This document shows positions 1-64,000 of a DNA stretch of 64,000 bases, piece by piece (position 1 is the first letter of the stretch; each line of letters opens with the position of its first letter). The notes beneath the pieces are model-generated. The model worked only from the letters and a program-made list of their open reading frames with translations. It was not told the origin of the DNA and made no database searches. Source of the DNA: an uncultured candidatus Porisulfidus sp. (GTDB lineage Bacteria; Pseudomonadota; Gammaproteobacteria; Poriferisulfidales; Poriferisulfidaceae). Made by a program: the position numbers and the translations under genes. Location of the stretch: positions 256,001 through 320,000 of the forward strand of contig OZ241993.1 of assembly GCA_965204575.1 (NCBI GenBank), in the 5' to 3' direction.

Positions 1-952
1 TTTTCTCCCAATGCTCGCGGCCCCGGTCGACCGTCTTGAGCAAAACGCGTTCATCGCGCCCCTCCCGCCAGCGATCCAGGGCCTCCACCAGATCCGGGAA
101 CAACTGCCGGCGCATGGCCGTCAGGCTGGCCCGGTAGAACAGCAACGCGGCCCGGTTGCCCTCCTCCAGCAGAGCCGGCAGCGTCACCTGGCAGTCGGCC
201 CAGTGGTCGCGCACTGCGCGCAGGCCGAGTTCCGCCGCCCCGCGGGGCAAGGCGTGCAGCAAGTCGTGCCAACCCTCACCCAACTCCCGGCCCACCTCGA
301 TTTCGCCGATTTCATGCAGGATCACGGTCTTCGCCTCGCATTCCGTCATCGCATCCAGTGCCGATTCCAGGTCCTCATCGAAGGGGTAGCAGCGCAGGGC
401 CTCGCCCAGCACATTGTCCCGCCGGTTCCAGCGCCACTCCTGCAGGCGCTCCCACAGCATGCGGCGCAAGGACTCCCGGCGCACGAAAATAGTCTGGCCC
501 AAGGCCATCGCCGGCGGCGCGGTCAAGTCTCGCGCGCACTCTTCCCGGGCTTCATAGATCCGATAATCCCCCCGACCCTGCTCGCCCAGCAACCGGCCCA
601 GGAAAAAGTGCGGCACCTTGTGCAGCCCCAGGCCTGCGCTGTACACGTAACCTTCCGGCAACAGCGCCCGGTTGATGCCTTCGGTGTCGAACGGGTCGTA
701 GGTCCGCCCCTGGATCGACACGGGTCGATACGATTCTTCTCCCAGTTCTTCCCAGCGCTCCTCCCGCTCCTGGATCCAGCGGCCCACCGCTTCGTTCGGC
801 AGGGTCGCCGTGAAATCCAGGCCCATCTCCCAGCGAAAGTATTCGCGCATCTTGAGCAGGTACACGCACATGGTCAGGGCTCCCGCATGGCGGGCATCGG
901 CAATGTCGCAGTTGGCCTGGACGCGCTCGCACAAGGGTTCGATCGGCGGCAT
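1..952 (-). CDS. Sfum_1244-family conserved protein (3' end runs off the window)
   Basis: Not in the ORF track because it has no stop in the window. ATG at 952-950 with AGGAAGG upstream; reads MPPIEPLCERVQANCDIADARHAGALTMCVYLLKMREYFRWE, matching the NCxIxDARHAG...CxYLLKMREYxRWE motif I recall for this family. Confidence 0.75.
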   Translation of the reverse strand, partial: MPPIEPLCERVQANCDIADARHAGALTMCVYLLKMREYFRWEMGLDFTATLPNEAVGRWIQEREERWEELGEESYRPVSIQGRTYDPFDTEGINRALLPEGYVYSAGLGLHKVPHFFLGRLLGEQGRGDYRIYEAREECARDLTAPPAMALGQTIFVRRESLRRMLWERLQEWRWNRRDNVLGEALRCYPFDEDLESALDAMTECEAKTVILHEIGEIEVGRELGEGWHDLLHALPRGAAELGLRAVRDHWADCQVTLPALLEEGNRAALLFYRASLTAMRRQLFPDLVEALDRWREGRDERVLLKTVDRGREHWEK

Positions 953-975
953 GGTGTTGTCCTTCCTACCGTCGT

Positions 976-1233
976 CTAAAAATGTCGTGTTGCCAGTTTG
1001 GCTGCCATTTCCTGCTCGAACCGACGACTGTCGAACGGCTGCGGGTCGCCGCTTTCCTCGCCTTCGATCAATGCGGCACGGATCGCCTCAATGTCAGTCT
1101 GGCTTGCCTGATCGTGGCGGATCGGATCGCGGACATATTCGCTGTCATTGGCAGATTGTCCAGCTGTGACTTTCGCCTTGATCCGATTGTCTCGCTGTTC
1201 GGTAACGGTGATGGTTTTACGGGTTGTGCCCAT
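976..1233 (-). CDS. ParD-family (ribbon-helix-helix) antitoxin, orphan
   Basis: MGTTRKTITVTE...NDSEYVRDPIRHDQ...AIRAALIEGEESG; GGAGG RBS before ATG 1233; no ParE gene follows. Confidence 0.8.
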   Translation of the reverse strand: MGTTRKTITVTEQRDNRIKAKVTAGQSANDSEYVRDPIRHDQASQTDIEAIRAALIEGEESGDPQPFDSRRFEQEMAAKLATRHF

Positions 1234-1308
1234 GAGAACAGCCTCCAAGGAGTTACAAAAATACCATACTATCTGCAATTCCCTTAGAATTTCTGCCAGA
1301 GTCCCGCC

Positions 1309-1869
1309 ATGCCCCGCCTTTCCCGACACTGGAACCAGCGCGAAACGCCGCGAAGCGCAGACCAGACGGCCAGCGCCCTGTCGGTCAATATCTGGCGGCT
1401 TGCCAGCGATGCTCTGCTGGCGCTTGAGAACGAGGGATTCGAAACCGCCGACTGGTCGCAGCGATTGGACGTCATTGCGCAGTTTGCGATTTTCGGCGTG
1501 CACTTGGTCGACCGCGAAACCCAGTCACGATTGCCCGACGAAGAGCGCGCCCGGCTGATTTCCTCGCTGGCCCGGCACTTGGCCGCGCTGATGCAGGACA
1601 ACCGGTTGGAATGCGACGGCCCGGGAGAGCATGCGACCCGCTTCATCGAACAACTCGATGCGCAAGCCGAAACCTACGCCGGCTGTCAGTGGTCCGAAGA
1701 AGAGGGCCCTGGATTCGCGCTATGCCGGGAACTCGGCAATGCGGTGGCCAGCAGCATGGGAGAAAAGGACCAGGAATGGATCGCCACTTACGTCATCGAC
1801 CGCGAGGCGCCGAAGTTCGCGACTGCGCTGCGGCGGACTCTCCGAGGCTTGGTCGCGGGGAAACCATGA
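1309..1869 (+). CDS. Conserved hypothetical protein (186 aa)
   Basis: Protein-like composition and host-like codon use; resembles hypotheticals of sulfur-oxidising proteobacteria (from memory). Confidence 0.7.
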   Translation: MPRLSRHWNQRETPRSADQTASALSVNIWRLASDALLALENEGFETADWSQRLDVIAQFAIFGVHLVDRETQSRLPDEERARLISSLARHLAALMQDNRLECDGPGEHATRFIEQLDAQAETYAGCQWSEEEGPGFALCRELGNAVASSMGEKDQEWIATYVIDREAPKFATALRRTLRGLVAGKP

Positions 1870-1914
1870 CCGCGGCGGCGAGGGCGGCGTGCGCCCCGTG
1901 GGATTCAGGATGCC

Positions 1915-2226
1915 TTACAGAAGCCTGCGGTAGTCGCAGTCCAGGATCTCCGCCAGTTTCCTGGCGTTCGATTTTCCCAATGCCCGCTTGTTGTTTTCGA
2001 TTTCGGACAGATGGTGCTGGAGAATGTCGGTCCGACTGCCCAATTCTTCCTGCGTCAAATCCGCCCGCTGGCGGAACAGGCGCAAATAGTATCCGGAGGT
2101 CTGATAGTAATCGCCATGCCTCTGCTTGGCTTCGTCATGGACAACTTTCGCCGGAACCCGGTTTTCCACAGGCATCCGGTTTTCTGCCCGATACAAGCCC
2201 AAGGTTGAACGAATCATTTTTCCCAT
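1915..2226 (-). CDS. XRE-family HTH protein (HigA-like antitoxin), orphan
   Basis: YLRLFRQRADLTQEELG...HHLSEIENNKRALGKSNARKLAEILDCDYRRLL; start position uncertain. Confidence 0.75.
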   Translation of the reverse strand: MGKMIRSTLGLYRAENRMPVENRVPAKVVHDEAKQRHGDYYQTSGYYLRLFRQRADLTQEELGSRTDILQHHLSEIENNKRALGKSNARKLAEILDCDYRRLL

Positions 2227-2316
2227 GGAAGTCGTTGTCTTTCACTAAGCTTTACCAGCATTAGCAAGGAGCGAGATTATACTCATGTCTAACCTTGATT
2301 TACGTCCCCCATTATA

Positions 2317-2340
2317 TTACATACCTTACATATTTTACAT
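2317..2340 (+). promoter_or_regulatory. Three TTACAT direct repeats at 9-bp period, probable operator
   Basis: TTACAT at 2317, 2326 and 2335, just before RBS GGAGG (2345) and ATG 2354. Confidence 0.55.
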
Positions 2341-2353
2341 GTTGGGAGGTTTC

Positions 2354-2956
2354 ATGTATGCTCTACATCCCAACAAGACAAAGGGCAGAAAAATGGGCAA
2401 GTCCATCCTATCGACGGAGCCGATGACGGATCTCCTTTCAGAGCAGTTTCCGCCCTTGTCAAGCAGTGCGGAGAACTTTCTCCGCCAGCGCCCCCGGGAT
2501 GCGCGCATGGCAGTGGCCGTGGCTCTAGAGGCCGCCGCTCTTCAATGTGAAGCACGCGCCAATGAAGCTCTTGAAAAAATGGTCGAAGGGCTTAGGCCGC
2601 TCATCGTTCACCGACCAGAGAACCAAGAAATGCTCGGCGTTTCGGCAGCAGCAGCCCGACTGAAGGTGTCGCGCCCGACAATCTATGACTGGGTGGCGAA
2701 GAAAATATTGCTTGCATGGAAATCGACCAAACGCGGATTGACGATTCCTGCCGCACAGATCCTTGCTCCCGGCAAAGTCGTCCCGGGAATCGACAAGGTC
2801 CTAGGAATCATCGAAGACCCCGAACTTGCCTGGGCGTTCCTTTCCCGGGAATGGCCGTTTGCTGGAGAGCCCAAAACACCTCTGGAAAAACTAGCGGCTG
2901 ACCAAGTTGAGGAGGTTTTGGCTGCGGCACCCAGCTTCGGCACGACTTATACGTGA
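2354..2956 (+). CDS. Excisionase-like HTH protein with Xre/MbcA/ParS-like C-terminus (antitoxin type usually paired with a RES toxin)
   Basis: LGVSAAAARLKVSRPTIYDWV HTH; C-terminal LAWAFLSREWPF...TPLEKL; RBS supports ATG 2354. Confidence 0.65.
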   Translation: MYALHPNKTKGRKMGKSILSTEPMTDLLSEQFPPLSSSAENFLRQRPRDARMAVAVALEAAALQCEARANEALEKMVEGLRPLIVHRPENQEMLGVSAAAARLKVSRPTIYDWVAKKILLAWKSTKRGLTIPAAQILAPGKVVPGIDKVLGIIEDPELAWAFLSREWPFAGEPKTPLEKLAADQVEEVLAAAPSFGTTYT

Positions 2957-3255
2957 GCCGACTCTTGATGAACCGACCGGTCACCAAAATACGCAAAGAC
3001 CCGGAGCCCACAACTCCCCGTTCTTCCAATGGCGGCAGCGAGGATGGTAAACTCGAAAGTAGAGTTACGGCCTTGGAGATCCAAATGCGATACCTTGCAA
3101 CAAGAGAGGAAGTCAGGGAAATCGTGAATGAGTGTCTGGCTCCCATCAAGGAGCACTATGCCACCAAGACCTGGATTCTGGTCGGCTTCGTTCTGACCAT
3201 TGCATTTGTGATCGGGACAGGAGTCACCGTCGCGAGCATGCTGACGAACCAATAG
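2953..3255 (+). CDS. Short coiled-coil protein with C-terminal TM helix (LATREE/YATK motifs)
   Basis: GTGA overlap with upstream stop; LESRVTALEIQMRYLATREEV...; hydrophobic tail WILVGFVLTIAFVIG. Confidence 0.6.
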   Translation: MSRLLMNRPVTKIRKDPEPTTPRSSNGGSEDGKLESRVTALEIQMRYLATREEVREIVNECLAPIKEHYATKTWILVGFVLTIAFVIGTGVTVASMLTNQ

Positions 3256-3367
3256 CGCCTGCCTCAATTACCGTCAAGGACCAAGTACTCCTTTTCTAGG
3301 GTGCAAGCGGGAAACTCCTAGATCCAAAGCGCGAGCGACTGCACACGGGGCCGAGACCCTAACAGAA

Positions 3368-3559
3368 CTACGTCCAGTTCTCGAAATTACCGGTTTCCTT
3401 TTCCTGACCGTCCTCAAACCCGGCCTGGTAGGCATCAGTAATTCGCTGCTCTTCCCGCGTCGGGTGGCCCAGGTAGCCGCCTTGCCAGCCAAGAACATAC
3501 TCGGGGTCGACCCCCAGTTCCTCCATGCGGGTGACCGCGTCTCGATAGGTTTGATCCAT
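3368..3559 (-). CDS. Alvin_2107-family sulfur-globule oxidation protein
   Basis: MEELGVDPEYVLGWQGGYLGHPTREEQRITDAYQAGFEDG matches the family pattern GVDxEYxxGWxGGxLxxPxREEQR (from memory). Confidence 0.75.
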   Translation of the reverse strand: MDQTYRDAVTRMEELGVDPEYVLGWQGGYLGHPTREEQRITDAYQAGFEDGQEKETGNFENWT

Positions 3560-3780
3560 TGTTAGATGTCGTCGGTTCCTTCGCGGGGCGCCATTTTAAC
3601 ATCATGCGCCCCCGGCTGATCCAGTGTTTGGGGGCCGGTCTGGAAATCAACCGCAATCGCGAAACAGGGTCCCGCAGGCCGAAACCTTCTCCGTATGGCC
3701 TGCATCGAATCTGCGCACAGGCTCGTTTGGGGCGCCTGTTCTAAAATTAACCGTTTGACGCCAGCAAACCTTGCGATCCG

Positions 3781-4104
3781 ATGTCCCGCTTCCGCTCCCT
3801 CATTTCGAATTACCTGTCCCAGGTCGTCCTGCTGACCGTGGGAGTGATGCTGGCGGCCCTGTACCTGATCCAGTTCAGCGATCCGCCCTATCCCGCACTG
3901 GTGCCGGTTGCGTTCTGGTTTTTCTACTTGGCCTACCTGAGCCTGTTCTGGCTCTTGCGGCTTCTCAGCGGCGGGGCCTCGGTCTGGCAGCAGTCCATGG
4001 CGATCGGCACCGCCGCCGCGCTCACCATTGCCCTCTACCTGGCCGGACACGTCGGCGAACAGCAGCGTGAGATCGACCTGCAGGAACGCAGCCTGAGCGA
4101 CTGA
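3781..4104 (+). CDS. Hypothetical 3-TM membrane protein
   Basis: Three hydrophobic segments; ends 2 bp before the cysS start. Confidence 0.6.
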   Translation: MSRFRSLISNYLSQVVLLTVGVMLAALYLIQFSDPPYPALVPVAFWFFYLAYLSLFWLLRLLSGGASVWQQSMAIGTAAALTIALYLAGHVGEQQREIDLQERSLSD

Positions 4105-4106
4105 CC

Positions 4107-5480
4107 ATGCTCCACCTGCACGACACCGCAACCCGCAGGAAGGTTGCCTTCGCCCCGCTCGACCCGGAGCGCGTCACCTTGTACGTCTGCGGCCCCACCG
4201 TCTACGACCACATCCATATCGGCAACGCCCGCCCGCTGGTCGTGTTCGACGTGCTGGTCCGCGTGTTGCGATCCCTCTATCCCCAGGTCATCTATGCCCG
4301 CAACCTGACCGACATCGACGACAAGATCCTGGATCGGGCCGAACAGGAGAATTGCCCGTACGACGAACTGACCGCCCGCTACATCGAGGCATTCCACGAG
4401 GTGTGCGCCGCTCTCGGAGGCCTAGAGATCGACCTGGAGCCGCGTGCAACCGAAACCATCCCGGCCATGCTGGAGATGATCCAGACCCTGTTGGATTCGG
4501 ATCACGCCTATGAAGCGGACGGACACATCCTGTTCGCGGTGGACAGTTTCGACGGGTACGGCGAACTGTCCGGGCGGCGGGTGGAGGAAATGCACCCCGG
4601 GGCCCGGGTAGAAGTAGCCGAATACAAGCGCAATCCGGCGGATTTCGTGCTGTGGAAGCCTTCAACGCCGAAACAACCGGGCTGGGACAGCCCGTTCGGG
4701 CGGGGCCGGCCAGGCTGGCACCTGGAGTGCTCGTGCATGATCGCGCATCATCTCGGCCCGACCATCGACATCCACGGCGGCGGTCAGGACCTGGTGTTCC
4801 CGCACCACGAGAACGAGCGCGCGCAGAGTTGTTGCGCTCATCCCGGCGAGTCGTTCGTCCGGCTGTGGATGCATAACGGCTATGTCACGGTCGACGGCGA
4901 AAAAATGTCCAAGTCCATCGGCAATGTGCGCCAAGTCCGGGAGCTTCTCGATCACCATCCGGGCGAACTGCTGCGCCTCGCCCTGCTGCACGCGCATTAC
5001 CGCAAGCCGCTGGACTGGACGGATGACCTGCTCCTTCAGGCGCGTCAGATCCTGGACCGGCTGTACCGGGCCTGGCAGGATGCGGGAAGCCCGGAACCCG
5101 ACGAAACCGAGCCGGATGCGGAATTCCTGCAGGCCCTGCTTGACGACCTCAATACCCCGCTGGCCCTGCAGCACCTGCGGCACGAGGCGGCGGCCCTGGC
5201 CCATCTGCAGGGAACGCAGCGCACGGAGGCCGCCCGGCGGCTGTGCGCCGGCGCCCGGATGCTCGGCCTGTTCGGATCCGCGGCCGAAGACTGGTTCCAT
5301 GCCGGCGCGACGGCCGAGAGCCTGGACGATGCCGAGATCGAAGCCCTACTGGCCGAGCGGCAAGCCGCACGGGAAAACGGGGATTACGCGGCGGCCGACC
5401 GCATCCGCGATCAGCTGTTGGAGGCTGGAATCGCGGTGGAGGACCTAGCGGACGGCAGCCACTGGCGGCGGGTACGGTAG
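4107..5480 (+). CDS. cysS: Cysteine--tRNA ligase
   Basis: YVCGPTVYD, HIGN, GRPGWHLECS, DIHGGGQDLVFPHHENE, KMSKS. Confidence 0.98.
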   Translation: MLHLHDTATRRKVAFAPLDPERVTLYVCGPTVYDHIHIGNARPLVVFDVLVRVLRSLYPQVIYARNLTDIDDKILDRAEQENCPYDELTARYIEAFHEVCAALGGLEIDLEPRATETIPAMLEMIQTLLDSDHAYEADGHILFAVDSFDGYGELSGRRVEEMHPGARVEVAEYKRNPADFVLWKPSTPKQPGWDSPFGRGRPGWHLECSCMIAHHLGPTIDIHGGGQDLVFPHHENERAQSCCAHPGESFVRLWMHNGYVTVDGEKMSKSIGNVRQVRELLDHHPGELLRLALLHAHYRKPLDWTDDLLLQARQILDRLYRAWQDAGSPEPDETEPDAEFLQALLDDLNTPLALQHLRHEAAALAHLQGTQRTEAARRLCAGARMLGLFGSAAEDWFHAGATAESLDDAEIEALLAERQAARENGDYAAADRIRDQLLEAGIAVEDLADGSHWRRVR

Positions 5481-5511
5481 ACTGTGCGAATCAAACACTT
5501 CTCTTTGCAAA

Positions 5512-5519
5512 ATGTCTTC
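5512..5519 (+). repeat. Left 8-bp target-site duplication ATGTCTTC
   Basis: Identical to 6787-6794; both copies abut the inverted termini. Confidence 0.85.
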
Positions 5520-6786
5520 GGGAGTTATGCAGACTTGATACAGCCATGAAAGTCCATCGCACCGTCCGCTACCGCCTGCATCCCGGCTCACGCCGGAAAA
5601 ACCAGCAACTGCACGGCACCGCCGAAGCTTGTCGTTTCGTGTGGAACCACATGGTCGGCAAACTCAGGGACGAGTACGAGTTCGGAATCAAGCCGGATTT
5701 CCACTATTACTCGATGGGCAAGGTCTTCACCGTTCTGCGCCGTCACAGCTACAAGTGGTTGCAGGATTATTCGGCATATGTCGTCAAGAGTTCATTGCAA
5801 CCCATCGAGACGGCTTACAAGGAATTCTTCAAGGACGTGAAGACGGGTGGGAAACTCAACCGGAACCCCCCGCAATTCCACGGCAAGTGGACAACCAAGC
5901 CGAGTTTTCCAATCAACTATGTGTCGGCGAAGGTGACGGGAGAGAGCCTGTACGTGCAGAGAATCGGCTGGATGAAGCTGGTCGGCAACAACCCGGACCC
6001 GGACGGCGAATTCAAGTCCGGTCGCGTCTTGCAGGAATGCGGAAACTGGTACGCCTATCTCACTTACGAAGTGCAAGCCGAAGCCAGTCTCCCTCACGCC
6101 ATCAAGGAAGTGGGCATCGACCGCAATGTGAATGAAGACGGGTGGGCGGTATTATCGGACGGCACGAAGCATCCGGGGCCGGATTTGGAGAAGAAAACGG
6201 CACGGCGAAAACGCTACCAGCGCAAGATGGCGCGACAGGTGAAAGGGAGCAACCGCAGAAAGGTCACCAAGGTGAAGTTGCAGAAAGCATTCCGTGCGGA
6301 ATGCTTCGCCCGGTTGAACTGGGCGCACCACGTCAGCAAGAGCATTGCGTCAGAATACGATGTGGCATACATGGAGAAACTGAACATCGGGGACATGACG
6401 AAATCCGCCAAGGGAACGGTGGAGGAACCGGGTACGAACGTAAAAGCGAAGTCCGGGCTGAACCGGAAGATCCTGGCCAGCGCATGGGGCACGCTGGAGT
6501 TGTGCCTGGACTACAAGATGGAAGTGCGCCCTGTACCTCCGGCGTATACCAGCCAGACGTGCCATTCATGCGGGCACGTCGATGAGAAAAACAGAAATGG
6601 AACAGATTTCAAGTGCACCGCTTGCGGGCACGCGGACGATGCGGACGTGAACGCCGCATTGAACATTTTGGCCTTCGGGAATGGGGCGACTGGACGTGGA
6701 GACGGCGGGGTTGCCCGGTCTGAGAAGCGTCAAGAAATGGGACAATCTGGCAGGCGAGAGTCTGCCAAGTTATCTACATAAATCCC
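5520..6786 (+). mobile_element. Non-autonomous tnpB element 1 with terminal inverted repeats and 8-bp TSD (IS1595-like ends)
   Basis: Left end GGGAGTTATGCAGA (5520-5533) vs reverse complement of right end GGGATTTATGTAGA (6773-6786), 12/14; perfect ATGTCTTC direct repeat outside; only cargo is tnpB. Confidence 0.8.
5546..6781 (+). CDS. tnpB: RNA-guided endonuclease TnpB (411 aa)
   Basis: N-terminal RYRLHP...CRFVWN; RuvC motifs [20 protein letters not shown]; zinc finger CHSCG...CTACG. Confidence 0.93.
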
Positions 6787-6806
6787 ATGTCTTCTTTATT
6801 TTCTCC
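6660..6806 (+). ncRNA. Predicted omegaRNA/reRNA overlapping the tnpB 3' end (boundaries approximate)
   Basis: Hairpin TGGCAGGC-GAGA-GTCTGCCA (6748-6767, GNRA loop); position is typical of TnpB guide RNAs. Confidence 0.5.
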
Positions 6807-7257
6807 TCGGGAGAGTATCAAGCAAGTCGAAGAAGGGGATCAATTGGCCCCGAAATTCGATGAAAACGGGCTGATCCCCGTGGTGACCACCGACTACGAA
6901 TCCGGCGAAGTGCTGATGGTCGCGTACCAGAACGCCGAGGCGCTGGAGCGGACCATCCGGAGCGGCGAAGCCTGGTACTACAGCCGCAGCCGCCAATGCC
7001 TGTGGCACAAGGGCGCCACCAGCGGACTGGTGCAGAAAGTGCGCGAACTGCGCATCGACGACGACCAGGACACGGTCTGGATGCGCGTGACGGTCGCAGG
7101 CTCCGGCGCCAGTTGCCACGTCGGCTACCGCTCCTGCTTCTACCGCAAGGTGCCGACCGGGGATTCGGCCGGCCAAGCGCTGGAACACCTGGAACGCGAC
7201 AAAACCTTCGACCCCGATGAGGTCTACGGCGACGCTGAAAATCCGACCCGCCTGTAA
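6787..7257 (+). CDS. hisI: Phosphoribosyl-AMP cyclohydrolase
   Basis: [41 protein letters not shown]. Confidence 0.95.
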
Positions 7258-7271
7258 CCCCCGCACTGCCG

Positions 7272-10200
7272 ATGCCTTCGACCTTCCGTTTGCTGCTGAC
7301 ACGGCGGCTCGGCCCTTTCTTCTTCACCCAGCTGACCGGGGCCTACAACGACAACGTCTTCCGTAACGCGCTGGTCGTCCTGATCACCTACCGCATTACC
7401 GAACTGGCCGGATTCGGAAGCGAAGAACTGGTTGCCGCCTCCGCCGGGATCTTCCTGCTCCCTTTCCTGCTGTTCTCCGCCCTGGGCGGAAAACTGGCCG
7501 ATCACTTTCCGCGGCACCGGCTGATCCAGCACATCAAGCTCGCGGAATGCGCCCTGATGGCACTGACCTGGATCGGTTTTGCCACCGGGTCAGTCACCTT
7601 TCTGTTCGTCATCCTGTTCTTGACCGGACTGCAGTCCGCCCTGTTCGGTCCGGTGAAGTACGCCATCCTGCCGAACCTGCTGTCCCGGGCCGAACTGCTG
7701 GCCGGCAACGCCTGGATCGCGGTCGGCACGTTCATCTCCATCCTCGCCGGAAGCCTGACCGGAACTCTCGTAATGGGTGTTCCCGACGCCGCCCTGTGGG
7801 TGCCCGGCATCCTGGTGATCAGCGCCGGGGCCGGTTACCTGGCAAGCCACCGGATTCCGGCGCAGGTTCCCGCCGGCGCCGGTCTGCGGCTCTCGTTCGA
7901 GCCGTTCAGCGAAACCGCGCGGATCGTGCGAGAAGGCCTGAGCCAGCCTCGCCTGGCCTGGCTGATGCTCGCCATCAGCTGGTTCTGGATGATCGGGGTT
8001 GGCATGCTCGTTCAGTTGCCGCTGTTCGTCCGGGACGTGCTGGCCGGCAACGAGCAGGCATTGGCGGGCGCGCTTGCGATCTTCACCGTCGGCGTCGGGC
8101 TCGGTGCCCTGTTGTGCAACCGCTGGCTCGGCGGCACGGCGCGGGCGACCCTGGCACCCATATCCGCAGCGGCCTTGGGCGCCGGCTTCGTGTTGCTCAG
8201 CCTCGTTCCCCCGGCCGATGTTCCGCTTCGCGGATTCGCCGACCTGCTGGAGGACCCGCAGGCCGTAACCGCCCTCGGCATCCTGCTGGCGCTTGCCGTG
8301 GCGGGCGGTTTCTATGTTACGCCCCTGTACACCCTGGTGCAGCAGCGGGCGCCGGAGGACCGGCGCGCGCGGGTCATCGCCTGCAACAACATCCTCAATT
8401 CCATCTTCATGGCGCTGGCCTCGGCGACGTCCATCGTCATTTTCCAGTCCGGCGGCACGATCGTCACCGTGTGGCTGGCCATGGCCGCCACCGCTCTCCT
8501 GGCCGCACTGCTGTTGCTGCATTTCACGCAGGGCAGTTTCCGCCATGTCCTTTTGTGGCCGGTCGCGTCAGTCGTACTGATCACGGAAACGCCCCCGCCC
8601 GGTTCGCTGGTATTCGCCCGGCGTGGAAGCGCCTGGGTCGCCTGGGCGCTGGCTGCCACCATCCCCGGCAAACTTGAAATCCATGTTGCTCCCGCGCTGT
8701 TGCGCCGCGCGAGCCTGCGACTGCTCGCCTGCTGGGTCCGCCTGAAACCGCTGGACCCCGCGGCCCTGGACGACCAGTGGCCAGGCAATCAGGATGAACC
8801 CGCCCGCACCGTGCTGATCCTGCCGCCTTCCGGCCCCGAGGGCGAAGCTTCGCTGCTGGAATTGATGCAGACCGCCCGGGAGCGGTCCGGCCGCCCCGTC
8901 GAAGTCGCGTCCGTCAGTGACCCGGAACTCTACATGCCCCGCTTCTACCCGCGCATCCGGGTCGGGTTCGAAAACTGTCCGCTGCCGCCCCGCGCGGCCG
9001 ACGAGCCGGAAGCGCTCCGGCGCGATGCCCTCAAGATCTACGACCTGCTGTGTGAACTGGAATACCGGATGCACTGCCAGGAATGCACGGCATTGCAGTC
9101 CTTGTACGGTGCAGCCCGAAGGTTCGGGGCTGGCTATCCGATCCTGGCCGATCTGGAGCGGACCCTGACGTACCGGCAACTGCTCCAGGCGACCCACGCC
9201 GTCGCCCAGCTGCTTGAGCGGGCCCTGCCGAAGGCACAGGATACGGTCGGCATCCTGCTGCCGAACGCGACCGCCACGCCGATCACTTTTTTCGCCATGC
9301 ACGCGCTTCACCGCATCCCGGTCATGCTCAACTACACCGCCGGGCCAGCCAATGTCGCCAGTGCCTGCCGCACGGCCGGACTGACCCACGTCGTGACTTC
9401 CCGCCGGTTCGTCGAGAAGGCCGACCTTGGAGGCTTGACCGACGCCCTGGCCGGAGACTACGCCCTGCTGTGGCTGGAGGATCTGAGGCCGCAACTGAGC
9501 CTCGGCATGAAACTCAAGGCCGCCTGGCGCGCCATGCGGCCGCCCCCGAAAGGTGATCCCTCGGACCCCGCCGTAGTGCTGTTCACCTCCGGGTCGGAAG
9601 GCGAACCCAAAGGCGTCGTGCTGAGCCACCGAAACCTGCAGCGCAACCGTTGCCAGGTCCGCGCGGTGCTGAACCTGACTCCCCAGGACCACCTGCTGCT
9701 GTGCCTCCCCACCTTTCACTCGTTCGCCTTGGGCGTTGGCCTGCTGCTGCCGTTGATGGCCGGGCTGCGCTGCACCCTGTACCCCAGCCCCCTCCACTAC
9801 AAGCAGATCCCCGAACTGATCCGAAAGCACGATATCACCGTGTTCTTCTCCACCGACACGTTCCTGAACGGCTACGGGCAGGCGGCAAGCCCGGAAGACC
9901 TGCAAAGCCTGCGCTTGATCGTGGCCGGCGCCGAACCGCTCAAGCCGGGCACCCGGAAATTCTGGCAGGACCGTTTCGGTCTGACCGTCCACGAGGGCTA
10001 CGGCGTGACCGAAACCTCACCCGCGGTCAGTGCCAACACGTTTGCGTGCAACCGACCGGGCTCGGTCGGCCGCCTGATGCCGGATATCGAAGCGCGCCTG
10101 GAACCGCTGGACGACTCCCAGGACACCATCGACACCACCCGCGGGCGATTGTTTCTGCGCGGCCCGAACGTGATGTCCGGCTACTGGATGCCGGGGGAAA

Positions 10201-10607
10201 GCCGGCTATTGACCCCTCCGGAGGACGGCTGGCACGATACCGGCGACGTTGCCGAATTCGACGATGACGGATTCCTGAGCCTGCATGGCCGAGCCAAGCG
10301 GTTCGCCAAGATCGGAGGCGAGATGGTGTCGCTCGCCTACGTAGAGCAGCAGGTCAGCGAAGTCTGGCCGGAATACCGTCACATCGTCTGCGCCGTCAAC
10401 CACCCCACCCGAGGAGAGCAATTGGTCCTCATTACTGAGCATCCCGAGCCGGACCGGGGTCGGTTGAGACAGGCCCTGGGGGAACGGGGAGTGGGAGAGC
10501 TGGCGCGGCCCCGGCTGGTTTTGCCGGTCGAGGTTCTGCCGCTGCTTGGCAGCGGCAAACCGGACTTGCGGAAAGCACAGGAACTGGCGCTCTCGGTGCT
10601 ACACTAG
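7272..10607 (+). CDS. aas: LplT-like MFS transporter fused to Aas-like acyl-ACP synthetase (middle acyltransferase domain degenerate)
   Basis: N-terminal GAYNDNVFR...FGPVKYAILP MFS motifs; AMP-binding LFTSGSEGEPKGV, EGYGVTE, WHDTGD, LGSGKPD. Confidence 0.88.
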   Translation: MPSTFRLLLTRRLGPFFFTQLTGAYNDNVFRNALVVLITYRITELAGFGSEELVAASAGIFLLPFLLFSALGGKLADHFPRHRLIQHIKLAECALMALTWIGFATGSVTFLFVILFLTGLQSALFGPVKYAILPNLLSRAELLAGNAWIAVGTFISILAGSLTGTLVMGVPDAALWVPGILVISAGAGYLASHRIPAQVPAGAGLRLSFEPFSETARIVREGLSQPRLAWLMLAISWFWMIGVGMLVQLPLFVRDVLAGNEQALAGALAIFTVGVGLGALLCNRWLGGTARATLAPISAAALGAGFVLLSLVPPADVPLRGFADLLEDPQAVTALGILLALAVAGGFYVTPLYTLVQQRAPEDRRARVIACNNILNSIFMALASATSIVIFQSGGTIVTVWLAMAATALLAALLLLHFTQGSFRHVLLWPVASVVLITETPPPGSLVFARRGSAWVAWALAATIPGKLEIHVAPALLRRASLRLLACWVRLKPLDPAALDDQWPGNQDEPARTVLILPPSGPEGEASLLELMQTARERSGRPVEVASVSDPELYMPRFYPRIRVGFENCPLPPRAADEPEALRRDALKIYDLLCELEYRMHCQECTALQSLYGAARRFGAGYPILADLERTLTYRQLLQATHAVAQLLERALPKAQDTVGILLPNATATPITFFAMHALHRIPVMLNYTAGPANVASACRTAGLTHVVTSRRFVEKADLGGLTDALAGDYALLWLEDLRPQLSLGMKLKAAWRAMRPPPKGDPSDPAVVLFTSGSEGEPKGVVLSHRNLQRNRCQVRAVLNLTPQDHLLLCLPTFHSFALGVGLLLPLMAGLRCTLYPSPLHYKQIPELIRKHDITVFFSTDTFLNGYGQAASPEDLQSLRLIVAGAEPLKPGTRKFWQDRFGLTVHEGYGVTETSPAVSANTFACNRPGSVGRLMPDIEARLEPLDDSQDTIDTTRGRLFLRGPNVMSGYWMPGESRLLTPPEDGWHDTGDVAEFDDDGFLSLHGRAKRFAKIGGEMVSLAYVEQQVSEVWPEYRHIVCAVNHPTRGEQLVLITEHPEPDRGRLRQALGERGVGELARPRLVLPVEVLPLLGSGKPDLRKAQELALSVLH

Positions 10608-10770
10608 CTTTGGGGCTCATATACAATAATCCGCAAGCAGACCTTGTATATCCATTGACAGATCATCGGGGTCGCTTGACCGAACCGCGCCCGAAGGCCC
10701 GGCTCGGACAGCGGCGAACGCCCCTCCCTGTCCAGCCGCGCCAGTCCCCAACGCCAGTATGTTGAACGCG
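10592..10770 (-). ncRNA. Predicted omegaRNA of element 2 (boundaries approximate)
   Basis: Minus-strand hairpins CCGAGCCG-GGCC-TTCG-GGC-GCGGTTCGG (cUUCGg loop) and ATATACAA-GGTCTG-CTTG-CGGATT-A-TTGTATAT (gCUUGc loop). Confidence 0.5.
10604..10611 (+). repeat. Left 8-bp TSD of element 2 (CTAGCTTT)
   Basis: 7/8 match to CTAGTTTT at 12031-12038. Confidence 0.65.
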
Positions 10771-12030
10771 GCATTGATGTCCGCGTTCCCCGCGTATCCG
10801 CAGGATACGCATTCGAATCTCTCTCGCCGACGGTTCGCCTCCGCTACATGCCCGCATCGGTGGCAACGCTGGCTCGTGTACGCCGGGTCGACCGTCTCCA
10901 TCCGGTACGCCTTGTAGCCTAGCATGAAGCGCAACCGGCCCCAGCCGCTTTCCGCAATGCCTCGGTTCAGGGCGGATTTCGCGTTGATATGCTTGCCCGG
11001 CTTCTCCACCGTGCCCTTGGCCGACTTCATCATGTTCCTGATCTTCAGACCCTCCACGCAGACCGTCCCGAACCGGTTCGCCAAGTCGTGGCTGACATGG
11101 TGCCGCCAGTTGTCCCGGATGTAGGCGATCCTCCGGTACAGTTTCGCCACGATCTTTCGTTCCTTCTCGCGACGGTGCGAATTCACCTGGATGGTTTTAC
11201 CTTGTCTGGTTAGCCTAGGCTCTCCATCCGCGTCCAAAAGGGGCACCCGTTGGCGGCGGTCCATCTTTCGCTTATGCCGTTTCAGTTTTGTTTCAAGATC
11301 GGAGACGTCCGGCATGAAAATTCGGTCGGGCTCCGTGGTGGCCACGTTCCACTTCCCCATGTCCAGCCCGACCGCCTCGCCGTTGTCCTCCGGTTTCGTA
11401 TCCGGTACTTCCCAGAACACCGACACATACCACTTCCCGTTCGGAGGCTTGACCACCACGGCCTGTTTTGCCTCGCCGTAAGCCCATGGATCACCACCCT
11501 GACGGTGGATCGGCACCCAACCCACCTTGGTCACGTAGAGTTTGCCGTCCGCGATCCGCACGTTCTGCGGAATCGTGAACGAGTCGCCGTCTTCCTTGTG
11601 CTTGAACCTCGGAAAGCTACACTTGCCCTTCCTGGCTTCCTTCATGGCATCCGCATACCGTTTCAGCACATACCGCACTTCCGCATACGGCAACTCCCTC
11701 AGCCATTCGTGGCCTTCGCCGTTGCGCAGCCTCGTGAATGCCAGGCCCAGGGTGAAGAAAGTCGGCGAAGGCTTTTCGCCTTTCCCTTCTTTATAGGCTT
11801 TCATCGCATCCCGGTTCCGTCCAATGGCCCAGTTCCAGACGTAGCGGTTCGCCCCGGCGATGCCGGACAATAACTGAGCCCGGCGCAAGGTGCCGGGATA
11901 CAGGCGATAGACGGACGAACGGATCATGCAGGGATTATGCCATGCCGGAAACCGACCTGCTAAAGATGGGATAAGATATTGAATATATACGGATTATCAT
12001 GAGTCTTTCGGATTATCGTATACAATTCCA
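10612..12030 (-). mobile_element. Non-autonomous tnpB element 2 with terminal inverted repeats and near-perfect 8-bp TSD
   Basis: GGGGCTCATATACAATAATCCGCAAG (10612-10637) vs reverse complement of 12005-12030, TGGAATTGTATACGATAATCCGAAAG; inner 18 bp 16/18 identical; TSD 7/8. Confidence 0.72.
10617..11927 (-). CDS. tnpB: RNA-guided endonuclease TnpB (436 aa)
   Basis: YRLYP...NRYVWN; RuvC motifs GLDMG, CVEGL, NADINAAFNI; zinc finger CHRCG...CVSCG. Confidence 0.93.
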   Translation of the reverse strand: MIRSSVYRLYPGTLRRAQLLSGIAGANRYVWNWAIGRNRDAMKAYKEGKGEKPSPTFFTLGLAFTRLRNGEGHEWLRELPYAEVRYVLKRYADAMKEARKGKCSFPRFKHKEDGDSFTIPQNVRIADGKLYVTKVGWVPIHRQGGDPWAYGEAKQAVVVKPPNGKWYVSVFWEVPDTKPEDNGEAVGLDMGKWNVATTEPDRIFMPDVSDLETKLKRHKRKMDRRQRVPLLDADGEPRLTRQGKTIQVNSHRREKERKIVAKLYRRIAYIRDNWRHHVSHDLANRFGTVCVEGLKIRNMMKSAKGTVEKPGKHINAKSALNRGIAESGWGRLRFMLGYKAYRMETVDPAYTSQRCHRCGHVAEANRRRERFECVSCGYAGNADINAAFNILALGTGAAGQGGAFAAVRAGPSGAVRSSDPDDLSMDIQGLLADYCI

Positions 12031-12091
12031 CTAGTTTTCGAGATATAACGGTGAATACCCGCTCCTTTGGAACACCAATTGGGAGGTGCGG

Positions 12092-13603
12092 ATGCGAGAC
12101 ATAACACCAGTTCCCATGGATCTACTGCTGACCGCAGTGGACGTGCTGGCTTCGCTCTTGCTGTTCGGCATCGGGATCCTGATCCTGTTCGCGATGGTGC
12201 TCTACATCGTCGACGTCACGCAAACCCGCCACGCGGTGCGCCGCAACTATCCCGTCATCGGCCGCTTCCGGTACTGGTTCGAGCATCTGGGCGAATTCTT
12301 CCGCCAGTACTTCTTCGCCATGGACCGCGAGGAGATGCCGTTCAACCGGGCGCAGCGCTCCTGGATCTACCGCGCCAGCAAGAACCTCAGCAACACCCTG
12401 CCCTTCGGCTCCACCCGCGACCTGACGCGCCCCGGCACCGTTCTGTTCGTCAATGACCCTTACCCTGACCTCGACCAGAAGGACGTTGATCCTCCATTGC
12501 TGACCATCGGCCCGGGAACCCTGGAGCCTTACGCCACGGAACATTTCTTCCACATCTCGGCCATGAGCTACGGCGCCATCTCGAACGTCGCCGTTCAAGC
12601 GCTGTCGCACGGTGCGGCCAAGGCGGGATGCTGGCTCAATACCGGCGAGGGCGGGCTGTCGCCCTACCACCTGGAGGGAGACTGCGACCTGGTGTTCCAG
12701 ATCGGCACCGCCAACTACGGCGTGCGCGACGAGCACGGCAACTTCTCGGAGACACGTCTGCAGGAATTGGCCGAAATCCCGCAAATACGCATGTTCGAGA
12801 TCAAACTCTCGCAGGGTGCCAAGCCTGGCATGGGCGGGATCCTGCCGGGTGTCAAGGTGACCGAGGAAATCGCCCGCATCCGCGGCATTCCGGCCGGAAA
12901 GGCATCACTCAGCCCGCGGCGGCATCCCGGCATCGGCAACACTTCCGATTTGCTGGACAGGATTGCCCGGACCCGCGACCTGACCGGTAAGCCGGTCGGC
13001 TTCAAGACCGTGATCGGCTCCGAACAGATGCTGGATGACTGGCTGGATGAAATCCTGCGCCGCGGTCCCGAGTTCGCCCCGGACTTCATCACCGTCGATG
13101 GCTGCGATGGCGGCAGCGGTGCCGCCCCCATGCCGTTGCTCGACGCCGTCGGGCTGCCGCTGCGCGAAAGCCTGCCGATGGTGGTCGACCGCCTGGAGCA
13201 GGGGGGCCTTCGCGACCGCGTCCGCGTGATCGCGTCCGGCAAGCAGGTCAATCCGTCCGATGTGGCCTGGGCGCTGTGTCTGGGAGCGGATTTCGTCTGC
13301 TCGGCACGTGCGTTCATGTTCGCGCTCGGCTGCATCCAGGCCATGCAGTGCAACCGCAATACCTGCCCGACCGGCGTCACCACGCACAATCCCCGCCTGC
13401 AGCAGGGGTTGAATCCGAAGAACAAGGCCGTCCGGGTCGCGCACCTGGCCCGCAACATGGAGACGGAAGTCGCCATGATCGCGCACTCCTGCGGCGTGGC
13501 TCACCCGCGTGCGCTGAACCGCACCCACGCGCGCATCGTGCAACCCAACGGCCTGAGCATCTCGCTGCACAAGCTTTACCCGATGCCCGTCCGAACCGCC
13601 TGA
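12092..13603 (+). CDS. FMN-binding glutamate synthase family protein
   Basis: ISAMSYGA, NTGEGG, EIKLSQGAKPG, GCIQAMQCNRNTCPTGVTT; GGAGG RBS before ATG 12092. Confidence 0.9.
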   Translation: MRDITPVPMDLLLTAVDVLASLLLFGIGILILFAMVLYIVDVTQTRHAVRRNYPVIGRFRYWFEHLGEFFRQYFFAMDREEMPFNRAQRSWIYRASKNLSNTLPFGSTRDLTRPGTVLFVNDPYPDLDQKDVDPPLLTIGPGTLEPYATEHFFHISAMSYGAISNVAVQALSHGAAKAGCWLNTGEGGLSPYHLEGDCDLVFQIGTANYGVRDEHGNFSETRLQELAEIPQIRMFEIKLSQGAKPGMGGILPGVKVTEEIARIRGIPAGKASLSPRRHPGIGNTSDLLDRIARTRDLTGKPVGFKTVIGSEQMLDDWLDEILRRGPEFAPDFITVDGCDGGSGAAPMPLLDAVGLPLRESLPMVVDRLEQGGLRDRVRVIASGKQVNPSDVAWALCLGADFVCSARAFMFALGCIQAMQCNRNTCPTGVTTHNPRLQQGLNPKNKAVRVAHLARNMETEVAMIAHSCGVAHPRALNRTHARIVQPNGLSISLHKLYPMPVRTA

Positions 13604-13610
13604 GCCTGCC

Positions 13611-14855
13611 ATGGACCTAGTGATTTCGATTTCGAGCCTCGCGGGCCTGCTGCTTCTGGGCCTGGTGCTGAAGCCTCTCTTCAGCCACCTGAGGTTCCCG
13701 TTCGAGGCACTGCTGCTGCTTCTGGGCTTCGCCTTCAGCAGCCTGATTATCGATGCCGACGAACTGGGCCTGCACGGCGGGATCTTGCGCGATCTGGTCT
13801 TCTACGTATTCCTCCCGGTCCTGATTTTTTCCGCCGCCTACAGCATGGACGTGCCGAGATTCGGGCGGAACCTGTTCGGCATCATCCTGCTAGCGTTGCC
13901 GCTGGCGCTCATCTCCCTGGCGTTCAGCACCGTACTGATTTACTACGGCATGGGCCATCCGGCCGGGTTCCCGTGGATCGCCGCTCTCCTGACCGGCACC
14001 ATGCTGATTGCCACCCAGAGCCAAACGCTCCACCAGGTATTCACGCATCTGAACCTTCCTCCGGACCTGCGTACGCTGATCCGGGGCGAGGGCCTGCTGA
14101 ACAACGCATTCGCCATCGTGCTGTTCACCCTCCTGCTGGCTTTCGCGCTGGAACCCGACCTGACTCTCGGACCCAGAGAGATCGCGCTGTACATCGTCTG
14201 GGAAGTGGTCGGCGGCGCCATCATCGGGGTGACGATCGGTTTTTTCTCCCTGATCTTCCTGCGGGTGCGCCAGCCTTCCCCGCACGAGGTGGCCCTGTTC
14301 ACCTTGGTGACCGCCTATATGGCCTACCTGGTCGCGGACTACGTGCTCAATGTGTCCGGAGTCCTGTCCGTGCTGGCGGCGGCGCTGATCATGGGCCGCA
14401 CCATGCACCAGGACCTGGACGCCCCCCAGGATCACTTCGTGGACGAGTTCTGGCGCCTCATGGCCACCTTGGCCGAATCCATGCTGTTCCTGATGCTCGG
14501 GCTGAGCATCTCGGTCGACATGTTCTCCGACCGCTACCTGGCCATCCTGATCGGCATCGGCGCGGTCATCCTGGCCCGCATTGCCGGGTTAACCCTTGTC
14601 ATGCCGTTGCTGACCCGGACCAACAAGGCGCTGAAGAAACTGCCGGATCACAACATCCTGTATTTCAGCAGTACCCGTGGTGCCGTCACCGTGGGGCTGG
14701 CGCTGAGCGTTCCGATCGCGCTCGACTACTGGTGGACGATTGAATCCATCGGCTTCGGGGTGGTGCTGTTCTCAGTATTAGTCCAAGTGCCCCTTCTGGA
14801 ACTCTGGAGGCAGAAAAAACTGAAGAGAAAGGAAGAGATTACAGAGCCTGATTGA
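13611..14855 (+). CDS. CPA1-family Na+/H+ antiporter
   Basis: About 12 TM segments; VFLPVLIFSAA, GEGLLNNA, VSGVLSV, TRGAVTVGLALS. Confidence 0.85.
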   Translation: MDLVISISSLAGLLLLGLVLKPLFSHLRFPFEALLLLLGFAFSSLIIDADELGLHGGILRDLVFYVFLPVLIFSAAYSMDVPRFGRNLFGIILLALPLALISLAFSTVLIYYGMGHPAGFPWIAALLTGTMLIATQSQTLHQVFTHLNLPPDLRTLIRGEGLLNNAFAIVLFTLLLAFALEPDLTLGPREIALYIVWEVVGGAIIGVTIGFFSLIFLRVRQPSPHEVALFTLVTAYMAYLVADYVLNVSGVLSVLAAALIMGRTMHQDLDAPQDHFVDEFWRLMATLAESMLFLMLGLSISVDMFSDRYLAILIGIGAVILARIAGLTLVMPLLTRTNKALKKLPDHNILYFSSTRGAVTVGLALSVPIALDYWWTIESIGFGVVLFSVLVQVPLLELWRQKKLKRKEEITEPD

Positions 14856-14912
14856 ACCTCGGGTGAAGTTATAACTCTCCGCGTGAACTGGGGTTTCTTC
14901 GAATGGATTCCC

Positions 14913-15614
14913 TCATGATAGAGGCCGCCAATCTTCCTCGCCATATACCAACCAGGAATCGACCCGACTTCCATCCCACCGATAACACACGTGTCGCCCC
15001 TGGACGGGAATACCGACTACATCGGGCCAGAATGCGGCAACCGCTTCGCCAGCAGGATAACGCACGCTTGGATAGACAATGCCATCGCTGGCGTGGCCGT
15101 GCCGCAATTCACGGGCCAGCGATTGCGCAGCAGTGCAATCATCTGCGTCCAAAGCAGATTTGAAAGCTTCCGCGCCACGCAAATCGTGTAGTTCCGCATC
15201 CACACTCCCGACCAACTCTCGGTAGTCCGCCGTGGACGGACCTTCGTCTGTTGACAACATGAAACGTTCGAAATGAAACACCGACTCTGCCAACGCCACC
15301 TCGAAACAATCGCCCACGTAACATACGCCATAACGTCCATCGCTGAACCGGCTTGGCCGGTCACTTGAGACGTGGCAGAACGGAGCCATCGCCCAACTCG
15401 CACCGGGTCCCGAAACGCGCCGTTCCGGAGGAATCAAGAGAATCGCGCCAACCTTCTCACGTACCCGTGGGTTGGTCTTGGATTCCGCATTGGCGATCAA
15501 CTCCCAATCGGCAGGGTCAGCAATGTCCTCGAACAAATCAATCGGCGGGTAGATTGATCGAATGAGGCGGTATGTCCGCGGCCAAGCAACCCGACTGACA
15601 GGCGGAATCATCAT
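14913..15614 (-). CDS. RES-domain toxin (NAD+ phosphorylase-like)
   Basis: RLIRSIYPPIDLFE, SRFSDGRYGV, GIVYPSVR. Confidence 0.88.
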   Translation of the reverse strand: MMIPPVSRVAWPRTYRLIRSIYPPIDLFEDIADPADWELIANAESKTNPRVREKVGAILLIPPERRVSGPGASWAMAPFCHVSSDRPSRFSDGRYGVCYVGDCFEVALAESVFHFERFMLSTDEGPSTADYRELVGSVDAELHDLRGAEAFKSALDADDCTAAQSLARELRHGHASDGIVYPSVRYPAGEAVAAFWPDVVGIPVQGRHVCYRWDGSRVDSWLVYGEEDWRPLS

Positions 15615-16027
15615 CCCCCACGCTCAGCATCAAGATAAGTACGAACTGCCTCTAAATCAGAAATGGACCCAGCCAGCAAGCGGCTTAGTGCAGGTTGGCC
15701 CGCAAACACCCGGTTCGGCTTGCGCAGCCAATCGTAGGCACGCGCCGGCTCGGAAAACATGTAGCGCAGGCTCTTGTGGATGCCCATCAGCATGGACAGG
15801 CGATCGCGAACGTCTCGTGATATACGCGACAGGTCAACCTGCCCGGCTTTCCAACGGGCATAGGTTCGTGCCGCCGGGTCACCCAGCAGAATGCGTCCTT
15901 CCCGGTCATTCAACTTCCAGGATTTCATCAGATTGAAAAAAGCGCGCAGCATGGCGCCCGTTTCCGCGTCGCTAATGCTGGCAGACACGGGATGCGTGTC
16001 ATGCAGGGCACGAGAATATTTTGCCAT
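15611..16027 (-). CDS. Xre/MbcA/ParS antitoxin
   Basis: RLSMLMGIHKSLRYMF...WLRKPNRVF...VRTYLDAERGG; 4-bp overlap with the RES gene. Confidence 0.88.
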   Translation of the reverse strand: MAKYSRALHDTHPVSASISDAETGAMLRAFFNLMKSWKLNDREGRILLGDPAARTYARWKAGQVDLSRISRDVRDRLSMLMGIHKSLRYMFSEPARAYDWLRKPNRVFAGQPALSRLLAGSISDLEAVRTYLDAERGG

Positions 16028-16114
16028 GCAGCATATTATAAACTATTTTTTGCCATATGGAGAATTTGCGGGGCGCCATTATTTCGTATTTCGATATGCG
16101 ATATAATGCGCAGA

Positions 16115-16393
16115 GTGATTCGGAGTTTCCGCTGCAAAGACACGGAGCAACTTGCCAACGGCTATCAGGTACGGCGTTTCGCCGACTTTGAGCAAATTGC
16201 CCGACGTAAGCTTGCTCAACTGGATGCGGCCGCAACACTGGACTTCCTGCGGGCACCGCCTGGCAACCGTCTTGAGGTGTTGCGGGGCGGCCGCAAGGGC
16301 TTTTACAGCATCCGAATCAACAACCGGTGGCGGCTTTGTTTCCGCTTCGTCGACGGAGACGCTTACGACGTTGAGATCATCGACTACCACTGA
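16115..16393 (+). CDS. higB: HigB (RelE-family) toxin
   Basis: (M)IRSFRCKDTE...PPGNRLEVLRG...YSIRINNRWRLCF...VEIIDYH; GTG lies 7 nt after TATAAT (16102-16107), probably leaderless. Confidence 0.88.
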   Translation: MIRSFRCKDTEQLANGYQVRRFADFEQIARRKLAQLDAAATLDFLRAPPGNRLEVLRGGRKGFYSIRINNRWRLCFRFVDGDAYDVEIIDYH

Positions 16394-16415
16394 TGCCATT
16401 TGGAGAGACATTGAC

Positions 16416-16709
16416 ATGACCAGACTGAAACCGATTCACCCAGGCGAAATCCTGAAGTGCGACTTCATGAAGCCTCTCGATTTATCCGCCACGGCACTCG
16501 CGAAAGCGGTCGGCGTGACACCGGCACGAATCAGCGAGATTGTCCGCGGCCGTCGCGGTATCACCGCCGAGACCGCGTTACGCCTAGCAAAGTACTTCAA
16601 CACCGACGCCCGGAGTTGGATGAACCTTCAGAATCTCTACGAACTCGAGTGTGCGGCGCGGGACAAGGCCGAAGCCCTGCGTGCCATCCGTACTCGAAAA
16701 GTGGCATAA
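16416..16709 (+). CDS. higA: HigA antitoxin
   Basis: PIHPGEIL...GITAETALRLAKYF...WMNLQ. Confidence 0.9.
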   Translation: MTRLKPIHPGEILKCDFMKPLDLSATALAKAVGVTPARISEIVRGRRGITAETALRLAKYFNTDARSWMNLQNLYELECAARDKAEALRAIRTRKVA

Positions 16710-16755
16710 CCTGAATGTCTGGTCTGCTTCCTACGGTCCAGTGACGGAATGGACT

Positions 16756-17022
16756 TTACGATCTGCGGCCGGTCAAGATAGTGAGAGTTCCCAGATGTTT
16801 TGGGCCTGTGCAATTCTGCCGTGTCGGCAAGCTTCTGAGCAGATTCGGGAGACAAATCCTTATCCGCTCCCACAGGGCCTCGACAGAACTGATTAGCATG
16901 GCCTGATTGACGGCTTGATCGACAAATCGAGACAAGTCGTTCTCCCCACCCTGCATCTGGTCAAGATATTTTCGGACGTTCTGGTCGGTCTCTTCCGGGA
17001 TATCAAGAGTCCAACGAATCAC
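16756..17022 (-). pseudogene. Ribbon-helix-helix antitoxin-like gene (XACb0070-like) with probable 1-nt frameshift
   Basis: AGGAGG RBS, GTG 17022; IRWTLDIPEETDQNVRKYL...DLSRFVDQAV; expected tail NKDLSPESAQKLAD lies in another frame from about 16862. Confidence 0.55.
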
Positions 17023-17117
17023 GGCGAGCCTCCTAGAGTTCTGCACCTAGATTGACTGCCGTAATTTTATCGTGCCGCCGCCAGGCGCTTCATGTCACAC
17101 ACTTTTCCGGGAACGCC

Positions 17118-18125
17118 TCAGCCCTGGTCTGCGGGCGCAAGACAACTTTTGAACGATGCCGCCATGTTGCGGATCAAGTCGAAATACGCCTCGGGTCCGG
17201 CTTCGTCCGCAGCACCGAGAGGGTCGAGAAGACCCGTTCGTGCCGATGTCCCTGCAATGATCGTGTCGACGAGGCGCGATTCGAACTGGACTTCCGCGAA
17301 CACGCAGACCGCACCGAGTCCATGGACCTTGTCGCGGAGTTCCATGATGCGTCGGACGCCCGGTGACTGGTCCACACTGATGACGACCGAGCCGACCGCC
17401 CTCAGGCCAAAGCGCTCTTCGAAATGCCGGTAGGCATCGTGGAATACGACAAAGGGCCTGTCGCGGACCGATTCCATCTCTGCCGAAATTTCCGCGGTCA
17501 AGTCTTCCAGGCGCTGCGAGAGCGCTTCGGCATTGGCCGCGTAAGTCTCGGCACTGGCAGGGTCCGCCTCGGACAAGGTGCTGGCGATCATGCTCGCCAT
17601 TGCCTTGGCATTGACCGGGTCGAGCCATATATGCGGGTCGAAAGCACCATGCTCCTCATGGCCATGGGTTTCTTCCTCATCGGAGTGTTCCTCTCCCTCG
17701 TGATGTCCATGGTGTTCGTCGGCTCCGTGATCGTGGGCTTCAAAGGCCCCTCCTTCGCGGAGTGGCCGGTGAACGAGGCCCTTCGCTTCGGACAACATGA
17801 CGACGCGGGCATCGTGTGCAAGCGTGTCGACCGGACCGACCAGAGGACTCTCTATCAATTCGTCGACAAGGAAGACGACCCGGGCATTCTCGAGAACCAC
17901 TGAATCGGAAGGACGCAGGCTGAAGGTATGTGGCGAAACGGCACCCCGAATGATCAGGTGAGGCTCGCCCACGCCCGCCATTACACCGCTCACCAGCGAA
18001 TGCACCGGCTTGATCGAAGCGACGACTCGGTCCGCAACCCCGGTCATCGCCGTCCCAGGAAAGGCACAGACGAACAACACTGCCGCGGCAGAGATTTTCG
18101 AGCGGAAACTACTCCTCAGATCCAT
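17118..18125 (-). CDS. znuA: Zinc ABC transporter substrate-binding protein
   Basis: VVASIKPVHSLV, SPHTFSLRPS, His/Glu-rich loop, DPHIWLDP, VFHDAY. Confidence 0.9.
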   Translation of the reverse strand: MDLRSSFRSKISAAAVLFVCAFPGTAMTGVADRVVASIKPVHSLVSGVMAGVGEPHLIIRGAVSPHTFSLRPSDSVVLENARVVFLVDELIESPLVGPVDTLAHDARVVMLSEAKGLVHRPLREGGAFEAHDHGADEHHGHHEGEEHSDEEETHGHEEHGAFDPHIWLDPVNAKAMASMIASTLSEADPASAETYAANAEALSQRLEDLTAEISAEMESVRDRPFVVFHDAYRHFEERFGLRAVGSVVISVDQSPGVRRIMELRDKVHGLGAVCVFAEVQFESRLVDTIIAGTSARTGLLDPLGAADEAGPEAYFDLIRNMAASFKSCLAPADQG

Positions 18126-18201
18126 TCTTTTCTCCTTATCGAAAGCCTGATTTGGCCAAGCGGCAGACCGGATTCCGCCAAGATCGCCAGCAATATTAGA
18201 T

Positions 18202-18216
18202 TGTTATAATGTAACA
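18202..18216. promoter_or_regulatory. Zur box
   Basis: TGTTATAATGTAACA matches the proteobacterial Zur consensus TGTTATANTATAACA, upstream of znuA. Confidence 0.8.
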
Positions 18217-18289
18217 TATTGGTCGAAGAACATACCGGCCTCAGGCGGCACAACGCCTCGCTAAATCCACGCGTGGACGGGGTCGACTG

Positions 18290-19213
18290 CTAGCCGGAAA
18301 CCGCGGCAGGATTGTCGGTGCAATCCTCCAGTTCGATCTGCACGGTGACGTGACCGATGTTGAAACGTTCTTCCAGGCGGGCCCGAATGGCGACGATGGC
18401 CGAATCCGGGTTGGCGCCTCCGGCAATGCGCGCGTGCAGGGTCAGCAGCGAGTACTCCTGCGACAAGGACCAGGCGTGCACGTGATGAACATCCTCGACA
18501 GCCGGGATATGCGCAATCAGGTCCGGACCAATCTCTTGCACGTTCAACTGCTTGGGAACGCCCTCAAGTAGCACGTGTGCCGATTCCTTCAGCAGGAACC
18601 AGGCGCTGCGCAACACCAGCAGGCAGACCAGGATGGAAAGGATCGGATCGATCAGCATCCAGCCAGTCGTCATGATAACCAGTGCCGCACCGACCGCCGC
18701 AACCGAGCCGAGCATGTCGCTGACCACATGGAGCAGGGCGCCGCGGACATTCAGGTTGTCGCGGTTCGCTCCGCGAAACAGTGCAAACGCACCGACATTG
18801 ACGATCAGGCCGAGCCCCGCCACCGCGAGCATGGGGACGGCGAGCACTTCGGTTGGATTGATGAACCGGCCAACCGCCTCGGCAAAGATCCAGCCGACGA
18901 TGAACACCAGGCTGACGCCGTTGGCGAAGGCGGCGAGAACCGGAAAACGATGGTAGCCATAAGTCCGCATCCGATCCTCCGGGCGACGGCTCAGCCTGAA
19001 GGCGATCCAGGCAAACAGCAAAGACACCGTGTCGACCAGCATGTGGGCGGCATCGGCGAGCAACGCCAGAGAGCCTGAGATCACGCCGCCGGCGACCTCG
19101 GCGAACATGAAGCCCCCGATCAGCAAAAAAGCCCAAAAGACGCGGCGGGCATCATTGTCATGACTACTGTGGGCCTGCCTGTGCCCGCGTGCGTCATGAT
19201 TGCCAGACATCAT
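18290..19213 (-). CDS. Cation diffusion facilitator (ZitB/CzcD-like) zinc exporter
   Basis: SLALLADAAHMLVD, TYGYHR, NVRGALLHVVSD, VHHVHAW, HVTVQIE; start 19213 or 19210. Confidence 0.9.
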   Translation of the reverse strand: MMSGNHDARGHRQAHSSHDNDARRVFWAFLLIGGFMFAEVAGGVISGSLALLADAAHMLVDTVSLLFAWIAFRLSRRPEDRMRTYGYHRFPVLAAFANGVSLVFIVGWIFAEAVGRFINPTEVLAVPMLAVAGLGLIVNVGAFALFRGANRDNLNVRGALLHVVSDMLGSVAAVGAALVIMTTGWMLIDPILSILVCLLVLRSAWFLLKESAHVLLEGVPKQLNVQEIGPDLIAHIPAVEDVHHVHAWSLSQEYSLLTLHARIAGGANPDSAIVAIRARLEERFNIGHVTVQIELEDCTDNPAAVSG

Positions 19214-19455
19214 TGCTCCTCTTGAAACCCCCGCCAGGTAACTTAACAGACAAGCCGCCACCCCCCACCGCAGGCATGCCGAGGCGCTCCCCTATTCTTC
19301 GGGTGCCGGACATCGAATCGCGTGTCCGGGAAGACCGTATTTCACAAAAAATCCCGTAGCGGCAGTTCCCGAACGAGGACAGGACATCCTATGGGCGATA
19401 TATAATACGGGTCTGATTTTCGCCCATTGACCGAAACGCCCTCGAATCCAGACAC

Positions 19456-20283
19456 ATGTCGGAAGAAATCCGTCGGATGTTACCGAATTTAAAAGCCCTG
19501 CTGAATCCCCAGCGCCTCGTCGCAGTCGCGTTCCTGTTGCCTTTCGCGGGCGCCGCGCAGGCCGGCTGGGACACCCTCAACATGCCGGTCGGCGTCACCG
19601 AGGTCAGCCGAATCGTCTACGACCTGCACATGCTGATCTTCTGGATCTGCGTGGTCATCGGTATCATCGTGTTCGGCGCCATGTTCTATTCCATCCTGGT
19701 GCACCGGAAGTCCCGCGGATACACGGCCTCGACTTTCCACGAGAGCACGACCGTGGAAGTGATCTGGACGGTCATCCCCTTCATCATCCTGGTCGCCATG
19801 GCGGTCCCCGCCACGGCCACCCTGATCAAGATGGAAGACTCCGGCGAATCCGAGATGACGATCAAGATCACCGGCTACCAGTGGCTGTGGCGTTACGACT
19901 ACCTGGACCACGATTTCGGCTTCTACTCGTTCCTTTCGACTTCGCGCGACGCGATCCGCGACCGGGCGGAAAAGGGCGAACACTACCTGCTGGAAGTCGA
20001 CCGACCCCTGGTCATCCCGACCAACACGAAAATCCGTTTGCTGATTACCGCCAACGACGTGATCCATGCCTGGTGGGTGCCGGATCTCGCCCTCAAGCGG
20101 GACGCCATACCGGGCTTCATCAACGAACTGTGGACCCAGATCGATGATCCCGGCGTCTACCGGGGCCAATGCGCCGAACTATGCGGCCGCGACCACGGCT
20201 TTATGCCGATAGAGGTCCATGCCGTGCCGCCTGACGAATACCGCGCCTGGGTCGAGAAGCAGACCGCCGGCGCCGCCGAATAA
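19456..20283 (+). CDS. coxB: Cytochrome c oxidase subunit II
   Basis: DVIHAWW; CuA motif GQCAELCGRDHGFM. Confidence 0.95.
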   Translation: MSEEIRRMLPNLKALLNPQRLVAVAFLLPFAGAAQAGWDTLNMPVGVTEVSRIVYDLHMLIFWICVVIGIIVFGAMFYSILVHRKSRGYTASTFHESTTVEVIWTVIPFIILVAMAVPATATLIKMEDSGESEMTIKITGYQWLWRYDYLDHDFGFYSFLSTSRDAIRDRAEKGEHYLLEVDRPLVIPTNTKIRLLITANDVIHAWWVPDLALKRDAIPGFINELWTQIDDPGVYRGQCAELCGRDHGFMPIEVHAVPPDEYRAWVEKQTAGAAE

Positions 20284-20297
20284 CCTATGGAGCCGAC

Positions 20298-21875
20298 ATG
20301 AGCGAAACCGCCGCCGCGCACGACGACCATCACGATCATCACCCCAGCGGCCTGTGGCGCTGGGTCACCACGACCAATCACAAGGACATCGGCACGCTGT
20401 ACCTGTGGCTGGCCATGATCATGTTCTTCATCGGCGGCGCGATGGCGCTGGTGATCCGCACCGAACTGTTCTCGCCGGGCCTGCAGTTCGTCGATCCCCA
20501 GTTCTTCAACTCGATGACCACGCTGCACGCGCTGGTCATGATCTTCGGCGTGGTGATGCCCGCCTTCACGGGACTGGCCAACTGGCAGATCCCCCTGATG
20601 GTCGGTGCCACCGACATGGCCCTGCCGCGCCTCAACAACTGGAGCTTCTGGATCCTGCCGTTCGCATTCGCCATGCTGCTGTCGACCATGTTCATGGACG
20701 GCGGCGGCCCGGCCGGAGGCTGGACCCTGTATCCCCCGCTCACCCTGCAGACCGGCAATGCCCTGCCGTTCGTCATCTTCTCGATCCACTTCATGGGCAT
20801 GTCCTCCATCATGGGTGCGATCAACGTCATCGCCACCATCATCAACATGCGCGCGCCGGGCATGCACATGATGAAGATGCCCTTGTTCGTCTGGACCTGG
20901 TTGATCACCGCCTTCCTGCTGATCGCCGTGATGCCGGTGCTGGCGGGCGGCGTCACCATGCTGCTGACCGACAAGTTCTTCGGCACCAGTTTCTTCAACG
21001 CGGCCGGCGGCGGCGACCCGGTCATGTTCCAGCATATCTTCTGGTTCTTCGGCCATCCGGAGGTCTACATCCTGATCCTGCCTTCGTTCGGGGTGGTGTC
21101 CAGCATCCTGCCGACTTTCTCCCGCAAGCCGCTGTTCGGTTACAGCTCGATGGTCTACGCGACCGCTTCGATCGCCTTCCTGTCGTTCGTCGTATGGGCG
21201 CACCACATGTTCACGGTCGGCATGCCGCTGGCTGGCGAACTGTTCTTTATGTTCGCCACCATGCTGATCGCCGTGCCGACCGGCGTCAAGGTCTTCAACT
21301 GGGTCGCCACCATGTGGCGAGGTTCGATGACGTTCGAGACCCCGATGCTGTTCGCCATCGGCTTCATCATCATGTTCACCATCGGCGGGTTGTCCGGGTT
21401 GATGCTGGCGATCGTGCCGGCGGACTTCCAGTACCACGATTCCTATTTCGTGGTTGCACACTTCCACTACGTCCTGGTCCCCGGATCGATTTTCGCGATC
21501 ATGGCGGCGGTCTACTACTGGCTGCCCAAATGGACCGGAAACCACTACCCGGAACGCCTGGGCAAATGGCACTTCTGGCTGTCCACCATCTTCGTCAACC
21601 TGACTTTCTTCCCGATGCATTTCGTCGGCCTCGCCGGCATGCCGCGACGGATCCCCGACTATGCGCTTCAGTTCGCCGACTACAACATGCTGGCCTCGAT
21701 CGGCGCATTCGGCTTCGGCTTCGCGCAGTTGCTGTTCCTGTACATCGTGGTGGTGACGATCCGGGGAGGAGAGAAAGCCACGGACCAGGTCTGGGAAGGT
21801 GCGGAAGGGCTGGAGTGGACCCTGCCGTCCCCGCCCCCCTACCATAGCTTCACCACCCCGCCGGCGATTCGATGA
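20298..21875 (+). CDS. coxA: Cytochrome c oxidase subunit I
   Basis: TTNHKDIG, WFFGHPEVY, VWAHHM, VVAHFHY. Confidence 0.98.
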   Translation: MSETAAAHDDHHDHHPSGLWRWVTTTNHKDIGTLYLWLAMIMFFIGGAMALVIRTELFSPGLQFVDPQFFNSMTTLHALVMIFGVVMPAFTGLANWQIPLMVGATDMALPRLNNWSFWILPFAFAMLLSTMFMDGGGPAGGWTLYPPLTLQTGNALPFVIFSIHFMGMSSIMGAINVIATIINMRAPGMHMMKMPLFVWTWLITAFLLIAVMPVLAGGVTMLLTDKFFGTSFFNAAGGGDPVMFQHIFWFFGHPEVYILILPSFGVVSSILPTFSRKPLFGYSSMVYATASIAFLSFVVWAHHMFTVGMPLAGELFFMFATMLIAVPTGVKVFNWVATMWRGSMTFETPMLFAIGFIIMFTIGGLSGLMLAIVPADFQYHDSYFVVAHFHYVLVPGSIFAIMAAVYYWLPKWTGNHYPERLGKWHFWLSTIFVNLTFFPMHFVGLAGMPRRIPDYALQFADYNMLASIGAFGFGFAQLLFLYIVVVTIRGGEKATDQVWEGAEGLEWTLPSPPPYHSFTTPPAIR

Positions 21876-21988
21876 CCCAGCCCCGGACGCCCGAGCGCCG
21901 AGCCGCGATACGGACCGCCTGGATCGTAGCAATTGTCGCCATGACGATCTATGTCGGCTTCTACTTCCTGGTGGGAACCGCAGGATGA
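21872..21988 (+). CDS. Small single-TM cytochrome oxidase-associated protein (38 aa)
   Basis: MTQPRTPERRAAIRTAWIVAIVAMTIYVGFYFLVGTAG; ATGA overlaps at both ends. Confidence 0.7.
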   Translation: MTQPRTPERRAAIRTAWIVAIVAMTIYVGFYFLVGTAG

Positions 21989-22533
21989 AACGTCCGCCCC
22001 GTCGAACGGCGGTCCGGCTGGCAGCAGTCTGCGTGCTGATGCTGGGCTTCTCTTATGCACTGGTTCCGCTTTACGATGCCCTGTGCGACCTCACCGGACT
22101 GTCCGGGTCGACCAGCAACCTGACCCAGGCGACGCCCGCCACGCCTGAAGCCGAAACCGCTGCCGAACGCCAAGTCACCCTGCAGTTCGTTGCGAACGTC
22201 GATCACGCCATGCCTTGGGACATCCGCCCCGACCAGTTCGAGATGAAGGTTCGTCCCGGCCAGACCTACCAGACCGTATTCCATGCGTACAACCGCACCG
22301 CACAGCCCATGACCGGCCAGGCCGTCCCCAGCGTCGCCCCGCAAATGGCTGCCCCGCACCTGATCAAGCAGGAATGCTTCTGCTTCACCAGCCAGCCGCT
22401 CGATGCCGGAGAAAGCGTTGAAATGCCTTTGATTTTCAAGGTCAGCGAACGCCTGCCCGAAACTATCGGGACCCTGACCCTGTCGTACACCTTCTTTGAC
22501 GTCTCCCAAACTTCCGGGACCCAATCAGGCTGA
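21985..22533 (+). CDS. ctaG: Cytochrome c oxidase assembly protein CtaG/Cox11
   Basis: YALVPLYDALC, GQAVPSVAP, ECFCF, TLSYTFF. Confidence 0.93.
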   Translation: MKRPPRRTAVRLAAVCVLMLGFSYALVPLYDALCDLTGLSGSTSNLTQATPATPEAETAAERQVTLQFVANVDHAMPWDIRPDQFEMKVRPGQTYQTVFHAYNRTAQPMTGQAVPSVAPQMAAPHLIKQECFCFTSQPLDAGESVEMPLIFKVSERLPETIGTLTLSYTFFDVSQTSGTQSG

Positions 22534-22538
22534 TCCTC

Positions 22539-23408
22539 ATGTCGGACTCCACGCTCTACTACATTCCCGAACCCAGCCACTGGCCGATCGTCGGCTCCGT
22601 CGGCCTGTTCACCACCCTGGTCGGCGCCGCGCTGATGATGCTGGACTCGGCCATCGGCTCCTGGCTCCTGGCAGCCGGCCTCCTGGTCGTGGTGCTCATG
22701 ATGTTCGGCTGGTTCGGCACCGTGATCGGCGAGAGCGAGAGCGAAACCTACAACGCACAGGTCGACCTGTCGTTCCGCTGGGGAATGTTCTGGTTCATCT
22801 TCTCGGAGGTGATGTTTTTCGCCGCCTTCTTCGGCGCCCTCTACTACGCCCGCCAGTATTCGCTGCCGTGGCTCGGGGGCGAAGGTCCCGGCATCCTGAC
22901 CAACACCTACTTGTGGGAAGGCTACGAGGCGCTGTGGCCCTATACCGCGGACGGGCCGGGCAAGATCGGCGGCGGCTTCACCCATATGGCCGCCTGGGGC
23001 CTGCCTGCAATCAACACGCTGATTTTGCTGACCAGCGGCGGCACCGTCACCTGGGCGCACCACGCGCTGAAGGCCGGGCACCGGGGGCAGTTGATCGCCG
23101 GACTGTTCCTGACCGTGGCGCTGGGCTTCCTCTTCATCGCACTGCAGGCGATCGAGTATGCGCATGCCTTCACGGAACTCAACCTGACCCTGGGGTCGGG
23201 CATCTACGGCTCGACCTTCTTCATGCTGACCGGCTTCCACGGCCTGCATGTCACGATTGGAGCCATCATTCTGACCGTCGTGCTGTTCCGCTGCATTTCC
23301 GGGCACTTCACCCCGAACCGGCACTTCGCGTTCGAGGCGGCCGCCTGGTACTGGCACTTCGTTGACGTCGTCTGGCTCGGTCTGTTCGTCTTCGTCTACT
23401 GGCTGTAA
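22539..23408 (+). CDS. coxC: Cytochrome c oxidase subunit III
   Basis: WFIFSEVMFF, TGFHGLHV, AAWYWHFVDVVW. Confidence 0.97.
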   Translation: MSDSTLYYIPEPSHWPIVGSVGLFTTLVGAALMMLDSAIGSWLLAAGLLVVVLMMFGWFGTVIGESESETYNAQVDLSFRWGMFWFIFSEVMFFAAFFGALYYARQYSLPWLGGEGPGILTNTYLWEGYEALWPYTADGPGKIGGGFTHMAAWGLPAINTLILLTSGGTVTWAHHALKAGHRGQLIAGLFLTVALGFLFIALQAIEYAHAFTELNLTLGSGIYGSTFFMLTGFHGLHVTIGAIILTVVLFRCISGHFTPNRHFAFEAAAWYWHFVDVVWLGLFVFVYWL

Positions 23409-23417
23409 CGGAACGCA

Positions 23418-23627
23418 TCAAGGCCGGGGATGCAGTCCATGCGGCTCGATCCAACCCATCCAGCCTGCCAATAGCAACAGCAGAAACAGGCCAATCGACA
23501 GGCCGACCCGCCAGGTCAGCGCCCGCACGGTGCGGTGAGTCGTACCTCGGTCCCGTACCAGGAACACCAAGGCCGAGAACAGGCTTGCCAGGATCACCAG
23601 CAATAGAATGACCACCAGAAGCTTCAT
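23418..23627 (-). CDS. Twin-TM small protein (DUF2909-like)
   Basis: LFSALVFLVRD...VRALTWRVGLS; conserved position between coxC and SURF1. Confidence 0.85.
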   Translation of the reverse strand: MKLLVVILLLVILASLFSALVFLVRDRGTTHRTVRALTWRVGLSIGLFLLLLLAGWMGWIEPHGLHPRP

Positions 23628-23648
23628 CGTGGGCTCAACCTGATCCTC

Positions 23649-24371
23649 ATGCGTCGATTCCGTCCTTCACTCCTGCTCAGCTTCGCGACCGTCGCGCTGA
23701 CCGCCATTCTCCTCTCGCTGGGATTCTGGCAGCTCGAACGGGCCGAATCCCGTCGCACGCAGGACGAACTGAAGCAGGAGCGGGGACAATTGTCCCCCGT
23801 TTATATCACATCATTTCCCGGGGAATCCCTTGAGGAACTGGCCGACCGCCGGGTCCGTCTTCGCGGACAGTACCTGCCCTGGCAGTTCCTGCTCGACAAC
23901 CAGATCCACGACAAGCGGCCCGGCTATCACGTGCTCAGCCCCTTCGAACTGTCGACCTACGAGCAGGTCGTCCTGATCAACCGGGGCTGGGTTCCGGGAG
24001 AGGCGGACCGCTCCCGGCTGCCTTCCGTTCCAGTTCCCACCGAATCCGAAGTCCAGCTCGAGGGGGTCGTCTACCTCCCCCAACCCAATCCGTTCACCGA
24101 CTCGGACCACCTGCTGGAAGGCCACGGCTGGCCACAAGTGATTCAGGGCATTGATTACCCCCGCCTCGCCGGGCGCCTGTCCGAGCTTTCGCTCGTCCCC
24201 GCCACGGTCCGGCTTGCCGAGGACCAGCCGCACGGCTATACGCGAGCCTGGCCGAGCCCCCCGATGAGCGCGGAGAAACATACCGCGTATGCGGTCCAAT
24301 GGTTCGCCATGGCTGCAGCGGTGGTAATTTTGTTCCTTCTGTATTCCGTGCGACCGATTTTCCGAGACTGA
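23649..24371 (+). CDS. SURF1-family protein
   Basis: LGFWQLERA, LINRGWV, HTAYAVQWF. Confidence 0.92.
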   Translation: MRRFRPSLLLSFATVALTAILLSLGFWQLERAESRRTQDELKQERGQLSPVYITSFPGESLEELADRRVRLRGQYLPWQFLLDNQIHDKRPGYHVLSPFELSTYEQVVLINRGWVPGEADRSRLPSVPVPTESEVQLEGVVYLPQPNPFTDSDHLLEGHGWPQVIQGIDYPRLAGRLSELSLVPATVRLAEDQPHGYTRAWPSPPMSAEKHTAYAVQWFAMAAAVVILFLLYSVRPIFRD

Positions 24372-24958
24372 TGTTTCATCTTGGTTCGCACCCGGAAGCC
24401 AGGCGCCTGCTGCGCTCGCGCCTTTATCTGCTTGGGCTGGTGCTGGCGTTCGCCGGGCCGCTGCTCGCCTCGGTCATGCTGTACTACAACCCGCAATTGC
24501 GCGGGGATGTCGGTGGCGTCAGCCACGGCTCCCTGATCCTGCCCCCCCAACCGCTCGGGCGCGACTTGTTCCGGCGCCCCGACCAGCCTCCGCGCTGGAC
24601 CCTGCTCTACCATGCCCGCGCCGCGACCTGCAACCTCGACTGCGAAGCGACCTTGTTCATGATGCGGCAGGTCCATCAGTCCCTGGGCTCCAAACGCAAC
24701 CGGGCACAAATCCTGATTCTGCTCGAGCATGCGGAACTGCAGGCACCCTACGCTGAAGTATTGGAGCGCTTCAGGCCGGATCAGGTTCGGATCTCTCCAA
24801 AAAGCCCCGATATCGACGCACTGGACGACCAGCCCGGCGATGCCCTCTTTATCGTCGATCCCCTGGGGAACCTGCTGATGCATTACGACGGTCGGTCCAC
24901 CTCCCGGGGAATCCTGCGCGACTTGAAACGTCTCCTGACCGCCTCCCGGATCGGCTGA
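24371..24958 (+). CDS. Membrane-anchored thioredoxin/Sco-like cox-cluster protein
   Basis: N-terminal TM, CNLDC, FIVDPLGNLLMHY...DLKRLLTASRIG. Confidence 0.75.
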   Translation: MFHLGSHPEARRLLRSRLYLLGLVLAFAGPLLASVMLYYNPQLRGDVGGVSHGSLILPPQPLGRDLFRRPDQPPRWTLLYHARAATCNLDCEATLFMMRQVHQSLGSKRNRAQILILLEHAELQAPYAEVLERFRPDQVRISPKSPDIDALDDQPGDALFIVDPLGNLLMHYDGRSTSRGILRDLKRLLTASRIG

Positions 24959-24963
24959 CTCCC

Positions 24964-25965
24964 ATGTTGTTCCGTCGCCTTCTGTCATTGACCGTGGCAC
25001 TGACATTCCTGGTGGTGGTGATCGGCGCTTTCGTGAGACTGACCGACGCCGGGCTCGGCTGCCCGGACTGGCCGGGATGCTACGGGCACCTGACTTCCCT
25101 GCCGGAAACCGAACAGGAAATCGCGGCCGCACAAGCACAGGACCCACGCGGGACCTACGACGCCGGAAAGGCTTTCCGTGAAATGCTGCACCGATACCTG
25201 GCCGGCGCGCTCGGCCTGCTGATCCTGGTTCTGGCCGCACTGTGCCGAACCCGGCTGGGCAGCGCACGCCTTGCACGCGGCACGATGGCGCTGCTCGCGT
25301 TGGTGGTGCTGCAGGCCCTGCTCGGCATGTGGACCGTCACCCTGCAGTTGAAACCCCTGATCGTCACCCTGCACCTGCTGGGCGGTTTCGCCACCCTGGG
25401 CCTGATCTGGTGGCTGCTGCTGCGCTGCCACGACTGGCCCCGTCCGACGGCTTCGGATCCGCCACGTTCTCTACGCTGCCTGCATGTTGCCGCCTTGGTG
25501 GGACTCATCGTGCAGATCACCCTGGGCGGGTGGACCAGCGCCAACTACGCCGCCCTGGCCTGCCCCGACTTCCCCACCTGCCGGGAACAGTGGTGGCCTT
25601 CCGGCATGGATTTCTCCGAGGCTTTCGTGCTGTGGCGGGGGCTCGGCATCGACTATGAATACGGGGTCCTGGACAGCCCGGCGCGCACCGCCATCCATGT
25701 CGCCCATCGAATCGGCGCCGTCGTGGCCGCCGCCCTGATCCTGGCTTTAGCGGCCGCATCCATCCGAAGCGGGCTCGGTGCATGGCGCACAAGCGGCTGG
25801 GTGCTGATCGCGCTGCTGACCATCCAGGTCTCCCTCGGCATCGGCAACGTCGTCCTGCAGCTTCCCCTGGCCGTCGCCGTCGCGCACAATGCTTTCGCGG
25901 CCATCCTGCTGCTGGCGATTCTCACCCAGGGGCGACTTCTGCTCGATCGCGGAGCCAGCCCGTGA
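24964..25965 (+). CDS. ctaA: Heme A synthase
   Basis: GLGCPDWPGCYG, EMLHRY, ACPDFPTC. Confidence 0.92.
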   Translation: MLFRRLLSLTVALTFLVVVIGAFVRLTDAGLGCPDWPGCYGHLTSLPETEQEIAAAQAQDPRGTYDAGKAFREMLHRYLAGALGLLILVLAALCRTRLGSARLARGTMALLALVVLQALLGMWTVTLQLKPLIVTLHLLGGFATLGLIWWLLLRCHDWPRPTASDPPRSLRCLHVAALVGLIVQITLGGWTSANYAALACPDFPTCREQWWPSGMDFSEAFVLWRGLGIDYEYGVLDSPARTAIHVAHRIGAVVAAALILALAAASIRSGLGAWRTSGWVLIALLTIQVSLGIGNVVLQLPLAVAVAHNAFAAILLLAILTQGRLLLDRGASP

Positions 25966-26846
25966 ACCGGACTTCCTCCTGGCGCGATTACTGGGAGGTC
26001 ACCAAGCCGCGCGTGGTCGCGTTGATGACGTTCACCGCACTGATCGGCATGGTCCTGGCCGATCCCCTGATGCAAGTGCCCATGAAAATGCTGTACGGCG
26101 CGGTCGGCATCACCCTCATGGCGGCCGCGGCCGCGGCCATCAACCAGATCGCCGACCAGCACGTGGATGCCCAGATGGACCGTACGCAGGCCCGGCCCCT
26201 GCCTCGCGGTTCGCTGCGCACGCCTCAAGTACTCGGATTTGCATTCCTGCTCGGCGTGGGCGGGTTCCTGCTGCTGTACTTGCGGGTCAACGGGCTGACG
26301 GCCTGGCTGACGCTCGGCTCCCTGATCGGTTACGCGCTGATCTATACCCTCTACCTCAAGCGCGCGACGCCCCAGAACATCGTCATCGGCGGGGCTGCCG
26401 GCGCCACGCCTCCCCTGCTCGGCTGGGCCGCGGTCACCGGCCATATCGAAGCAGGGGCTCTGGCCCTGTTCCTGATCATCTTCGTGTGGACGCCACCCCA
26501 TTTCTGGGCGCTGGCCCTGCACCGCAAGGAAGACTACGCGAAAGCCGACATCCCGATGCTCCCGGTGACGCACGGCGACCGCTACACCCGGCTGCAGATC
26601 ACGCTGTATACCGTGCTGCTGACCGCAACGAGCATGTTGCCGTTCGTCATCCAGTTGTCCGGCCAGGTGTACCTGGCTGGCGCACTGATCCTGAACGGGG
26701 TTTTCCTGGCCTACGCGATCCGGATGCAGAAAGAGGCCAGCAACCGTCTCGCCATGCCGACCTTCACCTATTCGATTATCTACCTGATGGGACTGTTCAC
26801 ATTGCTGCTCGTGGACCGGTACCTGGGATTGTTCCAAACCACCTGA
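25962..26846 (+). CDS. cyoE: Protoheme IX farnesyltransferase (heme O synthase)
   Basis: TKPRVV, DAQMDRTQARPLP, LKRATPQNIVIGG, WTPPHFWALA; GTG start overlaps the ctaA stop. Confidence 0.96.
   Translation: MNRTSSWRDYWEVTKPRVVALMTFTALIGMVLADPLMQVPMKMLYGAVGITLMAAAAAAINQIADQHVDAQMDRTQARPLPRGSLRTPQVLGFAFLLGVGGFLLLYLRVNGLTAWLTLGSLIGYALIYTLYLKRATPQNIVIGGAAGATPPLLGWAAVTGHIEAGALALFLIIFVWTPPHFWALALHRKEDYAKADIPMLPVTHGDRYTRLQITLYTVLLTATSMLPFVIQLSGQVYLAGALILNGVFLAYAIRMQKEASNRLAMPTFTYSIIYLMGLFTLLLVDRYLGLFQTT
26729..26837 (+). repeat. cyoE 3' end, copy 1 of an imperfect direct repeat
   Basis: 97/109 identical to 31192-31300. Confidence 0.92.
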
Positions 26847-26881
26847 TGACTGCTTGAAGCGAAGTTTTATTAGTTCCATAA

Positions 26882-27026
26882 TCACTCCTCCGGTCTTGCC
26901 AAATCTCCCGCGGTGCGAGGCCCGGAAATCCGGAGCGGGTTGATCGCCCGAACCTCTCTACAAGCGTGATCACGCTGTAAATCTTCAGTGAGCAGCGTGC
27001 CGCACTCGCAAGTCCGTGCAGCGACA
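26882..27026 (-). pseudogene. C-terminal fragment of a PIN (VapC) toxin
   Basis: VAARTCECGTLLTEDLQRDHACREVRAINPL matches the PIN tail AA..C..LLTEDLQ....V.V.NPF. Confidence 0.65.
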
Positions 27027-27151
27027 AACACTGCGTGTGTGTTGCATTGCATAGGTTCTGCACAGGTTTGCGTGCGTAAGTTCATAAACATTACTGTGCT
27101 AGAATTTTCGGCACCCAGTTTCTTGCCGAAATCATTCGGAGGAATTCGATA

Positions 27152-30100
27152 GTGTCATGGACGAGCGTGCCTGCCTTTCTAGGCTCACCCCCCCCCCCCC
27201 CTTGTAACCCTTTTATAGCCAGCAGCCATTGGCGCGATGGAAAACTTCCCCCATCCGGTTTTCGGGGAGGAAGTCTCACGCTTTTGCGGCCCGGGGGCGG
27301 GAATGTTGTTGCCGCTTTCGCGCTGGCGGTCGTGGCGCTCGGATTCGGCGGCGAGGTGTGGGCAGATGATGAATGCGGCACTACCGCTACAGTGACCTGC
27401 AGTGGAGACTTTGCAAGCGGCATCAGATACAGAAATCAGAACGAGCTGACTTTAACGGTCGGTGCTACTAGCGGGTCAGACACGATCACGGCGCCATCAA
27501 ATGGCGCTGGCATCCGGGTGGAGTCGGGCAACAGCCACAGCGGGGACCTTTCCGTCACGGTGCGCCCTCAGGCCACGATCGTTCAAAACTCCGCGGGGAA
27601 TGGCAGGGACGGCATTACTGTCTTTCAGCGCGGCACGGGCGGCGCCCGCGTCGAGGTCCACGAAGGCGTGCAGCTGGGCACTGCCGGGACGCGCCTGACG
27701 GACCATGGCATCCTTGTCGGGGGAATGGGCAGCAGCAACGATGCGCAACTGACCATCATCAGCAACGGCAGCATCTTTGTCGATGGAAGGACCGACTCCA
27801 GCCGCCTCGACAGCCGGAACAGGCCCACCCCCCGGTTTGGGGCGGGCATCAATGCGGACCGAAATGGTGCGGGCGGCATTGAAATTATCCACGGAGGAGC
27901 GATCGATTCGCAATGGTACGGGATCCGCAACTGGCACAACGGCGCGGGCGGCACCGTGATTACGAACAGCGGCAGCATCGTGTCCGGGTTCCGGGGGATT
28001 GAAGCCCGCAACGCCGGCACGGGCGATATCAAGATCACCAACACCGGCAGCATCGAGTCCGGGAACTGGGCCATTTTCGCCCGGAAGGACGGCACGGGCG
28101 GCGGCATCGACATCGAGTCGAGCGGGAACATCACGACCACGGAAGCGGGCATTCACGGCATCTATGCGGAGGTGCGCGCGGCGACGGCCGACCCGGTCAC
28201 GGTCACGGTGCAGGACGGCACGATCCAGTCGACGGGATCCGGCGTGGCCGTCAACAGCATCACCGGCCTGGGGGCGGTGACCGTCAGCCTGACCGGGGGG
28301 GCCATCGGCACCAGCAGCAGCCGGGTTGGAGGAAACGGCATCTTCGCCCGGATCGGAAGCGCAGACAACGAGGAGTTGCTGAAGGTCAGCAGCCAGGGAA
28401 CGATCTTTTCCACCGGCACCGGCATCAATGTCTCCCGAAACGGCGCGGGCAATGCCGAGATCGTCCACGAGGGCCAAGTCGATTCGCTGGGCCGGGGCAT
28501 TGAGAACCATCACGGGGGAACCGGCGCGTTGTCCGTCGAGACCCGCCGCGACAGCACGATCTCTTCCTCTCTCGAGGGCATTTACGCCCAGCACACCGGC
28601 ACGGGCGACATCCGGGTGACCCACGCAGGCGAAATCAATTCGAAGGACGGCGGAATCCGCAATGGGATCCACGTCCGGCAGTTCGGCACGGGCGCGGTCG
28701 AGATCACGCACGAAGGCCGCATCAATTCGACGGGCCAGGGCATTTTCGCCCGCCGCGACGGCTCCGCCGCGCAAGGCGGAATCACGATCAACTCGCGGGG
28801 AGACATCACGGCCAGAGGCTGGCGCCGGGCGGGCATCCAGGCGCAGAACTGGGGCCCGAAAGCGAACGGGGACATTACCATCAATCACGAGGGGGGCACC
28901 ATCGAGAGCCATAACGGCATCGTCATCAGCTACTCGCGGTCCGGCAGCTCCACCTCGGCCGTCGAGCCGGCGGCGGACTACGCGCCCGAGGGCACGACCC
29001 CCGACAGGCTGGTCGTCAACCTGACCGGCGGCCAGATCATCGCCCGAAGCGCGGAATACGACCCCAGCATCGACCGGGCCAGCAGTGAGCATCAGGTTGG
29101 CTGGAAGACCAACGCCCTGGTTTCCAGCGGATTCGAAGGCCCGAAAGGCGTCACGGTCGGCACCTTCGACGCCCAGCGGGTCGGCGAGTACATCGCGGCG
29201 GGCGACAGGGACTCGACGGACATCACGGACGAAGTCCGGACGCAGTTCCGGGCGGTGCTGGAAGCGGCGAGACTCTTCGAGGGCAGTCCGGGCAGCGAAC
29301 TTGCATTTGGCAACCTGCTCGACCCCCGCAACCTGGTGAGGTCATCCTTTTCCGACGACCTCCCCGAGGATTTCGCGACCGATGCCGCCCTGGACGCCTA
29401 CCTGGAGGCCAACGACAGGGAACTGCTGTCGCGGTTCCTGGAATACACGCTGTCGTCGAAGGAGGCGGCGGTGATCGAGGCACTGTTCACGGGAGGGGAC
29501 GTGGACGTCGCCCTCGCCGCGCTGCCGGCCAGCTACACGGAGGCGTACAAGAACCGGGTGCGGTGGTTTGCGGAAAGCCACAACGAGGCGGACATCGAGA
29601 TCAATGTGGGAGAGGGCTACCGCATCGTCTCCGGGGGGGACGGAATCCGGGCAGGCCACCGGGCGGTGCATGACAACTCCGGCGCGATCGCCGTGACGGT
29701 GCGCAAAGGCGCCTCCGTGACCGCCGAGCGTTACGGCATCCGGGTCGCGAACGCCGGCCTCGCCGGTCGCGACACGCCGGACCAGGCCGACGACATCCTG
29801 GATCAGACGGTTACGGTGGAGGGCGAGGTGCGAAGCACGGGCGCCGACGGCGTGGGCGTTTACATGGAGGGCGGTGGACGGCTGGTGGTCGGCCCGGCCG
29901 GGCGGATCGTCGCCGCTTCCGGAGTCGCGGTGCAGGCGGTCAAGGATCCGATGCATGAAGACGCCGCCGAGCCCCGGCTGACCGTATCCCTGAATCTCAA
30001 CGGGCGGCAGCTGTCGAACGTCCTGGGGGGCAAGGTCGAGAATCCCGAGGGTACGACCAAGTTCATGATCGATGGAGAGCTGTTGTACGACAGCAGGACC

Positions 30101-31039
30101 GGACAGACCGGACGGGCCGGCGTGGGCGGGGCGTGGGACATAACGGCACGGGGGTTGGATCTCATCGAGATGCCGGCGCCGCGCGGGATGCTGTACGAGA
30201 CGTTGCCGGGGCTGCTGCTGCGCATCGACGGCGGCGCGCCGGCGCCCCGCCCGGACGACCCGGCCTGGGCGCAGGTGGAGGTCGGCACGGGGAAGGGCGA
30301 ACCGAAACGCTCCCGCCTGGGCACGGACTACGATTACGAGCGCATCGAGGCGACGGCGGGCATCAGCCGCGAACTGGGCGAGGACATGGACGGCTCGCTG
30401 TGGCTGCGCCGGGTGCAGGCCGAGGCCGAGGTGGACGCGCAGGCGGGCTCGGGCGAGCTGGACTTGCGCGGCGTGGGCGCCGGGGCGGCGCTGCGCTGGC
30501 GCGGCGCGGACGGCTGGGAGGTGTCCGGGCGGGTGTCCTACACGGACTACGACGTGGACGCCTCGTCGTGGCGCGGGCGCTTGGTGCGGGACGTCGGCGC
30601 GGAGGCGCTGTCGATGGAGCTGGAGGCGGGCTGGCGCGAGGAGCGGGACGGCGGCGTGGTGCTGCGGCCGCGGGCATGGGTGCGGCACTCGCGCGCGGAG
30701 ATGGACGGCTTCACGGACGCGCTGGGAGTGCGGGCGTCGTTTCCGGACGAGTCGCGCACGAGCGGCGGGCTGGGGCTGCGGGTCGAGCGGGCGGAGCCGG
30801 AATTGCTGCTGTACGGCACGGTGGATGTGGAACAGATCATCGGCGGCGACGAGACGGTGGCGGAGGTGTCGGGGGACCGCCTGGAGGCGGAGGCGGAGCG
30901 CACGCAGGTGTGGGCGGGCTTCGGCGGGGAGCGCCGCGGGGGACGGCTGACGCGGCGCGGCGGGCTGCGCCTGGGGGGAGACCTGGACGGACACAACTGG
31001 GAGCTGGCGGCCTCGCTGTCGCTAAGCGGACAGTTCTAG
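27152..31039 (+). CDS. Autotransporter (type Va) with beta-helical passenger
   Basis: GGAGGA 8 nt before GTG 27152; hydrophobic signal segment; repeated GIxA...GxGxIxIxHxGxIxS units; C-terminal beta-barrel ending LSLSGQF. Confidence 0.85.
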   Translation: MSWTSVPAFLGSPPPPPCNPFIASSHWRDGKLPPSGFRGGSLTLLRPGGGNVVAAFALAVVALGFGGEVWADDECGTTATVTCSGDFASGIRYRNQNELTLTVGATSGSDTITAPSNGAGIRVESGNSHSGDLSVTVRPQATIVQNSAGNGRDGITVFQRGTGGARVEVHEGVQLGTAGTRLTDHGILVGGMGSSNDAQLTIISNGSIFVDGRTDSSRLDSRNRPTPRFGAGINADRNGAGGIEIIHGGAIDSQWYGIRNWHNGAGGTVITNSGSIVSGFRGIEARNAGTGDIKITNTGSIESGNWAIFARKDGTGGGIDIESSGNITTTEAGIHGIYAEVRAATADPVTVTVQDGTIQSTGSGVAVNSITGLGAVTVSLTGGAIGTSSSRVGGNGIFARIGSADNEELLKVSSQGTIFSTGTGINVSRNGAGNAEIVHEGQVDSLGRGIENHHGGTGALSVETRRDSTISSSLEGIYAQHTGTGDIRVTHAGEINSKDGGIRNGIHVRQFGTGAVEITHEGRINSTGQGIFARRDGSAAQGGITINSRGDITARGWRRAGIQAQNWGPKANGDITINHEGGTIESHNGIVISYSRSGSSTSAVEPAADYAPEGTTPDRLVVNLTGGQIIARSAEYDPSIDRASSEHQVGWKTNALVSSGFEGPKGVTVGTFDAQRVGEYIAAGDRDSTDITDEVRTQFRAVLEAARLFEGSPGSELAFGNLLDPRNLVRSSFSDDLPEDFATDAALDAYLEANDRELLSRFLEYTLSSKEAAVIEALFTGGDVDVALAALPASYTEAYKNRVRWFAESHNEADIEINVGEGYRIVSGGDGIRAGHRAVHDNSGAIAVTVRKGASVTAERYGIRVANAGLAGRDTPDQADDILDQTVTVEGEVRSTGADGVGVYMEGGGRLVVGPAGRIVAASGVAVQAVKDPMHEDAAEPRLTVSLNLNGRQLSNVLGGKVENPEGTTKFMIDGELLYDSRTGQTGRAGVGGAWDITARGLDLIEMPAPRGMLYETLPGLLLRIDGGAPAPRPDDPAWAQVEVGTGKGEPKRSRLGTDYDYERIEATAGISRELGEDMDGSLWLRRVQAEAEVDAQAGSGELDLRGVGAGAALRWRGADGWEVSGRVSYTDYDVDASSWRGRLVRDVGAEALSMELEAGWREERDGGVVLRPRAWVRHSRAEMDGFTDALGVRASFPDESRTSGGLGLRVERAEPELLLYGTVDVEQIIGGDETVAEVSGDRLEAEAERTQVWAGFGGERRGGRLTRRGGLRLGGDLDGHNWELAASLSLSGQF
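27188..27201 (+). repeat. Poly-C14 tract in the 5' coding region of the autotransporter
   Basis: Run of 14 C, currently in frame. Confidence 0.9.
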
Positions 31040-31073
31040 GCGCAGGGGCGAAATCGCTTCCGGAACCGCCTAG

Positions 31074-31300
31074 GTCACGCTACATACGCTTCTACTGACC
31101 GCGGCGAATATGTCGCCGTTGATCGTCCAGTTGGACATACCTGACAGCCGGGAGGTTGGCTAGGGATTACTGCTCTCTCAAGACGAGGACGGAAAGAGGC
31201 CAGCAACCGACTTGCCATGCCGGCCTTCACCGATTCGATCATCCGCCTGATGGGACTGTTCACGCTGCTGCTTCTGGATCGGTACCTGGGATTGTTCCAA
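31074..31300 (+). pseudogene. Degenerate duplicate of the cyoE 3' end
   Basis: 31074-31133 is 45/60 identical to 26598-26657; 31192-31300 is 97/109 identical to 26729-26837. Confidence 0.88.
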
Positions 31301-31386
31301 GTGCCCGAAAGACTGGAGTTTTTCGCTCCGGTACAGCTTCTGAATCGACTTGCACGCATTGAGGGAAAAACCCTTCTTGCCTTCCT

Positions 31387-31428
31387 TTAGACGAGGATAT
31401 TCGCATCAACGAAAGCTGGTACGGTCAT
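31387..31428 (-). pseudogene. N-terminal fragment of a PIN (VapC) toxin
   Basis: MTVPAFVDANILV* (FVDxNILVY PIN start), overlapping the antitoxin 3' end. Confidence 0.7.
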
Positions 31429-31648
31429 GCAGTTCTTCCCGTGTCGGTTTTCGCCCATCCACCCATTTAAATTTTCGCGGTTTCCTTGTTAGTAAATCTC
31501 TCATGGCTATGTCGCATTCATCTTCCTGACGCCTGATTCCCTCCAGCAAGTCTACGAGCCATTTTGAGACGCTGCGACCGTCCTCGGCGGCTCGAATCTT
31601 CAACCATCGGGCGACATCTTCCGGCAGTGTCACGGTGATCTTCTCCAC
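31406..31648 (-). CDS. RHH/CopG antitoxin (its toxin is truncated)
   Basis: KITVTLPEDVARWLKIRAAEDGRSVSKWL...PTREELHDR. Confidence 0.75.
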   Translation of the reverse strand: MEKITVTLPEDVARWLKIRAAEDGRSVSKWLVDLLEGIRRQEDECDIAMRDLLTRKPRKFKWVDGRKPTREELHDRTSFR

Positions 31649-31793
31649 AATGCTTCTATTATGTGAAGGTGGGAATTTTACGCAAATACGCGCCTCGCCA
31701 GGGTCGAGGCTTTTGAGGGGATGAGTCCCCCTGAATCCCTGAAAACTAAACAGGATTGACGAATCGTAAAAGTGATATTATGATGGCGGCATC

Positions 31794-32054
31794 ATGATGT
31801 TGCGCACACAAATATCACTTGACTCGGAAATGCATGCTCAAGTGCGCAGGCGCGCAGCAGCGCTCGGGGTTTCGTTTGCCGCGTACATGCGCCAACTGGT
31901 AGAGCAGGACCTGGCCGAGACGCCCCGAAATATTGACCGCTCTATCATCTTCGACCTCGGCACGTCGGAAACATCAGATATCGCGGCCCATAAGGATGAA
32001 ATGCTTGCAGAAGCCACCGCCCCCGGAAAACTCCATGGCCCCGCAATGCCGTGA
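31794..32054 (+). CDS. RHH antitoxin (VapB-like)
   Basis: RTQISLD...RRRAAALGVSFAAYMRQLVEQDL; GTGA overlap with the PIN gene. Confidence 0.8.
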   Translation: MMLRTQISLDSEMHAQVRRRAAALGVSFAAYMRQLVEQDLAETPRNIDRSIIFDLGTSETSDIAAHKDEMLAEATAPGKLHGPAMP

Positions 32055-32464
32055 GCATCTTTGTGGACAGTTCGGCATGGTTTGCCGCTGCCGCCCGCGG
32101 TGACCGGCATAACAGCCGCGCCAAGCAGCTTCTGGCAACAGACGAACCACTTGTCACCAGCGACCATGTGCTGGTTGAAACCTGGCGCCTGATCCACCAT
32201 TTCATCTCAGCGAATGCGGCAGAGGCCTTTTGGAGCGGCCTTCGAAACGGTATCGCGATTGTTGAACAGACGACCAGCGCCGACCTCGAGGCCGCGTGGG
32301 CAATTGGAGAGCATTTCCCTGATCAGAATTTCTCCCTTGTAGACCGCACTTCCTTTGCACTTATGGAACGACTTGGTATCACGTGCGTCATTGCATTCGA
32401 TGATGATTTTTCGATCTTCAGGTACGGTCGCGGGCGTAAAACCGCATTCGAGGTATTAAGGTAA
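32051..32464 (+). CDS. vapC: PIN-domain toxin VapC
   Basis: IFVDSSAW, VLVETW, FSLVDRTSF, AFDDDF. Confidence 0.88.
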   Translation: MSIFVDSSAWFAAAARGDRHNSRAKQLLATDEPLVTSDHVLVETWRLIHHFISANAAEAFWSGLRNGIAIVEQTTSADLEAAWAIGEHFPDQNFSLVDRTSFALMERLGITCVIAFDDDFSIFRYGRGRKTAFEVLR

Positions 32465-32514
32465 GACCTAGGGCTTTATAGGATATACTGTGGCATATCA
32501 CACGGGAGGAGATT

Positions 32515-32754
32515 ATGCGTACCGCGAAGATTTTCAAAAACGGCCGCAGCCAAGCCGTCCGAATTCCCAAGGATTACGCTTTCGAGGGCGTAACCGAATT
32601 GTCTGTGCGTAAGATTGGAGAAAAGCTGGTCCTGGAGCCTGCGAGGAAATCCTGGCTGACGCTGAATGACGACAGTGAACCGGTGGGCGATGATTTCCTG
32701 GCTGACCGCCCGGATATTTTCGCTATCGAAGAAGACCGGGTGAAATTCAAATGA
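32515..32754 (+). CDS. vapB: AbrB-type VapB antitoxin
   Basis: AKIFKNGRSQAVRIPKDYAF. Confidence 0.9.
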   Translation: MRTAKIFKNGRSQAVRIPKDYAFEGVTELSVRKIGEKLVLEPARKSWLTLNDDSEPVGDDFLADRPDIFAIEEDRVKFK

Positions 32755-33164
32755 TGTATATGCTGGATACCGACACCTGCAGCTACATCATGCGCCAGCA
32801 CTCGCAATCGGTCGCAGAGACCCTGGAAGACAAAGCGAACCAGGGTCACCGTTTCTGCATCTCTGTCATCACCTACCAAGAGTTGAGGTTCGGCGCCGAA
32901 TGCGTCGGTTCTTCGAAATACCACGCCCGGATTGATCAAGTCTGCAGGCGGCTGGACTCTGTGGCGGATTGGACGGTTGAGTGCGCAGACCAATTTGCCG
33001 TCATACAGGCATCATTGATGGCCAAAGGCGAATCGATCGGATTCGCTGATGCGATGGTTGCTTCTCATGCCTTGGTGCTTGATTCGATACTGGTCACCAA
33101 CAACCAACGTCATTTTTCCCGAGTGGAAGAGTTGCAACTGGAAAACTGGATTAGCCGCCATTAG
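32751..33164 (+). CDS. vapC: PIN-domain toxin VapC
   Basis: YMLDTDTCSYI, ELRFG, DAMVASHA, LVTNNQRHFSRV. Confidence 0.9.
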   Translation: MMYMLDTDTCSYIMRQHSQSVAETLEDKANQGHRFCISVITYQELRFGAECVGSSKYHARIDQVCRRLDSVADWTVECADQFAVIQASLMAKGESIGFADAMVASHALVLDSILVTNNQRHFSRVEELQLENWISRH

Positions 33165-33230
33165 ATTGCAACACAAGTGATGATTCCAGCACACCCAAAG
33201 TATAATTTGGGGTAGCCTCTCTTTTGAAAC

Positions 33231-33776
33231 ATGGCAAAACTTGAAGTCCTCCACTTCCCGGATCCGCGCCTGCGCACGGTGGCCGAGCCTGTTGCACAAG
33301 TGACGGATAAGACCCGGGAAATCGTCTCCGACATGCTGGAGACCATGTACGACGAATTCGGAATCGGCTTGGCGGCCGTGCAGGTCAACATTCCCCAACG
33401 CATCGTGGTGATCGATATGAGCGAGGATGGAAGCGAGCCGATGTGCTTGATTAACCCGGAGATAATCGAGGCCGAAGGCACCGAAGAGATGGAAGAGGGT
33501 TGTTTGTCTGTCCCGGAGTTCCGGGCACTGGTGCAGCGCGCCGAGAGAATCCGCTGCCGCGCCCTGAACGAGAACGGCGAAGAATTCGAAATCGAGACCG
33601 ACGGCCTTCTTGCGGTCTGCATCCAGCACGAAATCGACCACCTAAACGGAAAACTGTTCGTCGATTACCTCTCGCCGCTCAAGCGCGAACGCGTCGCTGA
33701 AAAACTGCGCAAAATGGCACGCGCCGGAGAGATCCCGAAACGGACCCGGCGGCCGGAGTCCTACGTTCACGCCTGA
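33231..33776 (+). CDS. def: Peptide deformylase
   Basis: [21 protein letters not shown]. Confidence 0.97.
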
Positions 33777-34719
33777 TTCCCCTGCTGCTGCACCCCTGCG
33801 GCTGATTTTCGCCGGCAGCGGATCGTTCGCCGCCATCGCACTTGAACGCTTGCAAGCCAGCGGCCACACCCTCTGCGCGGTACTGTCGCAGCCGGACCGG
33901 CCAGCGGGCCGACGCCTGCAGTTGCGCCCCACTCCCGTCTCGGAAATCGCCCTGGCTTCGCACCTGCCGCTGCTGCGGCCGGACTCATTGGACTCTTCGG
34001 TACGCGATGAACTGGCATTGCACCGTGCCGATGCCCTGGTGGTGGCGGATTTCGGGCGGCTGATCCCCGAGTCCTGGCTCTGGCTGTGTCCGGGCGGCAG
34101 CCTGAACATCCACGCGTCACTGCTGCCCCGATGGCGCGGAGCGGCCCCGATTGCGCGCGCGATCGAAGCCGGCGATCCCGCTGGCGGCTGTACGCTCATG
34201 CTCATGGATGCGGGTCTGGACACCGGCGACATCCTGGCCCAGGAATCTTTTTCTTTCGCTCCCGACGAAACCGCAGCCTCGGCCCAGGACCGGCTGGCCC
34301 CGTTGGGTACCGAGCTGCTGCTGCGGTACTTGTCCGATTTCGACCCAAAACACCCATCACGACAGCCGCAGGACGAGACACGAGCCTGCTACGCACCGGC
34401 GCTGCGCAAGGACGAAGCTCCCATCGGCTGGCACGACCCGGCCGACCGGATCGCCGCCAAGATCCGCGCCTTCAATCCCCGTCCGGTTGCCACCACGCGG
34501 TGCGGTGACGAAACCCTGCGCCTGTGGCAAGCCCAGGCCCATGCAATGCAAACCGCCGAACCGGCAGGCAAGGTGCTGCGTTGTGACCGGACCGGCCTGT
34601 GGGTTGCATGCGGCGAAGGGCAAGTGCAGGTCGCCGAACTGCAGCGGGCCGGGGGTCGGAGAATGTCCGCGCAGGACTTCTGCAATGCCCGCCCCCTGGC
34701 CGGCTCGCAACTTGCATGA
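33763..34719 (+). CDS. fmt: Methionyl-tRNA formyltransferase (start uncertain and non-canonical: ACG 33763 or CTG 33796)
   Basis: [46 protein letters not shown]. Confidence 0.9.
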
Positions 34720-34768
34720 CAGAATCCCACAGTTAAACTACTGGAAGTTTAGACCTCGAGAAATCCCC

Positions 34769-35320
34769 ATGCGCGCATTCTGGCTCTCGCTGCCGCTGTT
34801 CGGCATGCTGCTGTGCATCAGCCCGGCCCAGGCAGAGCTGACCCTGATCTCCGCCAAAAGCCATCAGTCTGCGCAAACCGTGCTGCTGGACCTCGAGGTG
34901 AAAATCGACGATGCCGACTCCGAAATCCCGCGCGCGCTTCTGCGCGGCGAAGTCTGGCTGGAGGTCGAGATCACCCTGATGCAGAAACGCCGCCTGCTCG
35001 GCCACCAGCCGGTCGGCCGCCTCCACCTCCTCCAACGCCTCTCGTACGATCCTCTGCACAACGTCTACCATGTCACCCGCGTCAATCAGCAGGAGGAGCA
35101 GGCATTCACGAGTCTGGCCGAAGCCCTGGCCCGGCTTCGGGTGCTGGATGCCATCCCGGTCACGCGTCTCGACTGGCTTCTGCCGGAACTTGAGCAGTAC
35201 CAGGGCGAAGTGCGCGCGCGTCTCTATGCCAACCCGATGCCGATGGCGCCTTCGGTCGGGCTGGCACGAAGCGAGCCCTTGGACTGGCAAAGCGGAACGG
35301 TTCCATGGCTCCTGCCCTGA
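34769..35320 (+). CDS. DUF4390-like exported protein
   Basis: Signal peptide; RLSYDPLHNVYHV...FTSLAEAL; conserved position before ntrY. Confidence 0.75.
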   Translation: MRAFWLSLPLFGMLLCISPAQAELTLISAKSHQSAQTVLLDLEVKIDDADSEIPRALLRGEVWLEVEITLMQKRRLLGHQPVGRLHLLQRLSYDPLHNVYHVTRVNQQEEQAFTSLAEALARLRVLDAIPVTRLDWLLPELEQYQGEVRARLYANPMPMAPSVGLARSEPLDWQSGTVPWLLP

Positions 35321-37572
35321 GATGGTTCCTGACCGGCCCTTGGCCGGTCATCGGCATGTTCCTGCTGCTGGCCGGTTCATTGGCCATCATGGCCGAGGCC
35401 ACGCAGAGTTCGGGCCATTTCCACCGGTGGCAATGGTGGGTGGCCAGCTTCAACGGCGTGCTGGCCTTGGCGCTCCTGGCATTGATTGGTCTCAGCCTTT
35501 CCCGTCTGATTCGGAGACTGCACCGCCGCGAGGCTGGATCGCGCCTGTCGCTGCGCATGACGGCCATGTTCGCCAGCTTCACATTGATTCCGACCGCCAT
35601 GGTGTTCTTGTTTTCGGTGTGGCTGATCTCCAGCGGCATCGACAGCTGGTTCGACGTGGGAGTCGATGACACCCTGAGCAAGGCATTGGAATTAAGCCGG
35701 ACCTCGGTCGACATGCAAATGCGGGAGCGACGCTCGCAAGTGGAGCGTCTATTGCAGGAGCCCATTGATGTCAGCGACCCCGAAGCCATGGTCGTACGCA
35801 TGCATGACCTGGTGGTCCAGACGGGCGCGCTGGAAGCGACGTTGCTGGATTCCAGCAACAAAATCATCGCCTCCCAGGGAGAAGTGCCGGACATCCTGCC
35901 GGATCTGCCGGGCGAAGCCCAGCTCCAATTGCTGCAGGAAAGCGAGGAAAGCGGCTTTTACATGGCTCAGGAAGAACACCCGGATCACGGCACCATTGTC
36001 CGCATCCTGATGCAGGTTCCAGCATTGCGTCGGGAGCTGCCTTTCACGGATCAGGAGCTGCCCCTGACCCTGAACCAGGAGCTGCCCCTGACCCTGGACC
36101 GGGAGATGCCCCTGACGACTCAGGAACTGTCCCTGACCCTGCAGATCCTGTACCCGGTGTCCGAGTACATGCTCGGCCTGACCGGCAGCGTCGAAAAAGC
36201 CTCCGTCACCTACCAATCACTCCTGGAACAGCGCACCCCCCTGAAATACAACCTCACCTTCGTGATGGCCCTGGCGGTCCTGTTGGGGCTCCTGTTCGCG
36301 ATGTGGGCCGCCCTGTTCTCGGCACAGCGGATCCTGTCGCCGATCTCGGAACTCGCACGCGGCATCGAGGCCGTGGCGGTCGGCGAATACAGCCAGCGCC
36401 TCCCGGCCGGGCGGCGCGATGAACTGGGCCAACTGGTGCATTCCTACAATGACATGATCGAGCGCCTCGCCAACGCCCGATACGTGGCGGAGACCCAGCG
36501 CCTGACCATCGAGGAGCAACATACCTACCTGCATACGGTCCTGGAGCACTTGTCCTCCGGAGTCATCAGCGTGGATGACCGCAACGAGGTGATTACCGCC
36601 AACCATGCCGCTGGCTCCATCCTGGATCTGGACATCGAACGCTATCTCCGACAGCCCCTCTCGGCTCTGCGCGAGGAGCATCCCCAGCTTGAACCGCTGT
36701 GGAACCTGATGGACCACCAGCAGTACAGCATTACCGAACTCAGGCGGCAATTGCAGATCAACGACGAACTGAAGGTGCTCCACTGCCATGGCGCACAGTT
36801 GCCGAAGGGTGCGGGCTACGTGGTGGTATTCGAGGACATTACGGACCTGCAGCAAGCGCAACGCCAGGCCGCCTGGGGCGAGGTGGCCCGGCGGCTGGCC
36901 CACGAAATCAAGAACCCGTTGACCCCCATCCGCCTGTCGGCGGAACGAATGCAACACCGCATCCAGCCCAGTCTCGCCGCGGAGGATTCCGAGATCCTGC
37001 AACGTGCCACGCAAACCATCGTGCGGCAGGTGGAGTCGATGAAAACCATGATCGACGAATTCAGCGAGTATTCTGCCGACCGCTTCACGCCGGAGTTGTT
37101 GGACCTGAATGCCCTGAGTATGGAGGTGCTTGGTTTATATGAAGAGGATCGACCGAAAATTTCCATCCGGACCGAGTTGAGCGAAGTCCCTTCCTGGATC
37201 CAGGGAGACCCGGACCGCATACGCCAGCTGCTGCACAACCTCATCAAAAATGCACTGGAAGCACAAGAGGAACAGGCGGAAGGAACCATCATCCTGAGTA
37301 CGGGAATACAGGAGAACACGGTGACACTGAAAGTGCGGGATACCGGACCCGGCTTTGCCCCAGAGATCATCGCCCGGGCATTCGAACCGTATGTCACCAC
37401 CAAACCCACCGGAAACGGGCTCGGGCTTGCCGTCGTGTACCGGATTACAGAGGATCATCAGGGGCGGATTCGCGTATACAATGACCCAACGGGAGGCGGG
37501 TGCGTAGAAGTCGAGTTCAACGCATCCCCGCAGCCTCCGCAAGAAGTTCAGAGTCCAGCAGCCGTGGCATGA
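35305..37572 (+). CDS. ntrY: NtrY-like HAMP/PAS sensor histidine kinase
   Basis: AWGEVARRLAHEIKNPLTPIRLSAER, HNLIKNA, DTGPG, FEPYVTTK, GLGL. Confidence 0.92.
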   Translation: MAPALRWFLTGPWPVIGMFLLLAGSLAIMAEATQSSGHFHRWQWWVASFNGVLALALLALIGLSLSRLIRRLHRREAGSRLSLRMTAMFASFTLIPTAMVFLFSVWLISSGIDSWFDVGVDDTLSKALELSRTSVDMQMRERRSQVERLLQEPIDVSDPEAMVVRMHDLVVQTGALEATLLDSSNKIIASQGEVPDILPDLPGEAQLQLLQESEESGFYMAQEEHPDHGTIVRILMQVPALRRELPFTDQELPLTLNQELPLTLDREMPLTTQELSLTLQILYPVSEYMLGLTGSVEKASVTYQSLLEQRTPLKYNLTFVMALAVLLGLLFAMWAALFSAQRILSPISELARGIEAVAVGEYSQRLPAGRRDELGQLVHSYNDMIERLANARYVAETQRLTIEEQHTYLHTVLEHLSSGVISVDDRNEVITANHAAGSILDLDIERYLRQPLSALREEHPQLEPLWNLMDHQQYSITELRRQLQINDELKVLHCHGAQLPKGAGYVVVFEDITDLQQAQRQAAWGEVARRLAHEIKNPLTPIRLSAERMQHRIQPSLAAEDSEILQRATQTIVRQVESMKTMIDEFSEYSADRFTPELLDLNALSMEVLGLYEEDRPKISIRTELSEVPSWIQGDPDRIRQLLHNLIKNALEAQEEQAEGTIILSTGIQENTVTLKVRDTGPGFAPEIIARAFEPYVTTKPTGNGLGLAVVYRITEDHQGRIRVYNDPTGGGCVEVEFNASPQPPQEVQSPAAVA
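36031..36141 (+). repeat. In-frame tandem repeat (5 units of 21-24 bp) in the NtrY periplasmic domain
   Basis: RELPFTD-QELPLTLN-QELPLTLD-REMPLTT-QELSLTL. Confidence 0.9.
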
Positions 37573-38918
37573 GTCGTGAAACCATCCTGATCATCGACGA
37601 CGAGTCCGATATCCGGGCTCAGATCCGGGACATTCTGTCCGACCACGGTTATCGGATCCTGCAAGCCGACTCCGCTTCTGTCGCCCGCAAGCTCGTGCGC
37701 CAACAATCCGTGGACCTGGCATTGCTGGACATCTGGATGCCGGGCGAAGACGGGATGAGTTTGCTCAGGTCGTGGCGCCACGACGACACCCCGGAGTTCC
37801 CGATCCTGATGATGTCCGGGCACGGCAACGTCGAAACCGCGTTGGAAGCCACCCGACTGGGGGCCTGGCATTACCTGGAAAAGCCTTTCGCGATGGACAA
37901 ACTATTGCTCAGCGTTTCGCGGGCACTGGAAACCTACCGCCTGCGCCGGCAAAACCGGGCCCTGTCCAAGGATTCTGCGGCGACCGAGCAGTTGGTCGGC
38001 GACAGCCCAGAAATCCGGCGACTTCGGGAACAAGCACAGGCGTTCGGCGACGACGGCAACCCGGTCCTGATCCTCGGCGAGCCGGGCTGCGAATTTCTGG
38101 CGCTCGCCAACCACATTCACTACAACGGCGTTCGCCATCACTGGCAGCTCGTCATCGGCAGCGGACAGAACCTGAATCAGCGCCTGCTGGAAGAGACCGC
38201 CGGCAACGGCACCTGCCTGCTGCTCGAAGCGCACGGGGGCACGCTGTTCATGAATCCACTGGACCAATTGACGATCAAAACGCAGAGGCGCTTGCTGTCA
38301 GTGCTTGAAAACCACCATCTCCTCCAAGCAAATGGCACCGCCACGCCGATTGACGTACAGCTCATCGCCACCCTGCACCAGAGGCCCGAAGCCGCGCTGG
38401 CCTCGAACATCCTGGATCCCTCGCTGTATGCCCAGTTGGCGCCCTACACCTTGACTCTTCCGCCCTTGCGCGAACGGACCCAAGATATCCCGGAACTGGT
38501 CGAGCACTATGCCGCCCGTTACTGCACGCGTGAAAACCTGCCCATGCGCAGTTTTCCGCCCAGCGTGATGGAAACGCTGCGCAAATACGACTGGCCGGAC
38601 AACGTGCACGAGTTGCGCCGCCTGGTCTATCAACTCCTGATCAGCGGCGACGGGGCCAAGGTCGGACTGACGGAAATCAATCACCTGCTCCATCCGGTGC
38701 CGCAGGCCGATGCTCCCCCCGGAGGACTGGAAAACCTGATGGCCTTGCCGTACCGGGAAGCCCGCACCCGGTTCGAGCAGATGTATTACCAGTTTCAGAT
38801 CGAGCAAAGCGGCGGCAGCATGAAACGGCTGTCCGACAGCACCCACATGGAGCGGACCTACCTCTACAGGAAGTTGCGCGATCTTGGCATCGAACGCCCG
38901 CGGGAATCCTCTTCTTGA
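37569..38918 (+). CDS. ntrX: NtrX-like response regulator (degenerate AAA+ domain)
   Basis: ILIIDDE, LLDIWMPGEDG, MMSGHG, ERTYLYRKL. Confidence 0.9.
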   Translation: MSRETILIIDDESDIRAQIRDILSDHGYRILQADSASVARKLVRQQSVDLALLDIWMPGEDGMSLLRSWRHDDTPEFPILMMSGHGNVETALEATRLGAWHYLEKPFAMDKLLLSVSRALETYRLRRQNRALSKDSAATEQLVGDSPEIRRLREQAQAFGDDGNPVLILGEPGCEFLALANHIHYNGVRHHWQLVIGSGQNLNQRLLEETAGNGTCLLLEAHGGTLFMNPLDQLTIKTQRRLLSVLENHHLLQANGTATPIDVQLIATLHQRPEAALASNILDPSLYAQLAPYTLTLPPLRERTQDIPELVEHYAARYCTRENLPMRSFPPSVMETLRKYDWPDNVHELRRLVYQLLISGDGAKVGLTEINHLLHPVPQADAPPGGLENLMALPYREARTRFEQMYYQFQIEQSGGSMKRLSDSTHMERTYLYRKLRDLGIERPRESSS

Positions 38919-38943
38919 GCGGGGCCCGGACTTTTCCTGACAC

Positions 38944-40305
38944 ATGAAGATCATCATCCTCGGGGCAGGCCGGATCGGCAGTTCGCTGGCGATCGGGCTG
39001 GCGCAGGAAAACAACGAGATCACGCTGATCGACCTGGAAGAGCAGAACCTGAGACACGTCAGTAGCCGCGTGGACCTGCGAACCCTGTCCGGCAACGGCG
39101 CGCATCCCAATATCCTGCAGCAGGCCGGCGCCGAAGATGCCGACATGCTGGTGGCGCTGACCAAGAGCGACGAAGTCAACATGATCGCCTGCCAAGTCGC
39201 CTACAGCCTGTTCAACACGCCCCAGCGGATCGCCCGGGTGCGGGCCGCGGAATACCTGACGCAAGGCAACCTGTTCATGACGGAGGCCCTGCCGATCGAT
39301 GTCCTGATCAGCCCGGAGCAGATTGCCGCACGCAACGTCGAACGGCTGATCCGCCGCCCCGGCGCATTGCAGGTGCTGGAGTTCGCGGACGGCCTGGTGC
39401 AACTCGCCGTGGTGCGCATCTCGCCCGGCGCCCCTGCTGCCGGGCGGAACCTGCTTGACCTGCAACACAGCGTCCCCGACGTCCAGTTGCATGTCGCCGC
39501 CATCTACCGCGACCAGCAGGTCCTGAAGCCGGAGCCCGAACTGCGCCTCAAGGCCCATGACGAAATCGTCATGCTCACTCGCACGGATCAACTCAACACC
39601 GTCGTGGAGAAACTGAGAGCCCAGCCCGGCCGGAGCCGTCACATCCTGATCGCAGGCGGGGGGAATGTCGGCCACGGCATCGCGGCACAACTGGAATCGG
39701 ACTGCCACGTCAAGGTCATCGAGCACAATGAGTACCGTGCACGTTACCTGTCGGAGCAGTTGGCCCGGACGACCGTGCTGCAGGGAGATGCGACTGATGA
39801 CAAGTTGCTGCTGGACGAGAATATCCGGGACATGGACGTGTTCTGCGCGGTGACCAACAACGAGGAGGCCAACATCCTGTCGGCCATGCAGGCCAAGCGC
39901 ATGGGGGTCTCCACCACGATCGCCCTGATCAACCGCCCTTCCTACATCGACCTGATCGAACGTTCCATCGACATCGCGGTCTCCCCCCAGCAGGCCACGC
40001 TGAGCGAATTGCTGACGCACATTCGGCGCGGCGACGTCCTGGCCGTGCATTCGCTGCGGCGCGGGCGCGCGGAAGCGCTGGAAGCCAAGGCCCACCAAAC
40101 GGCCGCAGCGATCGGGCAACCGATCGGCCAACTCAATTTGCCCACGAGTGTCGACATCGCCGCGCTGGTCCGCAATGGCGAAATGATCCTGCCGAACACG
40201 CTCACCACGATCCAGCCCGACGACCACGTCATCCTGTTCATCAGCGACAAGCGGTACCTTAAGGATGTCGAACGGCTGTTCCAGGTCAGCGCCACGTTCT
40301 TCTAA
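38944..40305 (+). CDS. trkA: Trk potassium uptake NAD-binding subunit
   Basis: MKIIILGAGRIG, SDEVNMIAC, IAGGGNVG. Confidence 0.96.
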   Translation: MKIIILGAGRIGSSLAIGLAQENNEITLIDLEEQNLRHVSSRVDLRTLSGNGAHPNILQQAGAEDADMLVALTKSDEVNMIACQVAYSLFNTPQRIARVRAAEYLTQGNLFMTEALPIDVLISPEQIAARNVERLIRRPGALQVLEFADGLVQLAVVRISPGAPAAGRNLLDLQHSVPDVQLHVAAIYRDQQVLKPEPELRLKAHDEIVMLTRTDQLNTVVEKLRAQPGRSRHILIAGGGNVGHGIAAQLESDCHVKVIEHNEYRARYLSEQLARTTVLQGDATDDKLLLDENIRDMDVFCAVTNNEEANILSAMQAKRMGVSTTIALINRPSYIDLIERSIDIAVSPQQATLSELLTHIRRGDVLAVHSLRRGRAEALEAKAHQTAAAIGQPIGQLNLPTSVDIAALVRNGEMILPNTLTTIQPDDHVILFISDKRYLKDVERLFQVSATFF

Positions 40306-40308
40306 TCC

Positions 40309-41775
40309 ATGCCTGTCCAATACCGGGTTGTCCAGCGCCTGCTTGGCTACCTGCTGACTTTCTTCAGCCTCGGCATGCTGCCGCCCTTGGCCCTGAGCCT
40401 GATCCTGGGCGACGGCGAGGCCTTTTCGTTCCTGTACGCATTCTTCCTGCTGTTCCTCCTTGGCACCGCCTTGTGGGTCCAGGCGGCGCACCGTGCGCAC
40501 CGCCGGCAGCCACTGCGGCTGCGCGACGGATTCGTTGTGGTCTCGTTGTTCTGGATCGGCTTGGGACTGGCCGGCTCCATCCCCCTGTATATCTCGCCTT
40601 CCCTCCAACTCAGCGGAACCGATGCCGTGTTCGAGGCAGTCTCGGGACTGACCACGACCGGTGCAACCGTGCTGACAGGCCTGGACGACATGTCTCCCTC
40701 CATCCTGTTCTACCGCCAATTCCTGCAGTGGGCCGGCGGTCTCGGCATCATCGTGCTGGCCGTCGCGATCCTGCCCCTAGTCGGCATGGGCGGCGTGCAA
40801 CTGTACCAGGCCGAGGCACCGCATTCCCTGACCGAGCGGCGCCTGACCCCGCGCATCACCGAAACGGCCAAGGTCCTGTGGTATCTGTACTTCGCGCTGA
40901 CCGCCGCCTGCGGGCTCGCATACTGGGCCGCCGGCATGAGCCCGCTGGATGCCGCCGGCCACGCATTCTCCACCATCGCCATCGGTGGGTTTTCCACCCA
41001 CGACGCGAATTTCGGCTATTTCGACAGCGCCCTGATCGAGATGATCGCGGTTGTCTTCATGATCCTCGCGGGGGCGAACTTCGGCCTGCACTACCTCGCC
41101 CTGAGCCGGCGCAGCCTGCAGCCGTACCGCCAGAACGGCGAATTCCGGGGCTACGTCACGGTCCTGGCTTCCGTGGGAGTCATCTGCATTGGCTACCTGT
41201 GGGCCACCTCCTTCTATGGCGATTCCGTCGAAACCCTGCGCCATGGGCTATTCCAGGCCGTGTCAATCGCCACCACCACCGGCTATACCACCACCGGCTA
41301 CGATCACTGGCCCGTGTTCGCCTCCACGTTGCTGTTGCTTGCCAGCTTCATCGGCGGCTGTGCCGGCTCGACCGGCGGCGGCATGAAAGTCATTCGCTTC
41401 CTGTTGATGGTCAAGCATGGCGGAAAGGAACTGTACCGGATCATTCATCCAACCGCGCAGGTCACGGTTCGAGTCGGCGACCGTGTGATATCGCAAAGCG
41501 CCCTGCAATCGGTTTGGGGGTTTTTCGCCGCCTACATCACCACGTTCACCGTTCTCTTCCTGTTGCTGACGATGACCGGCCTGGATCAGGTCAGCGCATT
41601 CTCGGCAGTTGCCGCGACCCTCAACAACCTGGGCCCCGGACTCGGGGAAGTCAGCCAGAACTACGCTTCCGTCAGCGACTTCGGCAAGTGGCTGTTGTGC
41701 GCCAGCATGGTCTTCGGCCGCCTGGAGGTCTTCACTCTGCTGGTGATCCTGACTCCGGGCTTCTGGCGCCGCTAG
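40309..41775 (+). CDS. trkH: Trk potassium uptake permease
   Basis: FEAVSGLTTTGAT, GGCAGSTGGGMK, NNLGPGLG, GRLEVFT. Confidence 0.96.
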   Translation: MPVQYRVVQRLLGYLLTFFSLGMLPPLALSLILGDGEAFSFLYAFFLLFLLGTALWVQAAHRAHRRQPLRLRDGFVVVSLFWIGLGLAGSIPLYISPSLQLSGTDAVFEAVSGLTTTGATVLTGLDDMSPSILFYRQFLQWAGGLGIIVLAVAILPLVGMGGVQLYQAEAPHSLTERRLTPRITETAKVLWYLYFALTAACGLAYWAAGMSPLDAAGHAFSTIAIGGFSTHDANFGYFDSALIEMIAVVFMILAGANFGLHYLALSRRSLQPYRQNGEFRGYVTVLASVGVICIGYLWATSFYGDSVETLRHGLFQAVSIATTTGYTTTGYDHWPVFASTLLLLASFIGGCAGSTGGGMKVIRFLLMVKHGGKELYRIIHPTAQVTVRVGDRVISQSALQSVWGFFAAYITTFTVLFLLLTMTGLDQVSAFSAVAATLNNLGPGLGEVSQNYASVSDFGKWLLCASMVFGRLEVFTLLVILTPGFWRR

Positions 41776-42308
41776 TGAGTTCGCCGGAACTCTGGGATTC
41801 CCGGTACCGCGAAGCCGCACACGAGCCGCAAGCCTGCGCGGTTTTACAGCAACACCCTTCCCATCTGCCACAACAGGGGCTGGCCCTGGATCTGGCTTGC
41901 GGGCGAGGCGGCAATGCGCTGTGGCTGGCACGCCGGGGGCTGAACGTCCATGCCTGGGACTACTCCGAGGCCGCAATTAGGCATCTGCGCGCGGAAGCCG
42001 AACGACACCGCCTTGCCGTTCAGGCCGAAGTCCGGGACGTCGTGCTCAAGCCTCCGGAACCGGTCCAATATGACCTGCTGGTCGTCAGCCATTTCCTGGA
42101 TCGCGGCCTGATGCCGGCCTTGCTTGCTGCAGTGCGCCCCGGCGGACTGCTGTATTACCAGACCTTCTTGGTCGGCCATCCGGGGCCGGGGCCTCGCAAT
42201 CCCGACTTTCTGCTGCGCCCCGGAGAACTGCCGGAATACTGTGCAGGTTGGGAGATTCTCCACTCTCTGGAGCAGGACGGGCAGGCGCAACTGATTGCGC
42301 GCCGGTAA
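41775..42308 (+). CDS. Class I SAM-dependent methyltransferase (TehB-like)
   Basis: WDSRY, ALDLACGRGGNALWLA, HFLDR; GTG overlaps the trkH stop. Confidence 0.85.
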   Translation: MSSPELWDSRYREAAHEPQACAVLQQHPSHLPQQGLALDLACGRGGNALWLARRGLNVHAWDYSEAAIRHLRAEAERHRLAVQAEVRDVVLKPPEPVQYDLLVVSHFLDRGLMPALLAAVRPGGLLYYQTFLVGHPGPGPRNPDFLLRPGELPEYCAGWEILHSLEQDGQAQLIARR

Positions 42309-42312
42309 ACGC

Positions 42313-43200
42313 CTACGAGTACAGGGATTCGGGCTGGATCAACCGCTTGCGGAAACGCGGATAGCTCCACCAATACTGTGCCACATCCTCGGCAATCGCC
42401 GTCTCCACCATGGCGTTGATGCCGGTTGCGGCTTCCACCCGGTCATGAGCATAAACGCGCGGATCCGCCACATGGAACGAAACATGGAAACCGCCACGGC
42501 AACGGCGCGACTGGATCAGGAGCACCACAACATCCTGCCTCCGGGCCAAGCGGGAGACCAACGCGCCTGTGTTCGCCGGAATTCCAAAGAATGGCGCCAT
42601 GACGCCATCCTCTTTCCTGCGCGGAACATGATCCGGCAGGATACCGACCGCATGATGCTCCCGAAGTGCACGCAGGAGCAGGCGCACGCCAGTCATGTCC
42701 GCGGGGGCTAGAATCGCTCCGGTATGCTGGCGGCCTCGCCGTACAAAATCATCGATGAGGCGGTGCTTCAGCGGGCGGTACATGCTGTATATGGTGACGT
42801 GTCCGGTCAGGTACAGGCCGCTGAACTCCCAACTCCCGAAGTGCGGCGTGACCAGAATGACGCCCTTGCCTTGAGCCTTCGCCTGCTCCAGCAGGTCAAG
42901 CCCCGACACCCGGACTGCCAAGGACTTAATCTGGCTTGGCGACAGACGCCATAGACGTGCCATCTCCAGCATGGTGCGGGCTTCATGGATCAGGCTCTTG
43001 CGGGCCACGCTCTGATGCCAGACATCGTCTTTTTCCGGGTAGCACAGCCTCAAATTCGTCAGACAAGTCTCGAATCGGCGACCCGGTACGTAGCCGATCC
43101 AAAGTCCGACAAGGCTGCCCAGAAGACGCAGCAGGGGCAGCGGCATCCACGAAAGGAACTGCAGCGACCACAGGGAAAAACGGGAATCGAATATGGACAT
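42313..43200 (-). CDS. Lipid A lauroyl/lysophospholipid acyltransferase (LpxL-like)
   Basis: PHFGSWE, GILPDH, APFFG, QYWWSYPRFR. Confidence 0.88.
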   Translation of the reverse strand: MSIFDSRFSLWSLQFLSWMPLPLLRLLGSLVGLWIGYVPGRRFETCLTNLRLCYPEKDDVWHQSVARKSLIHEARTMLEMARLWRLSPSQIKSLAVRVSGLDLLEQAKAQGKGVILVTPHFGSWEFSGLYLTGHVTIYSMYRPLKHRLIDDFVRRGRQHTGAILAPADMTGVRLLLRALREHHAVGILPDHVPRRKEDGVMAPFFGIPANTGALVSRLARRQDVVVLLIQSRRCRGGFHVSFHVADPRVYAHDRVEAATGINAMVETAIAEDVAQYWWSYPRFRKRLIQPESLYS

Positions 43201-43252
43201 CTGGCCAGCCTCACGGCGAAGTATAGAATGAACGCAGTTCCCTATAGTCTTA

Positions 43253-44203
43253 ATGCTCTATCCCGCCATCCGACCCTACGCAACCCGCCGCCTGCAGGTT
43301 GACGCCCAGCATGAACTGCATATCGAGGAATGCGGCAGCCCGGACGGATTGCCCGCGGTATTTTTGCACGGCGGCCCCGGTGCCGGCTGCGAGGATTATC
43401 ACCGCCAGTTCTTCGACCCGGAGAACTACCGGGTGGTCCTGTTCGACCAACGCGGCTCCGGCCGCTCGACTCCTCATGCGGACCTGACCGACAACACGAC
43501 CGCTCACCTGGTCGACGATATCGAAAAAATCCGCGAGGAACTAGGAATCGATCAATGGCTGGTGTTCGGGGGTTCCTGGGGCTCGACCTTGGGGCTGGCC
43601 TATGCCGAGGCCCATCCCAAGCGGGTGCTGGGCCTGATCCTGCGCGGCATCTTCCTGTGCCGGCGCCACGATCTCTCGTGGTTCTACCAGGAAGGCGCAG
43701 ACAAGATATTCCCGGATTACTGGCAGGACTTCCTGGAACCCATCCCGGAAGCGGAACGCGACGATCTGATGCAGGCCTACCACAGCCGTCTGACCGGACC
43801 CGACGAATTGATACGCATGAAAGCAGCCAAGGCCTGGTCCATCTGGGAGGCACGCTGCTCAAACCTGCAGCACAACGCCAAGGTCTTGGAAACGTTTAGC
43901 GACCCGCACACTGCGCTCAGCCTGGCGCGCATCGAGTGCCACTATTTCGTCAACCAGATTTTCCTGCCGGAGAATCACTTGCTGGAACAGGTCGGGAAAC
44001 TGGCCGGAATCCCTGGCATCCTGGTGCATGGCCGCTACGACGTTGTCTGCCCCATCGATCAGGCTTTCGCCTTGCATCATGCTTGGCCGGACTCGCGTTT
44101 GGATCTGGTCGCCGAAGCGGGGCATTCAGCGCTGGAGCAAGGGATCACCACTGCTCTGGTTGCCGCGACAAAGGAGATGCACCTGCGCTTGACCAAGGCA
44201 TAA
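43253..44203 (+). CDS. pip: Proline iminopeptidase
   Basis: LHGGPG, DQRGSGRS, GGSWG, GRYDVVC, AGHS. Confidence 0.95.
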   Translation: MLYPAIRPYATRRLQVDAQHELHIEECGSPDGLPAVFLHGGPGAGCEDYHRQFFDPENYRVVLFDQRGSGRSTPHADLTDNTTAHLVDDIEKIREELGIDQWLVFGGSWGSTLGLAYAEAHPKRVLGLILRGIFLCRRHDLSWFYQEGADKIFPDYWQDFLEPIPEAERDDLMQAYHSRLTGPDELIRMKAAKAWSIWEARCSNLQHNAKVLETFSDPHTALSLARIECHYFVNQIFLPENHLLEQVGKLAGIPGILVHGRYDVVCPIDQAFALHHAWPDSRLDLVAEAGHSALEQGITTALVAATKEMHLRLTKA

Positions 44204-44260
44204 CAAAGAACACGCCCCCTTGTATAATGCCCCGCGCCTGCTCGCAGGTTTTCAGATCAA

Positions 44261-44336
44261 GGCCAGGTAGCTCAGTCGGTAGAGCAGGGGACTGAAAATC
44301 CCCGTGTCGGCGGTTCGATTCCGTCCCTGGCCACCA
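44261..44336 (+). tRNA. tRNA-Phe (GAA)
   Basis: 76-nt cloverleaf GGCCAGGTAGCTCAG...CTGAAAA...GGTTCGATTCC...GGCCACCA; TATAAT at 44223 followed by a GC-rich discriminator. Confidence 0.97.
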
Positions 44337-44443
44337 CATTCTTTCCCTCTAGATTCTGGAGCATACCTGAAACTTTATAGGCTAGCTTGTACACATCAGT
44401 TTTAAATGGTTGCCTCCAGACAAAATTGACCCTTTGTTTCAGA

Positions 44444-45805
44444 CTAAAACCTTTTTGAGAAACTTATTTCAAAGTCGTACTGATAGATTTCAATTTCAAT
44501 CGTTTGTGTCGAATCAAACGGGTTCGGGCCCTCTTGTTTTTCTGTCGGGGAATACATCACGGCCATATTGACTTCCCGGTCACCGGACAGTTTCTTGGTC
44601 AATCCCAGCGTGTAGTGGTTTTCCACGACAGCCGGAGCCAGTATGTTGAACAACACTTCGCTCCGATCGATGGGATGCTCGGCAAAACTGGCGCCCGCAC
44701 GCAGTTCCAGGTCTGGGGCAATCGGGTACTGTACGCCGATTCTGTACACTTCCATGTCCTCCCAGCCGAAACCCGCCCCATTACTGCCGCCTAGGCAACT
44801 CTCCGGATCGGTTCCACCCGCCGCAGGACAATCGAATATGTTTGAGATCGGATTGGCGACCGAATCAACTTTGCTGTACCAGATTTTTTGAAAGTCAAAC
44901 ACGAACGTCAAATCATTATTCGGTTTCAGGGCGAAACCCGCCGTCATGGAAGGCGGAATATCGAAATCACCCTCTTCTGCGAACAAATTGTCGTAGTCAT
45001 CGAACTCGGTCATGAAAATCCGCGATTGATAGGCCAAGCCAATATCTAAATAAGATGTCGGGCTCCAGAGAACTCCAACCCTTGCTCCGTAACCGAACGA
45101 AAAATCCCTGCCATTGTCGGTCAGGTCGTTGGGAGGCATTTCCCCCTCGCTTCGTACAAATTCCTCGGTATACCCCGCAAATGAAGACAACCCTTTCACC
45201 CGAAAAGCCTGGACGGCCAATACCGGACTGATGCCAACCGAAAGCTGTTCATTGACCTTCCGCGAATAAGTGATCGCCAGGAAAAGCTGAGCCAGGTCAA
45301 CACCGGAAACACCCGCCCCATAGGTTCCCGGAAAGGTTCCAGTCGGATTCGGACCGGGTCCATCCGGATCGAAGGTAGAAGACCCTTCGTTCCATACCGT
45401 GTTCATTCCCCCATTTGCGTACAGCGTGATTCCCAGTGAGCTTTGCGAGTCGAGCGGATAGTTATAGCCAACATGAGGAACAGGAAAATAATTTCGGTCG
45501 CTTCGAATATCGTCGGGACCAAGCGTAAACGCACCCCCCGTGCCATTTGCCTGGCTAGCACTACTTTCGTAGTCTCGCCGCGGGCTGAAAATGGCCAGCC
45601 CCCCATCAAATCTTTCTCCAAGATGAACCATTCCTGCGGGGTTTGTCGCCGCGGCGATCGTATCTTGTGGCAGAGCTACCCCCGCACCTGCCATGCCCTT
45701 ATTTTTTGTTCCATACCCGTGAGCAAAATAACCGTTTGTCGCCATTGCATTCGGAATAACCAACACACAAGTCACGCACACCCAAAAAGCAACAAACCTC
45801 TTCAC
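44444..45805 (-). CDS. OmpP1/FadL-family outer-membrane transporter
   Basis: TNGYFAHGYG...GMAGAGVA...NPAGM hatch motif; C-terminal Phe. Confidence 0.88.
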   Translation of the reverse strand: MKRFVAFWVCVTCVLVIPNAMATNGYFAHGYGTKNKGMAGAGVALPQDTIAAATNPAGMVHLGERFDGGLAIFSPRRDYESSASQANGTGGAFTLGPDDIRSDRNYFPVPHVGYNYPLDSQSSLGITLYANGGMNTVWNEGSSTFDPDGPGPNPTGTFPGTYGAGVSGVDLAQLFLAITYSRKVNEQLSVGISPVLAVQAFRVKGLSSFAGYTEEFVRSEGEMPPNDLTDNGRDFSFGYGARVGVLWSPTSYLDIGLAYQSRIFMTEFDDYDNLFAEEGDFDIPPSMTAGFALKPNNDLTFVFDFQKIWYSKVDSVANPISNIFDCPAAGGTDPESCLGGSNGAGFGWEDMEVYRIGVQYPIAPDLELRAGASFAEHPIDRSEVLFNILAPAVVENHYTLGLTKKLSGDREVNMAVMYSPTEKQEGPNPFDSTQTIEIEIYQYDFEISFSKRF

Positions 45806-45905
45806 AGTGGCACCACAAGATTTCCTAAGACCACACAGGGATTTCTCAATCTATCAGAACTGTTGATTTGGTCAATCTCTCTGGCGAAAACCCGTAGGCT
45901 GGGCC

Positions 45906-45934
45906 TTGCCAATCCGTAACCCATAGGTTACAGT
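45906..45934 (+). promoter_or_regulatory. Sigma70 promoter with overlapping palindromic operator
   Basis: TTGCCA-17 bp-TACAGT; inverted repeat GTAACC-CATA-GGTTAC at 45916-45931. Confidence 0.7.
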
Positions 45935-45975
45935 AGTCTGTCATAGGGCTAGCGTTTTATTCTGGGGACGTTCTT

Positions 45976-46566
45976 ATGGATGTAACGATCAATCCACAGC
46001 GAATCAAAGGAAACTGGATATCAGGCTACGCTTTGGATATTCATACAATAAGAAGCATTCATCTCGGAATCAATGAACATGGTCATGACGTTTTCGATAC
46101 AGAACGTTCCGAGCTCGGTGAACTGCTATATCAGCTTAAGTACCGCAGTAAGGTTTCAGCCGCAGATAAAATTATTGAAACTGTAGTGGAGTTCTTACAG
46201 CGTTCAAGGAGCAAGTTTGATTTGATCGTTCCAGTTCCGCCTTCTGGGAAACGACCTGTCCAGCCGGTAATCGTTTTGGCTCAGGGGATCGGCGAAAAAC
46301 TTGATTGGCCTGTTGTCGAATGTGTGACGACTACTCGTTCTGCAAGCCCGTTGAAGGGTGTCATGGATAGCAATAGGCGAAAGGAATTGCTGGATGGACT
46401 CTATGATGTCGACCGCACCTGTACACAGGGGAAAAGTATTTTATTATTTGACGACCTCTACCGCTCTGGAGCTACGATGAACGCGGTAACCGATTTACTT
46501 ATCAGCCAAGGTGAAGCAGCGGCCGTTCGCGTCCTGACTGTTACCAAAACGAGGAACATTCAATGA
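45976..46566 (+). CDS. ComF-like type I phosphoribosyltransferase
   Basis: GELLYQLKY, IVPVPPS, PRPP-binding motif ILLFDDLYRSGATM. Confidence 0.85.
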   Translation: MDVTINPQRIKGNWISGYALDIHTIRSIHLGINEHGHDVFDTERSELGELLYQLKYRSKVSAADKIIETVVEFLQRSRSKFDLIVPVPPSGKRPVQPVIVLAQGIGEKLDWPVVECVTTTRSASPLKGVMDSNRRKELLDGLYDVDRTCTQGKSILLFDDLYRSGATMNAVTDLLISQGEAAAVRVLTVTKTRNIQ

Positions 46567-47390
46567 ATACTGTGTTCATAGGGGGTTCACGTCACATTTC
46601 TCTCTTGCCGAAACCGGCAAAACACTGGCTTAACGATGTAATCGAGAAAAGCTGTTCGATCTTGGTTGGAGACGCCAACGGGATAGATAAAGCTGTCCAG
46701 AAATATCTGGCTAATGAGAATTACGATGATGTGACTGTGTACTGTTCTGGTGAATCCTGCCGTAACAATATCGGTCAATGGGCAACACGTTTCATCGATG
46801 CCTCTGGGAACAAAAAGAAATTCCAGTTCTATGCTGCAAAGGATCGTGAGATGGCACGCGAGGCTGAGTTCGGGTTCATGATATGGGATGGCAAAAGCCC
46901 GGGAACGGTTCTTAACGTTTTGCGCCTAGTACGTGCGTCAAAAAAGGCTGTTTTATTCAACATACAGGAAAAACAGGCCTTGACTTTCAATAGTGAGGCG
47001 GACTGGGATACTTTTCTTATGCAATGTACGGATACTCTGCGTCGGGATCTCGAAAACCGAGCCCTGCCAATCGAATGGTCTCCATCGCTCCATGCACAAA
47101 CGAATCTTGATCTGCCAGAACCGGATCTTGACGATGAAAGACCGGACATCTATATCGATTTGAAACAAGACATGGATGTGGCGCTGCGACACAATGATTC
47201 CAAAACTTTTATTTCGCTGCTGGGAAAGATGGCCCGGGAAAAAGGCATGAGCCAGATTGCCCGGGAAACCGGGCTTGCTCGTGAAGCACTGTACCGTGCA
47301 CTCAGTTCAGAGGGGAATCCTGAACTTACAACTGTGCTAAAGGTCACAAGCGCACTAAAGCTACGCCTGCTTGTCGGGAAAAGTTCATAA
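46563..47390 (+). CDS. SLOG (YspA/DprA-like) domain fused to an addiction-module antidote HTH
   Basis: VFIGGSR...VGDANGID...WDGKSPGT; C-terminal GMSQIARETGLAREALYRALSSEGNPELTTVLKV; ATGA overlap. Confidence 0.78.
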   Translation: MNTVFIGGSRHISLLPKPAKHWLNDVIEKSCSILVGDANGIDKAVQKYLANENYDDVTVYCSGESCRNNIGQWATRFIDASGNKKKFQFYAAKDREMAREAEFGFMIWDGKSPGTVLNVLRLVRASKKAVLFNIQEKQALTFNSEADWDTFLMQCTDTLRRDLENRALPIEWSPSLHAQTNLDLPEPDLDDERPDIYIDLKQDMDVALRHNDSKTFISLLGKMAREKGMSQIARETGLAREALYRALSSEGNPELTTVLKVTSALKLRLLVGKSS

Positions 47391-47427
47391 TTCTAAGTCT
47401 ACCAATAGTAGGCTTTTCATAACTTGA

Positions 47428-47745
47428 TTAATTGTGCCGCTCGCGCAAGACATACTGCCCGTCATAAAACCCGCTGAAGATCTGGTCGGCCAGCGGATGT
47501 CTGATCGGGCGTGGCTCTTCATCCGGCTCCAGATTCCGCTCCGCCACGTAAGTCTCCAGCGGCTGGCCGTCGACCAGCACCCGATACCAAGGCCGATCCC
47601 GGGGCGGCTTGGATCGTGCATTGTGCTCGTACCATTCATCGCTTCCCTGAAATACCGGATCTACATCGAAAACCACGCCCCGGTATCCGAACAGGCGATG
47701 CGTGACCAGTTGCCCCGGAGCAAATCGCGCTTGACTTTCACTCAT
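47428..47745 (-). CDS. hspQ: Heat shock protein HspQ
   Basis: GQLVTHRLFGYRGVVFDVDP, PWYRVLV, TYVAERNL. Confidence 0.93.
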   Translation of the reverse strand: MSESQARFAPGQLVTHRLFGYRGVVFDVDPVFQGSDEWYEHNARSKPPRDRPWYRVLVDGQPLETYVAERNLEPDEEPRPIRHPLADQIFSGFYDGQYVLRERHN

Positions 47746-47806
47746 GCTTCTAACTTCATCCCTAGCGCTTACTATATACTGTCAGAAGCCTCCAGGTGCA
47801 CCGCTT

Positions 47807-48082
47807 ATGGAACGTACCGTCGAACAACGAATCCTCGTCATGATGCGCAAGATTCTGGCACAGATCGTGCGGGAAATCACGCCGCCTCCAGGCATGAAAA
47901 ACCCCCTATCTCCACAGACTCTTCAAGACATACGGGAAGCGTTTGAGTTGATTTCCACGCGGGAAAGAGAATTGATGGAGGCCGCGGGAGAATCTGCCCG
48001 GGAACGGCCCCGATATGCGGACGAACCCAAAACCACCCAGGCTGTACAAATGCCCACCACTAAACGCAAGCTGGATTCATGA
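47807..48082 (+). CDS. Conserved hypothetical protein
   Basis: EQRILVMMRKILAQIVREITPPPGMKNPLS...ERPRYADEP; first of three overlapping genes. Confidence 0.75.
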   Translation: MERTVEQRILVMMRKILAQIVREITPPPGMKNPLSPQTLQDIREAFELISTRERELMEAAGESARERPRYADEPKTTQAVQMPTTKRKLDS

Positions 48083-48480
48083 GTTCCCCATCGGAGGAGT
48101 CACGAGCAAGAATGGCGCGTCAAACCATGGCAGTTCTTGACCAGTGGCAACTCAATACGGACGAGATCGTGACCCTCTTGGCATTGCCGAAAAAGACCCG
48201 CAGCACACAACTCGAACGTTTTCGTCGTGGTGAAGCCCTGCCGGACGACCCTCCCCTGATCGTACGGGCAGAACACATCGTTGGCATTGCCGACGCCCTG
48301 CGCACTTCATTCCCACGCAACAGCCGTATCGGGGCGCGCTGGCTGGTCACGCCGCACCGCCGGTTCCGGAAACGGACACCCTTATCGCTGATGCTGGAGG
48401 ATGGCGTCAACGGTCTGTGCCGGGTGCGTGCCGAGCTGGATTGCTCTTTCTCCTGGAGGCGGTCACAGGAGAACAATTGA
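48079..48480 (+). CDS. DUF2384 / Xre-MbcA-ParS-like domain protein
   Basis: VLDQWQL...IADALRTSFP...WLVTPHRRF...PLSLML...VRAELDC. Confidence 0.75.
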   Translation: MSSPSEESRARMARQTMAVLDQWQLNTDEIVTLLALPKKTRSTQLERFRRGEALPDDPPLIVRAEHIVGIADALRTSFPRNSRIGARWLVTPHRRFRKRTPLSLMLEDGVNGLCRVRAELDCSFSWRRSQENN

Positions 48481-48893
48481 TGCCGGAATCCATTGCCATC
48501 CCGGTAGTCGCCAAAGGCGTCAAGATGACCCCGGAGAACAAGTGCGACTTCTGCACCAACTCCCTGTGTTGCCATTACGTCACGCAGGAAATCGACACGC
48601 CCCGCTCAAAATACGACTACGAACACCTGCTCTGGCAGGTCTCCCACGACCAAGTCAGCGCATACAAGGATTCCGATGGCTGGACCCTGATGTTCGAGAC
48701 CACCTGCAAACACCTGCAGAAAGACGGACGTTGCGGAATTTATGAAATCCGCCCGCAAATCTGCCGCGATCACAGCAACGACTTTTGCGAATACGACCAG
48801 CCGCCCGAAGAAGGATTCGACCTTTACTTCCCGGATTACGAAAGCCTACTCAAATACTGTAAAAAACGATTCAGACGGTGGGACCGAGGTTAA
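48480..48893 (+). CDS. YkgJ-family cysteine-cluster (CxxCxxxCC) protein
   Basis: CDFCTNSLCC, CKHLQKDGRCGIYEIRPQICR. Confidence 0.88.
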   Translation: MPESIAIPVVAKGVKMTPENKCDFCTNSLCCHYVTQEIDTPRSKYDYEHLLWQVSHDQVSAYKDSDGWTLMFETTCKHLQKDGRCGIYEIRPQICRDHSNDFCEYDQPPEEGFDLYFPDYESLLKYCKKRFRRWDRG

Positions 48894-49014
48894 AAAGACT
48901 TTTTTAAGGTTTTCGTCAAACAACCATCAAACAATCTATCCTCATAAATATCTTTATTAATCAGTAATTTATTACGATCCCACAATAAAAAAAGAACTTT
49001 TCATAAGTTTCCAA

Positions 49015-49680
49015 TCAAACAACCTCTCTAGGCGGCATGATGTCGGAAAAATCCCGGATCGCCGGGTACGCCAACTGTTCCCGTTCCGGCTGACCACTGT
49101 CGGGCTGCCGGACCGTCAGCAGGCAACCAATGCCCGCGGCTTCCGCATGCTTCAGGACATTCGGGTCGTCGTCCACCATGAGCGTCCGGGCAGGTTCGTG
49201 TTCCACCTCGTCATGCAAGGCTCTCCAGAATTCCGGGCTTTCCTTGGGCACCTGAAACTCATGGGAACTGACGACTTTCTGGAAGTAGGGCCGGATCTGG
49301 GATTCCTCCAACTTGATGTCGATAAACTTGGGGTGGGCATTGGTCACCAAGAAACAAGGCCTGCCGCTGTCGTTGACCCGAACCAGGAATTCCTCGACGT
49401 GGGGCATGCGCGTCACGCGATGGCGGATTTCATGCTTGAGCGCGGCGACGTCTAAGCCCAACTCCTCGCTCCAGTAATCTGCGCAATACCACTGCAAAGT
49501 GCCGCGCATCTCGCGGTAGCGAGCGGTCAAGTCCGCTTTGGCTTCCGAGAATTCCAGCCCGTAAGTCTCCGCAAAACGCTGCGGCAGATGGTGGTACCAG
49601 AAATGGGAGTCGAACCGCAGGTCCAGCAACGTCCCGTCCATGTCCAGGAAGACGGTATCAATGACATTCCAATTGATCAT
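49015..49680 (-). CDS. yrfG: GMP/IMP nucleotidase (HAD superfamily)
   Basis: FLDMDGTLLDLRFD, LVTNAH, MVDD. Confidence 0.9.
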   Translation of the reverse strand: MINWNVIDTVFLDMDGTLLDLRFDSHFWYHHLPQRFAETYGLEFSEAKADLTARYREMRGTLQWYCADYWSEELGLDVAALKHEIRHRVTRMPHVEEFLVRVNDSGRPCFLVTNAHPKFIDIKLEESQIRPYFQKVVSSHEFQVPKESPEFWRALHDEVEHEPARTLMVDDDPNVLKHAEAAGIGCLLTVRQPDSGQPEREQLAYPAIRDFSDIMPPREVV

Positions 49681-49741
49681 GTTGCTGCCTGGACCCGTAT
49701 AAATCGAATTTTACACTCCCCTTCTTCGCCAATTTGTTAGG

Positions 49742-50590
49742 ATGGCGCATCCCGCCACACCCCCGATGGACTTCGAACAACTTGCCCGACTCCTGCCCGA
49801 AGTACGGCAGATCGCCATCGACGCCGGGACAAGCATTCTGGAAGTCCGACGCGCAGGCTACGAAGTCTACGAAAAGACCGACCGCTCTCCGGTTACCACG
49901 GCCGACTTGGCGGCACACCAGTGCATTTTCGAACGGCTGGAGGCATTGGATGAGCGCTGGCCGGTACTGTCGGAAGAAAACCCTGCTCCGACCCCTTGGG
50001 AGACCCGCCGAAACTGGGACACTTATTGGCTGGTCGATCCCCTGGACGGCACGCGCGAACTGCTCAGGCAGAGCGATGAATTCACTGTCAACATCGCCCT
50101 GATCCACCGTCAACAGCCCGTGCTGGGCATCATCGGAGCCCCCGCCCTGGATCTCCTCTACTATGCGCACCGCGACGGTGGCGCTTGGCGAGTACAAGGA
50201 GAAAAATCGCCCACCGCCATACACAGCCGTTCCTATCCCACTGATGGAACCTCAGTCGTGGCAGTCAGTTTCAGCCACGCGCGACCCGAAGTGCAGCGAT
50301 TCCTCAGGCGACTGGGACCGCATCAGGAAAAACGGGTCGGAAGTTCGCTCAAGAGCTGCCAGGTGGCCGAAGGGAGCATGGACCTGTATCCGCGTTGCGG
50401 TTCAACTCACGAGTGGGACACGGCAGCTGCCCAATGCATCGTGGAAGAAGCGGGCGGGCAGCTTGTCGACTGGGCACTGCGACCGCTTCGCTACAACCTC
50501 AAGGAAAACCTGATCAACCCTCCCTTCCTGGTGATCGGTGATCCCGGGTACGGCTGGGCCCCGCTACTGGAGGAGTTTTCAGAACAATAA
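49742..50590 (+). CDS. cysQ: 3'(2'),5'-bisphosphate nucleotidase
   Basis: SPVTTADL, WLVDPLDGTRE, GSSLK, EWDTAAAQ. Confidence 0.95.
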   Translation: MAHPATPPMDFEQLARLLPEVRQIAIDAGTSILEVRRAGYEVYEKTDRSPVTTADLAAHQCIFERLEALDERWPVLSEENPAPTPWETRRNWDTYWLVDPLDGTRELLRQSDEFTVNIALIHRQQPVLGIIGAPALDLLYYAHRDGGAWRVQGEKSPTAIHSRSYPTDGTSVVAVSFSHARPEVQRFLRRLGPHQEKRVGSSLKSCQVAEGSMDLYPRCGSTHEWDTAAAQCIVEEAGGQLVDWALRPLRYNLKENLINPPFLVIGDPGYGWAPLLEEFSEQ

Positions 50591-50616
50591 GTCGCCATTT
50601 TGGTGGCTCGAGTGCT

Positions 50617-50877
50617 TCAGGCCTGGCTGCTGCTGTCAAGCCATTCGATCAGATAGTACAGGTATTGTCCTTCGGAGGATTTTGACGGCCCTAGAACCTG
50701 GGCCGCGTGGCAATTGGCCTCGGCCTTCGCCTGCCGGACTGCCGCGTCGGAATTCTCCACAATCCGGACGATCCCGGCCGGAAAGCGTCGCCGGTTCCGG
50801 TTCGGGGCCTGAATGACCGCGTAATGAGTGCCTGAGACGGAAGTCTCCGGATCCGGCGGCACGAACCCCCGCATCAC
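50617..50877 (-). CDS. Small conserved hypothetical protein
   Basis: RRRFPAGIV...[22 protein letters not shown]; GTG start overlaps the accC stop. Confidence 0.65.
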
Positions 50878-52223
50878 TCCTCGGCCGAAGCCGCACGATT
50901 CTCAAGGAAATGGATATTCACGCCGCCCTCCTGGAACTGCGGATCCTCCAACAGCTCTTGATGGAGCGGGACATTGGTGCGGATGCCCTCGACCACCAGC
51001 TCCGCCAAGGCGCGGTTCATCCGGCGCAGGGCCACGGTGCGGTCCCGCGCATGCGCGACAACCTTGCCGATCATGGAATCGTAGTTCGGCGGCACGGTGT
51101 AGCCGGTGTACAGGTGCGTGTCCATGCGCACGCCGGGGCCACCGGGACTGTGGAAGTGCGTGACCTTGCCAGGCTGCGGCAGGAAAGTCTTCGGATCTTC
51201 CGCATTGATCCGGCATTCCACAGCATGTCCACGCAAGCGCACTTCGGACTGCCGGATAGACAAGGGCTCGCCCTGTGCAACCAGCAACTGGTGGCGCACC
51301 AGATCAATGCCGGTGACCATCTCGGTCACCGGATGCTCGACCTGAATCCGGGTGTTCATTTCTATGAAGTAGAACTCCCCGTCCTGATACAGGAATTCGA
51401 ATGTTCCTACGCTTCGGTAATTCATCTTCTTGCAGGCCGCGGTCACCCGCTCGCCCAGTTCCATGCGCTGCTCTTCCGTGATGCCGGGTGCTGGAGATTC
51501 CTCGATGACCTTCTGGTGTCTGCGCTGCACCGAGCAATCGCGTTCGGCAAGATGAATGGCTTCACCATGGGCATCGGCCAGGACCTGAAATTCGATATGC
51601 CGAGGGTGATCCAGGAATTTCTCCAGATAGACCGCCCCGTTCCCGAAAGCCGCCTGCGCCTCGGCTCGGGTTAATTCCAAAGATTCTTCCAACTCCGCTT
51701 CCTCCCGAACCACTCGCATGCCGCGCCCGCCTCCACCTGCAGTCGCCTTGATCAGGACCGGGTAACCCACTTCGCGGGCCTGTGCCTTGCTGTCTTCGAG
51801 GGAGTCGGTCAGTTCTCCATCACTGCCCGGCACACACGGGAGACCGGCTGCCGAAGCCGCCTTCCGGGCCGCCGCCTTGTCGCCCATTTCGCGAATGTTC
51901 TGCGCCTGCGGCCCAACGAAGATAAAACCGCTGGACTCCACGCGCTCGGCGAAATCTGCATTTTCCGAAAGAAAACCGTAGCCAGGATGGATGGCATCGG
52001 CATTCGTGACCTCAGCCGCCGAAATGATCGCGGGGATATTCAGGTAGCTCTGCTGGGAATCTGCAGGACCGATGCACACCGACTCATCCGCCAGCCGCAC
52101 ATGCAGGAGATCGCGATCCACTTCGGAGTGCACTGCCACGGTTCGGACTCCAAGATCCCGGCAGGCTCGCAGGATGCGCAGGGCGATTTCCCCGCGGTTG
52201 GCGATCAGGACTTTTTCCAGCAC
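50874..52223 (-). CDS. accC: Biotin carboxylase
   Basis: [36 protein letters not shown]. Confidence 0.98.
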
Positions 52224-52229
52224 CGCCTT

Positions 52230-52697
52230 TCAGCCGATGATGAACAGTGCCTGCCCATATTCCACGGGCGTCGCGTTTTCGACCAGGATGGCCCGAACCG
52301 CTCCCCCCTTGTCGGCCTCAATCCGGTTCAGCATCTTCATGGCCTCCACGATGCACAGAGTGTCGCCTTCCGCAACCTGATCCCCCACGTTGACAAAAGG
52401 CTTCGCGCCCGGAGAAGGAGCGGAATAGAACGTCCCGACCATCGGCGACACAACCCGGTGTCCTGCCGGAAGATCATCCCCGGGCGGTTCCTCCTCGGCA
52501 TCGGGGACAGGCTCGGTGGACGCGGGCGCAGTTGCCGGTGCCGCCGCAGGGACGGGAACCTGAACCTGGGGCATGGGAACGGCGGTCGAACTGGTACGAC
52601 TGATGCGAACCGATTCCTCGCCCTCGGAGATCTCGATCTCCGCAACATCGGATTCCTCCAGCAACTGGATCAGGCTCTTGATCTTTCGCAGATCCAT
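52230..52697 (-). CDS. accB: Biotin carboxyl carrier protein
   Basis: [20 protein letters not shown]. Confidence 0.96.
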
Positions 52698-53143
52698 CAG
52701 GCGTTCTTCTCCAGCCAAGCCACGGCGGCCTGCAGCGCCAACACATAACCTTGCGCCCCAAGGCCGGAAATCACGCCGATTGCGATGTCGGACAGGTAGG
52801 ACACCTGCCGAAAATCCTCGCGCGCGAACACATTGGACAAGTGGACTTCGATGAATGGAATCGAAGTCCCCAGCAACGCGTCCCGAAGCGCGATGCTGGT
52901 GTGCGTCAGCGCCCCCGGATTGAACAGGATGAATTCCACCTTGTCCTCGCGCGCCTGGTGGATCCGGTTCACCAGTTCGCTCTCGGAGTTGGACTGCAGG
53001 GTTTCAATGGTGCAATCATGGTGCACCGCATATGACCCGACCTCCTCCATGATCTCTTCCAGGGAATCCGAACCATAGATTTCCGGTTCGCGAGTGCCTA
53101 GAAGGTTGAGGTTGGGACCGTTGAGAACCAGAATGCGCGACAT
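52697..53143 (-). CDS. aroQ: Type II 3-dehydroquinate dehydratase
   Basis: [32 protein letters not shown]. Confidence 0.97.
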
Positions 53144-53253
53144 AGGGGACCTAAATGTATTGCCTGAACGGGCACAAGTTTACCATAAAACAAAGAAACG
53201 GACTTTTACAGTAATTTTGACGTTAAATAGTGAAAAATATCGATAAATAAGGA

Positions 53254-55056
53254 CTACTTGGAAAACTCGAGCACTTCATCAAGCATCATGGCGAACCGGG
53301 GTGCGGGGACATAGCTGACGGTTCTGAACGCGCGCAATTCCTCTCCTTCGGACGTATAAAAAAGGATCGCGGGCGGTCCGAACAGGCCCAGTGATCCGAG
53401 CAATTCCTTGTCATCTTCATCGTTGGCCGTGACGTCGGCCTTCAAAAGCGTGAAGCGACGCATCCGCGCCTGAACCTCGGGATCAGAAAACGTGAATGCG
53501 TCGAGCTCGTGACAGGTGACGCACCAGTCGGCGTAAAAATCAACCAATACCGGCTGTCCTTCCGCACTCGCCAGCTCCCGGTCCAGGTCTGCCACGGTCT
53601 TGATGGGACGGAATTCCACTGACGGCTCGACCGACCCCGGGGGATTCGTGAAATGCGCCCAAGGCCGCACCAGGCTGTCGCCTCCGGTCGCGGCCCCCAC
53701 CAGCAGGACCCCGCCGTAAATGAGAAACGCCAGCCCCACGCCTCTGCCAAGACGGCTCAATGTATTGGCATCCGGGGGCAGGGATTCGACGGCGTGCAGG
53801 ATCATGCCGAGCAACAGCAGCAGCAGCCCGCTCAGTCCCAATGTCACCTGTCCGGGAACCACCCGGTCCAGCATCCAGATCGAAAGCGCCAGCAGCAATA
53901 CGCCGAATACCGCCTTGATCCGTACCATCCAGGGCCCCGAATGCGGCATGAAACGGCCTTCGAAAGTGCCGAATGCCAACAGCGGAAGCCCCAGTCCCAG
54001 CCCCATCCCGAACAGGCTGACTGCACCGCTCACAGGGTTGCCGGTGTCGGCGATGTGAATCAAGGCTCCCACCAAGGGCGGCGACACGCAGGGACTGGCC
54101 ACCAGCGCTCCGAGAAGGCCCATGACCGCGGCGCTCAGGTAACTGCCGCTGCCCACGAACCTCTCCCCCACATGGTGCAGGAAATTATGGAGACCCGCCG
54201 GCATGCGGAAGTCATAGACGCCGAACATCGACAGGGCCATCAGAAGCAGAATCAGCACGAAACCGCCGATCACCCAGACGTTCTGCATATACGCCTGAAG
54301 ATTGGCCCCGGTCAAGCCGATGATGGTCCCGAGCATCGCGTAGGTGGTCGCCATCGCCAGCACGTAGACCAGCGACAGGCGCAACGCGCGGGCCGTACCG
54401 GCATTCGCACCCGCGATCACACCGGCCAGGATCGGAATCATCGGCAACACGCACGGCGTGAACGCCAGCAACAGGCCGAACCCGCCGAACACGATGAAAC
54501 TCCAGATCAGGGTTTCCTCGGACAGGTCTTGGGCGATCTGATCGGCACGCGACAGCAACCCGCCCGATCGATTCTTCGTCCCTGCAGCGGTGGAGGGGGC
54601 CGGATCAGAGCCGTCCAGGCTGACTTTGATGATTTTGGTCTGCGGCGGATAGCAGACACCCTTCTCGGCGCACCCCTGGTAGTTCGCAACCAAAGCAACC
54701 CCGCCGGATTCCGCCGCCTCAGCCAAGCGCAGGTCCACCGCGACGTCGCCCGACCACGTCTGGACCTTCCCGAACAACGGGTCATCCTTGACGACACCCG
54801 ACGGCAACTCGTACGGCATGAGCCCGGCGTCATTCCCCTCGATGGAAAAACTGGTCTTGTCCCGGTACAGGTAGTATCCTTCGGCAACCCTGAAAGATGC
54901 CTGAAATCTCTCCGAATCCTCGGGCATCACGGTCAGGACGAATGCCTCGTCCGGATGCAGGAACTCCTGCTCTCCAGAATCAAACAAGTCCGCAGCCCCG
55001 GCCGGCAGCGCCACCAGCCACGGCAGCAAAAAGATCAGACGGAGCCTTGCAGCCAT
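53254..55056 (-). CDS. dsbD: Thiol:disulfide interchange protein DsbD
   Basis: QGCAEKGVCYPP, FTPCVLPM, SPCVSPP, YADWCVTC. Confidence 0.95.
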   Translation of the reverse strand: MAARLRLIFLLPWLVALPAGAADLFDSGEQEFLHPDEAFVLTVMPEDSERFQASFRVAEGYYLYRDKTSFSIEGNDAGLMPYELPSGVVKDDPLFGKVQTWSGDVAVDLRLAEAAESGGVALVANYQGCAEKGVCYPPQTKIIKVSLDGSDPAPSTAAGTKNRSGGLLSRADQIAQDLSEETLIWSFIVFGGFGLLLAFTPCVLPMIPILAGVIAGANAGTARALRLSLVYVLAMATTYAMLGTIIGLTGANLQAYMQNVWVIGGFVLILLLMALSMFGVYDFRMPAGLHNFLHHVGERFVGSGSYLSAAVMGLLGALVASPCVSPPLVGALIHIADTGNPVSGAVSLFGMGLGLGLPLLAFGTFEGRFMPHSGPWMVRIKAVFGVLLLALSIWMLDRVVPGQVTLGLSGLLLLLLGMILHAVESLPPDANTLSRLGRGVGLAFLIYGGVLLVGAATGGDSLVRPWAHFTNPPGSVEPSVEFRPIKTVADLDRELASAEGQPVLVDFYADWCVTCHELDAFTFSDPEVQARMRRFTLLKADVTANDEDDKELLGSLGLFGPPAILFYTSEGEELRAFRTVSYVPAPRFAMMLDEVLEFSK

Positions 55057-55358
55057 TTCAGATACGGCTCCGAGCCGTCCGTGATCGGAAGAGTGATGAA
55101 TTCCGGCAGTTCGTAGGGGTGGGCTTCCAGCAGGGCGTCCTGAAGATCCGCCTGCCGGGCGCGGGTGGTCTTGATCAGCAACAGGATTTCCGGTTCTTCT
55201 TCCACCGCCCCCTTCCAGCTGTAAGTAGAAGCGACACGGATCTGGTTGACGCAGGCAGCCAGGCGGTTCTCGACCAGTTGGCGTGCAAGATCCCGTGCCT
55301 GCGGCTCGTCGGAAACCGTCGTCAGGGCAAGGATGCATTCGGTGCAGTTCATACGCAT
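55035..55358 (-). CDS. cutA: Divalent-cation tolerance protein CutA
   Basis: LAACVN, YSWKG, HPYELPE. Confidence 0.93.
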   Translation of the reverse strand: MRMNCTECILALTTVSDEPQARDLARQLVENRLAACVNQIRVASTYSWKGAVEEEPEILLLIKTTRARQADLQDALLEAHPYELPEFITLPITDGSEPYLKWLQGSV

Positions 55359-55410
55359 ATTCTAATTTATGGCCGCCGCCCTCCCCATCGCCGCGCCTCC
55401 CGAGAAAACG

Positions 55411-56886
55411 TCAGCGTACGACTTTGGCCGCCTCTCCGGGAGTCGGTTCACCCGACGGGTACGCCGCATTGAAAAGCCTCAATTGATCTTCAGGATACGG
55501 ATCCCATTCGGCACCCTCGGCATAGGCGGCATAGGTGTCTCCGGCCTTGGCCTCGACGATCTTCAACTGGGGCGGCCGCGCCGCATCGTACTCGGCCTTC
55601 GTCATCGGCCTCAAGCTCTGGAATGTTTCTTGTACCGCCCCGGCATAGCGCCGAAATGCCTCCGGTCGGTCCGATTGTGCAGCGGCGATCAGGAAAATCT
55701 CGGGAGAATGTTCCAGAACCAGGATGTCCGCCGCAGACCGGCTATCCCAAACCCGCGCCTGGCATCCGGAAAATCCTTCCGTCGCGCGAACCCTCAACTG
55801 GGCCACGTTCTCGAACCGTCGGCGTAGAAAGTCGCAGGAAGGTTGCCGGGCATTCCGTTCGATCAAGGTCAATCGGATCTGCATGTCCCGGCCCGGCGCC
55901 TGCGCAATCAAGCGATCCGGGAGGTTTGCGGTTTCCCATCCTTCCGGGAACGCGAGGGTGAAGTCATAGCTTCGATGGTAGAAATAACGCCCGCGCAACA
56001 GGCCTTCGAACTCGGCGGGACCGACCGCCATGCCGTCGACATGGCGCAGGTATTCCCCGCGTCGCACCAGCGCTTCCGAATCGGAACGGTGCTGGTTTGC
56101 CTCCCGGGTCACCTCCTGAGAGCGGTCGTCGTTATCGGGGTGCGTGGCGAAGAGGCCGTGACTGATTTGGGGCTTGCGCCCTTCCTGTCTCGCCATCTTA
56201 ATTTCGTGGGACTCCAGATTCTTCAGGATCCGGATGACCTCAAGCAGCGCTTCGGGGTCGTATCCGGCCAGCGCCGCATAGCGTGCGCCCAACCGGTCCG
56301 CTTCCAGTTCATTCTCGCGCCCGTAGCCGCGAAGATGCACCTCTCCCAGAATGTTCGCCGCGTTGTCAACCAGCGTACTGTCGGTCGCCACGTCCAGCAC
56401 CAGTTTGATAATATCGACCGTCTGCTGTTGCCCGATCCTCTGAGCCGTGTGCCGCGCCGTAATGTGCGCCAGCTCGTGCCCCAGCACGCCAGCCAGTTCC
56501 GCCTCGGAATTGAGCAGGGCCAGCATGCCTCGCGTGATGTAGACGTAGCCGGGCGTGGCCAAGGCATTGACCATCGGGGTGTCGAGCACCGTGAAACGGT
56601 AGCCCAGTTCCGGGCGGTGCGTGTGGGGGACCAGCGCCTGGCCGACTTGCGAGACGTACTCCTGGAGCATGGGGTTGTCGTAGTAGCCATACAGGTTGAG
56701 GATTGCCGGGTGGGCCTCATGCCCGAGTTCCAGTTCCCGCTGCTCGTCGACCACCGTCCAGTCCCGTTCTCCGGTGACCGGGTTCGCGGCGCCCACGCAG
56801 GCGCTGACTGACGCACCCAGCGCCAGCGTCAACAGAGAAGTTCGAAAGAAAGAAAGGGTCGGAAGCCGGCGATGCTCAGCTGCCAT
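55411..56886 (-). CDS. M48-family zinc metalloprotease lipoprotein
   Basis: Lipobox-like [25 protein letters not shown]; LysM-like tail. Confidence 0.88.
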
Positions 56887-57076
56887 AACGCTTGCGGAAT
56901 TTGTCGACCTGTTTCGCAGTTTCCAGGATCTTCTGCTTCCCGGTATAAAACGGGTGGCAATTCGAACAGATTTCCACATGCAGTTCGTCTCCGGCATAGG
57001 TCGAGCGCGTCTGAAAGCGATTGCCGCAGGCGCAAACGACCATAATGTCGTGATAGTTGTAGTCTTGAACTGCCAT
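56876..57076 (-). CDS. rpmE: 50S ribosomal protein L31 (Zn-binding form)
   Basis: CACG...[13 protein letters not shown]...FRKRY. Confidence 0.93.
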
Positions 57077-57130
57077 GCTCGTAAAACCGGGGTGAACCGG
57101 GGCGCGTAGTATATCAGGAAGCAGCAAAAT

Positions 57131-58273
57131 TCAGGTGCCAGCCGGCAGGAACAGCTCGCAAAGGTCGTTCAGATAGCGCCAACCCCGTGTGCTGGCGCGC
57201 AAGTTCCTCGGCGACTCCGTGACCAGGCCGAGGGCGCGGGCTTTTTCCAGCACGCCGGCCAAGACTTTCCGGGGCTGCCCGGTCCGGGTCTCGAACAGTA
57301 CCCAAGCCGCCCCCGCCTTCAGGCGAAGCGCGCCCAGCATAAATTCGAAGATTCGGTTTTCAGCACCCCGGTGTCGCCGTTCGATTTCCGCCCCTTCTCT
57401 TTCCACCGCTTCCATCCAATCGCCCGGGTTGTATGCCTGCACCGTTCGGAACACTTCCCCGGCCGCATCCGTCAATTTGCCGTGCGCGCCGGCCCCTACA
57501 CCGAGGTAGTCTCCGTACTCCCAGTAGTTCACGTTATGCCGGCAGACCGCTTCACCCCGGCACCAGGCGGAAACTTCGTATTGGGCGTAGCCTGCGCGTT
57601 CCAGTATCCCGGCACCTTCCGCGGACATCTCCCATAAGCGGTCCCCGTCTGGAAGCGGAGGGGGTTTGACGGCAAAGGGCGTGCCGGGTTCCAGCGTCAA
57701 CTGGTACCAGGACAGGTGCTCCGGCTCGAAAGCCAGGGCCGTCTCAAGGTCAGCGCACGCTTGCTCCACCGGCTGATTCGGCAGACCGTACATCAGATCC
57801 AGATTGAGGCGTGAAAAGCCTGCCTGCCTCGCGAAATCGATGGCTGCATGGGCATCCGTCCGGTCATGGGCCCGACCGAGTCGGCGCAGGCATCCGTCGT
57901 CGAAACTCTGTACGCCGATCGACAGGCGGTTGACGCCCGCTTCCCGGTAACCCGCGAAATGGCCCCGGTCGGCCGATTGCGGGTTGGCCTCCAGCGTGAC
58001 TTCCAGCGAAGGGCTGCAATCAAATTCCGCCCGAATCGCGTCCAGCACGCGCCGGATCGCCTCCGGAGAGAACCGGCTGGGCGTGCCCCCGCCAAAAAAC
58101 ACGCTTTCGATGGTTCGCCCTTGAGCGATTCCCGTCGCTCGCCCGAATTCCCGGACCAGGCATTCCACGTATCGTGTTTCCTCGAACGTCGAAGCCGCGT
58201 GGGCATTGAAATCGCAGTATGGGCAGCGCGAGACGCACCAGGGAAAGTGTACGTACAGGGACAGCGGAATCAT
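57131..58273 (-). CDS. hemW: Radical SAM heme chaperone HemW
   Basis: LYVHFPWCVSRCPYCDFN, GGGTPS, HNVNYW. Confidence 0.93.
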   Translation of the reverse strand: MIPLSLYVHFPWCVSRCPYCDFNAHAASTFEETRYVECLVREFGRATGIAQGRTIESVFFGGGTPSRFSPEAIRRVLDAIRAEFDCSPSLEVTLEANPQSADRGHFAGYREAGVNRLSIGVQSFDDGCLRRLGRAHDRTDAHAAIDFARQAGFSRLNLDLMYGLPNQPVEQACADLETALAFEPEHLSWYQLTLEPGTPFAVKPPPLPDGDRLWEMSAEGAGILERAGYAQYEVSAWCRGEAVCRHNVNYWEYGDYLGVGAGAHGKLTDAAGEVFRTVQAYNPGDWMEAVEREGAEIERRHRGAENRIFEFMLGALRLKAGAAWVLFETRTGQPRKVLAGVLEKARALGLVTESPRNLRASTRGWRYLNDLCELFLPAGT

Positions 58274-58863
58274 GTGTTGGCTTGCAGGCGTTCGACCAAG
58301 GCGCGCAGTGCGGCACCGCGGTGGCTGAGGGAATTTTTGACGTCCGGGTCCAGTTCAGCCGAGGCACAGCCATGCGTCGGCACGTAGAACAAGGGATCGT
58401 AGCCAAAACCGTTGTGGCCCTGCGGCGCTTCGAGGATCCGGCCCTCCCAGGCACCGCGGGCAATCAGCGGATCCGGGTCTTCGGCCGTACGCACCAGGGC
58501 GATGACACATTGGTAGCGAGCACTGCGCTGTTCTTCCGGCACTCCTTCAAGCTCTTGCAGCAGGAGCCGATTGTTGGCCTCGTCGTCGCATTGCGGACCC
58601 GCGTAGCGAGCCGAATAAACGCCCGGGCGCCCGTCCAAGGCATCCACTTCGATCCCCGAGTCGTCCGCAAGCGCAGCCAGACCGGTGCAGGCCGCCGCAT
58701 GATGGGCTTTAAGCAACGCGTTCGCTTCGAAAGTTGTTCCTGTCTCTTCCGCTTCCGGGACTCCGAGACCGCCTTGCGCAACCAGTTCCCAGCCCATCGG
58801 GCGGAGCACAGCGTCCAACTCGCGCAACTTTCCCGGATTGTTGCTGGCCAGCACGACTTTCAC
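58270..58863 (-). CDS. rdgB: Non-canonical purine NTP pyrophosphatase
   Basis: ASNNPGK, ADDSG, GFGYDP, SHR; GTG overlaps the rph stop. Confidence 0.95.
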
Positions 58864-59582
58864 TGTGCGCGAACCTGCCTCTGCTGCTGCATGATCTCCC
58901 GGATCCCGGCTTCCGCAAGGTCGAGCATGGCATCCAACTCCTTTCGCTGGAACGCGTGCCCTTCCGCCGTGCCCTGGATTTCGATGATCGAGCCCGCGTC
59001 GTTCATCACGACATTCATGTCGGTCTCCGCCGTGGAATCTTCCGCATAGTCCAGATCCAGCCGGGCTTCGCCATCGACGATCCCGACGGATATCGCTGCA
59101 ATCTGCCCATGCACCGGGTCGGTTTGCAGCACCCCCTTCTCGCGCAAGGCATCCACTGCGTCTTGCAGTGCCATGAACGCACCGTTGATGGCGGCCGTAC
59201 GCGTCCCTCCATCCGCCTGAAGCACGTCGCAATCCAAGGTCAGAGTGTTCTCACCCAGCGCCTCAAGGTCGAGCACGGCGCGCAAGGAACGACCGATCAG
59301 GCGCTGAATTTCCATGGTGCGCCCGCCCTGTCCGCCACTGCGGGCCTCGCGCCGGGTGCGCTCGCTGGTAGCGCGCGGCAGCATGCCGTACTCGGCGGTC
59401 ACCCAGCCGCTTCCCGTGCCCTTGAGCCAGCGCGGCACTCCCGGTTCGAATGTTGCCGTGCACAGCACGCGGGTGGCGCCCTGTTCGTACAGGACGGAGC
59501 CCTCGGCATGCTTCACGTAGTGGCGTTGATGGCGGATCGGACGCAGTTCATCCGGTGCGCGGCCGCTGGGACGTTCGGACAT
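58860..59582 (-). CDS. rph: Ribonuclease PH
   Basis: [28 protein letters not shown]. Confidence 0.97.
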
Positions 59583-60009
59583 GATGGAGATGGAACAAAT
59601 TGAAAATTGTGGCGGAAAGTCGGGTCGCCCCGAAGCAGCCCCTATTATGGCACCCGGCTTCGCCCGTACAGTCCAGAAGTCCGGAGGGCCTGTTTTTCCA
59701 GGGGGGGGGGGCAGGCCCGAATCGCCCTAAACTTACATAAGTCAAAAAACTTTACATTTATAGTTTTTTTACATAGGAAATAATTGTTTTTCAATAGTTT
59801 AAGAGCATGAAAAAATGGTCTAAAAAATCCGACCATTTTTCCTTCCATTTCGAGACCCTATGCGGTACAACAGGGGTTCGAAACCAGCCCCACAGGAGTG
59901 CTATATTATGGGCATCGCCGACCCGACCCCCGAAGGAAGACCCTCCCAATCACGAACTTCCCCTGCCTCGACCAGACGGGCGGGCAGACCAGTGAAAGAG
60001 GAACACCCC

Positions 60010-60525
60010 ATGTTTGACACGCTCCAGGTCACCAAGGAATTGCGGGAATCCGGACTTGCCGAACCTCAGGCCGAGGCGATTGTCGTCGCTTTCGGGGCCA
60101 TTGCCGGGAACGTCTTGACCAAGGATGATCTGGAGGATTTCGCGACTAGGGATGATCTGAAGGATTTCGCGACCAAGGACGACCTGAAAGGTTTCGCGAC
60201 CAAGGATGATTTGAAGAATTTTGCGACCAAGGACGACCTGAAAGGTTTCGCGACCAAGGATGATTTGAAGAATTTTGCGACCAAGGACGACCTGAAGGAC
60301 TTGGAAGCGAGGATGGCAACCAAGGACGACCTGAAAGCCCTGGAAGAAAAGATGGCGACCAAGGACGACCTGAAACATTTTGTAACGGAGGCCGGCATGC
60401 ACAAGGCTTTTGGTGAATTTTCCGAGAAAATCCATCGTTCTCTCTTGCAGGTCGCGATGGGGACTGTCACGGTCAACATCGCCATGGTGACCGCGATCTT
60501 CGTCGTGGCGAAGTACCTGTTCTAG
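60010..60525 (+). CDS. DUF1640/CCDC90-like membrane-anchored coiled-coil protein
   Basis: MFDTLQVTKELRESGLAEPQAEAIV head; ATKDDLK stalk; C-terminal TM; GAGGA RBS. Confidence 0.82.
   Translation: MFDTLQVTKELRESGLAEPQAEAIVVAFGAIAGNVLTKDDLEDFATRDDLKDFATKDDLKGFATKDDLKNFATKDDLKGFATKDDLKNFATKDDLKDLEARMATKDDLKALEEKMATKDDLKHFVTEAGMHKAFGEFSEKIHRSLLQVAMGTVTVNIAMVTAIFVVAKYLF
60118..60384 (+). repeat. In-frame 27-bp (TKDDLKxFA) and 39-bp tandem repeats
   Basis: Six 9-aa units, two 13-aa units and one final unit; one exact 54-bp duplication. Confidence 0.92.
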
Positions 60526-60683
60526 ATTCTTCGGGCCTCCACCCGAGCCAGGCGGGCGCCACGTCGCGCAAACTCCAATCTGGTGCGATAATGGTAGACC
60601 GTGATGCACGCCCTTTCGCATCCGGCCCCTGAAACCCGTTGCGGCTTCCGCCTCCGGCTGGCGGAAGGTTGCGGATTTATTGA

Positions 60684-62561
<1,878 letters not shown>

Positions 62562-62564
62562 ACC

Positions 62565-64000
62565 ATGGCTCAAACCTCGCTGTTCGAACTCCAAGAAACG
62601 GATGCCGGCACTCGGCCTCTCGCCACATTCGTGGAGGAAGCCTATCTCAACTACTCCATGTACGTCATCCTGGATCGGGCTCTCCCGCACCTTGCCGATG
62701 GCCTGAAGCCGGTGCAACGGCGTATCGTGTACGCCATGTCGGAGCTGGGCCTGAAAGCCACCAGCAAACCCAAGAAGTCCGCCCGCACCATCGGCGATGT
62801 CATCGGCAAATACCACCCTCACGGCGACCAAGCCTGTTACGAAGCCATGGTCCTGATGGCCCAGGATTTCGCCTACCGTTATCCCCTGGTCGCAGGCCAA
62901 GGCAACTGGGGTTCGGCGGACGATCCCAAGTCCTTCGCCGCCATGCGCTACACGGAAGCGCGCCTGACTCCTTATGCGCAAGCGCTACTGGCGGAACTTG
63001 ATCAGGCCACCGTCGACTGGCAGCCCAATTTCGACGGCACCCTGGAAGAACCCCAACTGCTGCCCGCCCGCCTGCCCAATGTCCTGCTAAATGGTACGAC
63101 CGGCATCGCGGTCGGCCTGTCCACCGACATTCCGCCGCATAACTTGCGCGAGGTCGCCAGCGCCTGCATCCGGCTCTTGGAACGCCCCGGATCCTCCGTG
63201 GCCGAACTGTGCGAGCACGTGAAGGGACCGGACTACCCGACCGGAGGTGAGATTCTCTCTTCGTCCGAGGAATTGCGCGAACTGTACGAGACCGGAACCG
63301 GGACCGTCCGAATCCGGGCCAGCATCGTCAACGAAAAGGAAGGGCTGATCGTCACGGCCTTGCCCTACCAGGTTTCCGGCGCACGCGTCATGACGCAAAT
63401 CGCCCAGCAAATGCGGGACAAGAAACTGCCCATGGTCGAGGATCTGCGCGACGAATCCGACCACGAGACCCCGACTCGGCTGGTGATCGTCCCCCGCAGC
63501 AAGCGGGTGGACCGGGAAGCGCTGCTGCTGCACCTGTTCGCCACAACCGACCTGGAGCGATCGGCACGCGTCAACCTCAACGTCATTGATCTGGATCGCC
63601 GCCCCAGGGTCATGAACTTGCGCAACCTCCTGCGTGCCTGGCTGGAGTTCCGCAAGCAGACCGTCACCCGCCGGCTGCAATACCGACTGGAAGCGGTCAA
63701 CAAGCGGTTGCATCTGTTGGACGGCCTGCTGACCGCGCATGCCAACCTGGACGAAGTCATCAAGATTATCCGGAACGAGGACGAACCCAAACCCGTCCTG
63801 ATGAAAAAATTCAAGCTGAGCCAGGAGCAGGCCGAGGCGATCCTGGAGATCCGTCTGCGGCAATTGGCGAAGCTGGAGCGGGAAAAGCTGGAACAGGAAC
63901 AACAGGACCTGAGCGCCGAGAAGAAAGAAATCGAGAAGATCCTCGGCTCGGCTGCCCGCTTGAAAACCCTGATCAAAAAAGAACTCCAGGAAGACGCGGA
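62565..64000 (+). CDS. parC: DNA topoisomerase IV subunit A (runs off the window)
   Basis: Translated by hand from ATG 62565: [40 protein letters not shown]. Confidence 0.96.

Follow-up and report, generated by a model that had tools for sequence, protein, structure and literature searches.

Cas12 descends from TnpB, whose spread is usually explained through the scarless Y1 or serine transposases of IS605 and IS607. Elements of the IS200/IS605 family insert 3' of a fixed target of 4-5 nt. The IS1595 family includes the so-called 'transporter IS', elements that carry passenger genes, together with their transposase-less cargo cassettes. [quoted passage not shown] According to Yoon et al. 2023 (PMC10711439), the Fanzor guide RNA runs out through the TIR, and the RNA scaffold takes in the TSD as part of its fold. 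Altae-Tran et al. 2023 (PMC10691335) presented DDE-associated TnpBs (DDE-1 to DDE-6) with inverted terminal repeats, as well as solo TnpBs that share their ends with transposase-carrying elements and for which mobilisation in trans was suggested; their main text names IS630 alone, and 'IS1595' has 0 occurrences in it. ISL2, IS630 and IS1031 are the DDE partners listed in a 2026 review (PMC13565253). Literature searches brought up no paper that describes an association of TnpB with IS1595, its ISNwi1 group or DDE elements that are non-autonomous, and IS1595-borne travel of bacterial TnpB has been rarely described.

We propose that a tnpB locus in a 64,000-nucleotide stretch of DNA from an uncultured Candidatus Porisulfidus sp. 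(the window, to which all coordinates refer) is a transposase-less IS1595 cargo cassette, moved in trans and equipped with a TnpB guide and TAM scheme, and we consider this explanation as a whole highly probable. The element measures 1267 bp (5520-6786), and ORF inspection identifies in it a single gene, tnpB, in the same orientation as the neighbouring cysS and hisI (Table 1). Its TIR arms pair at 12 of 14 positions and CTTG also pairs beyond a 3-nt gap. At the right end the order is CAAG (6766-6769), TTA, TCTACATAAATCCC (6773-6786) and then ATGTCTTC; past position 6786 copies of the element cease to resemble each other. The initial annotation had described just this layout from 5512 to 6794, including the exact 8-bp repeat and the lack of a transposase gene inside.

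Table 1. Features of the TnpB cassette, its insertion site and its surroundings, in window coordinates
Feature	Position	Strand	Basis
cysS, flanking gene outside the element	4107..5480	+	ORF, profile
AAA directly 5' of left TSD, site of strand-specific purine motif (TAM candidate)	5509..5511	+	site comparison
Left TSD copy, ATGTCTTC	5512..5519	+	sequence; single copy at empty sites in relatives
Left TIR, eroded: GGGAGTTATGCAGA (5520-5533) and CTTG (5534-5537)	5520..5537	+	sequence, copy comparison
tnpB, 411 aa, TnpB-family RNA-guided endonuclease; stop codon within right TIR tip	5546..6781	+	ORF, profiles, alignment
Candidate omegaRNA scaffold overlapping tnpB 3' end; 5' limit approximate	6552..6786	+	conservation, consensus fold
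Internal GGGAAT, predicted partner of ATTCCC-type TIR tip	6677..6682	+	helix 6; lineage-specific partners
Hairpin TGGCAG / CTGCCA adjoining inner edge of right TIR; covaries between subfamilies	6748..6767	+	helix 11
Right TIR, 26 nt by family comparison	6761..6786	+	copy comparison
Right TSD copy, ATGTCTTC, equal to first 8 nt of hisI including ATG	6787..6794	+	sequence
Putative omegaRNA guide: the TSD and some 12 nt of adjoining flank	6787..6806	+	inferred from scaffold end and TnpB reRNA architecture (PMC10711439)
hisI, flanking gene; start codon regenerated by TSD; tnpB stop 5 nt upstream	6787..7257	+	ORF, profile
Second TnpB cassette, lineage 2, 1419 bp; TIR type GGGAATTGTATACGATAATCCGCAAA	10612..12030	-	joint scan

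The ATGTCTTC repeat is confirmed as a genuine duplication made on insertion. Four genomes of the same genus (G011, G003, G005 and G002) have an empty site with one octamer, which reads ctttgcaaa, ATGTCTTC, tttatt, and the single octamer at such sites implies that the 8-bp repeat arose by duplication. The allele is exactly the one predicted in the initial annotation (...TTTGCAAA-ATGTCTTC-TTTATT...). Empty sites with variant octamers in five further relatives bring the total to 9 of the 11 loci examined, L027 and L028 being without an anchor match. Of 15 relatives in the genus, 14 have the cysS flank directly joined to the hisI flank, and in 8 of these the matches overlap by 8-9 nt. TIRs and 8-bp TSDs, which the initial annotation had suggested looking for at further tnpB loci, proved to be present in the genome and its relatives. 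The flank repeats of 24 independent insertions of lineage 1 match at 8/8 positions in 8, at 7/8 in 6, at 6/8 in 2 and at 5/8 in 2, while 6 sites match at 3/8 or fewer and have no recognisable TSD; a repeat of at least 7/8 is thus present in 14/24, against a chance of ~4e-4 per random pair. The duplicated octamer differs between insertion sites, and left and right ends covary within six lineage-1 subfamilies.

The source genome (G000) contains 16 tnpB loci of three lineages, and the 73-82% identity of its copies indicates that they are old. In lineages 2 and 3, flank repeats of at least 7/8 are present at 6 of 9 loci; the joint TIR-plus-TSD scan, whose spurious low-score pairs (TIR 15-18/24, TSD at most 5/8) were left out of the counts, gave no clear result at L117, L127 and L128. 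The second cassette in the window has an intact tnpB (10617..11927, 436 aa) and flank repeats (10604-10611 and 12031-12038) that match at 7/8. TnpB relatives of 40% identity in Caldilineaceae (Chloroflexota) have the same architecture, with 8/8 TSDs and TIRs of 21-24/26 at three of four loci; at the Caldilineaceae IS1595 locus L105 the left tip alone matches. In Pseudomonadales the TnpB relatives (L092-L094 and L100) carry TIRs of ~40 bp and of another type, no TSD was definable at these four loci, and the IS1595 elements of that genome have different ends.

At the protein level the element encodes a TnpB that matches the Cas12f1-like_TNB, OrfB_IS605 and HTH_OrfB_IS605 profiles and scores 204.6 bits against NF040570 guided_TnpB, whose cut-off is 100. 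Residues 9-384 align with ISDra2 TnpB (8bf8/8exa; E 7e-28), and the acidic residues in GIDRN, in YMEKL and in a third motif, as well as both CxxC pairs, are all matched. The RuvC triad of the initial annotation stands as far as these acidic residues are concerned; we take them to be the catalytic ones of ISDra2 TnpB. Across the tnpB copies codon positions 1 and 2 are better conserved than position 3, which indicates that the gene is under purifying selection. It is hardly credible that this is a usual TnpB-only element of IS200/IS605 (IS1341 group) or IS607, with a Y1 or serine TnpA as its mover in trans and with incidental ends and an incidental repeat: the protein is a typical TnpB and the review PMC13565253 places TnpB-only elements with IS200/IS605, but the same review gives neither TIRs nor TSDs to IS200/IS605 and IS607, whereas here the TIRs covary, the flank repeats recur and the duplication is proven by empty sites; the TnpB scores lie below the NCBI family-specific cut-offs (IS200/IS605, 152.7 vs 425; IS607, 76 vs 350); and the 98.75%-complete, single-contig genome gave 0 matches to Y1 TnpA (PF01797), for which control genomes matched, and 0 to serine recombinases (Resolvase, PF00239), that is, to neither usual partner.

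Which transposase would move such a cassette? IS1595 transposase genes with the same termini, for which the initial annotation had proposed a search, are present in the genus. L029 (genome G005; 2680 bp, 24/24 TIR, 8/8 TSD) encodes a transposase and, like the autonomous element L037 of the same genus, a DNA methyltransferase cargo. Its 26-nt end is identical (26/26) to that of TnpB subfamily A, with 2 matches at 0 mismatches where 0 were expected, and G005 also carries the subfamily-A TnpB cassettes L059 and L064, with 8/8 TSDs. The ends of L145 and L146 match those of subfamily D, that of the window copy, at 23/26; the right TIR of the window copy itself, reverse complemented, matches L145 at 22/26 and the left end of the TnpB copy L060 at 23/26. 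L037 and L039 have related ends. The partner transposases are assigned, at family level by NCBIfam/Pfam, to IS1595 (NF033547 at 200 bits, cut-off 75; PF12762 and PF12760). The initial annotation had named the ISNwi1 group of that family, to which 8-bp TSDs and ends of this kind may belong. TSDs of 7-8/8 are found at the 16 autonomous IS1595 elements, and IS1595 DDE genes are present in 13 of 15 same-genus genomes and in 7 of 7 family-f3 genomes. Confident ends of the TnpB-cassette type are missing from 22 of the 38 IS1595 loci scanned, so many IS1595 genes here belong to other subgroups. Across the 69 TnpB loci searched there is no IS1595 transposase in cis, and the link to IS1595 therefore rests on shared ends.

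Could the mover come from another DDE family that duplicates 8 bp, its ends resembling those of IS1595 by convergence? Several IS families make 8-bp duplications, and the missing cis transposase would suit this idea, but the 26-nt identity at one end, the 22-23/26 matches elsewhere and the shared TSD length all point to same-genus elements that encode NF033547/PF12762 transposases, and on this survey of IS1595 elements we regard a different mover as very improbable. The proposal of the initial annotation, that a non-autonomous IS1595-like cassette captured tnpB together with its omegaRNA, is supported by shared ends, TSDs and empty sites; we infer mobilisation in trans by IS1595 transposases because identical ends occur in the same genus.

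The window copy is worn at its left end. Relative to L060, an intact subfamily-D copy, this end lacks 26 nt, including most of the TTGACA box, so that the 12/14 repeat is the remnant of a repeat of ~26 nt; a search for a promoter-like site at the same end found none. The intact copy L006 has such a site (TTGACA-16-GACAAT), with the -35 hexamer within the TIR. The sole IS1595 transposase gene of the source genome is frameshifted, and the degenerate IS1595 element L015 has a left end that resembles subfamily F and no right end that could be found in this genome; the copies here therefore cannot move now. A 98% identical 3' end of the window element lies elsewhere in G011, a genome with an empty cysS-hisI site, and this twin at a different site implies that the window insertion is recent.

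These features raise the question of whether the window copy is a fossil that no longer transposes, its tnpB kept, if at all, for a host or regulatory role through read-through from cysS. The shortened, promoterless left end and the frameshifted transposase gene would fit a fossil, as would the co-orientation of tnpB with cysS and hisI and the 5 nt that separate its stop from the hisI ATG; the TSD has nevertheless stayed perfect, the presumed catalytic residues sit in an unbroken ORF, and the G011 twin argues for a recent insertion. On balance we find a fossil unlikely, if far from negligible. The question concerns present activity and is compatible with an origin as an IS1595 cassette.

A candidate omegaRNA overlaps the final part of tnpB. 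Conservation at third codon positions amounts to 0.90-0.94 over ORF nucleotides 1081-1200, against 0.61-0.86 upstream, with the minimum in the 5' half, and in the consensus fold 98.5% of cells are paired compared with 27-46% when the partners are slid. The majority of the predicted omegaRNA pairs are invariant, and helix 11 has both-sided changes in three of its five pairs. An Rfam scan of 5000-7400 with E up to 1 gave no match; two public metatranscriptomes contained fewer than 1/10 of the sequence words, and their short contigs, which came from relatives, matched only hisI and small conserved stretches of tnpB, with no joints reported. The pairing of GGGAAT with the TIR tip is suggestive only: partners are found in all four groups, one helix-6 pair is broken in the window copy, whose tip is AATCCC, and the pairing could have a chance origin, being one of Gly codons opposite C-rich tips. 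For this last reason, and because the lineage 1 partner sits at a different offset, it was dropped as a case of cross-lineage covariation. Since the scaffold seems to stop at the tip of the repeat, a guide would open with the TSD. As the 8-bp TSD varies by site, it would have to belong to the guide and not to the scaffold.

The position directly 5' of the duplication (-1) is a purine at 23/24 sites, against 10/24 on the mirrored side (p 9e-5) and 16/32 at autonomous IS1595 ends (p 3e-4), and position -3 is a purine at 22/24 sites against 13/32 at the autonomous ends (p 8.5e-5), a control that is small, with 16 elements of which 10 come from one AT-richer genome (G030). All six insertions of lineages 2 and 3 for which this position was compared have G at -1. 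From these comparisons of sites we infer that the purine motif behaves like a TAM. One challenge to the scheme is that the motif reflects a target preference of IS1595, or the context of intergenic sites, and that TnpB has no role in spread. The size and deviating composition of the control set leave room for it, many insertions lie directly after the stop codons of upstream genes, and, according to the review (PMC13565253), a homing nuclease brings less benefit to cut-and-paste DDE elements, which leave a break on excision anyway. The signal is, however, one-sided relative to the orientation of tnpB and absent from both ends of the 16 autonomous IS1595 elements, it recurs as an invariant G in lineages 2 and 3, and tnpB itself appears to be maintained by purifying selection. 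We consider this challenge a real possibility, though we lean against it.

How might the parts of the cassette work together? By DDE-type transposition it entered the first codons of hisI and duplicated 8 bp, the duplication being observed, with tnpB and an omegaRNA encoded in the tnpB 3' end as its sole cargo. IS1595 transposases acting in trans would recognise the shared GGGAATTAT...TTGACA-type TIRs. In intact copies the left repeat would provide the -35 box of the tnpB promoter, and the right repeat overlaps the end of tnpB, stop codon included, and would also cover the 3' terminus of the omegaRNA scaffold. Transcription into the flank would yield the guide, starting with the duplicated 8 bp, so that TnpB and its omegaRNA would together match the target in its unoccupied form. 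The TAM would be the three purine-rich nucleotides that precede the duplication on its 5' side; an occupied site, which presents CCC at the TAM position, would be spared from cutting. The window copy is probably stranded, having lost 26 nt and the promoter at its left end in a genome whose only IS1595 transposase gene is frameshifted. In the fullest version of this model the DDE transposon and the RNA-guided homing nuclease form a working union in which the repeat tip is the 3' end of the scaffold, the guide is read from the TSD, the TAM is R-N-R and only empty sites are cut. This joint reading we advance tentatively, our confidence falling a little short of evenly balanced.

What would be gained from studying such cassettes? 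In the sponge-symbiont genus Candidatus Porisulfidus the tnpB genes examined ride IS1595-type ends, and they offer a tractable bacterial system in which to ask what benefit an RNA-guided nuclease brings to a DDE transposon whose excision leaves a break in any case, what sets the guide if the 8 bp duplicated on insertion vary, and how TnpB came onto TIR/TSD transposons, like the eukaryotic Fanzors. If the joint reading is true, it would also outline a route for TnpB from IS605/IS607 to DDE transposons. For annotation, pipelines would label these genes as IS200/IS605-family TnpB, which is wrong for the carrier element. The nucleases are compact and possibly use a short purine TAM, and may interest genome editing.

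The initial annotation spoke of a candidate new class of RNA-guided transposon. This is too strong, since DDE-associated and solo TnpBs with inverted repeats are already in the main text of PMC10691335. The locus resembles the DDE-1 to DDE-6 TnpBs in its inverted repeats and in a tnpB 3' end near the transposon end, but by that main text theirs have a DDE gene adjoining tnpB, whereas the partner here is IS1595 and is found in cis at 0/69 loci. With the IS1341-group of IS200/IS605 it shares a length of ~1.3 kb, tnpB as the only gene and an omegaRNA (here a candidate) at the 3' end; as PMC13565253 has it, that group is without TIR and TSD, has hairpin ends and depends on Y1 TnpA for movement, a description that the element does not fit. 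It lacks the gene that an autonomous IS1595 element carries, for a DDE transposase with the IS1595 catalytic domain and an N-terminal zinc ribbon, and shows the matching TIRs and 8-bp TSD of a non-autonomous one. It is like the 'transporter IS' in having cargo enclosed by IS1595-type TIRs and flanked by an 8-bp TSD, with the difference that the cargo is a nuclease and that its predicted guide RNA overlaps the right TIR and is tied to the transposon end. The elements of Fanzor1 and Fanzor2* are likewise non-autonomous cut-and-paste elements with TIRs and TSDs that harbour a TnpB-family nuclease; those are eukaryotic or viral, with the TSD reported to lie in the scaffold, whereas the present one is bacterial with a variable 8-bp TSD. 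If the joint reading holds, Proteobacteria and Chloroflexota would possess, in these cassettes, prokaryotic equivalents of Fanzor1-type elements.

The octamers, inverted ends and tnpB of the window element read in the sequence as the initial annotation had described them, and the 8-bp repeat that flanks the element is a target-site duplication. When window positions 4700-7600 were used as a query against 30 related genomes, the cysS and hisI flanks were found adjacent in 14 of 15 same-genus genomes; the fifteenth, 76% complete, gave no match to this query. In eight same-genus genomes the cysS-side and hisI-side matches share 8-9 bases, located precisely at the octamer. Inspection of the junctions at nine of 11 loci (the remaining two are without an anchor match) revealed the empty allele that had been predicted, ...ctttgcaaa ATGTCTTC tttatttt... 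with one octamer copy, in four genomes, and a single variant octamer in five others (ATGTCCTC, ATGCCATC and, three times, ATGGCTTC). In the related genome G011 the cysS-hisI site is empty and a sequence 98% identical to the 3' part of the window element lies at another site, which indicates a recent move or transfer. The tnpB stop lies 5 nt upstream of the hisI start (window 6779-6794), which the duplication has regenerated, so that the native upstream sequence of hisI has been lost; hisI is probably co-transcribed with tnpB.

Features of the window and the IS1595-type elements compared with them (G000, genome of the window; other G numbers, related genomes; L numbers, individual loci)
Feature	Location	Strand	Remarks
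cysS	4107..5480		flanking neighbour of the window element
left octamer ATGTCTTC	5512-5519		followed by GGGAGTTATGCAGA and CTTG; read from the sequence
tnpB	5546..6781		411 aa; sole gene between the ends
right end CAAG..TCTACATAAATCCC	to 6786		followed by second ATGTCTTC at 6787-6794
hisI	6787..7257		flanking neighbour; ATG within the right octamer copy
second TnpB-only cassette	10612-12030; with flank repeats 10604-12038	minus	AAAACTAG/AAAGCTAG copy; intact 436-aa tnpB, own inverted ends
sole G000 IS1595 transposase locus	G000:C1 about 1,081,600-1,083,500 (L015 1090-2962)		outside the window
L029 (G005, same genus)	44-2723		2680 bp; IS1595 transposase and methyltransferase-HNH passenger
L145, L146 (G013)			IS1595 elements of 1246 bp
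L037 (G015)			2.4-kb IS1595 element; methyltransferase-T5orf172 passenger

The window TnpB carries three TnpB Pfam domains and passes the generic RNA-guided TnpB model of NCBI (204.6 bits, cut-off 100); it falls below the models specific for IS200/IS605 (152.7, cut-off 425) and IS607 (76, cut-off 350). Residues 9-384 align with the solved ISDra2 TnpB (E 7e-28), and both CxxC pairs and the acidic residues match up, the latter being presumably the catalytic positions of that enzyme. Besides the window copy, G000, a single 1.82-Mb contig, contains six full-length members of this TnpB family (lineage 1), which show 73-82% identity, plus a 5' fragment; the reading frame is intact in five of the seven full-length copies. 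After 20 copies from same-genus genomes had been added, ends were defined for 24 independent insertions. Flank repeats are perfect at eight of these (for example TGGATATA, CATGTTTA, CAATATAC, ATCCGATG, ATCTGAGG, GTATATTA and ATGCGTTT), 7/8 at six, 6/8 at two, 5/8 at two and at most 3/8 at six. The termini consist of 24-29-nt inverted repeats that share the tip GGGAATTAT and, in most cases, a TTGACA box, and between copies similarity stops exactly at ...TTCCC. Left and right arms vary jointly across six subfamilies, of which the window copy belongs to D, and this joint change argues for selection on both ends as a pair.

Comparable architectures occur in other TnpB lineages. G000 holds 16 tnpB loci, seven of lineage 1, three of a second and six of a third lineage, and ends were resolved for all but three loci of the latter two. 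Lineage 2 elements measure 1419 bp; their duplications are CTATAAAT (8/8) and AAAACTAG/AAAGCTAG (7/8). In lineage 3, where elements span 1458-1459 bp, the flank repeats ATAATAGG and CTTCTAAA match at 8/8 and two more reach 7/8. The lineage 2 copy in the window lies 3.8 kb downstream of the first cassette, directly past a large acyltransferase/acyl-ACP synthetase-like ORF (7272..10607). Sixteen tnpB loci are unusually many for a symbiont genome of only 1.8 Mb, and neither Y1 nor serine TnpA accompanies them. TnpB relatives of about 40% identity are found in Caldilineaceae MAGs (Chloroflexota), in elements with ends GGGGCTTATATAGATAACTAGACA and perfect 8-bp duplications in three of four cases, and in a Pseudomonadales MAG (L092-L094, L100), in elements of 1.55 kb whose inverted ends, about 40 bp long, are of another type (GGTAGTGCTG...TTTTGAC...), where a target duplication was sought and none found.

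Which transposase moves these cassettes? Genome searches of G000 returned neither a Y1 TnpA nor a serine recombinase; control genomes gave matches to both. The one IS1595-type DDE gene of G000 is split by a frameshift into parts of 203 and 103 aa, and an N6/N4 DNA methyltransferase gene comes after it; upstream there is a left end similar to that of TnpB subfamily F, and a search for the right end of this element found none. Genes for IS1595 DDE transposases are present in 13 of the 15 same-genus genomes, in all seven of family f3 and in none of seven of family f2. Among 38 IS1595 loci scanned for ends, 16 have inverted ends that match at 22/24 or better, together with flank repeats of 7-8 of 8. 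Judged by their termini, we regard L029, L145/L146 and L037 as the decisive cases for an IS1595 partnership. L029, whose transposase scores 200 bits against NF033547 (cut-off 75), is bounded on both sides by perfect GGGAATTATGTAGCAAAATCTGCAAG, identical over all 26 nt to the end of TnpB subfamily A; a search with GGGAATTATGTAGCAAAATCTGCAAG gave two matches at 0 mismatches, with none expected. Genome G005 is also home to TnpB cassettes of subfamily A whose duplications are perfect (L059, L064). The ends of L145/L146 match subfamily D at 23/26 and the right end of the window copy at 22/26, and those of L037 are close to subfamily F. Given the shared ends and duplication length, and the absence of an IS1595 transposase beside tnpB at all 69 TnpB loci searched, the TnpB elements are transposase-less cargo cassettes, and the natural inference is that they would be moved in trans by IS1595 transposases of the same genus. 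The matching ends on same-genus autonomous elements support the mechanism first proposed, a non-autonomous IS1595-like cassette mobilised in trans.

The autonomous elements have features of their own. In the autonomous IS1595 elements at L029 and L069 (G015, about 1008-3416), the DNA methyltransferase passenger is fused to an HNH and to a T5orf172 domain, respectively; the HNH part gives weak matches to IscB/Cas9 HNH models. A 753-bp element is represented by seven copies (L135-L141, G030). Its inverted ends (22/24) belong to a different type (GGTACTTGACTAG...), and its flank repeats match at 7-8 of 8; the 226-aa IS1595-like ORF is unusually short for such a transposase, and the element appears recently active.

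What are the consequences of this architecture for the guide RNA? The last tnpB codons and stop fall within the right repeat, and third-codon-position conservation over 25 copies rises to 0.90-0.94 at ORF nt 1081-1200, against 0.61-0.86 upstream (lowest in the 5' half), a signature of an overlapping RNA. When the last 270 nt of 26 copies are folded to a consensus, 98.5% of cells are paired, compared with 27-46% when partners are slid; one-sided changes mostly preserve G-U pairs and double changes cluster in a hairpin abutting the repeat. In this fold the terminal AUUCCC base-pairs with an internal GGGAAU some 130 nt upstream of it, an arrangement that resembles the -130/-3 pseudoknot described for the guide RNA of a TnpB (PMC10711439). 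Elements of lineages 2 and 3 and of Caldilineaceae each have an internal complement to their own, different tip; as the partners are glycine codons opposite C-rich tips, such pairing across lineages is suggestive only.

With a scaffold ending at the repeat tip, the guide would begin with the duplicated 8 bp and run on into the flank, and would match the empty site. The predicted guide of the window element would have the same bases as the start of the hisI mRNA. The base composition of the 3 nt immediately 5' of the left duplication departs from random only when sites are read in the tnpB orientation: a purine occupies -1 in 23 of 24 sites and -3 in 22 of 24. The mirrored side of the same elements has 10/24 and 13/24, and the ends of 16 autonomous IS1595 elements, a small control set with 10 members from one AT-richer genome, have 16/32 and 13/32 (Fisher p 9e-5 to 8e-3). 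A transposase preference should be symmetric and a TAM one-sided, so the bias fits a TAM. The occupied site presents CCC at this position, which would shield the element from its own nuclease. We infer both guide position and TAM from sequence comparison. Intact copies carry a promoter-like TTGACA-16-GACAAT whose -35 box falls within the left repeat, which would thereby supply that box to tnpB. The window copy is missing 26 nt of this end, where a search found no promoter-like site; it is probably a poor transposition substrate, with its tnpB probably expressed by read-through from cysS.

Our observations support a model in which TnpB and its omegaRNA are cargo of an IS1595-type cassette. The usual homes of TnpB, IS200/IS605 and IS607, lack inverted ends and do not duplicate their target (PMC13565253), and the window element does not show their defining features. 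The suggestion of a new class is not supported, since an earlier study has described TnpBs that are linked to DDE transposases and lie between inverted terminal repeats, along with solo TnpBs that share those ends (Altae-Tran et al. 2023, PMC10691335). The main text of that study names IS630 and does not mention IS1595; a 2026 review (PMC13565253) lists ISL2, IS630 and IS1031 as TnpB-linked, and our literature search found no paper on TnpB within IS1595-type elements. The comparative evidence for such cassettes is unusually clean and yields a testable hypothesis of how guide and TAM become defined in a duplication-making transposon, for which the nearest functional analogue is provided by the eukaryotic Fanzor1 elements (PMC10711439).

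Follow-up and report, generated by a model that had tools for sequence, protein, structure and literature searches.

The persistence of TnpB is usually attributed to a TAM that is identical with the target motif of its own transposase. Among the DDE elements, ISL2 and IS1031 are groups of the IS5 family with short, specific target-site duplications (TSDs). Both are listed, together with IS630, for DDE-associated TnpB in the accessible part of PMC13565253, and the available text of PMC10691335 already describes TnpB within inverted-repeat DDE transposons as well as solo TnpB mobilised in trans. For the DDE branches, the same text analyses neither TAM nor TSD and shows no RNA structure. Literature searches returned no text on the TAM of DDE-borne prokaryotic TnpB and none on IS1595 or ISL3 ends for TnpB, two families that the supplements of PMC10691335 may name. 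Carriers of the IS1595 or ISL3 type duplicate a variable 8-bp site, and the logic of a TAM equal to the target motif therefore fails for them.

The DNA analysed here, a window of 64,000 nt from an uncultured candidatus Porisulfidus sp., contains two elements, each with one intact tnpB bounded by terminal inverted repeats (TIRs) of about 24 bp and with an 8-bp TSD on both sides. Their features, in window positions, are as follows.

5520–6786, plus strand: element 1, 1267 bp, with tnpB as the sole gene
5509–5511, plus strand: AAA, directly before the left TSD of element 1; A5511, at −1, is the proposed TAM position
5512–5519 and 6787–6794, plus strand: left and right TSD copies of element 1, ATGTCTTC; empty site in an X5 contig and in G405
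5520–5537, plus strand: left TIR of element 1, GGGAGTTATGCAGACTTG, of the IS1595-family type and shorter than in other family A copies
5546–6781, plus strand: tnpB of element 1, 411 aa, from ATG at 5546 to TAA at 6779–6781 within the right TIR
6763–6786, plus strand: right TIR of element 1, ending ...CTACATAAATCCC; its last 6 nt (6781–6786, AATCCC) are the 3′ strand of the predicted long-range helix
10612–12030, minus strand: element 2, 1419 bp, with tnpB as the sole gene
12038–12031, minus strand: left TSD copy of element 2, AAAACTAG, with G at 12039 as position −1, the proposed TAM
12005–12030, minus strand: left TIR of element 2, TGGAATTGTATACGATAATCCGAAAG, from the family alignment
10617–11927, minus strand: tnpB of element 2, 436 aa, with its TGA stop within the right TIR
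10612–10637, minus strand: right TIR of element 2, from the family alignment; the right end of the element is 10612
10611–10604, minus strand: right TSD copy of element 2, AAAGCTAG, the first 8 nt of the predicted guide

The first-pass annotation of this DNA had noted that both tnpB stop codons lie inside the 3′ TIR and that the bases 5′ of the reconstructed empty sites differ (GCAAA for element 1, TCTCG for element 2), and both observations were borne out. The element ends were taken from family alignments; an automatic TIR finder missed several of the copies in this genome. Homology among the seven family A, three family B and six family C copies of the genome breaks off exactly at the TIR ends, and a TIR plus an 8-bp TSD, with at least 6 of 8 TSD positions matching, was found in 14 of these 16 copies. 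Among 78 related loci, 35 reached a combined TIR and TSD score of at least 23, compared with a maximum of 22 in 40 mismatched-pair controls. On the phylogenetic tree, a quick IQ-TREE run with SH-aLRT support, the 14 rows labelled as having no TIR within the DDE-end clade are loci under the score cut-off, several of which show TIR motifs.

Empty sites are known from a related population (DNA run X5) and from two genomes of the same genus, G405 and G057, in which neither element is present. An X5 contig connects position 5511 directly with 6787, with 1275 bp absent and eight letters compatible with both sides; this gap equals element 1 plus one TSD copy, and the joint thus represents empty site 1. 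At this site G405 reads ATGGCTTC, preceded by cgcgcg and followed by tttg. Another X5 joint leads from 10607 to 12081, and its 1473 bp are in only rough agreement with the 1427 bp expected for empty site 2; there, G405 reads CTAGCCTC, preceded by ...ctaca and followed by cag.

Membership of IS200/IS605 was rejected, since no match to the Y1 transposase gene tnpA (PF01797) was detected in the genome (98.75% complete) by a search that was positive in 6 of 14 control genomes, and the elements have TIRs of about 24 bp, 8-bp TSDs and empty sites. By TIR type and 8-bp TSD, families A and B belong to the IS1595 family, whose elements L265, L267, L279, L282, L287 and L291 have TIRs of the type GGGAATTATATA.../GGGGATTATATAC... 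and perfect 8-bp TSDs; one matching IS1595-family element is present in the same-genus genome G405 (end example GGGAATTATAGCGATTGTTTGACA), and the same-genus locus L287 has an intact IS1595 transposase. Families A and B both have the TTGACA block and the 9 terminal nucleotides of the IS1595-family TIR type (GGGAATTATA...TTGACA). No DDE_Tnp_IS1595 transposase gene was found inside element 1 or element 2, which contain tnpB alone and, having IS1595-type ends, are therefore called non-autonomous, moved in trans by an IS1595-type transposase. Families A and B are probably immobile in this genome at present, because the only trace of an IS1595-type transposase that it keeps is a split, frameshifted remnant at 1082022–1082425.

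A third tnpB family (C), located outside the window, has ISL3-type ends and an 8-bp TSD. The genome contains three identical ISL3 copies whose TIRs agree with the family C TIR at 19–20 of 24 positions, and by its TIR type, its 8-bp TSD and the availability of a transposase in trans family C is assigned to the ISL3 family. The ISL3 copies were also considered as movers of all three families, and were dropped for A and B because the TIRs of these families differ from the ISL3 TIR and because element-rich genomes lack an ISL3 transposase. Such genomes are G001, G002 and G003, with 39, at least 155 and 69 tnpB matches, respectively (at least 155 matches and 259 TIR hits occur in a single 3.8-Mb genome); ISL3 transposase is absent from all three, and IS1595-family genes are present there. 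A fourth PF01610 match in the genome studied here, at 793 kb, was discarded: it is no transposase but an ORF that resembles a desaturase and has part of an ISL3-like sequence as its tail. As possible partners, IS256-type transposases (PF00872) are present in just one of the three expanded genomes G001–G003, and IS4/IS5-type transposases (PF01609) are abundant in G001 and G003 and nearly absent in G002. Within 4 kb of 110 tnpB loci, neither an ISL3 gene nor any recurrent neighbour gene was found. Likewise, none of about 40 loci around DDE transposase matches, including 29 IS1595-family loci, contains an element carrying a DDE gene and tnpB together, and the tnpB matches near L266 and L270 are adjoining tnpB genes or remnants located outside the autonomous IS1595 elements. 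Only the solo form of tnpB was thus seen within an inverted-repeat pair, with the partner transposase of these exact clades sampled in few genomes.

Both TnpB proteins contain the Pfam domains HTH_OrfB_IS605, OrfB_IS605 and Cas12f1-like_TNB above the cut-off, corresponding to a complete HTH, RuvC and zinc-ribbon architecture. They share 35% identity, and TnpB of element 1 aligns over its full length with ISDra2 TnpB chains (E ~1e-28). All 14 proteins compared share residues D192, E277, D367, C339, C342, C357 and C360; on the basis of the motifs, we take the first three to be the RuvC acidic triad and the four cysteines to be those of the zinc finger. The dN/dS of the tnpB body is 0.09–0.20 for element 1 relative to family A copies, 0.11–0.16 for element 2, and 0.09–0.26 overall across the three families. 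Judged by its sequence, TnpB has kept its RuvC nuclease intact, and purifying selection acts on the protein.

One could suppose that tnpB is now a passenger in decay that has lost its function, and that the end structures serve only to bind the transposase, given that the copies are old (dS between copies 0.3–2), that this genome offers families A and B no intact partner transposase, and that the ORF is frameshifted in 2 of the 16 copies. However, in each of the three families dN/dS has stayed low despite this long divergence, the ORF is intact in 14 of 16 copies and the catalytic residues are invariant, the ORF tail displays RNA-type constraint and covariation (see below), and both frameshifts fall at the same homopolymer run and may be assembly errors, which makes such a loss of function quite improbable.

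The 3′ region of both elements is predicted to encode a structured RNA, with the following parts.

6660–6786, plus strand: predicted omegaRNA scaffold of element 1 (RNAalifold and pair counts); its 5′ limit is uncertain and its 3′ limit is the TIR tip
6677–6682, plus strand: 5′ strand of the predicted long-range helix or pseudoknot of element 1 (GGGAAT, codons G378–N379), pairing with the TIR tip
6693–6731, plus strand: conserved helix GACGT (6693–6697) / GCGTC (6727–6731), which encloses a variable stem and includes TCAA
6737–6779, plus strand: predicted terminal hairpin of element 1, formed by a linker and the right TIR's inner half, with the GAGA loop at 6756–6759
10612–10751, minus strand: predicted omegaRNA scaffold of element 2, with UUCG and CUUG hairpins; GGGG (10749–10746) pairs with CCCC (10615–10612)

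The tetraloop hairpins noticed earlier (GAGA in element 1, UUCG and CUUG in element 2) are all present in the minimum-free-energy folds, and relative to shuffles the folds of elements 1 and 2 have z-scores of −3.75 and −2.06, respectively. In the long-range helix, 91.7% of cells are paired, a level reached by none of 500 shuffles (83.7 ± 1.4%), with 17 double-change cells versus 6.9, counts that overstate the covariation, as the sequences are related and the independent switches few; slid controls were paired in 4–73%. With ISL3-type elements added, pairing rises to 94.5% versus 83.8%, and the pairs swap between GC (33) and CG (7) and between AU (25) and GC (9). Element 1 itself has one mismatch in this helix, A6681 with A6782. 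The outer pair of the GACGU/GCGUC helix is GC in 23 and CG in 11 sequences, and compensatory changes occur at 4 of its 5 pairs. Folding of individual sequences produced the terminal hairpin with at least 6 free 3′ nucleotides in 22 of 34 cases, the tail not being free in the other 12. In most comparisons dS is about 2–5 times lower in the ORF tail than in the body. A search of the 3′ regions against Rfam gave no match at gathering or E-value thresholds. The internal copy of the TIR tip could also be kept for a reason at the DNA level rather than for RNA pairing.

The pairing and covariation indicate a structured omegaRNA, predicted to overlap the 3′ end of the ORF and to continue to the element's right end, with its own 3′ end paired back into the scaffold. 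Since the last 6 nt of the TIR pair with codons about 105 nt upstream, the scaffold would end at the TIR tip and the guide should begin at the TSD. The course proposed in the first-pass annotation, namely an omegaRNA that spans the right TIR to the very end, with the guide starting at the TSD, is thus the most likely one, in view of the covarying TIR-tip helix and the terminal hairpin. Two other starting points that had been considered there were not supported: a guide starting inside the TIR and aimed at the element ends would occupy a stretch that is base-paired and covaries as scaffold, and the upstream TCAA (6730–6733), as an IS608-like scaffold end, sits within the conserved covarying GACGU/GCGUC helix.

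Metatranscriptome contigs extend from the 3′ region across the TIR into the flanks, which is weak evidence of a read-through transcript as contigs give no RNA ends. The RNA coverage, obtained from contigs of one run (share 0.05), comprises 6394–7387 and 10327–10685 of the interval 5000–12200, the uncovered parts being uninformative. In one RNA-library contig of another copy (depth 6), adapter sequence immediately precedes position 6729, a hint only.

This adapter could mark an RNA end between GCG and TCAAG, as would be expected if the scaffold ended upstream at GCGTCAA and a fixed guide lay in or ran through the TIR, so that TnpB would cut the element's own two ends; both TIRs would then present an identical target. 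We regard such a fixed guide as very improbable: the stretch after GTCAA is a paired hairpin whose strands covary between copies, the final 6 nt are paired to codons farther upstream, TCAA belongs to a conserved covarying helix, and the G at −1, outside the element (see below), would be left unexplained, while a single contig of depth 6 is insufficient to define an RNA end.

For a guide that begins at the TSD, the relevant positions are the following.

6787–6806, plus strand: predicted guide of element 1, placed from the scaffold end; it opens with the 8 nt of the right TSD copy, also the hisI start codon region
6787–7257: hisI ORF, overlapping the right TSD copy of element 1
10592–10611, minus strand: predicted guide of element 2, placed in the same way
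Candidate TSD-plus-flank targets: ATGTCTTCTTTATTTTCTCC for element 1 and AAAGCTAGTGTAGCACCGAG for element 2

The bases 5′ of the TSD were compared over many copies, as had been suggested in the first-pass annotation, with the tally restricted to sites with a recognisable TSD. Confirmed relatives number 517, and at least 260 matches lie in G001–G003. Of 73 insertions, 60 have G directly 5′ of the TSD (position −1), 11 have A, 2 have T and none has C (purine in 71 of 73), while the mirror position +1 of the same sites is unbiased (A22 C16 G19 T16). In tnpB-less IS1595 and ISL3 controls, G occurs at −1 in 8 of 44 sites, or in 3 of 44 when mirrored, and Fisher tests of the tnpB sites versus these 44 controls, of which just 10 are IS1595-family elements with clear ends, gave 6e-12 and 2e-16. 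The A-like clade of element 1 has a purine at −1 in 19 of 19 sites, T at −2 in 11 of 19 and A at −3 in 12 of 19; the other IS1595-type clade, which includes element 2, has G at −1 in 46 of 48, and ISL3-type elements have it in 5 of 6. Extra sites from G001–G003 have G at −1 in 18 of 18 cases. Two copies of the genome were left out of the tally, A_834k (TSD 5/8) with A at −1 and C_1158k (TSD 2/8) with C.

The idea that these TnpBs have relaxed or different TAMs had been based on GCAAA and TCTCG, which do differ; it can now be put in the sharper form of a strand-specific purine at −1 that is absent from the controls. Since the TSD is variable, a TAM would have to be located just outside it and to be minimal, and the one-sided signal is best read as a putative minimal purine TAM adjoining the TSD. 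Against this reading, the TAMs of characterised TnpBs are 4–5 nt long, far longer than a single base. Moreover, filtering after insertion would by itself have to be very strong to yield G in 46 of 48 sites, and tnpB-less IS copies are evidently fixed without any.

DDE transposases do have weak flank preferences, as seen in the controls with A at −1 in 16 of 44 and T at +1 in 24 of 44, and control L265, the TIR of which is very close to those of the TnpB elements, has G at −1. The purine could thus stem from the site choice of the DDE transposase, alone or in complex with these ends, with TnpB being mere cargo with unrelated guide and TAM rules; the small number of IS1595-family controls leaves room for this. 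We nevertheless consider it unlikely, because the bias is strand-specific relative to tnpB, with G in 60 of 73 sites at −1 versus 16 of 73 at the complemented mirror position, although the TIRs are near-symmetric and offer no obvious cue to orientation. Moreover, G is infrequent at −1 in the controls in either orientation, and the same bias is found with two unrelated DDE end types, IS1595 and ISL3.

The TSDs themselves are AT-rich in a roughly mirror-symmetric manner, as are those of the tnpB-less controls. There is also a possible excess of A at TSD position 3, one among many positions tested.

In DDE-borne Fanzors, according to the accessible part of PMC13565253, the TAM includes the 5′ TSD and the scaffold takes in the 3′ TSD. 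By analogy, the 3′ TSD copy could be included in the scaffold here and the guide begin after it, with the AT-rich TSD, in its 3′ part, acting as the TAM. This arrangement appears improbable, since the TSD is not fixed, its AT-richness is about mirror-symmetric and common to controls lacking tnpB, and a variable 8-nt stretch is unfit as part of a conserved scaffold; the sole one-sided signal specific to tnpB lies outside the TSD and would be left unexplained.

Altogether, with moderate confidence, we propose that these are non-autonomous IS1595-type elements with an omegaRNA built in part from the TIR, a guide that starts with the TSD, and a minimal purine TAM outside the TSD. The omegaRNA would be transcribed from the 3′ end of the tnpB ORF and bound by TnpB, with the right TIR playing a double role: its inner half would provide the 3′ strand of the hairpin, and its last 6 nt would close the scaffold through the upstream codons. 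The guide would be the read-through sequence, that is, the 8-bp TSD and then the flank, and the target would be the empty allele, consisting of the TAM, one TSD copy and the flank. The purine read as the TAM would be G in most clades, including that of element 2, and in the clade of element 1 a purine preceded by T and A. At an occupied site, the place of the TAM is taken by the C of the TIR tip, which would shield that site, and cleavage of empty alleles may drive retention or homing of the element.

One could go further and hypothesise, more tentatively, that TnpB is nearly TAM-less (one G or purine) and near-obligatory for the establishment of an insertion, having been refitted once from IS1595 ends onto ISL3 ends. 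Every empty chromosome copy might be cut and the element copied in by repair, as a gene drive in multi-copy symbiont genomes, or TnpB might physically bias the insertion site of the DDE transposase; in either case, an RNA-guided nuclease would have become adapted to transposons that have no target motif.

If true, the proposed purine TAM outside the TSD would show how OMEGA systems colonise DDE transposons without a fixed target, which is relevant to the spread of RNA-guided nucleases, and would suggest a reason for the large expansion of these elements in some symbiont-like genomes. Nucleases of ~410–470 aa with a very permissive TAM would also be candidates for compact genome editors. The expectation of the first-pass annotation that the arrangement would be mechanistically new must be narrowed, since DDE-associated TnpB has been published (PMC10691335, as far as its available text goes); it is the IS1595 and ISL3 end types and the TAM logic that appear to be new.

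Compared with the ISDra2-type TnpB of IS200/IS605, the proteins described here have the same architecture and a full-length match, and by prediction their RNA likewise comes from the last part of the ORF and reaches the right boundary of the element. As in that system, the scaffold is predicted to fold its 3′ terminus back onto itself, a pseudoknot of prokaryotic OMEGA RNA being described in the accessible part of PMC13565253, and in both the read-through flank would be the guide and the TAM would lie on the side of the left flank. In contrast to that system, the genome lacks Y1 TnpA, and the elements have inverted repeats and an 8-bp TSD rather than asymmetric hairpin ends without duplication. 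Here, the TAM cannot be the target motif of the transposase; it is apparently a single purine, with the TSD placed between it and the left end.

The DDE-associated TnpB branches of Altae-Tran et al. 2023 (PMC10691335, in the text available) resemble these elements in having inverted terminal repeats around tnpB, the 3′ end of tnpB no more than 250 bp from the transposon end, and solo tnpB genes with transposon-like ends that are thought to be mobilised in trans. They differ in the type of ends, IS630 being named in the main text of that work and IS1595 and ISL3 ends being found here. Fanzors in eukaryotic DDE transposons are likewise TnpB-like nucleases carried as cargo between TIRs and TSDs and face the same problem of reconciling TSD and TAM. 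Their solution, in the part of PMC13565253 consulted, is a fixed TSD (TA, TTAA) that is part of the TAM, with the 3′ TSD in the scaffold, whereas the elements described here have a variable TSD of 8 bp, with the conserved base beyond it.

Finally, IS1595- and ISL3-family insertion sequences and their non-autonomous derivatives share the TIR types and the 8-bp TSDs, and MITEs likewise require a transposase in trans. Unlike these insertion sequences, the elements described here carry a nuclease and a guide RNA as cargo, and their right TIR is predicted to double as structured RNA; their insertion sites display a one-sided purine that is absent from those of autonomous IS1595 and ISL3 copies.

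The genome carrying the two elements is a single contig of 1.82 Mb with 60% GC. Element 1 is inserted between cysS and hisI, and the features concerned are listed below in window coordinates.

4107-5480, cysS, left neighbour of element 1
5512-5519, left copy of the flanking 8-mer ATGTCTTC
5520-6786, plus strand, element 1
5546-6781, plus strand, element 1 tnpB ORF, 411 codons
6779-6781, plus strand, TAA stop codon of this ORF, within the right repeat
6787-6794, right copy of ATGTCTTC, with the hisI start codon inside
6787-7257, hisI, right neighbour of element 1
10612-12030, minus strand, element 2

The ends of element 1, GGGAGTTATGCAGA... and ...TCTACATAAATCCC, are mutual inverted copies. Its TnpB contains the Pfam domains HTH_OrfB_IS605, OrfB_IS605, and Cas12f1-like_TNB, and its alignment to the solved ISDra2 TnpB spans the whole protein (E ~1e-28). 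The TnpB of element 2 comprises 436 aa and shares 35% identity with that of element 1; its TGA stop codon also lies within the right repeat, and the element is flanked by AAAACTAG and AAAGCTAG. The observation in the first-pass annotation that both tnpB genes end inside the 3' terminal inverted repeat (TIR) was confirmed by these positions, and the GAGA, UUCG, and CUUG loops that it had reported are all present in minimum-free-energy folds, while its interpretation was partly supported.

Searches with tblastn and with PF07282 revealed 16 tnpB genes in the genome, forming three families: A (seven copies, including element 1, and one fragment), B (three copies, including element 2), and C (six copies). 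An isolated stretch at genome positions 1689-1808 (locus L008) matches the first 40 residues of family A TnpB with 90% identity. Within each family the repeat tips are the exact limit of similarity, and the flanking 8-mers match at six or more of eight positions in 14 of the 16 copies, the two others being A_834k (5/8) and C_1158k (2/8). In a DNA contig from a related population (run X5), position 5511 is joined to 6787 with 8 letters fitting either side; the 1275 bp skipped are exactly element 1 plus one duplication. A second joint in this run, near element 2, fits only roughly. Both elements are absent from the same-genus genomes G405 and G057, and in G405 the empty sites read ATGGCTTC between cgcgcg and tttg (site 1) and CTAGCCTC between ...ctaca and cag (site 2). 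The ends and target-site duplications (TSDs) are real, as the empty sites confirm.

The hisI gene directly abuts the right repeat of element 1 in the same orientation as tnpB, so read-through from the element is probably required to transcribe it. In family A, e.g., at locus L024, the left repeat includes a TTGACA hexamer that resembles a -35 box and precedes the start of tnpB by about 28 nt. In element 1 this region (5520-5545) has lost about 25 bp, the ATG being 27 nt from the tip versus 52 nt in other family A copies, so its tnpB may be reliant on read-through from cysS.

Y1 TnpA was not found in the genome, and the membership of the elements in IS200/IS605 was therefore ruled out. The genome does carry three 100% identical 1348-bp ISL3 copies (Pfam DDE_Tnp_ISL3, Zn_ribbon_ISL3, and HTH_Tnp_ISL3) outside the window, at genome positions 36848-38195, 236196-237543, and 396974-398321 (L033-L035). 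They have 8-bp duplications and repeats resembling those of family C, and ongoing trans-mobilisation of the six family C copies by ISL3 is suggested. The repeats of families A and B differ from this type. Relatives in public genomes have the same layout as the window elements: a combined TIR and TSD score of at least 23 was obtained for 35 of 78 scored related loci, while the scores of 40 mismatched controls peaked at 22, and the repeats begin with GGG(G/A)(A/C)TTATATAC. In three genomes, where tnpB matches number 39, 155, and 69, no ISL3 transposase is present, but IS1595-family transposase genes are. IS1595-family elements have perfect 8-bp duplications and precisely this repeat type, as in GGGGATTATATACTTGACTGACGG (L265), GGGAATTATATATC... 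(L279), and GGGAATTATAGCGATTGTTTGACA (L287, from G405); the last agrees with family A in its 9 terminal nt and its TTGACA block. In the Porisulfidus genome itself, IS1595 is represented only by a split remnant, whose repeat is of this type but decayed.

No tnpB was found inside autonomous IS1595 or ISL3 copies, the tnpB matches at the DDE-hit loci L266 and L270 being neighbouring genes or remnants outside the DDE elements, and the 4-kb surroundings of 110 tnpB loci contain no ISL3 gene. The window elements are therefore non-autonomous, tnpB-only derivatives with IS1595-type ends.

Several other arrangements were observed. In the 3.8-Mb genome with at least 155 tnpB matches (G002, the source of L064), the 14-nt repeat tip was hit 259 times (128 forward and 131 reverse), and some pairs only 741 and 926 bp apart represent internally deleted derivatives. 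IS1595-family elements at L265 (1013-3363), L279, and L291 are about 2350 bp long, with about 1.3 kb of extra, non-tnpB passenger. At L089 (~5411-5440) an ISL3-type tnpB element is followed, immediately past its right duplication, by the start of another repeat of that type, tggcgcttcgagattttgtg, which is a tandem or nested insertion. At genome 793189-793509 (L018), the C-terminal part of a 441-aa membrane fatty-acid desaturase-like ORF matches the ISL3 transposase domain at positions 92-196 only, and may be a domesticated fragment; similar partial matches occur in G004 (L256) and G005 (L257).

On the TnpB tree (quick search, SH-aLRT support, midpoint rooted), a single group of 60 rows contains every repeat-bearing TnpB and is split from 22 repeat-less relatives (support 100). 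The nine rows with ISL3 ends form a single branch (support 100), whose sister is family B (support 98); this suggests that IS1595-type ends were exchanged once for ISL3-type ends.

One could suppose that tnpB is a decaying passenger, but this is contradicted by selection on the protein. Intact ORFs were found for 14 of the 16 genes, 14/14 proteins share D192, E277, D367, and four cysteines, and in pairwise comparisons of the protein body dN/dS lies at 0.09-0.26 (dS 0.27-2.2), indicating that TnpB is kept by selection. The two frameshifted family A copies, L020 (genome 436.87 kb) and L024 (1618.41 kb), are each one A short at the same run of A (GAGAAAAACAG versus GAG-AAAACAG), and because of this coincidence may reflect homopolymer assembly errors or a shared slippage hotspot. 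The ORF tail behaves differently from the body: its dS is ~2-5 times lower in most comparisons, and its dN/dS in family A reaches 0.6-1.1, a signature indicative of nucleotide rather than protein constraint.

Alignments of the 3' regions (A2, A3, and A4, with 15, 34, and 41 sequences) point to a structured RNA. A conserved helix, GACGU/GCGUC, joins 6693-6697 to 6727-6731; at its outer pair 23 sequences have GC and 11 have CG, four of its five pairs have compensatory changes, and the stem inside it covaries too. The upstream TCAA, considered earlier as a possible scaffold end, falls within this helix and is an improbable terminus. Further downstream is a terminal hairpin, in which the repeat, from about -7 inward, is paired with the linker that follows GTSAA; this hairpin with at least 6 free 3' nt appears in 22/34 single folds, part of the tail being paired or the fold different in the other 12. 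The last 6 nt of the repeat are predicted to form a long-range helix with the G378-N379 codons (GGGAAT, 6677-6682), with 91.7% of cells paired versus 83.7 ± 1.4 in shuffles (0/500 as high), 17 double-change cells versus 6.9, and 4-73% paired in slid controls. With ISL3-type elements included, pairing is 94.5% versus 83.8%, with swaps between GC (33) and CG (7) and between AU (25) and GC (9). The switches are few and the sequences related. The distance from the motif to the GRGG codons, 9 nt, is identical in families A and C, and element 1 has one mismatch in the helix.

Prokaryotic OMEGA RNAs are described in PMC13565253 (section 6.2) as having a pseudoknot at the scaffold 3' end, a position comparable to that of the long-range helix predicted here. 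Together these point to a scaffold most likely ending at the repeat tip and a guide starting with the duplicated target, as the first-pass annotation had proposed for an omegaRNA running through the TIR. Its alternative, a guide starting inside the repeat, is not supported, since it conflicts with the pairing of that stretch. The guide predicted for element 1 is identical to the opening 20 nt of hisI. In one RNA library (X1, contigs only), the 3' regions of other copies continue through the repeat into the flanks. One metatranscriptome contig of a related copy (depth 6) has sequencing-adapter letters directly before GTCAAG (window 6729) and extends 479 nt into an unrelated flank, and this start may mark a processing site or the 5' end of an RNA.

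If the guide consists of the TSD and flank, the empty site must carry the TAM on the 5' side of the TSD. The tally took in insertion sites whose repeat was recognisable and whose TSD matched at 7/8 or more (related loci) or 6/8 or more (own copies), rows below these thresholds being dropped blind to the flank; the 73 sites (44 + 11 + 18) include 56 with perfect TSDs.

Base at -1, immediately 5' of the TSD
All TnpB elements (n=73): G 60, A 11, T 2, C 0
Perfect TSDs only (n=56): G 48, A 6, T 2
A-like clade, with element 1 (n=19): A 10, G 9
Other IS1595-type clade, with element 2 (n=48): G 46
ISL3-type (n=6): G 5

The A-like clade also has T at -2 in 11/19 and A at -3 in 12/19 sites. The mirror position, +1 past the right TSD, is mixed (A22 C16 G19 T16). 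A preference of the transposase for a purine at -1 is disfavoured by this one-sidedness and by tnpB-less controls with clear ends (34 ISL3 and 10 IS1595-family copies), where G occupies -1 in 8/44, or 3/44 read from the other end (Fisher tests, 6e-12 and 2e-16), and the sole preference, mild and symmetric, is for A at -1 and T at +1, although the IS1595 control set is small (n=10). A Fanzor-like arrangement with the TSD itself as TAM is not supported, as it leaves a signal outside a variable TSD unexplained. Because the bias is one-sided relative to tnpB despite near-symmetric repeats and occurs with two unrelated DDE end types, the simplest reading is a TnpB-linked cause, a minimal purine TAM. 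The relaxed TAM anticipated earlier is supported in a sharper form, a purine at -1 in 71/73 sites; that TnpB reads it is our inference.

At an occupied site, the C of the repeat tip would take the TAM position and spare the element's own junction, and C was never seen at -1. Enrichment could arise through a TnpB-dependent retention or homing filter, or through coupling to target choice; tnpB-less IS copies were evidently fixed without it. We consider the full mechanism moderately probable, with greater confidence in the anatomy and end type and less in the reading of the TAM by TnpB.

The literature search, to which published supplements may add, yielded no text naming IS1595 or ISL3 ends for TnpB and no TAM or RNA analysis for DDE-borne elements of these types. 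DDE-associated TnpBs with inverted repeats, and solo copies with the same ends mobilised in trans, have been published (PMC10691335). We rate as new the 8-bp-TSD carriers and the predicted repeat-built scaffold and one-base TAM outside the TSD. The review PMC13565253 discusses reasons for the rarity of DDE association in prokaryotes and gives ISL2, IS630, and IS1031 as the DDE partners of TnpB, whereas the window elements have IS1595-type ends.

Follow-up and report, generated by a model that had tools for sequence, protein, structure and literature searches.

Cas12 descends from TnpB, whose biology was established with IS605 and IS607 elements; these excise scarlessly next to a fixed target motif, which also serves as the TAM. 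The ends of IS607 elements hold several subterminal repeats. The ends of the ISNwi1 subgroup have the consensus 'ggnnatTAT' and are bordered by an 8-bp repeat. An association with DDE transposases has been described as well: six branches, DDE-1 to DDE-6, were delimited together with solo TnpBs moved by a transposase in trans (Altae-Tran et al., PNAS 2023, PMC10691335), and a 2026 review names ISL2, IS630 and IS1031 as TnpB-associated DDE families (PMC13565253). Beyond these two papers, a search by title and abstract for TnpB with ISL3, with IS1595 (ISNwi1) or with DDE transposase, TAM and TSD terms returned only incidental co-mentions.

The locus described here lies in a 64,000-nt stretch of the genome of an uncultured candidatus Porisulfidus sp. 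(the window). Like the TnpBs of Altae-Tran et al. (2023; PMC10691335), it has inverted terminal repeats instead of IS605/IS607 ends and a tnpB 3′ end near the transposon end, and its resemblance to transposase-bearing elements at the ends fits what that paper presents as a 'solo TnpB with the same ends'. The text of that paper names IS630 only, whereas the ends found here are of IS1595 type, and of ISL3 type in a sister family. It also differs in that tnpB and a transposase inside one repeat pair were not encountered (0 of 80 loci co-encode them) and in an orientation-specific flanking G. A comparable arrangement is that of Fanzor in eukaryotic TIR/TSD transposons, in which a TnpB-type nuclease is borne by a cut-and-paste element, often non-autonomous, and the guide scaffold includes the TIR (Yoon et al. 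2023, PMC10711439; Bao and Jurka 2013). As summarised in the review, Fanzor systems have short TSDs, with the 3′ TSD in the scaffold and the 5′ TSD forming part of the TAM (PMC13565253); here, the 8-bp TSD is variable, with the conserved base situated beyond its limits.

The element spans 1419 bp (positions 10612-12030), and tnpB, on the minus strand, is its sole gene. Its ends are imperfect 26-bp inverted repeats that match at 19 of 26 positions over their full length, and at 16 of the inner 18. They are bordered by 8-mers that agree at seven of eight positions (CTAGCTTT versus CTAGTTTT). The features that define the ends are the following:

10604-10611, no strand: left copy of the target-site duplication (TSD), CTAGCTTT, read directly; the empty sites in genomes G003 and G008 hold a single CTAGTTTT.
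10612-10637, minus strand: terminal inverted repeat (TIR) of the RE, beside the tnpB 3′ end, outside-in GGGGCTCATATACAATAATCCGCAAG; delimited by the homology boundary of genome copies A, B and C and eight genus copies.
11990-12017, minus strand: GATAATCCG as a direct repeat on the tnpB strand (two copies, 19 bp apart), the outer copy within the LE TIR, its inner partner subterminal.
12005-12030, minus strand: TIR of the LE, outside-in TGGAATTGTATACGATAATCCGAAAG, forward-strand letters CTTTCGGATTATCGTATACAATTCCA; read directly and from family copies.
12031-12038, no strand: right copy of the TSD, CTAGTTTT, read directly and from empty sites.

Three lines of evidence place these boundaries beyond chance. 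Firstly, homology among the three paralogous copies in the genome (A, B and C) starts and stops exactly at the element termini, and copy B is flanked by a perfect 8-bp repeat, CTATAAAT. Secondly, the element is absent, with its flanks adjacent, from ten genomes of the same genus. The empty sites of G003 and G008 read gtgctaca, a single CTAGTTTT and cgagg, with breakpoints exactly at the element termini, and that of G011 holds a single CTAGCTT variant. Thirdly, the chance of a 7/8 match at independently fixed junctions is about 4e-4 (25/65536). The duplicated 8-mer is a true target-site duplication. Contigs of a DNA run (X4) span both junctions, so that the insertion is present in the population of another sample; no empty allele was seen among the sequencing-run contigs, none of which joined across the element. 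The first-pass annotation had proposed a tnpB-only element bounded by TIRs and TSDs, with the 16/18 and 7/8 matches given above and a motif at 11990 and 12009, and had suggested looking for empty sites in relatives. All of these readings were reproduced, the coordinates, paralogue limits and empty sites bear the proposal out, and the empty sites share the same breakpoints rather than different ones. It was equally right that the insertion had spared the neighbouring gene: the upstream ORF (7272-10607; MFS_1 and AMP-binding domains), an aas-like gene, ends in a TAG at 10605-10607 that lies inside the left 8-mer.

The element belongs to a family, as had been supposed, and is not a single event: in addition to the three copies in this genome, at least 11 more were found in the genus. 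Five of about ten full-length genus copies are without a TSD recognisable by eye. The outer 8 bp are asymmetric between the two ends (GGGAATTG opposite GGGGCTCA), and both this asymmetry and the two inner mismatches are common to copies A and B and to copies in other genomes. They are thus the native ends of the family, and not the result of decay, which the first-pass annotation had read into them. Only two positions look as if they changed after insertion, one in the TSD and the other the initial base of the upstream end; the latter is T here, and G in copy B, in some other family copies and in IS1595 elements. The forward-strand motif CGGATTATC occurs at 11990-11998 and 12009-12017, and both copies of this repeat are retained with zero to two changes in other family members; a second transposase site and a -10-like box are candidate roles for it.

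The other half of that statement, an intact nuclease under selection, did hold. Two features are relevant:

10617-11927, minus strand: tnpB ORF, 436 aa, RNA-guided RuvC nuclease, from Pfam domains and a structure match.
11934-11963, minus strand: promoter-like site (TTAGCA-18-CATAAT, preceded by TG) a short way upstream of the tnpB ATG, from a consensus scan only.

The protein contains the HTH_OrfB_IS605, OrfB_IS605 and Cas12f1-like_TNB domains (PF12323, PF01385 and PF07282, all above cut-offs) and aligns over its full length with the ISDra2 TnpB structures 8bf8, 8exa and 8h1j (E 1e-19). Residues D189, E292 and D383, assigned as the D-E-D triad from their position in conserved GxD, xE and NAD motifs, and the CxxC..CxxC cysteines C355, C358, C373 and C376 are invariant in nine TnpBs of the genome. 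As judged from these sequences, it is a catalytically intact RNA-guided nuclease. The dN/dS ratio lies between 0.09 and 0.17 (10 pairs) and the ORF measures 436-437 aa in the nine copies checked, by which measure TnpB is under purifying selection. Identity to the other TnpB of the window is 41%, in line with the divergence noticed earlier. The promoter-like region is conserved among family copies.

The 3′ end of tnpB shows a different pattern of conservation. Identity at third codon positions is 0.93 in the last ~140 nt, versus 0.80 in the remainder of the ORF; in this stretch the codon-position signal disappears and it is the nucleotide sequence that is conserved, as expected of a guide-RNA scaffold. 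Two RNA features were predicted:

10612-10751, minus strand: putative omegaRNA scaffold, extending over the tnpB 3′ end and the RE TIR.
10592-10611, minus strand: predicted omegaRNA guide, the first 20 nt 3′ of the transposon end, by the IS200/IS605 TnpB paradigm.

One block within the putative scaffold is 100% identical across 11 copies. RNAalifold predicted a multi-stem fold in which the TIR makes up half of the 3′ hairpin, with covariation in only six of 83 pairs, the copies being 92% identical. The putative omegaRNA had no match in Rfam, and the region 10500-12150 gave only four sub-threshold chance hits. At gathering thresholds, the only Rfam match in the window is a tRNA, elsewhere in the stretch. 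Contigs of three RNA libraries cover 11282-11636 and 10611-10804, with DNA carry-over as a possible source. The predicted guide segment consists of the TSD copy and the antisense of the 3′ end of the aas-like gene; by analogy, the guide is most likely the flank that adjoins the RE, starting with the TSD copy. A single tnpB with an overlapping putative guide-RNA region at its 3′ end is also the arrangement of the IS1341 group.

What the first-pass annotation missed was the type of transposon: the ends are of IS1595 type and would be moved in trans by a DDE transposase. Within the same order, autonomous elements with PF12762/PF12760 transposases combine TIRs of the form GGGAATTAT... with 8-bp TSDs (17 unique sites, with at most one TSD mismatch each; perfect in sister-genome examples) and insert into AT-rich targets, and the element resembles them in all three respects. 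Both its ends (RE and LE) have 18-19 of 26 bases in common with an IS1595 element of G005 that also carries a methylase gene, and 16-19 of 26 with an IS1595 element of G030, versus 6-10 of 26 with ISL3 ends and 5-8 of 26 with IS1380-type ends. The terminus GGGAATT is common to the element and five autonomous IS1595 elements. Unlike these, it is without the DDE_Tnp_IS1595 (PF12762) transposase and its N-terminal zinc ribbon, and so cannot move by itself; since tnpB is its only ORF, it is an IS1595 derivative and not a strict member of the family. Passengers are known from these transposons, and a 2680-bp form with a transposase and a methylase-HNH gene is present in a sister genome. The tnpB element shares with MITEs and other non-autonomous IS derivatives the possession of ends only and the need for a transposase in trans; unlike MITEs it is not empty, carrying a selected protein gene and a putative RNA.

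Searches for a partner bearing the same ends gave type-level matches. IS1595 transposases occur in 12 of 13 same-genus genomes sampled. In the source genome, the only one is truncated to 203 aa and followed by a methylase gene. No transposase element with ends identical to those of the tnpB family was found, the nearest being 73% identical over the 26 bp. Among 16 genus genomes, no end pair of transposase size was detected with two mismatches allowed; the pairs found were of ~1.4 kb (tnpB-only), together with one of ~230 bp with family-type ends in G005. A search of the source genome with the TIR core (up to four mismatches) recovered copies A, B and C alone, apart from a related motif that other tnpB copies have at the RE. 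No exact IS1595 partner turned up in three distant genomes that hold fresh tnpB insertions, where similarity was at the level of type only (6-7 mismatches in 24), and one of five genomes searched gave no PF12762 match. G011 and G005, which hold several family copies, do carry IS1595 transposases, which are candidate cognate enzymes. Across 80 related tnpB loci from several phyla, 30 had GGG-type TIRs and an 8-bp TSD by a strict count; a displaced-window control over the same loci gave three hits, versus 34 for any terminus type. A looser label (an 11-mer on both sides with two mismatches) assigned 53 loci to 'IS1595', at a high estimated chance rate, and the strict count was therefore preferred. 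tblastn with ISL3 and two IS1595 queries found neither transposase in any of the 80 or their 4-kb flanks. The matching end types and this lack of a nearby transposase indicated that the tnpB elements are non-autonomous DDE derivatives moved in trans. We regard it as very probable that the element under study is a derivative of this kind from the IS1595 family, carrying a selected tnpB and its putative omegaRNA.

The genome holds a second tnpB family, whose ends are of a different type, with 20-21 of 26 positions matching the resident ISL3; 15 of its 20 genus copies have kept 8-bp TSDs. One flank position stands out among tnpB elements of both end types:

12039, minus strand: flank base G, adjoining the LE-side TSD on its 5′ side (tnpB strand), candidate last base of a TAM.

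In tnpB orientation, the base upstream of the TSD is G in 25 of 30 IS1595-type and 14 of 15 ISL3-type tnpB elements (39/45 in total), the flanks differing at every counted insertion site. The same position is G in two of 17 IS1595 and none of seven ISL3 transposase-only elements (Fisher test, 39/45 versus 2/17, p = 6e-8). The mirror position, +9, is unbiased, with C in nine of 30 and four of 15. The G could instead reflect a target preference of transposition, or be an artefact of sampling, given that insertion sites are AT-rich, that positional bias is found inside the TSD too and that the TAM reading is itself statistical. This we hold to be unlikely, though not negligible, since the bias is one-sided and follows the orientation of tnpB, is common to two unrelated end types, and is missing in the 17 and seven transposase-only insertions. 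These flanks point to a TAM that probably lies upstream and ends in G. A wider reading, put forward tentatively as one that may just as well fail, is that the TnpB-omegaRNA unit was captured by two unrelated DDE families, IS1595 and ISL3, in one community. The G would then be a footprint of RNA-guided homing, with a guide that starts at the variable 8-bp TSD, a TAM in the upstream flank and persistence only of TAM-adjacent insertions.

The resident ISL3 transposase was considered as the enzyme that moves the element. It is the only intact DDE enzyme of the genome that makes 8-bp duplications, it is present in three identical copies with perfect 8-bp TSDs, and ends of its type are clearly used by the second tnpB family. 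The ISL3-type TIR (GGCTCTTC...GTGTGGAA), which that family possesses, is nevertheless matched by the element at only 6-10 of 26 positions, against 18-19 of 26 for IS1595, which leaves little room for this possibility. Other candidates in the genome were discarded: two IS110 families and an IS1380-like element (TIR CCCCGATCTCCGAGCTA, 5-6-bp repeats) have unrelated ends, and a weak PF01610 match (L016) belongs to a fatty-acid desaturase whose tail is partly ISL3-like, and does not mark a transposase.

Movement as single-stranded DNA by a Y1 TnpA in trans, as in the IS1341 group of IS200/IS605, would agree with the typical TnpB, with a hairpin predicted at the RE and with the classical filing of solo tnpB elements in that family (PMC13565253). 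The review describes IS200/IS605 elements as having neither TIRs nor TSDs (PMC13565253), and they depend on hairpin ends and a Y1 HUH transposase, none of which holds for this element: its TIRs match at 19 of 26, the empty sites prove its 8-bp TSD, and the 98.75%-complete single-contig genome contains no PF01797 match in a search whose positive control worked. We therefore give this alternative hardly any credence. The weakest alternative, an IS607-type element with a serine recombinase GG crossover in which the CGGATTATC repeats (twice at one end, once inverted at the other) are recombinase binding sites, had been named as what might overturn the earlier interpretation, and can be practically dismissed, since IS607 elements are described with neither TIRs nor TSDs (PMC6188088; PMC13565253), the empty site reveals an 8-bp duplication, and the same genome gave no PF00239 match with a working positive control.

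On the IS1595 reading, the following course may be proposed. An IS1595 transposon would have kept its ends while its transposase was replaced by tnpB and a scaffold overlapping the tnpB 3′ end. Insertion into the AT-rich 8-mer that overlaps the aas-like stop codon, with duplication of that 8-mer, is shown by the empty sites; the enzyme would have been an IS1595-family transposase acting in trans, as the end type suggests. If the guide and TAM are as predicted, the ribonucleoprotein would cut element-less alleles and so favour re-copying of the element by recombination. In the source genome this copy is probably stranded, since the sole IS1595 transposase gene is truncated and the first LE base departs from the family consensus.

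For annotation, these results mean that the automatic filing of solo tnpB genes under IS200/IS605 is unwarranted. Here the nuclease always travels without a transposase, within IS1595- or ISL3-type ends and with variable 8-bp duplications, under selection and in several phyla, which raises the question of how guide and TAM work with a variable target. A TAM that ends in G and a guide that starts with the duplication are the answer that the flank statistics suggest. According to the 2026 review, TnpB is seldom combined with TSD-making DDE transposons in prokaryotes, and the benefit of the combination is uncertain (PMC13565253). If the homing reading is true, natural insertion sites would be evidence for TnpB drive with such transposons in prokaryotes.

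The element contains a single gene, tnpB, between terminal inverted repeats (TIRs), and lies between an aas-like ORF and a gene with a glutamate-synthase domain. The features of the locus are:

7272-10607, aas-like ORF (MFS_1 and AMP-binding domains) upstream of the element
10604-10611, left 8-mer CTAGCTTT, read in the sequence
10612-10637 and 12005-12030, imperfect 26-bp inverted repeat, read in the sequence
10617-11927, minus strand, tnpB, whose 436-aa product has each of the three TnpB Pfam domains
11990 and 12009, the two occurrences of the motif CGGATTATC
12031-12038, right 8-mer CTAGTTTT, read in the sequence
12086-13603, right-hand neighbour gene with a glutamate-synthase domain

Direct reading agreed with the first-pass annotation on the 8-mers, the inverted repeat (16/18 matches over the inner 18 bp, 19/26 over all 26 bp), the repeated motif and the stop codon of the aas-like ORF within the left 8-mer. 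Pseudogenes included, 16 tnpB copies that fall into three families were counted in the genome (1.82 Mb, one contig, 98.75% complete), along with one fragment. As had been proposed, the element belongs to a tnpB family, with two paralogues in its own genome (copies B and C, 89% and 80% amino acid identity) and further copies in other genomes. In a flank-inclusive alignment of copies, the limits of homology coincided exactly with the termini first assigned; copy B is flanked by the perfect 8-bp repeat CTATAAAT, and the flanks of copy C are ambiguous. Ten same-genus genomes carry an element-free allele, in which the aas-like and glutamate-synthase-like genes are adjacent. The empty sites of two of them (G003 and G008) read ...gtgctaca-CTAGTTTT-cgagg..., with a single 8-mer and the breakpoints that had been claimed; in G011, the genome nearest to this one (flanks 95% identical), the site shows one copy of a CTAGCTT variant. 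The homology limits and the single-8-mer empty sites indicated that the element spans 10612-12030 (1419 bp) and that 8 bp were duplicated at insertion. The C/T mismatch between the two target-site duplication (TSD) copies is one later substitution, at a position also variable in relatives. Contigs from DNA run X4 bridge both junctions, showing that the insertion is present in another sample's population.

TnpB is carried here by a non-autonomous transposon of the IS1595 type. The ends of its family and of tnpB family 3 start GGGAATT(A/G)T..., and autonomous IS1595-family elements have the same kind of end and 8-bp duplications (examples: G034, GGGAATTATGTATTTAACTTGACA; G013, GGGAATTATAGCGATTGTTTGACA and GGGAATTATGTAGGTAACTTGACA; G030, GGGAATTATATACTTAAATACATA); over 17 control sites a TSD was accepted with ≤1 mismatch, and the duplications are perfect in these examples. 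In the ISNwi1 subgroup of IS1595, ends read 'ggnnatTAT' and are accompanied by 8-bp repeats. IS1595-family transposases (PF12762 plus PF12760) were found in 12/13 same-genus genomes sampled and in 24/41 genomes of the order sample, the window's genome counted in. An intact 2680-bp IS1595 element of genome G005 (L152:44-2723), with perfect TIRs GGGAATTATGTAGCAAAATCTGCAAG and TSD GGCCATTT, encodes a transposase and a methylase-HNH passenger; each end of our element matches it at 18/26 positions, and the end of copy B upstream of tnpB (LE) at 19. Elsewhere in G005 (C2:18740-18968), a facing pair of end motifs of the tnpB family type, separated by about 230 bp, may represent an empty MITE derived from the transposon studied here. 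The only IS1595-family gene in the window's genome is truncated and followed by a methylase gene, a layout of transposase plus methylase as in the 2680-bp element; this relic (L150:1090-2962, G000:C1 about 1081611-1083483) comprises a transposase truncated to 203 aa, a second frame and, after these, an N6/N4 DNA methylase. Since this transposase is truncated, the copy studied here is probably immobile now. The window's other TnpB (family 3, 41% identical; tnpB about 5558-6712, plus strand) lies in an element at 5243-6781 with IS1595-type ends (LE GGGAGTTATGCAGACTTGATAC; RE, the end at the tnpB 3' side, read outside-in, GGGATTTATGTAGATAACTTGGCAG) and an 8-bp duplication without mismatch, ATGTCTTC, preceded on its 5' side by A rather than G.

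Other transposases of this genome comprise three identical ISL3 copies, two IS110 families and one IS1380-like element. Six tnpB copies outside the window form family 2 (G000:C1 105927, 163706, 410202, 1158533, 1453262 and 1468317), with ends GGGGCTTCGAGGTTTTGTGTGGAA / GGCGCTTCACGAATTTGTGTGGAA and 8-bp duplications. These ends match those of the resident ISL3 copies at 20-21/26 positions, indicating that TnpB is a passenger on two DDE transposon chassis in one small genome. ISL3-type ends were rejected for the family studied here (6-10/26 common positions), as were IS1380-type ends (5-8/26). IS200/IS605 or IS607 identity was also rejected, since profile searches of the whole genome, whose positive controls were detected, found neither Y1 transposase (PF01797) nor serine recombinase (PF00239), and passages in PMC13565253 and PMC6188088 describe both groups as lacking the TIRs and TSDs that the element has. 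Passages in Altae-Tran et al. (2023; PMC10691335) name IS630 and describe six DDE-transposase-associated TnpB branches, all with inverted terminal repeats, and solo TnpBs with matching ends, presumably mobilised in trans; a 2026 review (PMC13565253) mentions TnpB with ISL2, IS630 and IS1031, a combination that it calls rare. The element is a variant of this known theme of DDE-associated TnpB, its ends being IS1595-type. In our literature search a TnpB-IS1595 or TnpB-ISL3 link was only incidental, and the supplements of PMC10691335 may contain such families.

Two further observations concern ISL3 sequences. A 416-aa fatty-acid desaturase (L016:1483-2733, minus strand; G000:C1 about 793171-794421) has a C-terminal region matching positions 92-196 of PF01610, part of the ISL3 transposase domain. 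Such desaturase-type matches, in frames of ~400-490 aa, occur in most genomes of two families, f1 and f3, of the order at one, rarely two, sites per genome (12/13 same-genus and 13/13 family-f3 genomes sampled), and in 0/14 f2 and f4 genomes of the order sample; the tail may be an exapted transposase fragment. At G000:C1 about 4.4-45 kb, an ISL3 copy is embedded in a cluster of recurring ORFs of ~630 aa, porin-like by appearance only, with the common N-terminus ...AQAETWNIYGWQNHSW...

Using an alignment of nine TnpBs from the window's genome, 80 tnpB loci were retrieved, mostly from metagenome-assembled genomes (MAGs) and, by record titles, from Gammaproteobacteria (including Ca. Porisulfidus), Alphaproteobacteria, Caldilineaceae, Dadabacteria/Thermodesulfobacteriota, Bacteroidota and Rhodothermaceae. 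Within 4 kb, 0/80 loci had a transposase of the ISL3 or IS1595 family. An automatic end scan (TIR of at least 12/16 plus an 8-bp TSD with ≤1 mismatch) was positive in 34/80 loci, against 3/80 with a displaced TSD window; in 30 of these the termini were GGG-type and the element measured 1246-1611 bp, and the remaining four, one repeated internal false match, were discarded. In a quick, unrooted FastTree of 83 TnpBs, whose loose IS1595 label is unreliable, the ISL3-ended TnpBs formed one clade (11 rows, support 100) and most others a 66-row clade (support 97), with the element's family of three outside the latter. This placement, unrooted as it is, indicates one or more switches of end type among these TnpBs. 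Sequencing runs in which the window's stretch was detected carry the labels sponge, marine or coral metagenome; together with relatives almost only from MAGs of several phyla, these labels suggest horizontal spread within one community type.

The first-pass annotation had regarded the ends as decaying and the nuclease as under selection. The end asymmetry is common to copies A (the element itself), B and those of other genomes, and is thus native to the family; what remains of the decay is one changed TSD base and the first LE base, T instead of the G of copy B, some other family copies and IS1595 elements. Selection on TnpB was corroborated by dN/dS values of 0.09-0.17 (ten pairwise comparisons, five family copies) and a 436-437-aa ORF kept in 9/9 family copies checked. 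All nine TnpBs aligned from the genome have D189, E292, D383 and the four zinc-finger cysteines, and the element's protein matched ISDra2 TnpB structures over its whole length. Conservation at codon positions 1, 2 and 3 was 0.94, 0.94 and 0.80 before the last 140 nt of tnpB, and 0.95, 0.96 and 0.93 within them; the third-position value there indicates constraint on the nucleotide sequence. A near-invariant block of about 139 nt, common to eleven copies, is a putative scaffold of the omegaRNA (the TnpB guide RNA), folded by RNAalifold into several stems, with a 3' hairpin that takes in the inner half of the RE TIR and compensatory change in only 6/83 pairs.

Elements were oriented by tnpB, and the base adjoining the LE-side TSD on its 5' side was scored. 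In IS1595-type tnpB elements it was G in 25/30 (A 4, T 1, C 0), and the mirror position after the RE-side TSD was unbiased (A 10, C 9, G 5, T 6). Across the genus, ISL3-ended family 2 had this G in 14/15 elements with intact TSD (19/20 overall), with a three-base consensus near CTG. Transposase-only controls had it in 2/17 (IS1595) and 0/7 (ISL3; 1/7 in the other orientation). The difference between tnpB elements and IS1595 controls (39/45 vs 2/17) gave p = 6e-8 in a Fisher test, all counted sites having different flanks. On the tnpB strand the element reads ...tctcG-AAAACTAG, and in the empty allele this G lies directly 5' of the sequence matched by the predicted flank-derived guide. The motif adjoining a TnpB target (TAM) is located directly 5' of the guide-matched sequence. 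On the simplest reading, the G would be part of a candidate TAM and the omegaRNA guide would begin with the duplicated 8-mer; TnpB would then cut empty alleles and the element be re-copied, so that TAM-adjacent insertions would persist. This arrangement would differ from that of Fanzors, for which a passage in PMC13565253 assigns the 3' TSD to the scaffold and the 5' TSD to the TAM, whereas here the guide would begin with the TSD and the TAM-like G lie outside it. The flank signal turns the question of guide and TAM in these elements into a testable one.
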